UHGV virus genome: UHGV-1765841 | Length of the DNA: 13,757 nt | Reading direction: 5' to 3' (one strand) | Source of the DNA: a virus | Shown here: in pieces, positions 1-13,757 of the stretch | Layout of the letters: each line of letters starts with the position of its first letter | Position numbering within the stretch: the first letter of the stretch is position 1 | Position numbers and translations under genes: made by a program | The notes under the pieces: model-generated | Seen by the model: the letters and a program-made list of their open reading frames with translations, nothing else | What the model was told of the DNA's origin: nothing | The model's database searches: none

Positions 1-25
1 CCATTTTCTATAACGGCATAGTTCA

Positions 26-1819
26 TCACGCATACTCCCAAATGATTGCAATACCAGCCATTCCGCTACCTCCGGCACGCTGCTGCGTCGCTCCACCGTA
101 AACACAGGCACCACCGCCTCCACCACCATGGCCATTGGCATTAATACCTTCGCCTACAATGGCTTGTGACCCGGCCCCCGCACCAAGGATTGAATCGCCG
201 CCAGGCCCACCAATCGCCAGACTGCCAGAAAACCGAACGCCTGGTGAGCTATAACCACTTCCAGACCCGATAATATTGGCACCTGTAAATCCCGGCTCAG
301 TATATGCTCCATACGGACCCACAACCCCAGGAGTAGTACCTTCAGCAAGAACATTCCCACCAAGACCACCTTTGGCAATTATGGTATTACCGAAAGAGGT
401 TGTTCCCCCGGGAGCACCAACCGACGCACTAACACCAATACCGCCATAACCGATAGTCACTGTCGTTACGGCTGGATTATCCACGCGAGCTTTAACATAC
501 TCCCCGGACATTCCCCCGCCACCACAAGCCGCATTATTGGGATAACCGACCTGACAACCACCACCGGCACCACCACCACCAACGATTTCAACAATAATAA
601 ATTTTGTGCCTTGCGTCGGAACGTATGTACCTGAACTTTTAAACACCTGACACTTTATCAGTCTTCCGGAGCCATCGCCCAAACCAAGGTAATCAAGAAC
701 CCCCTGTGTGCTTGTCTTGCCAATAATGGCGCGTCCAACACTTGTCAGTGCGGTTAGCGCAGCACGATCTGCCCCTGTAAAATAAGGGAGTTTATCTGCT
801 GATGTAGCAAGTCCTGCCAGCGCCGTCAGGGTGGCATCCTTCGGTTGCTTACCCGCAAGCGCGTTAGTCATGGTTGTAGCAAAATTCGGGTCGTTACCCA
901 GCGCCGCCGCCAGCTCGTTCAGCGTGTTCAGTGCTTCAGGTGACGAGTCTACAAGTGCGGTAATCGCGGCCATAACATAAGCCGTGCTTGCGATCTGAGT
1001 ATTATTAGTACCCTTTGGCGCTGTTGGCGTTGTTGGCGTTCCGGTCAGTGCCGGGCTGTTTAATGGCGCTTTTTTATTCACTTCATCCATTACCGTCTTA
1101 ACAGCTTTTGGCGTTGCTGCCAGCGTTTCAGACGTGCTGTTTGTGGCGCTACTGAGTCGAACAAGGCCTTTTCGTGCCGTAGTCGCATCCTGAGCGGTAT
1201 ATTTTCCGTTAGCCAGGTCATATGCAGCCTTAACCGCTTTCGGTGTTGCGGCCAGTGTTTCAGATGTGCTGTTGGTTGCACTGCTTAACTGAGTAAAACC
1301 TTTTGCGGTCAGCGAGGCGTCCGGGTGACGTCGTGACTTTTCGTGCTCAGAAATTTTGTCATCCACATATTTACGTGTTGCCAGTACCACAGCCGGGTCG
1401 ATTTTCAGCGTGATGGCTTCGGTGTTCGTGACAACCAGAATCATGCGGATAGTCTGGGTGCGGCCACTGCCTTCCTGTAACTGCGGTTTGTACGTTTCCG
1501 GACAGTTCGCTACCGCAATGAGTACGCCTTCATCATCATAAAGCCCAATCTCACGTATCCAGAATCCGCCCTCGTTCTCAGGGATGATTTGCTCCGCAAT
1601 AATCTGGCTCTGGTTGTTCGGATCAACGCTCAGAAGATTCAGCGGCGCGATGCGTTTCTGGTTAATCAGCTTTGTCTGTGCCGGGTCTGGTGTCGGTAAG
1701 ACACCATTCGCATCACCAACGGCCATTTGCGTCAGATTCAGCTTACTGCCGAGCATCGTCGCGTTAGCCAGCCGTGCTGCGCCCTGATTAGTCAGAATGG
1801 CGTAGTATTTCACTGTCAT
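26..1819 (-). CDS. H: Tail fibre protein, P2 gpH-like; conserved N-terminal tail-collar/shaft region (about residues 1-380) fused to a divergent glycine-rich C-terminal region
   Basis: 597-aa ORF with ATG at 1819 overlapping the gpI stop (ATGA). N-terminal part matches P2 gpH as I recall it, including the duplicated LSSATNSTSETLAATPKAVK motif. C-terminal ~215 aa is Gly-rich (GGGGAGGG, HGGGGGG runs) and unlike P2 gpH. Stop TGA at 26-28. Confidence 0.9.
   Translation of the reverse strand: MTVKYYAILTNQGAARLANATMLGSKLNLTQMAVGDANGVLPTPDPAQTKLINQKRIAPLNLLSVDPNNQSQIIAEQIIPENEGGFWIREIGLYDDEGVLIAVANCPETYKPQLQEGSGRTQTIRMILVVTNTEAITLKIDPAVVLATRKYVDDKISEHEKSRRHPDASLTAKGFTQLSSATNSTSETLAATPKAVKAAYDLANGKYTAQDATTARKGLVRLSSATNSTSETLAATPKAVKTVMDEVNKKAPLNSPALTGTPTTPTAPKGTNNTQIASTAYVMAAITALVDSSPEALNTLNELAAALGNDPNFATTMTNALAGKQPKDATLTALAGLATSADKLPYFTGADRAALTALTSVGRAIIGKTSTQGVLDYLGLGDGSGRLIKCQVFKSSGTYVPTQGTKFIIVEIVGGGGAGGGCQVGYPNNAACGGGGMSGEYVKARVDNPAVTTVTIGYGGIGVSASVGAPGGTTSFGNTIIAKGGLGGNVLAEGTTPGVVGPYGAYTEPGFTGANIIGSGSGYSSPGVRFSGSLAIGGPGGDSILGAGAGSQAIVGEGINANGHGGGGGGACVYGGATQQRAGGSGMAGIAIIWEYA
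1097..1288 (-). repeat. Imperfect direct repeat inside H encoding the duplicated 20-aa motif LSSATNSTSETLAATPKAVK
   Basis: Two about 60-nt copies (about 1097-1156 and 1229-1288), period 132 nt, roughly 85 percent identical at nucleotide level; both encode the identical 20-aa peptide (H residues 178-197 and 222-241). Confidence 0.8.
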
Positions 1820-2427
1820 GCGTTTACTCTCAGGTTATCAATTAAATGAATGGCCGAGGCCGGGAAATAATCCCCTCCGACAATAATGGCCTCCGGGGTG
1901 TAGGGATAAACCGTCAGGGCGTCACCGTGATAGCATCCCGCACCGGCAAAAATGTTGCCGGTTGTACTTAAACTGATAGCCAGTCCCGTAAGATGGCGGC
2001 TCGCCGGTTTTGCATCAGCAACGAGGCGCTCCAGCTCCTGATACATTTCTTCGGTAATACCCTGCTCAAGCACGCCAACAACGATACGGAACGTCCCCGG
2101 CTCCTCGTTGAGCTGCCACCACTCCCTCACCTCAATCAGATAGCCGAGCGGCTCCACCACACGCCGGATTGCACCTATAGTGCCTTTATGACAGTGAATG
2201 AAATACGCATCGCGGATAACAACGCGTTTTGTCGCTTCCGGCCACTTATCATCCCAGCGGTCAACCGAAAATGACCACGCCAGCCACGGCAGCAGATTTG
2301 CCGGGCAGGTGTCCGGGTTCCACAGCTCACGAATACTGACCGGCGTTTTTTCAATTTCCGCACAGGCTTTTGCGGCGGCAACTTCAAGCGGTGATGAGCC
2401 GGTCGGCAGCAGTCGCGAATCACTCAT
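1816..2427 (-). CDS. I: Baseplate assembly protein gpI (P2 I-like), with a C-terminal region longer than and different from P2 gpI
   Basis: 203-aa ORF, ATG at 2427 with GGAGG Shine-Dalgarno about 7 nt upstream. N-terminus MSDSRLLPTGSSPLEVAAAKACAEIEKTPVSIRELWNPDT matches P2 gpI. Overlaps the J stop by 8 nt. Position between J and H as in P2. Confidence 0.9.
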   Translation of the reverse strand: MSDSRLLPTGSSPLEVAAAKACAEIEKTPVSIRELWNPDTCPANLLPWLAWSFSVDRWDDKWPEATKRVVIRDAYFIHCHKGTIGAIRRVVEPLGYLIEVREWWQLNEEPGTFRIVVGVLEQGITEEMYQELERLVADAKPASRHLTGLAISLSTTGNIFAGAGCYHGDALTVYPYTPEAIIVGGDYFPASAIHLIDNLRVNA

Positions 2428-3328
2428 CCGAGCCTCCGGTCACAACGCTGTATTCGGTACAGAAAGACGCCTGCGTATTGTTGAGCACGATGTCGGCCAG
2501 TGGTGCAGCCAGTTCGACACGCTGCACGCCTTCCACATGCAAAGCGGCATAAATGGCAGACAGACGGATGTCGCGCCCCAGCCGGTGCTGTGCCGTGATG
2601 TACGCTTCCAGTTTTTTCACGGCAGCAGCGCGGATGGGTTCGCTTTCGGGACCAGGGTAAAGGTAAAGCGTGGCGTTTATCTGGTATTCAACGATGGCGG
2701 CAGACTGCACGGTCACGCGGTCGGCCACCGGCCTGACGTCCTCGCCATTAAGGGCGTTACGCACCGCCGCCAGCAGGTCTTCGGATGCCACACCGTTATT
2801 TTCGCGAGACAGCACGGAGATGGTGACGCAGGCCGGAGAAGGGCTGGTGACAGAGATATCTGCGACACGCCCGTCGGCACTGCGACCATGATACTGATAG
2901 GCACCCACCGACCCGGCGACGCTTAAACCTTCAAACGCCTGCTGAATACGCAGACGATAATCGGTGTCAGATTCCATCACTGCCGGTGTCGGCGGGATGG
3001 TCGAATCATCTGCCGGGGTGATAGTCAGGCGCGTGGTGTTGTAATTGGCACCAATCACATCAAGGTCATTACCGGCGGCACAGGCCAGCATCACCGCCCG
3101 TGCGGCCTCATTCACACGCTGACGCCAGATAAGCTCACGATAAGCATTTTCCTCCAGCAGTTTGACGAGAGGCTCAGATTCCAGCGTCAGGGTACGGGCG
3201 ACCGCCTCCTGCTGGTCTTCCGGGTAAAGGGAAATCAGTGTCGCCTTGCGTTCAGCGAGAATGGTTTCAAAGTCCAGCTCCTCGACCACATCCGGTGCGG
3301 GTAGCTGGTTCAGGTCGATAATCGGCAT
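2420..3328 (-). CDS. J: Baseplate assembly protein gpJ (baseplate wedge, gp6-like)
   Basis: 302-aa ORF, same length as P2 gpJ, ATG at 3328; recognised by sequence similarity to P2 J; gene order W-J-I. Confidence 0.93.
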   Translation of the reverse strand: MPIIDLNQLPAPDVVEELDFETILAERKATLISLYPEDQQEAVARTLTLESEPLVKLLEENAYRELIWRQRVNEAARAVMLACAAGNDLDVIGANYNTTRLTITPADDSTIPPTPAVMESDTDYRLRIQQAFEGLSVAGSVGAYQYHGRSADGRVADISVTSPSPACVTISVLSRENNGVASEDLLAAVRNALNGEDVRPVADRVTVQSAAIVEYQINATLYLYPGPESEPIRAAAVKKLEAYITAQHRLGRDIRLSAIYAALHVEGVQRVELAAPLADIVLNNTQASFCTEYSVVTGGSDE

Positions 3329-3332
3329 GGTT

Positions 3333-3680
3333 TCAACTCACAGGGATGGTTAATGAAAGTGGCTGGCCGGTGTCGTTGTGCTGGCCGGTTAACGTGACCG
3401 TCATTCGCCCGTCAAAACTGCGCTCAGTGGTGACGGATGACAGGGTGACGCGGGGTTCCCATTTCAGCACCGCCATGTAACAGGCGACCTTAATCTGCAA
3501 CTCAAGCGCCGGGGTCTGCGGCTGGTCAATCATTGACGCCAGCAATGAGCCGTAATCACGACGCATCACCCGAGAGCCGACTGGTGTGCGCAGGATATCG
3601 CCGATACTCTGGCTGATATGCTCAAGGTCAGTGACAGTCAGGCCATCACTGCGATTCATTCCGAGATAACGCGCTGTCAT
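3333..3680 (-). CDS. W: Baseplate assembly protein gpW (T4 gp25-like baseplate wedge subunit)
   Basis: 115-aa ORF identical in length and near-identical in sequence to P2 gpW; ATG at 3680 overlaps the V stop (ATGA); GGGAG Shine-Dalgarno upstream. Confidence 0.93.
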   Translation of the reverse strand: MTARYLGMNRSDGLTVTDLEHISQSIGDILRTPVGSRVMRRDYGSLLASMIDQPQTPALELQIKVACYMAVLKWEPRVTLSSVTTERSFDGRMTVTLTGQHNDTGQPLSLTIPVS

Positions 3681-4312
3681 AGAGGACTCCCGGTTGTGCC
3701 GCCGCTGTCGCCGGGGTGTTTATGGGTATGCAGTACCTTCCCGTTTGATGAGAGTTCACCGCCGGTATGTTTAATGTTGCCGCGCATCGTCCCGCCCTTC
3801 TGCACTTCCAGCGTGCCGGTAATCAGCCTGTTGGTGCAGACCACCTCTGGTGTGTCCAGGGTGACGCGGGTTGATGCTTTCACCATGACCACCGGCACCG
3901 TGGCGGTAACAGAATCAGAAGCCGTCACGCTGGCCGTTTTAATTCCGCTTACCGTGAGTGCACTGGTTTCGGGTTCATACTCAATCACCGCCCCGTCAGG
4001 GAAACGGATATGCAGGGCATCCGCCGACGCAGACGGCGCGGGGTTATCACCGGAATAAATCCCCGGCAGAACGAACGCCGTGTCGAGTTCACCGCCCACG
4101 GCCAGAATCAGAACCTGTTCCCCCACGGAAGGCGCCCACCATGTGCGCGAACGTCCGGCGCGATGGGTCAGCCACTGAAGCCAGTCGGTGCACATGCCGC
4201 CGGTCTGCACACGGCAGCGACCGGCGTTAAGGTCGGTTTCGACGACAAGGCCGGTGCGGATCATGTTGCGCAGTGCGCGCGCGAGTTCCTGAATATTTGC
4301 GAGAGTGTTCAT
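3677..4312 (-). CDS. V: Baseplate hub/spike protein gpV
   Basis: 211-aa ORF, same length and near-identical N-terminus (MNTLANIQELARALRNMIRTG) to P2 gpV; first gene of the V-W-J-I-H cluster, preceded by a 66-bp intergenic gap. Confidence 0.93.
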   Translation of the reverse strand: MNTLANIQELARALRNMIRTGLVVETDLNAGRCRVQTGGMCTDWLQWLTHRAGRSRTWWAPSVGEQVLILAVGGELDTAFVLPGIYSGDNPAPSASADALHIRFPDGAVIEYEPETSALTVSGIKTASVTASDSVTATVPVVMVKASTRVTLDTPEVVCTNRLITGTLEVQKGGTMRGNIKHTGGELSSNGKVLHTHKHPGDSGGTTGSPL

Positions 4313-4378
4313 AACGGGAAGGATGCCGCCGGGTCATACCGGCGGCAATGTGACGATGAGGTGTCGGGAATGGCACAA
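4313..4378 (-). promoter_or_regulatory. Putative late promoter region upstream of V (P_V-equivalent)
   Basis: 66-bp gap between S and V, where P2 has a late promoter for the V-W-J-I-H-G operon. On the - strand the gap contains TGTGCCATTCCCGACACC (plus-strand 4360-4377), a partial TGT...ACA dyad. Promoter elements not confidently assigned. Confidence 0.35.
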
Positions 4379-4831
4379 CTAACGATCGAGGTGAGTCAGG
4401 ATAATCTCTTCAATCATCTGCACATCCTCACCGGTAAAGCCGAGCAGAGGGCGCGCCGGATAATCAATTTTCTTACCGTCTTTCCGGGTTTCTTCCGACA
4501 GACCAAACTGATGCACACTGGCGATTTTCGGTGACTTCCCGCCGTAAAATTCCATTGATGCCTGTTCCGGGCTGGCGCGGATATGCAAAAAACGACTGGT
4601 GATAAGTTTCGCAAACATTTTTCGCTTAACACGACCAGTCTTTTTTCTGGCGCTCTGCTGCTGGCGTGGCGCGTAGGGTGTGCCGTCCGGGGCTTTCTGA
4701 GCCATCACCCGACGCTGCTGACTCTGCCGCAGACGTTTCGCCAGTTCGGCACTCAGTCGCCGACGCCCTGACGGTGACAGCGACTCAATCAGTCCGGTCA
4801 GCCGGTCTTCAAAACGCTTAAACTCATTCAT
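4379..4831 (-). CDS. S: Tail completion protein gpS (virion morphogenesis)
   Basis: 150-aa ORF matching P2 gpS in length and sequence; ATG at 4831; overlaps the R stop by 8 nt. Confidence 0.9.
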   Translation of the reverse strand: MNEFKRFEDRLTGLIESLSPSGRRRLSAELAKRLRQSQQRRVMAQKAPDGTPYAPRQQQSARKKTGRVKRKMFAKLITSRFLHIRASPEQASMEFYGGKSPKIASVHQFGLSEETRKDGKKIDYPARPLLGFTGEDVQMIEEIILTHLDR

Positions 4832-5291
4832 CCCACTTACTCACCAGTTCGCCATTGATATAAAGCTCCATCGGGCGGGTGACCGGCTCCGGCGGCGTGG
4901 GTTCCGGGATATTCTTCACATGCAGCGCGCCGTCCACCTCACTGACCAGCGTGCGCTCGGTCAGCATCAGGCTGATGCTGATATCAAAGCTGCTGTCATT
5001 GTTGATGTCTGCATAAAACGTGAAGCCCTTTTTCTGGCCTTCGTCGGTGGTCATGATGTCGGGCTGATTTTCCCGCAGCCAAGCCAGCACCGGCACAATG
5101 AGCAGGTCAAAATCACCGGTAAAGTCGGTCACAATCACATTGAGCGTGTAACGCTTTTCGAACGACAACGACGTCGCCAGCGTGGAGGCAATACTCCCGT
5201 TATCCACGAATATCCGCAGCATCTCGGGACTGGTTTTCAGCACCGTGACGGCATCAGTCAGCGCCCTGCGCAGGCTGTCGGGTTTGAGCAT
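4824..5291 (-). CDS. R: Tail completion protein gpR
   Basis: 155-aa ORF matching P2 gpR; ATG at 5291 with AGGACGA Shine-Dalgarno-like sequence upstream; its start lies within the 3' end of lysC. Confidence 0.9.
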   Translation of the reverse strand: MLKPDSLRRALTDAVTVLKTSPEMLRIFVDNGSIASTLATSLSFEKRYTLNVIVTDFTGDFDLLIVPVLAWLRENQPDIMTTDEGQKKGFTFYADINNDSSFDISISLMLTERTLVSEVDGALHVKNIPEPTPPEPVTRPMELYINGELVSKWDE

Positions 5292-5544
5292 TGTTTTCGT
5301 CCTGACAGTGTTTAATCATTTTTACCTGGCTGGCACAGCGTGCCAGCGCGTTCTCAAGCTGCCGGATACCGGCACTTAAATCGCCGTTCGTCTGCGGGTC
5401 ACTGCCCGGCATCGGGCAAAGGCTCACTTTCGGGCAGGCGTTGGCGACAATCACTGGCGTCAGTGCAGGCCGGACGCTGGTGCAACCGGCGCACAGCATC
5501 AGGCAGGTCAGCACCGTACCAGCGGCGAAAATCTTCGTTTTCAT
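5254..5544 (-). CDS. lysC: Outer-membrane lipoprotein spanin subunit (o-spanin, LysC/Rz1-like)
   Basis: Six-frame ORF 5254-5661 trimmed to the internal ATG at 5544 (GAGG 9 nt upstream), giving 96 aa (MKTKIFAAGTVLTCLMLCAGCTSV...) with signal peptide, lipobox-like LCAGC, and Pro-rich periplasmic part. Starts inside lysB in another frame and extends past its stop, the overlapped spanin architecture of P2. Confidence 0.75.
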   Translation of the reverse strand: MKTKIFAAGTVLTCLMLCAGCTSVRPALTPVIVANACPKVSLCPMPGSDPQTNGDLSAGIRQLENALARCASQVKMIKHCQDENNAQTRQPAQGAD

Positions 5545-5824
5545 TGAGTAACCTCGTGATGGTTTTCTCGCGCTGTGCTTCACGCTTCGCGGCGTTCTCC
5601 AGCTCCTGACGCAGTGCCACCTGCGCCAGCTCGTTTTTGTCTGCCCTGGTAAGGGCAACATGAAGCTGGTTTTTCAGCATGGTGATGGTCGTCTGCTGCC
5701 CGCTGGCGACGCTGTTCGCCCTGTCCAGTGAGGTGCGCAGGCTGGCGTTTTCATGCTTCGCCAGAAACAGACCGACCACCGCCAGTGATAACAACACAAC
5801 CAGCACAATCATCAGCTTTGACAT
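5399..5824 (-). CDS. lysB: Inner-membrane spanin subunit (i-spanin, LysB/Rz-like)
   Basis: 141-aa ORF with N-terminal transmembrane segment (MSKLMIVLVVLLSLAVVGLFLA) followed by a charged coiled-coil-like periplasmic domain; position after lysA as in P2. Confidence 0.85.
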   Translation of the reverse strand: MSKLMIVLVVLLSLAVVGLFLAKHENASLRTSLDRANSVASGQQTTITMLKNQLHVALTRADKNELAQVALRQELENAAKREAQREKTITRLLNENEDFRRWYGADLPDAVRRLHQRPACTDASDCRQRLPESEPLPDAGQ

Positions 5825-6237
5825 GGTTCCCGCCCCTCAAAACGCTGACGACAGGCCGTGCGTATCAACCGGAAGAACACCGACGCCACGAGGTAAATCA
5901 GCGCGGTAAAAATCCACCCGGCAGCGACCAGCGAGATAAACGTCGCCACCATCACCACCAGAGCCGCCGCCCGTCTGCGCCACGGCACCGGCTGCAAAAA
6001 CAGCGACGCGACAATCTTCACGGCCAGCGATTCCGGTGGCAGCTCCCGCCCGTAGCGTTCCAGCACATACTCAGTGGCATACACGCCGACACCACCGGCA
6101 ACCACACAGATAACCGTCGCCAGAATCGCCCAGGCGGCGACAAAATTGACGGCCACGCTCTGCGGGTAAATCAGGGACAGTGCCAGCATCAGCGCCAGCG
6201 ACACATTCAGCATCAGTGAAAGGGATAATTTCTTCAT
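5812..6237 (-). CDS. lysA: Lysis regulatory membrane protein LysA (multi-pass membrane protein, lysis timing)
   Basis: 141-aa strongly hydrophobic ORF with several predicted TM segments; same size and position as P2 lysA; ATG at 6237 with GGAG Shine-Dalgarno. Confidence 0.85.
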   Translation of the reverse strand: MKKLSLSLMLNVSLALMLALSLIYPQSVAVNFVAAWAILATVICVVAGGVGVYATEYVLERYGRELPPESLAVKIVASLFLQPVPWRRRAAALVVMVATFISLVAAGWIFTALIYLVASVFFRLIRTACRQRFEGREPCQS

Positions 6238-6251
6238 GGTGTTTACTCCGT

Positions 6252-6749
6252 TTAAGCTGGTACACCGCCGGCGGTACGCCAGACGGTGACCAGTTTTTCC
6301 AGTGAATGCTCACGCTGACCGTAACCGGCACCCGGCAGGGACGCCCAGATATTGCGACAGCGTGAAATGGCGCGCTCAATGCTTCCCGCCCGGATGTCAT
6401 CCAGTGCACCGCGTTCGCGGATCAACTGAATGGCGAGCCTGTCCTGTGACAACGGACTGAAATCCGGCAGGGCAAGCTGTTTGCGGTAGTGCGGCCAGAA
6501 CAGGTAAAGCTGCTGATAGCGACCGGAGGCCGTGGATTTTTCACCGCGACGGTTAAACACCTTCGCCGGTCGGCCATGTGCGAACGGGTGGTCACTGTAG
6601 TCGGTGAAGATTTCCGGCTTTCCGTCCAGTCCGGTGACTATCACGTCATAGCCCCGGTTTTTCGTCAGCGGATGATTCGCCGTCCCTTCGGACACGGCCA
6701 GCATGTCGAGAAAGGCAGCGATATTCTGATGCGTGTTAATTACCGGCAT
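6252..6749 (-). CDS. K: Endolysin gpK, lambda R-like lytic transglycosylase
   Basis: 165-aa ORF; N-terminal FLDMLAVSEGT motif with the catalytic Glu context of lambda R-type transglycosylases, and C-terminal IWASLPGAGYGQ motif; ATG at 6749 overlaps the Y stop (TAATG). Confidence 0.93.
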   Translation of the reverse strand: MPVINTHQNIAAFLDMLAVSEGTANHPLTKNRGYDVIVTGLDGKPEIFTDYSDHPFAHGRPAKVFNRRGEKSTASGRYQQLYLFWPHYRKQLALPDFSPLSQDRLAIQLIRERGALDDIRAGSIERAISRCRNIWASLPGAGYGQREHSLEKLVTVWRTAGGVPA

Positions 6750-7030
6750 TACGGTTTCCCCCTGCCCTTAAAGCGGCGCTGAATGGCAATCTCAATTACC
6801 TGATAACCGGCGATACCCAGCATGGAGCCGATGCCGCACACCGCAGGCAGTGACAGGTCAGGAAACTGCACCAGAACAACACCGGCAACCATCGAGACAA
6901 AACCACCGAGCAACATGCGCCCGATAAAAAGACGCGGGGTGATGGGTTCACCACCGGCAAGCACCTTGCCGACAACAATCAGCACCCCAATCATGAAAAG
7001 CGACAGGACGCTTTTTTCTTCTGCTGTCAT
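6749..7030 (-). CDS. Y: Holin gpY
   Basis: 93-aa ORF with hydrophobic TM segments and a charged C-terminus (RRFKGRGKP); immediately upstream of the endolysin; GGGAG Shine-Dalgarno upstream of ATG 7030. Confidence 0.9.
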   Translation of the reverse strand: MTAEEKSVLSLFMIGVLIVVGKVLAGGEPITPRLFIGRMLLGGFVSMVAGVVLVQFPDLSLPAVCGIGSMLGIAGYQVIEIAIQRRFKGRGKP

Positions 7031-7033
7031 GCG

Positions 7034-7237
7034 TTACTCCCACAGATTGACAGTTTCAGCCACGGGCGCGGTCTGAACGTCGGGCAGTTCGACGGCGGTG
7101 CCGTGTGGCAGCACCGCCCCCAGTTCAGCCAGTCCCGGATTTGCGGCGAGCACAGTCTCAACCACGCCTTCAGTGCGCCCGTAATACCGGACACAAATGG
7201 CGTCGAGCGTGTCGCCCTGTAGCGCAAAGGTCTTCAT
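7034..7237 (-). CDS. X: Tail protein gpX, LysM-like domain protein
   Basis: Six-frame ORF 7034-7306 trimmed to ATG at 7237, which overlaps the L stop (TGATG), giving 67 aa (MKTFALQGDTLDAICVRYYG...), the size of P2 gpX; LysM-like motif. Confidence 0.8.
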   Translation of the reverse strand: MKTFALQGDTLDAICVRYYGRTEGVVETVLAANPGLAELGAVLPHGTAVELPDVQTAPVAETVNLWE

Positions 7238-7746
7238 CAGATTTGACTCACGATGCAGCGCGGCTTGTCCTGGATGCGCGCCACTGCCCAGCGCATATCC
7301 CGCCACAGCTCATCAATGGTGCTGTCAATGCTGTCGGCCTTCTTGTCGCCTTTCGCACTGGCATCCACACCGCGATAACGTTCATAAAGTGACGCGGTCG
7401 CCATCGCACACACGGCGCGCTCGTAGTAAAAAACTTTGATGCTTTCACCGTCGATATCGTCTGCCGGGACGTCAGCCAGACGCGTAAAACCGGCGGCAAT
7501 TTTCTGTTCGCGGTACTCGTACAGCTCCGCATTCGTCTCCGCCATGCCTGACTTGATGGCCTCACGCAGACGGGCGGGGGCGACGGTCTGCTCAAGGCGC
7601 ATACGTTCCCGGACGCGCTTCGGGTCGATATCGGGAAAAAAGAACGTGTTTTTAATCACCGGCTCGTCGCCTGCCGGTTGCGGGATGACCACCGTACCCT
7701 CACCGGACACGGGAGCCTCCTTTCGCGGAATAATCAGCGTCATCAT
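7237..7746 (-). CDS. L: Head completion/stabilisation protein gpL
   Basis: Six-frame ORF begins at a GTG at 7806; trimmed to the tandem ATGs at 7746/7743 (GAGG 7 nt upstream), giving 169 aa (MMTLIIPRKEAPVSGEG...), matching P2 gpL. Confidence 0.88.
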   Translation of the reverse strand: MMTLIIPRKEAPVSGEGTVVIPQPAGDEPVIKNTFFFPDIDPKRVRERMRLEQTVAPARLREAIKSGMAETNAELYEYREQKIAAGFTRLADVPADDIDGESIKVFYYERAVCAMATASLYERYRGVDASAKGDKKADSIDSTIDELWRDMRWAVARIQDKPRCIVSQI

Positions 7747-7845
7747 GACTACCTCAGAAAAGTCGGGCGGTGGACGCCGGTACAGTGTCAGGTGATTCAC
7801 CCACACTGACCGGCGTGCCGCCCTGGCGCGGGGCGCATTCGGTTG

Positions 7846-8589
7846 TTAACTGGCTTTCTTTTTCGGGCGTCCACGTTTTGCCGGTGTCACGCTCCGGGTC
7901 TTACGCGGGGCGCGGGTGGCCGCTTTGGGCTGCGGCTCCGGCTTCGGTTTCAGCTCCCGCTCCAGTCGTTCAATCTCTTTTTTGACACCTGCCTGACAGT
8001 CGAGCTGTGTCGCACGTTGCAGGTGAGCCAGCGCACCGGCGGCATCACCACCATCACGCAGAAGCAGACCGGTGATTTTGTGCAGCTTTGCGCGCACTTC
8101 ATCAGGCATGTCAGCCGTGGCGGTCAGTTCAAGGGTCTCCGTCAGCAGGCGGGTATCCACAGACTCACCGGCAGCGTGGGCGCGCATGGCCGCTAGCGCC
8201 ACCTCCTCGGTGAACATGTATGGCGGGGTGCGGCGGTGTTTACCCGGCATGGTCAGACCGTACTTCAGGGCATAACGGGCAATCTCCAGCGCACCGCTAA
8301 TATCGCCGGTATCCAGACGCCACAGCATGACCGTCATCAGAATGTCATCCTGTGCACCTTTGCCCTGCTCCAGCACGCCGTTCACCCACGGCAACCAGAA
8401 CGGCAGCAGTTCGCGTTTTTTCGCGGCCTTCAGCTCTTTTGAATAAATCGCTTTCAGTGTGCGCTGGTCTGCGGCCAGCTTGACCAGCATCTGCTCATAG
8501 ACAGTTGCATGTCGCAGCGGGGCGGCGTCCCGCTGCGCGGTCATCGCTGCCGAGACCCGCATCATGTGGCGCTGTGCGGGACTCGTCAT
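7846..8589 (-). CDS. M: Terminase small (endonuclease) subunit gpM
   Basis: 247-aa ORF matching P2 gpM in size; GGGAG Shine-Dalgarno upstream of ATG 8589; strongly basic C-terminal tail (TRAPRKTRSVTPAKRGRPKKKAS). Confidence 0.92.
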   Translation of the reverse strand: MTSPAQRHMMRVSAAMTAQRDAAPLRHATVYEQMLVKLAADQRTLKAIYSKELKAAKKRELLPFWLPWVNGVLEQGKGAQDDILMTVMLWRLDTGDISGALEIARYALKYGLTMPGKHRRTPPYMFTEEVALAAMRAHAAGESVDTRLLTETLELTATADMPDEVRAKLHKITGLLLRDGGDAAGALAHLQRATQLDCQAGVKKEIERLERELKPKPEPQPKAATRAPRKTRSVTPAKRGRPKKKAS

Positions 8590-8592
8590 CGG

Positions 8593-9666
8593 TTACGCTC
8601 CCGGCTCTGCGGTCACTTTAGTCGGTGTGGAGAAGTCACCGACCTTAATTTTTTCCACCAGACAACCGGCGGCGTAGTCTTCCACCACGTAATCAATGTT
8701 CATTGACTCGTAGTTCTCCACGCGGTCGAGTTTCGGGTTTTCCACAATCACGCGGCGATGGCTGTCATCCATGTAGTAGATGGACAGGTTTTCCAGCTTT
8801 GTGATGAGCATCGCATCCGCCGGGAAGTACGGGACGCGTACCGCCGGCAGGTTACCGATGCGTTTCTGGCTGATGATGACGTCAGCGGCCAGCATTTCGC
8901 TGTTGTCCTGCTCCTTATTGACGATGGGGAAATACTTGTCCGCCAGTAGCTGACGCCCCACAATCACCACAAGGTCAGGGTCTTCCTGATACCACGGCTC
9001 AATCAGGTTATTGGTCGCATCCATCACCAGTGCATCAAGGCTGGCATAATCACCGCCCTTGCCCACGCGGATAACCTCAGAGGTGGTGCGGCCTTCCTCG
9101 TCAGTGACCTTGCTCATCACGCGCGCCGGGGCTTCATTGCGGTATTTCTGCAGCCAGCCGACCGCCACATCCTGCAGCATCGGATTGCTGCTGCGGTCAG
9201 AGGTTTCGGCACGCTTCACGCCGTTAAAACCGGCCATGATGAAATCAAGGGACTGGCGTTTGATAATGGCGTTACGGATACGGAGCTGGAAATCCTGATA
9301 ACGCGCCCACAGGTCAAGCGTTTTGTAGCGGATATAAAAATCGAAGTTAATCTGGTCGCATTCGTACTTGTTTGACGCCAGCTTCGAGAAGTCCTTCGGC
9401 TGACGCTCGGTGCCACCGGCGGTGTCGGTGGTGCTGGCGATGGAGCCGGTGACACCGATACCAATTTTTTCCCCTTTCATTTCGCTGACCGGCACAATAT
9501 TGATGCGGGTCAGAAAATCAGAGGACTCCTGCATGGTGTTCATCAGGGTCTGGGTGACCGACGGTTCAACGGTGAATTTTTTCGACACATCACCGGCGTC
9601 GATGCCGTTCAGTTCGGCAACACGGGACAGGTAGGCATTAAATTTAAAGCGGGTTTCCTGGCGCAT
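8593..9666 (-). CDS. N: Major capsid protein gpN
   Basis: 357-aa ORF, same length and near-identical sequence to the P2 gpN precursor; AGGAAA Shine-Dalgarno 7 nt upstream of ATG 9666. Confidence 0.95.
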   Translation of the reverse strand: MRQETRFKFNAYLSRVAELNGIDAGDVSKKFTVEPSVTQTLMNTMQESSDFLTRINIVPVSEMKGEKIGIGVTGSIASTTDTAGGTERQPKDFSKLASNKYECDQINFDFYIRYKTLDLWARYQDFQLRIRNAIIKRQSLDFIMAGFNGVKRAETSDRSSNPMLQDVAVGWLQKYRNEAPARVMSKVTDEEGRTTSEVIRVGKGGDYASLDALVMDATNNLIEPWYQEDPDLVVIVGRQLLADKYFPIVNKEQDNSEMLAADVIISQKRIGNLPAVRVPYFPADAMLITKLENLSIYYMDDSHRRVIVENPKLDRVENYESMNIDYVVEDYAAGCLVEKIKVGDFSTPTKVTAEPGA

Positions 9667-9724
9667 AGTTTTTCCTGAAATTAAGGGTTAATCGTGAAGG
9701 TTTTCCCGGACTGACTGACGCCGG

Positions 9725-10579
9725 TCAGCAGTTCGTCATCAGGGCGTCACCGCCACCACCGGTGGCCTTGCTGCGGCGCTGCTGGGTCAGACTTTCGGTG
9801 TGGTCGAGACTGTTTTTCAGGCGGGTGAATGCCTGACTGGTTTCATCCGCCCTGTCAGTCACATCCTGCTTAAGTGCGGAAAAGGCGTTTTCCATCTCAG
9901 CGAGGCGCTGCTCAGTGGCGCTCAGTTTTTCCTGCACATGTTCAGCGACAGCGGTCACCGCTTCATGCACGTCATTCAGACGGGCGTCATCGCTGGCCTG
10001 TTTGCGGCCAAAAATGGATTTCACCTTTTCGGTCAGGGCGGTGAACACGGTTTCAGGCAGGTCTTCAAATTCCAGCTCAACAGGCGTTGCCACTGAAATC
10101 AGGTTTTCAGGGCTTAATTTGAAGCGGTTCAGAGGGTTGTGTTTTGCCGTGCGGCAGAATTCCAGGTATTCCGTGCCGAGGCTTGCCGGGTCATCGGTGA
10201 CGGCCAGACCCACCAGATAACATTTGCCGGTGTTGGCAAAGTTCGGCTGAATTTCCATTGAGGTGTAGACCTTCTGCGCGGCCTTGTTCATCGCGATAAG
10301 GTCATCGGTCGGGGTGATTTTCGCAAACAGCGCCCATTTGCCTTTCAGCGCCGAATCATCGTCAATCTTTTCGGCCTTCAGTTCGACCACATCGCCATAA
10401 CGCTTAAAAATACCGTCAGGCAGGATGCCGCGCAGATGTTCCAGGTTAATGCGGCAACCATAGACTCGCGGGTCAAAGGTTTCGGCCATTTCCTGAATAT
10501 CCTGCGCACTGATGACACGCCCGTCACAGGTGTCACCCTCAACGCCGATACGAAAGAATTTTGAGACTTTTTTTGCCAT
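9725..10579 (-). CDS. O: Capsid scaffolding protein gpO (scaffold/protease)
   Basis: Six-frame ORF 9725-10645 trimmed to ATG at 10579 (AGGA upstream), giving 284 aa (MAKKVSKFFRIGVEGDTCDGR...), the size of P2 gpO. Confidence 0.9.
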   Translation of the reverse strand: MAKKVSKFFRIGVEGDTCDGRVISAQDIQEMAETFDPRVYGCRINLEHLRGILPDGIFKRYGDVVELKAEKIDDDSALKGKWALFAKITPTDDLIAMNKAAQKVYTSMEIQPNFANTGKCYLVGLAVTDDPASLGTEYLEFCRTAKHNPLNRFKLSPENLISVATPVELEFEDLPETVFTALTEKVKSIFGRKQASDDARLNDVHEAVTAVAEHVQEKLSATEQRLAEMENAFSALKQDVTDRADETSQAFTRLKNSLDHTESLTQQRRSKATGGGGDALMTNC

Positions 10580-10752
10580 TGTCAGGAGTCCTGAATAGTG
10601 ATTAGAGGAGTCACATGTCGGCATCAGTTTCCCGACGATGCGCATCCTCCGCCATCAGTCCCGGATGGCTTATCACTGACACAACAGCACCTTAGCGAAT
10701 CGCGGGGCGCGACTCAGTAGCCTTGCCGTGTATTCATCACGGCGAGGTATTC
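10580..10752. promoter_or_regulatory. Divergent late promoter region (P_O leftward and P_P rightward in P2 terms), expected to be Ogr/Delta-type activator dependent
   Basis: 173-bp intergenic region between divergently transcribed O and P. Contains a perfect 13-nt palindrome tcaggagtcctga (10582-10594) and the inverted repeat GTCGG-N10-CCGAC (10617-10636). Exact -10/-35 elements and start sites not resolved by eye. Confidence 0.5.
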
Positions 10753-12525
10753 ATGACCATCACCACAGACACCACTCTTTTACACGACCCGCGTCGTCAG
10801 GCGGCGCTGCTGTACTGGCAGGGATTTTCCGTGCCGCAGATTGCCGCCATGTTGCAGATGAAACGCCCGACGGTGCAGAGCTGGAAACAGCGCGACGGCT
10901 GGGACAGCGTTGCCCCCATCAGCCGTGTCGAAATGAGCCTGGAAGCGCGGCTGACCCAGCTCATCATCAAACCGCAGAAAACTGGCGGTGACTTCAAGGA
11001 AATTGACCTGCTGGGACGCCAGATTGAACGACTGGCACGGGTAAATCGCTACAGCCAGACCGGCAACGAGGCAGACCTTAATCCGAACGTCGCTAACCGC
11101 AACAAAGGCGGGCGGCGCAAACCGAAAAAGAATTTTTTCAGTGACGAAGCCATCGAAAAGCTGGAGCAGATTTTCTTTGAGCAGTCTTTCGACTATCAGT
11201 TGCACTGGTATCGCGCCGGGCTTGAGCACCGCATCCGCGATATCCTGAAATCCCGCCAGATTGGCGCGACATTTTATTTTTCCCGCGAGGCGCTGCTGCG
11301 CGCCCTGAAAACCGGTCATAACCAGATTTTTCTGTCGGCCAGTAAAACGCAGGCGTATGTGTTCCGCGAATACATCATCGCCTTTGCCCGTCTGGTTGAC
11401 GTTGACCTGACCGGTGACCCGATTGTCCTGGGCAATAACGGCGCAAAACTGATTTTTCTCGGCACCAACTCCAACACCGCGCAGAGCCATAACGGCGACC
11501 TGTACGTCGACGAGATTTTCTGGATCCCGAATTTTCAGGTACTGCGTAAGGTGGCATCAGGTATGGCCTCACAGAGTCACCTGCGTTCGACCTATTTCTC
11601 CACCCCGTCCACGCTGGCGCACGACGCCTACCCGTTCTGGTCGGGTGAACTGTATAACCGGGGACGCGCCAGCGCCGCCGAACGCGTGGAAATCGACGTC
11701 AGTCATAACGCCCTTGCCGGTGGGCTTCTCTGTGCGGACGGCCAGTGGCGACAGATTGTCACCATTGAGGACGCCCTGAAAGGTGGCTGCACGCTGTTCG
11801 ACATTGAGCAGCTCAAACGCGAAAACAGCGCCGACGATTTTAAAAACCTGTTCATGTGTGAATTTGTTGACGACAAGGCGTCGGTGTTCCCGTTCGAGGA
11901 GCTGCAACGCTGCATGGTCGACACGCTGGAAGAATGGGAAGACTATGCACCCTTTGCCGCCAATCCGTTCGGCTCCCGCCCGGTATGGATTGGTTACGAC
12001 CCGTCACACCGTGGCGACAGTGCCGGATGCGTGGTGCTGGCACCGCCGGTGGTGGCCGGTGGCAAATTCAGAATACTTGAGCGTCACCAGTGGAAAGGCA
12101 TGGACTTTGCCACTCAGGCTGAATCCATCCGCAAACTCACCGAAAAATACAACGTCGAATACATCGGTATTGATGCCACTGGCCTCGGTGTCGGCGTGTT
12201 CCAGCTCGTGCGCTCGTTCTATCCCGCCGCGCGCGACATCCGCTACACGCCGGAAATGAAAACCGCAATGGTGCTCAAGGCAAAAGACGTCATCCGCCGT
12301 GGCTGTCTGGAATATGACGTCAGCGCCACCGACATCACCAGCTCGTTTATGGCTATCCGCAAGACCATGACCAGCAGCGGACGCAGCGCCACCTATGAGG
12401 CCAGCCGCAGCGAGGAAGCCAGCCACGCCGACCTCGCCTGGGCAACCATGCACGCCCTGTTAAATGAGCCACTCACCGCCGGTATCAGCACTCCGCTGAC
12501 ATCCACCATTCTGGAGTTTTACTGA
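10753..12525 (+). CDS. P: Terminase large (ATPase) subunit gpP
   Basis: Six-frame ORF starts at TTG 10723 without a Shine-Dalgarno; trimmed to ATG 10753 (GAGG at 10744-10747), giving 590 aa (MTITTDTTLLHDP...), the size of P2 gpP. Stop TGA overlaps the Q start (TGATG). Confidence 0.93.
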   Translation: MTITTDTTLLHDPRRQAALLYWQGFSVPQIAAMLQMKRPTVQSWKQRDGWDSVAPISRVEMSLEARLTQLIIKPQKTGGDFKEIDLLGRQIERLARVNRYSQTGNEADLNPNVANRNKGGRRKPKKNFFSDEAIEKLEQIFFEQSFDYQLHWYRAGLEHRIRDILKSRQIGATFYFSREALLRALKTGHNQIFLSASKTQAYVFREYIIAFARLVDVDLTGDPIVLGNNGAKLIFLGTNSNTAQSHNGDLYVDEIFWIPNFQVLRKVASGMASQSHLRSTYFSTPSTLAHDAYPFWSGELYNRGRASAAERVEIDVSHNALAGGLLCADGQWRQIVTIEDALKGGCTLFDIEQLKRENSADDFKNLFMCEFVDDKASVFPFEELQRCMVDTLEEWEDYAPFAANPFGSRPVWIGYDPSHRGDSAGCVVLAPPVVAGGKFRILERHQWKGMDFATQAESIRKLTEKYNVEYIGIDATGLGVGVFQLVRSFYPAARDIRYTPEMKTAMVLKAKDVIRRGCLEYDVSATDITSSFMAIRKTMTSSGRSATYEASRSEEASHADLAWATMHALLNEPLTAGISTPLTSTILEFY

Positions 12526-13559
12526 TGAGCAAGAAAAAAGGGAAAACACCGCGACCTGCGGCAAAAACAATCACCGCCAGCGCCCCGAAAATGGAGGCAT
12601 TCACCTTTGGCGAGCCGGTGCCGGTACTCGACCGCCGTGACATTCTGGATTACGTCGAGTGCATCAGTAACGGCAGATGGTATGAGCCGCCGGTCAGCTT
12701 TACCGGTCTGGCAAAAAGCCTGCGTGCTGCCGTGCATCACAGCTCACCGATTTACGTCAAACGTAATATTCTGGCTTCAACGTTTATCCCGCACCCGTGG
12801 CTTTCCCAGCAGGATTTCAGCCGCTTTGTGCTGGATTTTCTGGTATTCGGTAATGCGTTTCTGGAAAAGCGTTACAGCACCACCGGTAAGGTCATCAGAC
12901 TGGAAACCTCACCGGCCAAATATACCCGTCGTGGTGTGGAGGAGGATGTTTACTGGTGGGTGCCGTCCTTCAACGAGCCGACAGCCTTCGCGCCCGGCTC
13001 CGTGTTTCACCTGCTGGAGCCGGATATTAATCAGGAGCTGTACGGCCTGCCGGAATATCTCAGCGCCCTTAACTCTGCCTGGCTGAATGAGTCGGCCACG
13101 CTGTTCCGCCGCAAGTATTACGAAAACGGCGCACATGCCGGATACATCATGTACGTCACCGATGCCGTGCAGGATCGCAACGATATCGAAATGCTCCGCG
13201 AAAACATGGTTAAGTCGAAAGGCCGCAACAACTTTAAAAATCTGTTTCTCTATGCCCCACAGGGGAAAGCCGACGGCATTAAAATTATCCCCCTCAGTGA
13301 AGTGGCGACGAAGGACGATTTTTTTAATATCAAAAAAGCCAGCGCCGCTGACCTGCTGGACGCGCACCGCATCCCCTTTCAGTTGATGGGGGGCAAGCCG
13401 GAGAACGTCGGGTCGCTGGGTGATATTGAGAAAGTGGCAAAGGTCTTTGTCCGCAATGAGCTTATCCCGTTACAGGACAGGATCCGCGAGATAAACGGCT
13501 GGCTCGGTCAGGAGGTCATCCGCTTTAAAAACTACTCACTGGACACTGACAACGGCTGA
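12525..13559 (+). CDS. Q: Portal (capsid vertex) protein gpQ
   Basis: 344-aa ORF, same length as P2 gpQ; ATG 12525 overlaps the P stop; followed by an intrinsic terminator and the cos site, as at the P2 left end. Confidence 0.93.
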   Translation: MSKKKGKTPRPAAKTITASAPKMEAFTFGEPVPVLDRRDILDYVECISNGRWYEPPVSFTGLAKSLRAAVHHSSPIYVKRNILASTFIPHPWLSQQDFSRFVLDFLVFGNAFLEKRYSTTGKVIRLETSPAKYTRRGVEEDVYWWVPSFNEPTAFAPGSVFHLLEPDINQELYGLPEYLSALNSAWLNESATLFRRKYYENGAHAGYIMYVTDAVQDRNDIEMLRENMVKSKGRNNFKNLFLYAPQGKADGIKIIPLSEVATKDDFFNIKKASAADLLDAHRIPFQLMGGKPENVGSLGDIEKVAKVFVRNELIPLQDRIREINGWLGQEVIRFKNYSLDTDNG

Positions 13560-13564
13560 ACATC

Positions 13565-13586
13565 GCCGCCTGCGGGCGGCTTTTTT
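13565..13586 (+). terminator. Rho-independent terminator downstream of Q
   Basis: GC stem gccgcc (13565-13570), loop tgcg, ggcggc (13575-13580), followed directly by TTTTTT (13581-13586); 6 nt after the Q stop codon. Confidence 0.65.
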
Positions 13587-13728
13587 ACAACCCGCCATCA
13601 CGCCCTCACACGCTCACCACCGCACAAAACAGCCCGCATACACACCAACGCCCCGGCGAACAATCTAAACGCCATCACGACGCGCTCAGACGCTGAAAAA
13701 ATAAAATCAGCACCACCGCCAGCGCGCA

Positions 13729-13747
13729 GTGCTTTCCCCGCCTCGCC
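13729..13747. other. cos site: 19-nt cohesive-end sequence of P2-type phages (joined form)
   Basis: gtgctttccccgcctcgcc at 13729-13747 is the exact reverse complement of GGCGAGGCGGGGAAAGCAC, the P2 cohesive end as I recall it. Position about 170 bp beyond the Q stop and orientation match the P2 left end. Sequence continues on both sides, so the ends are joined here. Confidence 0.7.
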
Positions 13748-13757
13748 CGCCCGCTTC

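Follow-up and report, generated by a model that had tools for sequence, protein, structure and literature searches.

A P2-like E. coli prophage encodes a tail fibre with a glycine-rich tip of the Pam3 gp24 type, probably derived from a fibre cassette of Mu-like-tail prophages

The window, by which we mean the whole analysed stretch of 13,757 nucleotides, covers the late genes of a P2-like prophage, as indicated by the order of its open reading frames, by an annotated sister prophage and by identical contigs. The genes O-N-M-L-X-Y-K-lysA-lysB/C-R-S-V-W-J-I-H follow each other in this order on the minus strand, P and Q are located on the plus strand, and the W and J products share 99% identity with their P2 counterparts. 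Judged by its sequence, the host element belongs to the P2-like (Peduovirus-type) prophages of E. coli. Gene H lies between gene I and a gene for a Tfa chaperone in a P2-type late operon, a position taken from the order of the reading frames and from the contexts of two further loci (L001 and L004), and its reading frame runs without interruption across 26..1819 on the minus strand. Rfam gave no match in the window at gathering thresholds. The features of H and of its immediate neighbourhood are the following.

26..1819, minus strand: gene H, tail fibre of the P2-like prophage, 597 aa plus stop codon (ORF list, translation, Pfam PF12571, PF03406 and PF21722)
1370..1819, minus strand: H aa 1-150, N-terminal tail-collar fibre domain for baseplate attachment, a variant allele 51% identical to P2 (Pfam Phage_tail_fib PF12571, E 1.5e-62, full profile length)
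1061..1315, minus strand: H aa 169-253, two Phage_fiber_2 shaft repeats (Pfam PF03406, two stretches, E 1.4e-40)
695..1060, minus strand: H aa 254-375, P2-like distal shaft (BLASTP against P2 gpH)
669..701, minus strand: crossover zone encoding (L)DYLGLGDGS (base-by-base comparison of the window, L007, L002 and P2)
29..664, minus strand: H aa 386-597, TNF-like and glycine-rich tip (Pfam Gly_rich_2, Pam3 gp24 type), presumed receptor-binding module
230..361, minus strand: H aa 487-530, least conserved stretch of the tip, candidate hypervariable receptor-contact loops (72-sequence alignment, pLDDT, analogy with Pam3)
1..26, minus strand: first 26 nt of the Tfa chaperone gene (MNYAVIEN…), the remainder lying beyond the window (sequence; full 129-aa gene in L001 and L004)

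H may thus be read as a protein of four parts: residues 1-150 would dock to the baseplate, residues 151-375 form a P2-type shaft, residues 376-385 the conserved linker YLGLGDGS and residues 386-597 the tip. Like other phage tail fibres it is presumably trimeric. In PHROGs, fibre families match the first ~385 residues of H, and a different set, phrog_863 (E 3e-46), phrog_6202 and phrog_454, matches the last 224. The two shaft repeats of the protein leave no repeat signal at the DNA level, neither with Tandem Repeats Finder nor in a second repeat search. Three copies of Phage_fiber_2 are found in the shaft of the sister prophage L001.

Comparison with P2 gpH (NC_001895) places the border between shaft and tip within a few residues. 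The proteins share gene position (…V-W-J-I-H-tfa-FI…), the N-terminal Phage_tail_fib domain, the two Phage_fiber_2 repeats and the shaft. BLASTP aligns H residues 26-386 with 74% identity and without a gap, ending at YLGL, and tblastn with full-length gpH covers residues 1-387, corresponding to nt 1819-662 of the window. The first-pass annotation had expected similarity to P2 to cease near DYLGLG, a motif at H aa 376-381 (nt 694-677), and this is where it ends. Beyond aa 386 BLASTP finds no significant alignment to gpH, and from aa 380 onwards identity drops to background (22% in a forced global alignment). The distal region of gpH, aa ~381-669, is absent from H according to BLASTP and to tblastn against all six frames of the window. 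The distal 218 residues of H (380-597) are thus not colinear with the distal domain of P2 gpH and unrelated to it, as had been supposed.

The same comparison is less favourable to the statement that H tracks P2 closely as far as residue 380. This is correct for aa 151-379, which are 87% identical to P2 (96% in aa 151-250, where the repeats are located, and 81% in aa 251-379), but not for aa 1-150, which reach only 51%. From nt 1355-1359 onward, the DNA is 95-97% identical to that of pro483 and other P2-like prophages. On the sequence evidence, the C-terminus of I together with H aa 1-150 is a second exchanged module, and the tip is therefore not, as first described, the only clearly mosaic segment of the region.

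The composition of the distal part agrees in every detail with the original description. Glycine accounts for 63 of the 218 residues from 380 to 597 (29%) and for 6% of residues 1-379; it forms runs at 414-417 (GGGG), 419-421 (GGG), 433-436 (GGGG) and 565-570 (GGGGGG). Four cysteines are found at positions 390, 422, 432 and 572, GGGGAGGG is located close to the start of the tip and HGGGGGGA close to its end, and the protein terminates with IAIIWEYA. Such a composition could in principle stem from a frameshift or a chimeric assembly, with the true P2-like distal domain hidden in another frame. To this we give next to no credence: when P2 gpH aa 381-669 and gpG were compared by tblastn with the six frames of the window, the best match had E = 1.0 and spanned 9 aa, the reading frame is uninterrupted, and the segment is a recognised Pfam domain with a confidently predicted fold. 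Furthermore, an identical 597-aa H is encoded in the same gene order on four contigs from independent NCBI, Logan and ENA assemblies. The tip is also present in the complete E. coli genome NZ_AP027886, which matches the region at 98.8% and nt 1-700 at 99.9% DNA identity and whose H has 641 aa owing to a third 44-aa shaft repeat. An artefact of this kind, which the first-pass annotation had named as the finding that would overturn it, was excluded on these grounds.

In Pfam the tip is assigned to Gly_rich_2 (PF21722) with 33.7 bits against a gathering threshold of 24.3, the match extending over residues 397-593 and profile positions 4-223 of 226. A structural relative is more difficult to recognise. 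A single-sequence phmmer search of the PDB with the tip returned noise only and missed 7YFW; a profile built from nine family members found the Pam3 fibre at E 0.005, and a profile of 72 members (30-45% identical) found it (7YFW/7YPX) at E 5.3e-10 over profile positions 144-330, with a large compositional bias term. For the latter profile the Pam3 fibre is the only PDB match at E<=1, and the alignment reaches the terminal beta-strand. The profile match is supported by the fold, which itself rests on a predicted model: AlphaFold2, run with the 72-member alignment, gave a pLDDT of 90.9 and a pTM of 0.86 with no segment below 50 (lowest confidence at aa 504-523), and Foldseek matched this model to 7ypx_A with E 1.3e-7. 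In BFVD, 236 predicted viral structures resemble the tip at E<=0.001, the highest TM-score being 0.87; many of these proteins bear the name tail fibre or glycine-rich domain-containing protein.

The Pam3 structures 7YFW and 7YPX also show that glycine-rich distal fibre domains of this type are better characterised structurally than had been assumed (PMC9608196). Pam3 gp24 is a trimer. Its TNF-like sandwich continues into glycine-rich motifs, twelve in number, which are stacked in a four-layer lattice; GGGGxGG is found in the two central loops, L1 and L6, whereas the loops vary at their distal ends (PMC9608196). The predicted model of the H tip has this fold, a TNF-like sandwich with stacked glycine-rich loops. 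In the alignment of 72 sequences the glycine columns are conserved and aa 487-530 and 548-563 are least conserved, which is consistent with the description of Pam3. The two fibres differ in other respects. Sequence identity between the tips is low, and gp24 is a minimal protein of 280 aa with a short helical stalk docked directly on a simple baseplate, whereas the H tip sits on a P2-type stalk of ~385 aa.

With 29% glycine and runs of up to six residues, the segment might also be taken for a disordered or collagen-like spacer of low complexity. The low-complexity filter of BLAST indeed suppresses matches of the tip, and the weaker BFVD matches include a small number of giant-virus proteins called 'collagen-like'. 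Since the tip passes the gathering score of Gly_rich_2 and folds with a pLDDT of 90.9, its glycine richness is no chance low complexity, and we consider a spacer very improbable and rejected it. Membership in the gp38 adhesins of T-even phages (S16/T2 type) was rejected as well; those are separate gp37-capping proteins of ~260 aa with a 6F45-like fold and a polyglycine sandwich, a description to which the H tip does not correspond. [quoted passage not shown]

The H tip is therefore a fibre tip domain of the Gly_rich_2/Pam3 gp24 type, a group which is widespread and already catalogued. A HMMER scan of 1.84 billion representatives returned 3,967 clusters (50% identity) at E<=0.001, 679 of them at E<=1e-10. 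In the best 150 of the 3,967 matches the domain reaches the C-terminus or stops just a few residues short of it, and the N-terminal parts are very diverse in length. No paper naming PF21722 or Gly_rich_2 turned up in a full-text literature search.

Close relatives of the tip are numerous. With the 224 C-terminal residues as query, over 100 clusters were retrieved whose identity to them is 90-97%; the majority are proteins of 314-338 aa from E. coli and Shigella which are annotated as 'glycine-rich domain-containing protein' or, wrongly, as 'carbohydrate kinase'. The latter name is borne in NCBI by several relatives of 316 aa (P0011, P0012, P0021 and others), and taken literally it would make the tip an enzyme rather than an adhesin. 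We attach practically no probability to this reading, because Pfam detects neither a kinase nor any other enzyme family in the tip and no kinase is found among the matches of the fold search. Moreover, the gene always occupies the fibre slot, preceded by baseplate genes and followed by tfa, and UniRef and PGAP now use the name 'glycine-rich domain-containing protein'. The kinase identity was accordingly rejected; the name probably arose from a spurious match of GGGG motifs. Among the close relatives listed, many records from E. coli and Shigella bear it and can now be corrected.

The gene context of one such relative, P0021 (316 aa), is informative. It is located directly 3' of baseplate genes of the Mu gp45/46/47/48 type and 5' of a 131-aa Caudo_TAP gene, in a prophage adjoining ybhB-bioA. 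The N-terminal ~95 aa of P0021 resemble the N-terminus of the phage Mu fibre protein S (5yvq, E 1.8e-4), and its last 223 residues match H aa 375-597 at 95% identity. The 316-aa fibres of Mu-like-tail prophages (P0021, P0012) share with H a tip that is 95% identical in protein and 93.7% in DNA; the shared stretch begins in the LGLGDGS linker, includes the stop codon and reaches into tfa. They differ from H in their Mu S-like N-terminus, which attaches to a Mu-type baseplate.

The junction can be mapped at the DNA level. Homology to the fibre gene of a Mu-like-tail prophage (L002) extends from nt 701 to nt 1 of the window with 93.7% identity, and in the sister prophage it continues for 63 nt (21 codons) into the tfa gene and then stops. 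P2-like H genes with other tips, for example the collar-type tip of L007, are homologous to the window down to nt 666-678. The two homologies overlap in ~25 nt (ACCTTGGTTTGGGnGAnGGCTC) encoding YLGLG(D/E)GS, a DNA stretch common to P2-type H genes with other tips and to the donor-type Mu-like-tail fibre, and because of this overlap we regard it as the crossover zone. The mosaic exchange of the fibre tip that had been proposed is in this way borne out, and its border is narrowed to a sequence shared with the Mu-like-tail fibre. The same combination of linker and tip is found on other E. coli stalks (P0002, P0028, P0093) and on P2-type stalks of Enterobacter (P0125, P0155; PF12571 and PF21722).

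We suggest that the tip and the first ~63 nt of the chaperone gene were probably gained when the linker DNA, which both partners share, served as the site of homologous recombination with a fibre cassette that circulates in Mu-like-tail prophages of E. coli and Shigella. The tip allele occurs in 69 of 5,426 complete E. coli genomes, and in only one of the 5,426 is at least 80% of nt 1-2000, that is, the tip on this P2-type stalk, matched. A transfer from Mu-like-tail to P2-type prophages is suggested by this abundance, the tip being common on 316-aa fibres and rare on P2-type H.

The chaperone gene starts earlier than previously thought. Its start had been sought at nt 4-2, but the real ATG overlaps the stop codon of H (TGATG, nt 26-24). 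The idea that the gene beyond the edge of the window encodes a fibre chaperone proved right: the complete gene, known from L001 and L004, encodes 129 aa with a Caudo_TAP domain (Pfam, E 4.5e-21) that are 27% identical to P2 gpG, which is longer (175 aa). To the Tfa of Mu-like-tail prophages identity amounts to 46% overall, whereas the first 21 residues are identical. As in fibres of the Pam3 gp24 type, a Tfa-like chaperone is thus encoded directly downstream of the fibre gene, with 26 nt in the window and the remainder taken from L001 and L004. In Pam3 the Tfa-like chaperone gp25 clamps the gp24 tip during assembly (PMC9608196). By analogy, the Caudo_TAP chaperone would hold the tip domains of H while the fibre trimerises from its C-terminus.

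Predicted from its homologues, the tip appears to be the receptor-binding module of the fibre. The conserved motifs of the GGGGxGG type would form a rigid stacked core, and the loops of low conservation, at about aa 487-530 and 548-563, would contact the host surface; the receptor specificity would then differ from that of P2. The receptor is probably LPS or another surface glycan, as suggested by the gp24 homologues of Klebsiella phages. [quoted passage not shown] According to their authors, SCNJ1-Y TFP_Y and MMNM_27 have the same TNF-like and glycine-rich architecture as the H tip (PMC12671077; PMC11633184), but their sequence similarity to the H tip is weak and partial, and they belong to lytic minimalist myophages, in which they form short fibres attached to the baseplate. 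The tblastn match of the tip to JD001-type Klebsiella fibres is short, covering 29% of the query with 48% identity at E = 2.

It is also conceivable, but in our opinion unlikely, that the tip binds an outer-membrane protein instead of LPS or a glycan, as in T2- and S16-type phages, whose glycine-rich gp38 adhesins recognise OmpC, OmpF and FadL. In those adhesins glycine-rich scaffolds with hypervariable loops recognise proteins (Dunne et al. 2018, as cited in PMC9608196; PMC12892980). On balance we favour, with a probability of roughly 85%, a P2-like fibre whose Pam3 gp24-type tip came from a Mu-like-tail cassette by recombination in the linker, which is assembled with the help of a chaperone and whose receptor is likely a glycan. 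That the tip allele recognises a receptor new to both phage groups, for instance a particular type of O-antigen or core or else an outer-membrane protein, is a speculative idea with a small chance of being true; the scaffold with its 29% glycine might then be a compact and easily re-targetable binding platform for engineered P2 or P4 particles.

Textbooks already describe that P2, Mu, P1, lambda-type and T-even phages exchange fibre tips together with the chaperones of these tips, and horizontal exchange of tip and chaperone between unrelated phages has been known since the first sequence analyses of P2 H and G. The tip swap in H is ordinary fibre module shuffling and involves no new mechanism. 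Already known, too, are the tip domain itself, which is in Pfam, the structure of a homologue, and the architecture of a P2 stalk with Gly_rich_2, which exists elsewhere. Specific to this H are the tip allele and the precisely mapped junction. As the main determinant of the strains adsorbed by a P2-like phage and by a P4-type satellite using a P2-type tail, the fibre tip is of practical interest, and YLGLGDGS provides a natural, validated fusion point for the engineering of P2 fibres. A paper on P2 pseudotyping (PMC9594776) contains nothing specific to the YLGLGDGS junction or to the H tip.

Among the isolated phages of a collection of 50,697 phage records the tip allele has no close relative. 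There, tblastn of the tip found no match at E<=1e-5, and blastn in a sensitive mode for distant similarity found none either; at E<=10 tblastn gave weak partial matches only, to Pantoea phage PdC23, Pectobacterium phage PEAT2, Goslar and Klebsiella fibres of the JD001 type. The allele is common to P2-like and Mu-like-tail prophages. A truncated copy of the tip is present in E. coli B and BL21.

The first-pass annotation had taken the C-terminal tip of the tail-fibre protein H for the only clearly mosaic segment of this region, a claim that does not hold, since a second mosaic module, made up of the C-terminal part of gene I and H residues 1-150, has to be placed beside it. The features considered here are the following:

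Window ~1355-2100, minus strand: second mosaic module (C-terminal part of gene I and H residues 1-150)
Window 1061-1315, minus strand: 44-aa Phage_fiber_2 shaft repeats of H (counterpart gene region in L001, the sister prophage: 6026-7951)
L001 5479-5593, L004 (contig with identical H context) 8184-8605 and L007 (P2-like locus whose H has a collar-type tip) 1255-1415, all outside the window: positions in the interval between the chaperone gene tfa and FI
NC_012967.1 794382-794925: truncated tip copy, an example among E. coli B, BL21 and REL606
L002 (E. coli prophage with Mu-like tail) 9388-10413 and 12181-13326: genes for two Acyl_transf_3 proteins, which follow closely on those for the fibre and its Tfa

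Residues 1-150 of H are only 51% identical to P2, and the gene I product, which comprises 203 aa here versus 176 aa in P2, diverges from P2 past about residue 100. The neighbouring W and J share 99% identity with P2. From nt 1355-1359 to 2000 of the window the DNA is 95-97% identical to pro483, to 'P2' from O157:H43 T22 and to other P2-like prophages. A scan of the window (1-13757) against Rfam gave no family at the gathering score.

The shaft repeat varies in copy number: H of the window has two copies (597 aa) and H of the strain 2018-05-5CC prophage (L001) has three (641 aa); this prophage is in other respects 99.7-99.9% identical. Tandem Repeats Finder and a repeat search did not detect the two copies in the window at the DNA level.

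Between tfa and the sheath gene FI lies a gap of ~420 nt, at the place where P2 has fun(Z). Because RefSeq annotates a frameshifted recombinase or DNA invertase fragment in this gap, descent of the fibre locus from one that had a Gin/Cin/Pin-type invertible segment is suggested.

In laboratory B strains of E. coli (B, BL21 and REL606) the chromosome contains a truncated copy of the tip module, which corresponds to window nt 1-544 at 95% identity. Its neighbours are a gene for tail fibre assembly and one with the annotation 'anti-CBASS protein Acb1 family protein'.

The 316-aa fibres of Mu-like-tail prophages, which share the tip with H, are named 'carbohydrate kinase' in many NCBI records (P0011, P0012, P0021 and others), and some carry the PGAP label 'StfP'. 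Since a kinase has no support from Pfam or from the fold search, the former name looks like a propagated misannotation. The two Acyl_transf_3 proteins of L002, which carries such a donor-type fibre, could be O-antigen-modifying (serotype-converting); if so, this would be consistent with an LPS-recognising fibre.

Follow-up and report, generated by a model that had tools for sequence, protein, structure and literature searches.

The divergent late promoter region of P2-type phages belongs to a known system, and the activator site, the transcription starts and the -10 elements have already been mapped in P2 and in coliphage 186. Activation of late promoters of the P2/186 type requires Ogr, B or Delta together with the C-terminal domain of the RNA polymerase alpha subunit, and the activator of this family recruits RNA polymerase through the alpha subunit. 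At the level of translation, attenuators of the de Smit and van Duin type are hairpins that sequester a Shine-Dalgarno sequence. A consensus TGT-N12-ACA for the late promoter activator site of P2/186-type phages is given in PMC3931495, and the inverted repeats of such promoters are described as centred at about -55 in PMC3152322. The DNA analysed here (13,757 nucleotides from virus genome UHGV-1765841, referred to below as the window) contains a region, 10580-10752, that is the divergent late promoter region of a P2-type phage.

The identity of the region was established by alignment. The intergenic sequence between P and O (10580-10752, 173 bp) corresponds base for base to P2 2994-3166, and coordinates were converted by subtracting the P2 position from 13746. 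The 551 bases around the region matched 106 phage records, 83 of them at 99% identity or higher (including P2, WPhi, L-413C and fiAA91-ss). Escherichia phage S164 was identical (100%) over 10430-10900, and the identity of the window to P2-group phages was 99.4-100%. In the ORF map, the late genes are arranged in the order of P2, reversed in orientation relative to the P2 map: the tail-fibre gene H (26-1819, minus strand) is followed by I, J, W, V, S, R, the lysis genes, X, L, M, N and O; P and Q, which come after O, have the opposite orientation. The O gene (capsid scaffold/protease) starts with the ATG at 10577-10579 (minus strand; P2 O CDS start at 3167), and its translation start (MAKKVSKF...) is invariant among the homologues. 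The P gene (large terminase, plus strand) has its Shine-Dalgarno sequence GAGG at 10744-10747 and its ATG at 10753-10755 (P2 P CDS start 2993, converted to 10753). The region is thus located 5′ of two divergently arranged morphogenetic operons (O onwards, and P and Q), as is typical of the family. With respect to P2 (NC_001895/AF063097), no difference was found here in the whole intergenic sequence, the gene order, the starts, the shared activator site or the -10 elements; elsewhere the window lacks orf30 and carries a different P_V, and its S-V junction is of the WPhi/L-413C type. Every property of the P2/186 late-promoter family that was checked on the sequence was present, including homology to mapped promoters and spacing. 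A sequence-only reading of the window had proposed a divergent late promoter region between O and P, and the identity to the annotated P2 region bears this out.

Transcription starts and the activator site were transferred from the P2 RefSeq annotation. P_O starts with a G at 10619 (minus strand; O operon start 3127), P_P starts at 10730 (plus strand; P operon start 3016), and the activator binding site annotated for the pO and pP promoters (feature 3057-3087) falls on 10659-10689. Within this site lies an Ogr-type core common to both promoters, TGG-N12-ACA (10666-10683; TGT-N12-CCA when read in the O direction), which is one mismatch away from the published consensus. Its centre (10674.5) is 55.5 bp from the start of P_O and likewise from that of P_P, in agreement with the position of about -55 described for the family. 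The record of 186 on its own annotates a B-protein site, TGGACAACCGCCCACACAAC, at the homologous place between pV and p12. An exact search of the window for TGT-N12-ACA gave 0 matches, and with one mismatch allowed 54 matches were obtained versus 61 expected, so that the motif has no discriminating power. Since it cannot locate sites by itself, the assignment was made by annotation or position together with conservation. When P_O, P_P, P_V and P_F of P2 and P_V of the window were aligned on their starts, TGT was found at about -64 to -62 in all of them. P_O and P_F of P2 (L001, 3053-3085, and L171, 3055-3083, respectively) both carry GTTGTG-N9-AGCCA-N-CCGGGAC, a likeness that extends beyond the TGT/ACA half-sites.

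An alignment of seven phages (P2-type, 186, PSP3, EtG, Klebsiella ST147-VIM1phi7.1, ENT4 and Yersinia YenM31.17) showed as conserved blocks the activator half-site, both -10 elements, CCTTAGCGAA and the O translation-initiation region. The half-site CACAACAG (10680-10687) was invariant. The -10 element of P_O is GAAACT (-12 to -7; 10626-10631, minus strand), contained in AGTTTCC (10626-10632), which was invariant as well, as was the -10 element of P_P, TAGCCT (-12 to -7; 10718-10723, plus strand). The block CCTTAGCGAA (10690-10699, plus strand), located between the activator site and the P_P -10 element at about -40 to -31 of P_P, was strongly conserved. Neither promoter has a -35 consensus and both -10 elements are weak, as in the family. 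A scan for sigma-70 consensus promoters found none in the interval from one start codon to the other, in line with promoters that depend on an activator and have no -35 element; its sole match (10585-10558, minus strand) starts in the palindrome described below and extends into the O coding sequence. The ogr gene is absent from the window, and the presence of the activator is therefore assumed. According to the resulting scheme, a single zinc-finger activator (Ogr in P2, B in 186) bound at the central partial dyad would serve both promoters from -55.5, P_O driving the leftward O-N-M-L... operon and P_P the rightward P-Q operon, neither with a -35 element and both with a weak -10. The promoter positions of this scheme rest on the database annotation of mapped sites and on conservation, and the activator dependence on established knowledge.

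The spacing was surveyed in a larger set of loci. A first gpO scan of viral contigs gave only loci of 99-100% identity and was replaced by bacterial assemblies with one genome per species, from which 80 loci and, after processing, 77 distinct usable intergenic regions from Enterobacterales prophages were obtained. The activator half-site was kept in these 77 regions. The distance from its TGT to the P_O -10 element was 52 bp in 76 of the 77, and the other end of the activator site was separated from the P_P -10 element by 52 bp in 56 regions and by 53 bp in a further 15. The P_O -10 element read GAAACT, GATACT or GACACT in all 77 regions, and TAGCCT was found in 71 of the 72 regions in which a P_P -10 element was located. 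The pV/p12 region of coliphage 186 (identity to the window region approximately 79%) has the same architecture, with TGG-N12-ACA at the homologous place, a palindrome of the O type at the ribosome-binding site and both -10 elements; it differs in a leader that is 8 nt shorter and in a GTCGG-N10-CCGAC dyad (see below) reduced to GTC...GAC.

With the promoters placed, the alignment to the mapped P2 promoters that the sequence-only reading had proposed as a check could be read directly: the intergenic sequence is identical, a palindrome flagged near O falls in the O 5′ UTR, and a flagged dyad falls in the P_O core promoter. The palindrome, TCAGGAGTCCTGA (10582-10594), is perfect (6+1+6) and occupies +26 to +38 of the 40-nt O leader on the minus strand. 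It had been described as lying 3-15 nt 5′ of the O start codon and as including AGGA, and these coordinates are exact. The mRNA sequence is UCAGG-ACU-CCUGA, with AGGA (10592-10589, minus strand) in the 5′ arm, 9 nt before the AUG. Palindromes with 6-nt arms and a gap of at most 3 nt were found in 12.7% of dinucleotide shuffles of the 173-bp region, so its occurrence as such is not beyond chance; it is nevertheless the only one of the three flagged motifs that is supported by comparison with relatives. P2, 186, PSP3, EtG and the Klebsiella phage all have the palindrome, and ENT4 has it with one loop-side change. In the seven-phage alignment the leader just 5′ of it diverges, with an 8-nt indel, while the palindrome stays. 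An Rfam search of 10450-10850 returned no family at E ≤ 1, and a literature search for a hairpin at the O ribosome-binding site found nothing relevant.

The sequence-only reading had further suggested that a 5-bp hairpin could form over the O Shine-Dalgarno sequence in the mRNA, and the palindrome does fold as proposed in the predicted structure of the real leader, in which the Shine-Dalgarno sequence is base-paired. Like attenuators of the de Smit and van Duin type, the O leader thus has its Shine-Dalgarno sequence in the 5′ arm of a stem-loop by the start codon; compared with them, its stem is much weaker, occlusion is not unusual, no trigger is known and covariation is absent. The O palindrome does not qualify as a characterised Shine-Dalgarno-sequestering regulatory hairpin. 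Our conclusion is that the palindrome represents the O ribosome-binding site together with a weakly self-complementary spacer. Its 3′ arm would pair with the 5′ arm containing the Shine-Dalgarno sequence in a weak hairpin, most likely damping or tuning O translation only mildly; that such a mild tuning role is real appears possible but doubtful. In prophages of Acerihabitans (L140, L147) the O leader is unrelated, and its Shine-Dalgarno sequence lies in a possible hairpin with a 5-bp stem and a 3-nt loop (GGAAG-CCG-UUUCC), although the MFE structure prefers another fold.

Two stronger readings of the palindrome were weighed against a ribosome-binding site with a self-complementary spacer. The UCAGG/CCUGA hairpin might be a selected translational attenuator that sets the output of the gpO scaffold relative to the capsid protein N. 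The hairpin is present in both the MFE and the centroid structure of the leader, and the local 23-nt fold over the palindrome gave z = -2.2; its predicted stability is only -4.0 kcal/mol, however, and the leader as a whole was not unusually structured (z = -0.9). Opening of the O Shine-Dalgarno sequence was calculated to cost 6.4 kcal/mol, versus 2.0 kcal/mol for the open initiation region of N, a point in favour of an attenuator, but the values of the other 16 genes tested span 2.0-8.1 kcal/mol and thus include that of O; neither stability nor occlusion was clearly above background. CCTGA was retained in 25 of 38 distinct prophage initiation regions of the CAGGAC type, with variation at the loop base (T in 14 of them, A in 10, G in 1) and in the 3′ flank; a G-U variant was present in one further region. 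Column entropy was 0.56-1.30 bits in the 3′ arm, 1.1-1.7 bits in the upstream leader and 0-0.18 bits in the Shine-Dalgarno sequence; the 3′ arm varies less than its flanks, a difference left unexplained if the palindrome is purely incidental. Paired cells amounted to 69.4% versus 64.6% in shuffles, a value reached by 0 of 500, although this excess could stem from shared ancestry, and the covariation score was reached by 39 of 500. Compensatory double changes were not seen among the prophage leaders, in which the 5′ arm never varies; because this arm is fixed as the Shine-Dalgarno sequence, no compensatory change is possible. The hairpin is also lost in lineages of Serratia, Pectobacterium, Brenneria, Rahnella and Yersinia. 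On balance, a selected attenuator is a possible reading that we hold only tentatively.

The other reading takes the palindrome as a DNA operator for a dimeric protein at +26 to +38 of P_O, acting as a roadblock or as a repressor. A perfect 6+1+6 palindrome, conserved as DNA apart from a free central base, would suit such a protein, but the left arm is already accounted for by the Shine-Dalgarno sequence, and a search of the P2 genome gave no second copy with one mismatch or fewer. A multi-copy operator is ruled out by this uniqueness in P2, we know of no P2 regulator that uses a palindromic site of this kind, and an operator of any sort is highly improbable. Taken more broadly, the palindrome as a selected element, whether an attenuator hairpin or a site for an unknown factor, that sets gpO dosage relative to N across a large P2/186-like clade is rather unlikely. 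To our knowledge, a selected palindrome over the O Shine-Dalgarno sequence that sets gpO dosage has not been described before.

The second flagged motif, the dyad GTCGG-N10-CCGAC, had been given the correct coordinates (10617-10636) together with a possible role as activator site for rightward transcription of P. This role does not hold: the dyad coincides with -17 to +3 of P_O, around the -10 element GAAACT, and the annotated activator site is 10659-10689. Its centre (10626.5) is 103.5 bp 5′ of the P_P start, so that it cannot be a -55 site for P, and its form is GT-N16-AC, unlike that of an activator site for P_P. Only its last 3 nt are transcribed, and hence no RNA hairpin is formed. The left block lies 5′ of the P_O -10 element, and the right block comprises the C-rich discriminator and the start site. 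Dyads with 5-nt arms and a gap of at most 12 nt averaged 2.1 per dinucleotide shuffle of the region, and the dyad is thus not beyond chance. A protein-binding element at this place, be it another activator site or an operator that overlaps the P_O core promoter, would be in keeping with the wide conservation of both arms, which many prophages carry as GTCGGG-AAACTNNN-CCCGAC, and with Buttiauxella prophages that have GTCAGG...CCTGAC, which looks compensatory. Several other lineages, however, pair GTCGGG with CCTGAC and so offset the Buttiauxella case. Pairing of the arms was 73.6% versus 73.6 ± 0.8 in the shuffled control, and covariation among the prophages was not significant (score reached by 87 of 500 shuffles). 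In the 186-type phages the dyad is reduced to GTC...GAC, and in PSP3 nothing of it is left. The dyad does not resemble TGT-N12-ACA, and it lies at about -103 from P_P. A second activator site or operator was rejected on position and on the absence of covariation; such an element is very improbable. The arms are best read as two core-promoter blocks that flank the P_O -10 element and are probably constrained independently of each other.

The 8-mer TTCCCGAC occurs as exact matches at 10629-10636 (plus strand) and 4363-4370 (minus strand). Both positions had been given exactly in the sequence-only reading, which regarded the 8-mer as possibly part of a common activator site while noting that chance sharing was not negligible. 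The caution was justified: at least one common 8-mer was found in 28.6% of shuffled region pairs (dinucleotide shuffles). The suggested function was not, the P_V copy lying in a spacer that is not conserved and the sharing being within chance. The probable activator site of P_V covers 4360-4379 (minus strand) and consists of the half-site GTTGTGCCA with TGT-N12-ACC (4377-4360); the 8-mer (4370-4363) is in the variable spacer that separates the half-sites. Of these, the left one, GTTGTG(C/T)CA, is kept in the Klebsiella phage, ENT4 and R18C, whose spacers differ, and the 8-mer is not conserved in P_V of these three phages or of P2. The other copy overlaps the P_O -10 element on the opposite strand. 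If TTCCCGAC were a sub-site recognised at both the P-O and the V promoters, the two copies in the window, versus 0.55 expected, and the location of one of them inside the P_V activator region could be explained; two or more copies, however, were also present in 18 of 200 whole-window shuffles, and chance matches are common between shuffled pairs, as stated above. The copies, moreover, differ in position and orientation relative to the starts (-57 to -50 of P_V; -17 to -10 of P_O on the other strand; -101 to -94 of P_P), and the spacer comparison effectively refutes a shared sub-site, which we consider barely credible. The sharing of the 8-mer is a coincidence. The motif truly common to these late promoters is GTTGTG(T/C)CA, which is located on the minus strand at 10685-10677 and 4379-4371.

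Some further features of P_V were recorded. P_V of the window (4313-4379, minus strand) differs from that of P2 and is probably ancestral; it has a -10-like CATCCT at 4325-4320, and transcription is predicted to start at about 4313, a position 1 nt upstream of the V ATG (4312) that would make the V mRNA essentially leaderless. In agreement with this, the P2 RefSeq record places the start at the V ATG. A GC-rich hairpin of 8 bp, GCCGCCGG/CCGGCGGC (4325-4346, minus strand), lies at about -33 to -12, between the P_V activator site and the -10 element. Its conservation extends to the Klebsiella phage, ENT4 and R18C, in the last with one compensatory change from C:G to T:A. As no U-run follows the hairpin, it does not represent a canonical terminator of the O operon upstream.

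Other repeats and ORFs were noted in the P-O intergenic region, where 10 five-nt inverted-repeat matches were counted versus 2.1 expected; 0.1% of shuffles had at least as many. The sequence GATGCGCATC at 10637-10646 is a perfect 10-bp palindrome, and GCCATC-N7-GATGGC (10651-10669) overlaps the TGG half-site. At 10721-10747 (plus strand) lies a 10-nt inverted repeat, CCTTGCCGTG/CACGGCGAGG, the right arm of which covers the P Shine-Dalgarno sequence GAGG (10744-10747). Its left arm corresponds to -9 to +1 of P_P and is therefore outside the mRNA if transcription starts at 10730; if a transcript started further upstream, the repeat would form a strong hairpin occluding the Shine-Dalgarno sequence. 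A 26-codon ORF (10615-10695, plus strand; MSASVSRR...) is located behind AGGAG, antisense to the P_O core. As a gene it is probably spurious, and it is not conserved in the 186-type phages.

Taken as a whole, it is highly probable that the region is the P_O/P_P pair with one central activator site, in which the palindrome is the O initiation region, the dyad consists of core-promoter blocks and the 8-mer is a coincidence. As to the earlier interpretation of this known system, it is partly supported, two of its points being right and two wrong, and the value of the analysis is mainly corrective, since two of the flagged motifs had been given wrong functions. For P2-like phages, the spacing of 52-53 bp from one site to two promoters represents a rigid design that helps in the annotation of P2-like prophages, and the conserved palindrome at the O ribosome-binding site provides a small, testable lead on the control of scaffold dosage.

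Follow-up and report, generated by a model that had tools for sequence, protein, structure and literature searches.

The A+C-rich flank of a P2-type cos site is a naturally dispensable segment with repeats at fixed distances from the nick and may be an accessory packaging element

A strongly A+C-skewed tract of 142 nt (13587-13728, + strand) lies close to the end of the 13,757-nt stretch of viral DNA analysed here (the window), between the terminator of the portal gene and the cohesive-end sequence. It is ordinary, already known non-coding DNA of P2-type genomes, reaching from portal gene to cos. Our preferred reading, to which we give an even chance, is that it forms the left-arm flank of a P2-type cos, in which a 7-bp edge of the conserved core is joined to a dispensable 135-bp module that would act as an accessory site of protein binding or bending during terminase assembly. 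The composition of the tract, its repeat layout, the pattern of its conservation, the conserved spacing of its repeats and its dispensability were all observed directly in the window and its relatives.

The window corresponds to the arm of a P2-type (Peduovirus) phage or prophage that carries the late genes, and its orientation is the reverse of that of the P2 map. On the + strand, the terminase large-subunit gene P (ORF 10723-12525, with a P2-type start at 10753) is followed by the portal gene Q (12525-13559; 344 aa), an ORF transcribed towards cos whose counterpart is annotated as gpQ or portal in P2, fiAA91-ss and 186. A terminator scan placed the intrinsic terminator tQ on the same strand at 13565-13586, where a hairpin of six G-C pairs with a 4-nt loop (GCCGCCTGCGGGCGGC) is followed by a T6 run; the homologous place is annotated tQ in P2 and tW in 186, and tQ is invariant in 28 Peduovirus variants. 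Immediately beyond the tract, and outside its coordinates, the 19-nt cohesive-end sequence (13729-13747, - strand) is the exact reverse complement of P2 GGCGAGGCGGGGAAAGCAC, the feature annotated as cosL in the P2 and fiAA91-ss records. The window closes with CGCCCGCTTC (13748-13757, + strand), the first 10 nt of the far-side cos core, which P2 continues with CGCCCGCTTCACGGGGCGGTTTTAATGCA and which has near-identical counterparts in P4 and pro147. Over the last 218 nt of the window, identity to the left end of phage fiAA91-ss is 100%; it is about 90% for P2 and 72-76% for 186, PSP3 and EtG. Of 5426 complete E. coli genomes, 2170 (∼40%) contain a match, with a query cover of at least 80% in 1538.

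Base counts over the tract (A48 C61 G22 T11) give 76.8% A+C, with 43% C and 15.5% G. Among all 142-nt pieces of the window (mean A+C 50.8%, sd 6.4) the tract ranks first, about 4 sd out, and no piece is equally skewed the other way; A/C scoring gives 13587-13721 as the maximal segment, and GC skew and AT skew also peak there. The initial annotation, which had reported an A+C skew between the Q terminator and cos, was therefore right about both the skew and its landmarks, and the A-run it described (gaaaaaataaaatcag) is present at 13695-13710. Of the CAC, ACA and CGCC units that it considered repeated, only CGCC is enriched (5 observed, 1.7 expected, P=0.014); CAC and ACA show no excess over the expectation from composition (P=0.24 and 0.54, respectively). 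ACGC is enriched as well (6 observed, 1.4 expected, P=0.003). What is unique in the window is the combination of C-G skew with low T (8-11% in the tract), each of which is found elsewhere by itself. The far side of cos, which is also non-coding, has an A+C content of 0.43-0.62 and no comparable skew.

The tract contains two copies of a composite motif (CCATCACG / CTCAsACG / CACCAC), which lie at -124 and -44 relative to the nick, about 79 bp from each other; a direct repeat, CGCCATCACG, is found at 13593 and 13670, 77 bp apart. The distal copy, R1 (13593-13622, + strand), reads CGCCATCACGCC-CTCACACGCT-CACCACCGC and comprises box A (CCATCACG, 13595-13602, position -134), box B (CTCACACG, 13605-13612, position -124) and box C (CACCAC, 13615-13620, position -114). 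The cos-proximal copy, R2 (13670-13721, + strand), reads CGCCATCACGACGCG-CTCAGACGCT-(GAAAAAATAAAATCAG)-CACCACCGC; here box A (CCATCACG, 13672-13679, position -57) and box B (CTCAGACG, 13685-13692, position -44) are separated from box C (CACCAC, 13711-13716, position -18) by the 16-bp A/T-run at 13695-13710, an insertion that splits this copy. All boxes and the run are given on the + strand. Between R1 and R2 lies a fast-evolving, C/A-rich spacer (13623-13669, + strand).

The expectation that the tract would be conserved among P2-like cos regions was borne out for P2, 186 and PSP3, in all of which the tract is kept and its boxes stand at matching distances from the nick (-132/-134, -123/-124, -57 and -44). 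R2 is also kept next to cos in phage 613R3 and in some of the loci that carry cargo genes between Q and cos. When 23 lineage representatives, chosen to share less than 80% pairwise identity, were scanned for the CTCAGACG box with one mismatch allowed, 9 had it at -47 to -37 and 10 at -127 to -115; a shuffle control gave 0.17 expected and a maximum of 2, which excludes chance. Over all unique sequences, proximal box B stands at -44 or -43 in 82 of 83 matches, and the box-to-box spacing is 78-80 bp in 49 of 57. The outliers (58, 69-70 and 88-89 bp) differ by roughly whole helical turns, and some at 88-89 may be matches to the adjacent box A. In one of them (L145), an IMG/VR contig of a Peduovirus variant, a 10-bp deletion in the spacer leaves boxes at -114 and -44, with a spacing of 70 rather than 80; in another (L146) the spacing is 58, and both deviations are close to whole helical turns. 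The two-box layout with its conserved spacing is not mentioned in the literature surveyed, outside which lay Ziermann & Calendar 1990 and Dodd & Egan 1996.

Divergence over the tract as a whole (0.078) is about equal to that at 4-fold sites of Q (0.090), which argues that there is no tract-wide purifying selection and that constraint is visible only segment by segment. Within Peduovirus, the minor-allele frequency is 0.124 in the spacer, where 37 of 47 positions are variable, against 0.028 in R1, 0.043 in boxes A and B of R2, and 0.009 in both the A-run and box C of R2, while GCGCGCA and the 19-mer show no variation. Across the 23 lineages the spacers are hardly more alike than shuffled sequences (pairwise identity 0.577 vs 0.558), and in all 23 they retain an A+C content of 0.58-0.82 with C/G above 1. 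That length and box positions are kept while the intervening sequence drifts suggests a protein-DNA architecture anchored to the nick and argues for an accessory cos element. In a separate comparison, tract and cos were 100% identical to those of fiAA91-ss (L003) over a window portion (12525-13757) in which the adjacent portal gene is only 97.3% identical, and tract divergence was uncorrelated with synonymous divergence of Q over 406 pairs (r=0.07); together these values indicate that the cos flank and the portal gene recombine independently.

Conservation was surveyed in 80 enterobacterial prophage loci, found via the portal protein, and 120 viral-contig stretches, found via a DNA pattern of the cos core, which combined into 157 unique loci where portal gene and cos are linked. 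In 99 of these the portal stop codon lies no more than 240 nt from cos and nothing is inserted; A+C over -140 to -8 ranges from 0.55 to 0.78 (median 0.69), reaching at least 0.62 in 91 of the 99, and 72 have the -44 box. The other 58 carry 0.4-4.9 kb of cargo between portal gene and cos, which usually replaces the tract up to -8; the median A+C of these cargo loci is 0.54, with the skew kept in 13 and the tract lost in 45. The segment is thus one that unrelated genes replace or interrupt in relatives, in keeping with the description of the cos-to-terminator position as a hotspot at which foreign genes are gained without disturbing other functions (PMC5694545). Retrons replace the cos-to-terminator DNA of a 186-related prophage (Dodd & Egan 1996, Virology 219:115, as cited in PMC5694545), and ctx occupies the hotspot in phiCTX (Nakayama 1999, as cited in PMC5694545), a Pseudomonas relative in which we likewise found ctx as cargo in the slot.

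Cargo next to cos is very diverse. In pro147 cos is flanked by an Ec48-family retron on the Q side (L007:289-2183) and by another reverse-transcriptase gene on the far side; in NC_041848 the far-side cargo is a cytolethal distending toxin (L210:1999-2618), and Fels-2 encodes a 565-aa hypothetical protein (L214:5640-7337). In a prophage of Enterobacteriaceae bacterium G50 (L021:3987-4110), the portal stop codon is directly followed by an R2-like module and then by a degenerate second cos, GCGCGCAGTGCTTGCCCCCTCACC, with the intact cos 2.5 kb further on, beyond three cargo ORFs. From its sequence this arrangement appears to be a partly duplicated cos that cargo acquisition left behind, which would fit a participation of cos ends in cargo exchange, as speculated in PMC9122126.

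Only the cos-side edge of the tract belongs to the conserved cos core. With the ends of P2 and P4 joined and oriented like the window, the segment shared by the two consists of GCGCGC(A/G), the 19-mer and then CGCCCGCTTnnnGGGGCGGTTTTAATGCA, and corresponds to the published 55-bp core common to P2 and P4 (Ziermann & Calendar 1990, as cited in PMC9122126, PMC5694545 and PMC3931495). Its Q-side edge, GCGCGCA (13722-13728, + strand, conservation 0.99), was found in every locus examined (more than 70), among them pro147, the cargo loci and P4 (as GCGCGCG). These 7 bp are the whole overlap between tract and core. The remaining 135 of 142 bp fall outside the core and are missing in P4, where the 170 nt upstream have an unrelated sequence with 49% A+C; no flanking bases common to P2 and P4 were found in the tract beyond 13722-13728. 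Most of the core (∼29 bp) is on the other side of cos, largely past the window end, and the window holds of it the exact 19-nt P2 end, the Q-side GCGCGCA and the first 10 far-side nt.

Several further features were seen around the core. Its far-side half (13745-13757 in the window, continued in P2 (the reverse complement of L006), P4 and pro147) comprises a G+C hairpin and then a T-run, CCGCCCGCTTCACGGGGCGG TTTTAATGCA. The element is terminator-like, lies on the same strand as P-Q and is kept in all loci, the window holding its first bases only; judging from its sequence, it could be a stop for read-through just past cos, or a protein-binding palindrome. The 3′ arm of the tQ hairpin is complementary both to the spacer (13571-13583 with 13626-13638; 13 nt, 85%) and to far-side core CCGCCCGC (13572-13579 with 13747-13754; 8 nt, 100%); such inverted repeats of the tQ stem (I1 and I3, formed by G+C-rich elements) are likely due to chance and are absent from 186-type sequences. 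On the minus strand, GCTGGCGG at 13716-13723, 6 bp from the cohesive end, is one mismatch away from Chi (GCTGGTGG) and is oriented such that it could be read by RecBCD moving towards the left end and not by RecBCD entering from it; the resemblance is probably coincidental. A weak terminator-like site on the same strand (13725 to 13710, with a T-run) was rejected, half of its stem pairs being G-T and the site not being conserved in 186-type sequences.

The initial annotation had proposed that the tract contains the recognition elements that terminase needs for packaging. Its position beside cos and its conservation in P2, 186 and PSP3 speak for such a role, and as an auxiliary role it remains plausible; as a requirement it is contradicted by most of the core lying outside the tract and largely by natural variants. 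Phage pro147, obtained by induction of a lysogen, plaques on four E. coli strains (PMC5285337). In its genome (NC_028896) an Ec48-type retron has taken the place of all DNA between the Q stop codon and position -8. The gpM and gpP of this phage share 246 of 247 and 588 of 590 residues with the window proteins (99% identity), so essentially the same terminase packages a tract-less genome. Satellite P4 is packaged by the P2 terminase with only GCGCGCR on the Q side, and no P4-like satellite in the sample had the boxes. Fels-2, which the annotation had named among the phages for a comparison of cos regions, carries a 1.7-kb ORF between Q and cos in place of the skewed tract. Viral contigs L105 and L120 also lack the tract, having 2 kb of cargo, despite gpM 98% and gpP 99.5-99.7% identical to those of the window. 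A tract carrying elements required by terminase is accordingly most improbable: on the evidence of these variants, it is not required for packaging and could at best be a helper element, as distinct from the packaging signal proper.

From the conserved layout we infer protein binding at the tract and a packaging-related benefit. The boxes and the A/T-run would be auxiliary sites of binding and bending for the small terminase subunit gpM, for a host architectural protein, or for both, with the A/T-run as the bend; the module may help terminase to assemble on the left chromosome end, or to stay bound to it, in the manner of lambda cosB. The last 7 bp (GCGCGCA, 13722-13728) would be the only part belonging to the conserved core that terminase needs, and the spacer would join R1 to R2, its sequence free to drift while its length and C/A-rich composition are kept. 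In P2 the right DNA end is found at the tail; the left end would then be the first to be packaged, and the tract would have a cosB-like position. The phiCTX record annotates repeats R4-R6 across cos, a precedent for repeats at a P2-like cos. One study reports that cosmids were transduced orders of magnitude better when their P4-derived cos had longer flanks (PMC9594776). Against an accessory role stand the packaging of P4, pro147 and Fels-2 without the boxes and the near-synonymous divergence of the tract as a whole. No conserved IHF consensus was found in the A/T-run in the sequences read (window, 186 and other lineages); of WATCAANNNNTTR between the repeats there is only a half-match, AATCAG, itself not conserved, while the A/T-richness and length of the element are conserved. 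An CTCAGACC box at +44, on the far side of the P4 cos, was dismissed as chance, being confined to near-identical P4 copies (+43) and lacking in other P4-like contigs.

Binding of a protein to duplex DNA leaves unexplained why the skew keeps to one strand. Rho could supply a reason: the tract may be a rut-like insulator, on whose C-rich, G-poor, unstructured RNA Rho would load when transcription reads through tQ, stopping it before it crosses cos and enters the genes on the other side. The late P-Q operon is heavily transcribed, and the skew follows directly after tQ on the transcript-sense strand. In 48 loci the distal part of the tract averages 46% C and 17% G, compared with 29% and 28% in the upstream coding DNA, and C/G stays above 1 in every lineage although the spacer is randomised, which points to a composition constrained on one strand. 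The predicted tract RNA is almost unstructured (MFE -19.3 kcal/mol; other 142-nt pieces of the window, -42.7 ± 9.4) and among the least structured of these, so that the at least ∼80 nt of C-rich, G-poor, weakly structured RNA expected of a rut site are present. Satellites have neither a P-Q operon facing cos nor the tract, and among cargo loci the tract is kept more often where the last cargo ORF points towards cos (6/12 vs 8/38; odds ratio 3.75), an association that is non-significant (Fisher P=0.07) and drawn from non-independent loci. On the other hand, tQ looks strong and should leave little tract RNA, a rut site needs neither T depletion nor boxes at fixed positions and nick spacing, and another part of the window comes close to it in C-G skew alone (0.325 near position 500, 0.362 in the tract). 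We consider this reading rather unlikely, and retain it, since the strand-specific C-rich, G- and T-poor composition fits Rho loading, as the main rival or a possible second function. A combined arrangement, about which we are similarly doubtful, would have a helically phased two-site array, its boxes about 79 bp (roughly one DNA wrap) apart and locked to the nick, used by terminase or a host architectural protein for an advantage in packaging, for example over core-only P4-type satellites, with the C-rich spacer doubling as a Rho-loading insulator that keeps late transcription off cos.

The tract might also be functionless filler, a remnant spacer in the cargo hotspot that is kept solely through linkage to cos and the portal gene and owes its composition to inheritance from an ancestor or to local mutation bias. 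Wholesale replacement both in 45 of the 58 cargo loci and in pro147 and Fels-2, the hotspot reported at the same position (PMC5694545, citing Dodd & Egan 1996 and Nakayama 1999) and an overall divergence close to the synonymous rate are all compatible with filler. It fits poorly, however, with boxes, A-run and spacing that are conserved across genera while the intervening sequence is scrambled, with a skew that persists in lineages whose spacers resemble each other no more than shuffles do, and with the absence of skew from the equally non-coding far side. Pure filler is possible for the spacer; for the tract as a whole we think it rather unlikely. A small protein or small RNA encoded on the minus strand has next to no likelihood. 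In many relatives a minus-strand frame is open across cos and tract, and several records annotate there a 53-56-aa 'hypothetical protein' (FIG00639694), as in NC_041848 (L210:1259-1420, corresponding to about 13598-13757, minus strand). Yet a minus strand poor in A has few stop codons, which is the only reason why the frame is open; indels of 1, 2 and 10 nt shift it in close relatives, the C-terminus is changed in P2 and in three other relatives (L107, L133 and L164), and the ORF would be cut in mature DNA, so that ORFs of this type are probably mis-annotations. ORFs inside the tract itself encode only 21 and 26 aa, and its coding potential was rejected. A σ70 promoter scan of 13000-13757 found no site, and an Rfam scan of 13300-13757 on both strands, with E up to 10, gave only chance-level matches (best E=2.5).

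Taken together, these data place the essential part of the P2-type packaging signal in a short core around the 19-nt ends, with an A+C-rich flank that is replaceable, a distinction that matters for annotation and for the building of P2/P4 cosmids and transducing particles. The bounds of the flank, the Q stop codon or tQ on one side and -8 from the nick on the other, also delimit a cargo slot whose content is often exchanged and includes retrons and further genes for defence or virulence. Only the layout of two boxes at a fixed spacing is possibly worth an experiment. Should terminase or a bending protein indeed bind the boxes, the phage family would have its first defined accessory cos element, which might also explain the better transduction of cosmids with longer cos flanks.

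In lambda, cosB consists of gpNu1 R sites and the IHF site I1 beside cosN and is needed for normal packaging initiation. The P2-type tract resembles it in that R1 and R2 place short repeated motifs, together with an A/T-rich element, at fixed distances on one side of the nick, between the nick and a packaging or portal gene cluster; unlike cosB, the module is naturally dispensable and lacks a conserved IHF consensus, binding to it is putative, and the adjoining genes are transcribed towards cos, not away from it. With rut sites it shares a C-rich, G-poor, weakly structured RNA of about 85-135 nt on the sense strand downstream of an operon; it differs in lying behind a strong intrinsic terminator, in being strongly T-poor and in having position-locked boxes, and any Rho dependence is putative. 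The replacement hotspot between cos and terminator in P2/186-like prophages, with its retron cargo in pro147, is the same genomic position, treated in the literature as replaceable DNA, whereas a two-box layout is seen here. The 'region 3' repeats R4-R6 of phiCTX (GenBank NC_003278), which span its cos, are likewise repeated elements flanking a P2-like cos; phiCTX has no A+C skew by cos (A.18, C.29, G.31, T.22) and no CTCAGACG boxes.

Follow-up and report, generated by a model that had tools for sequence, protein, structure and literature searches.

What state of the DNA is captured when the cohesive-end sequence of a P2-like phage is found with continuous sequence on both of its sides, and what is to be expected in the neighbouring DNA into which it leads? 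The locus described here raises both questions at once, as such a sequence lies only 10 nt from the end of a 13,757-base stretch of viral DNA (genome UHGV-1765841; hereafter ‘the window’, by which the whole stretch analysed is meant). For the first question, a most likely answer can be drawn from the relatives of the window in sequence collections and from the biology of P2; for the second, only the relatives are informative.

A joined P2-type cos site

The 19-mer that forms the cohesive ends of P2, GGCGAGGCGGGGAAAGCAC, occurs a single time in the window, on the minus strand at 13729..13747 and with 0 mismatches, while the chance expectation for a match with up to three mismatches is 0.01 (200 dinucleotide shuffles). 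The 19-nt match to P2 on which the original prediction was founded held up in database comparison, which gave identity to both annotated ends of the P2 RefSeq record (NC_001895): bases 1..19, labelled ‘cosL; left cohesive end’, have the same letters, and cosR, at 33575..33593, is the same 19-mer. The P2 right arm ends in gaagcgggcg just before cosR, and the last 10 nt of the window (13748..13757, cgcccgcttc) are the exact reverse complement of these bases; the sequence therefore runs through cos, and the cos is joined. In the linear records of P2, L-413C, Wphi, fiAA91-ss, PSP3, P24A7b and others, moreover, the first base aligns to window position 13747, and both the order Q, tQ, cos and the spacing match P2, the cos site lying ~170 nt downstream of the portal gene Q. 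A joined cos had been proposed about 10 bp from the window end, with the + strand leaving the window into the right-end region of the phage; the coordinates turn out to be exact, 10 nt of right arm follow the 19-mer, and the direction of exit is confirmed by these same 10 nt.

The window contains several of the marks of a P2-type cos, namely GGCGAGGCGGGGAAAGCAC itself, a site downstream of Q and tQ at the junction of the two arms, and genes for gpP and gpM on the same element. It is with high confidence that 13729..13747 can be called the joined, probably intact cos of a P2-like (Peduovirus) phage, in DNA that is most likely an integrated prophage. The 19 nt, which match P2 cosL and cosR exactly and are identical to the 19-mer of P4, are here uncut and double-stranded, and are those that would become the 5'-protruding cohesive ends. 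Cutting by terminase at this place, with 19-nt 5' overhangs, would be expected from the identity with P2 and from the starts of the linear genomes. Set beside P2 itself, the window has the same cohesive end, the same visible 10 nt of right arm and the same position after Q and tQ; it differs in that the P2 record is the linear virion form, whereas the cos of the window is joined.

Sequence surrounding the cos site

How much of the sequence on either side of the 19-mer is constrained? In an alignment of the window and six of its close relatives with P2 (made circular in silico), P4, two Klebsiella phages and a 186-like Yersinia phage, the core common to all consists of GCGCGC, two purines, the 19-mer and YGCCCGCTT. 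In the window, the invariant GCGCGC block lies at 13722..13727 on the left-arm side of cos, one base away from the 19-mer. On the other side, the first 10 nt of the phage right arm (13748..13757, minus strand) begin a conserved block of ~36 nt that in relatives reads ACGGGGCGGTTTTAATGCA... and runs on to ...GGTTTTAATGCA in all aligned sequences but one Klebsiella phage (...GGAATTAATGCA). Only these first 10 of the ~36 bases are inside the window. They and GCGCGC are identical to P2, and cgcccgcttc is kept in all 23 IMG/VR relatives and in P4, with one or two changes in the 186-like and Klebsiella phages. The cos of P4 (NC_001609), which the terminase of its helper cuts as well, has the same 19-mer, GCGCGC on one side and a CGCCCGCTT...GGGGCGGTTTTAATGCA block on the other. 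It adjoins, however, gop (left end) and psu (right end), whereas the cos of the window is attached to P2 structural genes, and the P4 left-arm spacer is unrelated to that of the window, GCGCGC being the only left-arm sequence common to both.

The left arm has a non-coding spacer of about 145 nt between Q and cos (13586..13728). Together with the 19-mer (window 13586..13747) it is identical at 162 of 162 positions to the left end of fiAA91-ss (KF322032), a Cdt-V-converting P2-like phage with an annotated cosL, yet the structural genes of fiAA91-ss and of the O157:H43 T22 prophage (KC618326) are only ~97% identical to those of the window. Identity of the spacer to most other P2-like phages is 90-99%; P2 itself differs from the window at ~9% of the spacer positions, and distant relatives are ~80% identical over 13670/13678..13757. 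Its last ~40-50 nt (from ~13678-13686) are kept also in 186-like and Klebsiella P2-like phages. The spacer presumably helps terminase binding or DNA bending. A scan of the whole window against Rfam at the gathering threshold, the Q-cos spacer included, gave no structured RNA.

Upstream of the spacer, the terminator scan identified tQ, the strong intrinsic terminator of the P-Q late operon, at 13565..13580 on the plus strand (GCCGCCTGCGGGCGGC followed by T6); in the P2 record the homologous site is labelled ‘tQ; putative rho-independent terminator for P operon’. As a predicted terminator, tQ would keep late transcription from running on into cos and the cargo behind it. An inverted repeat across the right cos boundary, forming a hairpin with a T-run, was also considered as a terminator or structural signal; in four of five variants its folding energy was not better than that of shuffled sequences, so no function is attached to it.

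Two observations concern the very end of the window. It stops just before the first position that is polymorphic among relatives, in which CGCCCGCTTC is followed by AC, AT or GT, and in ON470613.1, a partial phage record of 14.8 kb, the first base is only 2 nt past the equivalent of the window end. This has the look of an assembly that broke where two co-resident P2-like elements branch, in which case the window may itself be the whole contig and not be extendable. Further out on the right arm, 40-140 nt beyond cos, repeats of an ATGCA/TGCAT motif (e.g. CGCATGCAnnnnnATGCAC) occur in P2 (L003), in P4 and in two further loci (L033 and L034). Their distance from cos is similar in P2, P4, the 186-like phage and a Klebsiella phage despite variable surroundings, and they could be candidate protein-binding sites at the edge of the cargo hotspot discussed below, outside the window.

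The late-gene arm and its terminase

To what kind of DNA is this cos attached? The ORF map and megablast searches against phage records and complete E. coli genomes identify the 13,757 bases as the late-gene arm of a P2-like phage (Peduovirus), in the reverse of the standard P2 map. The cos match, the right-arm bases and the starts of the linear records combine to define the window as the P2 late-gene block read towards an uncut cos. Gene assignments were checked one by one against the P2 RefSeq record and against an E. coli prophage of 97.5% identity that PGAP had annotated. On the plus strand, Q (12525..13559) encodes a 344-aa portal protein, a homologue of P2 Q and of the product that PGAP names ‘phage portal protein’ in relatives, and P (10753..12525) encodes the large (ATPase) subunit of terminase, identical to P2 gpP at 589 of 590 residues, its start codon having been checked. 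The minus strand carries O, N, M, L, X, Y, K, lysA, lysB/lysC, R, S, V, W, J, I and H in P2 order (26..10579; ORF list, PGAP and P2 record), among them M at 7846..8589, the small/endonuclease subunit of terminase (243/247 identical to P2 gpM), and H at 26..1819, beyond which the start of G occupies 1..26. 

The S-V intergenic gap measures only 67 nt (4313..4378), so an insert of the Orf30 type is absent; P2 has the non-essential Orf30 at this place (P2 9439..10224). A search for hidden cargo inside the window gave neither a compositional island (GC 0.52-0.62 throughout) nor a tandem repeat, and inspection of its full length, which reaches 10 nt beyond cos, made no att site, host gene or cargo visible. 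The segments 601-1200 and 1201-1800 agree exactly in base composition (156 G, 157 C, 114 A and 173 T each) but are unrelated in sequence; their dinucleotide counts differ, and the agreement was judged a coincidence.

In P2, once the phage has been induced and has replicated, the terminase (gpM with gpP) recognises cos on phage DNA in the form of monomeric circles, nicks the two strands 19 nt apart, so creating the 5' cohesive ends of virion DNA, and packages the genome; after injection, the ends re-anneal and are ligated. By analogy, the terminase acting on the cos of the window would be the gpP and gpM that the window itself encodes, both of them intact and, at 98-99.8% identity, essentially P2's own. 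These subunits would recognise the joined cos on circular monomers following induction and replication, and their staggered nicks, 19 nt apart, would yield the 5' cohesive ends of the virion DNA, which upon injection would re-anneal and be ligated. A P4 satellite, having the same 19-mer and right-arm block, would be packaged by the same enzyme, given that the core cos is common to both; P4 is indeed packaged by the P2 terminase owing to this common core, according to the statement in PMC9122126 that cites Ziermann and Calendar 1990.

Integrated prophage or free phage DNA?

The original prediction allowed three states of the DNA, a prophage, a circular form or a concatemer junction, and the joined cos on which all three depend stood the test. 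Which of them is to be preferred? The att site by which P2 integrates is distant from cos, so that in a lysogen cos stays uncut inside the prophage, and for this reason an integrated prophage is the most likely state. The prophages that were inspected in E. coli have this arrangement: cos was internal to the prophage in four of four, with the layout FI ... G-H ... Q-cos-cargo-A. One of them (L027) could be read to the prophage edge, giving pflB-ogr-D-U-T-E-FII-FI ... G-H ... Q-cos-cargo-A, and the remaining three agree with this order from the tape-measure gene on. Less likely is a circular or permuted phage assembly, and a concatemer is the least likely of the three.

Of 5,426 complete E. coli genomes, 2,820 contain at least a part of the block and 1,460 of these no less than 80% of the window, nearly always in the chromosome; the closest complete E. 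coli genome is 97.6% identical, and loci from IMG/VR and metagenomes are 97-98.5% identical. An exact 118-mer across cos recurs in 23 IMG/VR loci (97-98.5% identical elsewhere) and has no match in GTDB species-representative genomes, and a window-specific 194-mer recurs in four metagenome loci (97.5-98.5% identical). Over long stretches, no match in these collections or among the phage records exceeds 98.5% identity. 

Could the window nevertheless derive from a circular replicative form, or from a circularly permuted assembly of reads from virions or induced phage, its cos having been closed by the cell or by the assembler? Several phage records are of this kind, among them STYP1, GMS190, pro483 and vB_YpM_50, permuted sequences that have cos inside and in which the matches continue through query position 1258, and the start of ON470613.1, so near the equivalent of the window end, suggests that such break points arise in phage assemblies. 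The content of the window would, however, be alike for a circle and for a prophage, and most occurrences of the block are chromosomal prophages, with 4,356 places in chromosomes of complete E. coli genomes versus 68 in plasmids. This origin is accordingly unlikely, if still the strongest competitor of the integrated prophage. 

Less probable by a good margin, and very unlikely in our view, is an origin of the cos from the remnant of a defective prophage, or from a P4-like satellite with only the cos core in common with P2. Defective P2-like remnants are common in E. coli, and partial matches to the block are many in complete genomes; P4, for its part, has the identical 19-mer and flanks. Against a remnant or satellite stands the fact that 13.7 kb of P2 late genes, without interruption and with every ORF at full length, adjoin the cos directly, and that its left-arm spacer belongs to the P2 type and not to that of P4. 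For the P4-like satellite taken alone, the gene content of the window rules it out.

A concatemer junction of replicating phage DNA, such as provides the cos of lambda, is formally compatible with a joined cos, although sequence assembly cannot separate it from a circle. P2 packages from monomeric circles, and this is what makes a concatemer junction the least likely of the three states: the rolling circle nicked by the P2 A protein gives monomeric circles, and the substrate of the terminase is covalently closed monomers. On these general grounds a concatemer is extremely improbable for a P2-like phage. A chance GC-rich 19-mer without function, finally, can be discarded outright in view of the expectation of 0.01 at three mismatches and of a position, flanks and neighbours that are as in P2. 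The integrated prophage remains the most likely state.

Cargo beyond cos

The gpQ-cos-gpA interval is a hotspot of anti-phage cargo, for which Rousset et al. (2022, PMC9122126) give 1,650 arrangements among 18,150 E. coli loci, and the gpQ-gpA hotspot has been described also in PMC13586616. The window ends at its cos-side edge, with the contents of the hotspot outside. What occupies it had therefore to be read from relatives, 20 of which had enough sequence past cos, supplemented by three more annotated E. coli prophages. Beyond cos, ~36 nt are conserved in all relatives, after which the sequences are unrelated. In the 20 loci, 765 to 3,665 nt separate cos from gene A, or from orf91 in those that have it, and the contents are of at least 14 different kinds.

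P2 has old and tin at this place. A PDC-S06 ATPase occurs in five loci (L004, L005, L011, L021 and L024), with a different subtype in L027, and Lamassu LmuABC occurs twice (L009 and L026). Single loci carry Hp1-3 (L007), SIR2-HerA (L012), an 864-aa SIR2 protein (L018), PDC-M48AB (L023), ShosTA (L029), PDC-S39 / DUF7380 (L031) and the cytolethal distending toxin genes cdtABC (L010), while two loci have almost nothing (L008 and L019), gene A being reached there within ~0.8 kb. Further contents, seen in the annotated E. coli prophages, are a reverse transcriptase together with an HTH protein, and cassettes of ParB-N, hypothetical and Dcm proteins. In two other loci the proteins are without a match: the cassette of L015 (140..1006 beyond cos) encodes one 288-aa protein and that of L016 (130..1625 beyond cos) two predicted membrane proteins of 223 and 251 aa, none of them with a PADLOC or Pfam match, and both cassettes are candidates for uncharacterised hotspot cargo.

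At the gpQ-gpA hotspot, then, P2-like phages swap lysogenic-conversion cassettes, which are mostly anti-phage systems and sometimes toxins. The earlier description of the old/tin neighbourhood as variable for anti-phage cargo agrees with the 20 relatives and with PMC9122126 as far as variability goes; ‘anti-phage’ applies only in part, since one relative (L010) has cdtABC. 

Can the cargo of the window's own neighbour be predicted from the closest left arm? The last 300 nt of the window recur without a single difference in three relatives (L010, L014 and L023), of which L010 carries cdtABC and L023 PDC-M48 (the sequence of L014 is short past cos). The same left arm thus goes with different cargo in L010 and L023 and does not predict it, so this approach was rejected; more generally, relatives whose left arm is identical over 118-300 nt carry many different cassettes at the hotspot. 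That the DNA directly beyond 13757 carries a cos-adjacent cassette matching no described defence or virulence system is improbable, and it would be a property of the neighbour, on which the window is silent.

The P2 cos, its occurrence in P4 too and the hotspot beside it have all been described before, and no further element or variant comes from the window. The cos site of the window serves rather as an orientation mark, which identifies the window as the late-gene arm of a P2-like phage and gives the direction of the cos-proximal hotspot; the place of possible cargo is the first 1-4 kb past 13757, outside the window.

The opposite flank

Is cargo to be expected on the other side as well? It had been anticipated that G and the Z/fun-type variable locus lie beyond H, and the P2 record does place G, followed by fun(Z), after H; the Z/fun locus has been cited as variable (PMC13586616). 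In four inspected E. coli prophage relatives, the gap between G and FI is short and holds pseudogene fragments only, which derive from a second tail-fibre assembly gene or from genes for an HTH protein or a recombinase. These scraps lie at 8479..8593 in L027, 4719..4964 in L038, 4158..4590 in L039 and 4253..4498 in L040. Their appearance is that of a decayed invertible segment for tail fibres, not of defence cargo. As the gap contains pseudogene scraps only, cargo is not to be expected there by default and is much less assured than beside cos. The idea that the window sits between two places where novel cargo would be expected can therefore be kept for the cos side, on the strength of the 20 relatives; the G-FI side, with nothing but scraps in four relatives, does not bear it out.

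The tail-fibre gene H

The flank just described borders on H, whose receptor-binding end (3' part of the gene, minus strand, window 1..840) comprises a glycine-rich domain unlike that of P2 H. Among the 5,426 complete E. coli genomes, window 1..1100 is covered to at least 80% in a single one (NZ_AP027886.1, 99.6% identical), the rest of the window being ~97.5% identical to the same genome; other matches to 1..1100 are partial (at most 76% of the query, at ~80-95% identity) and fall in tail-fibre genes of other prophages. H is a typical mosaic tail fibre, though a rare allele. In the best E. coli relative (L027) the gene has 132 extra nucleotides and encodes 641 aa, versus 597 aa in the window. 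Window 1097..1273 aligns twice to L027 10097..10405, and SSATNSTSETLAATPKAVK occurs twice in the H of the window, which suggests that a repeat unit in the fibre shaft may have been duplicated or deleted between the two.
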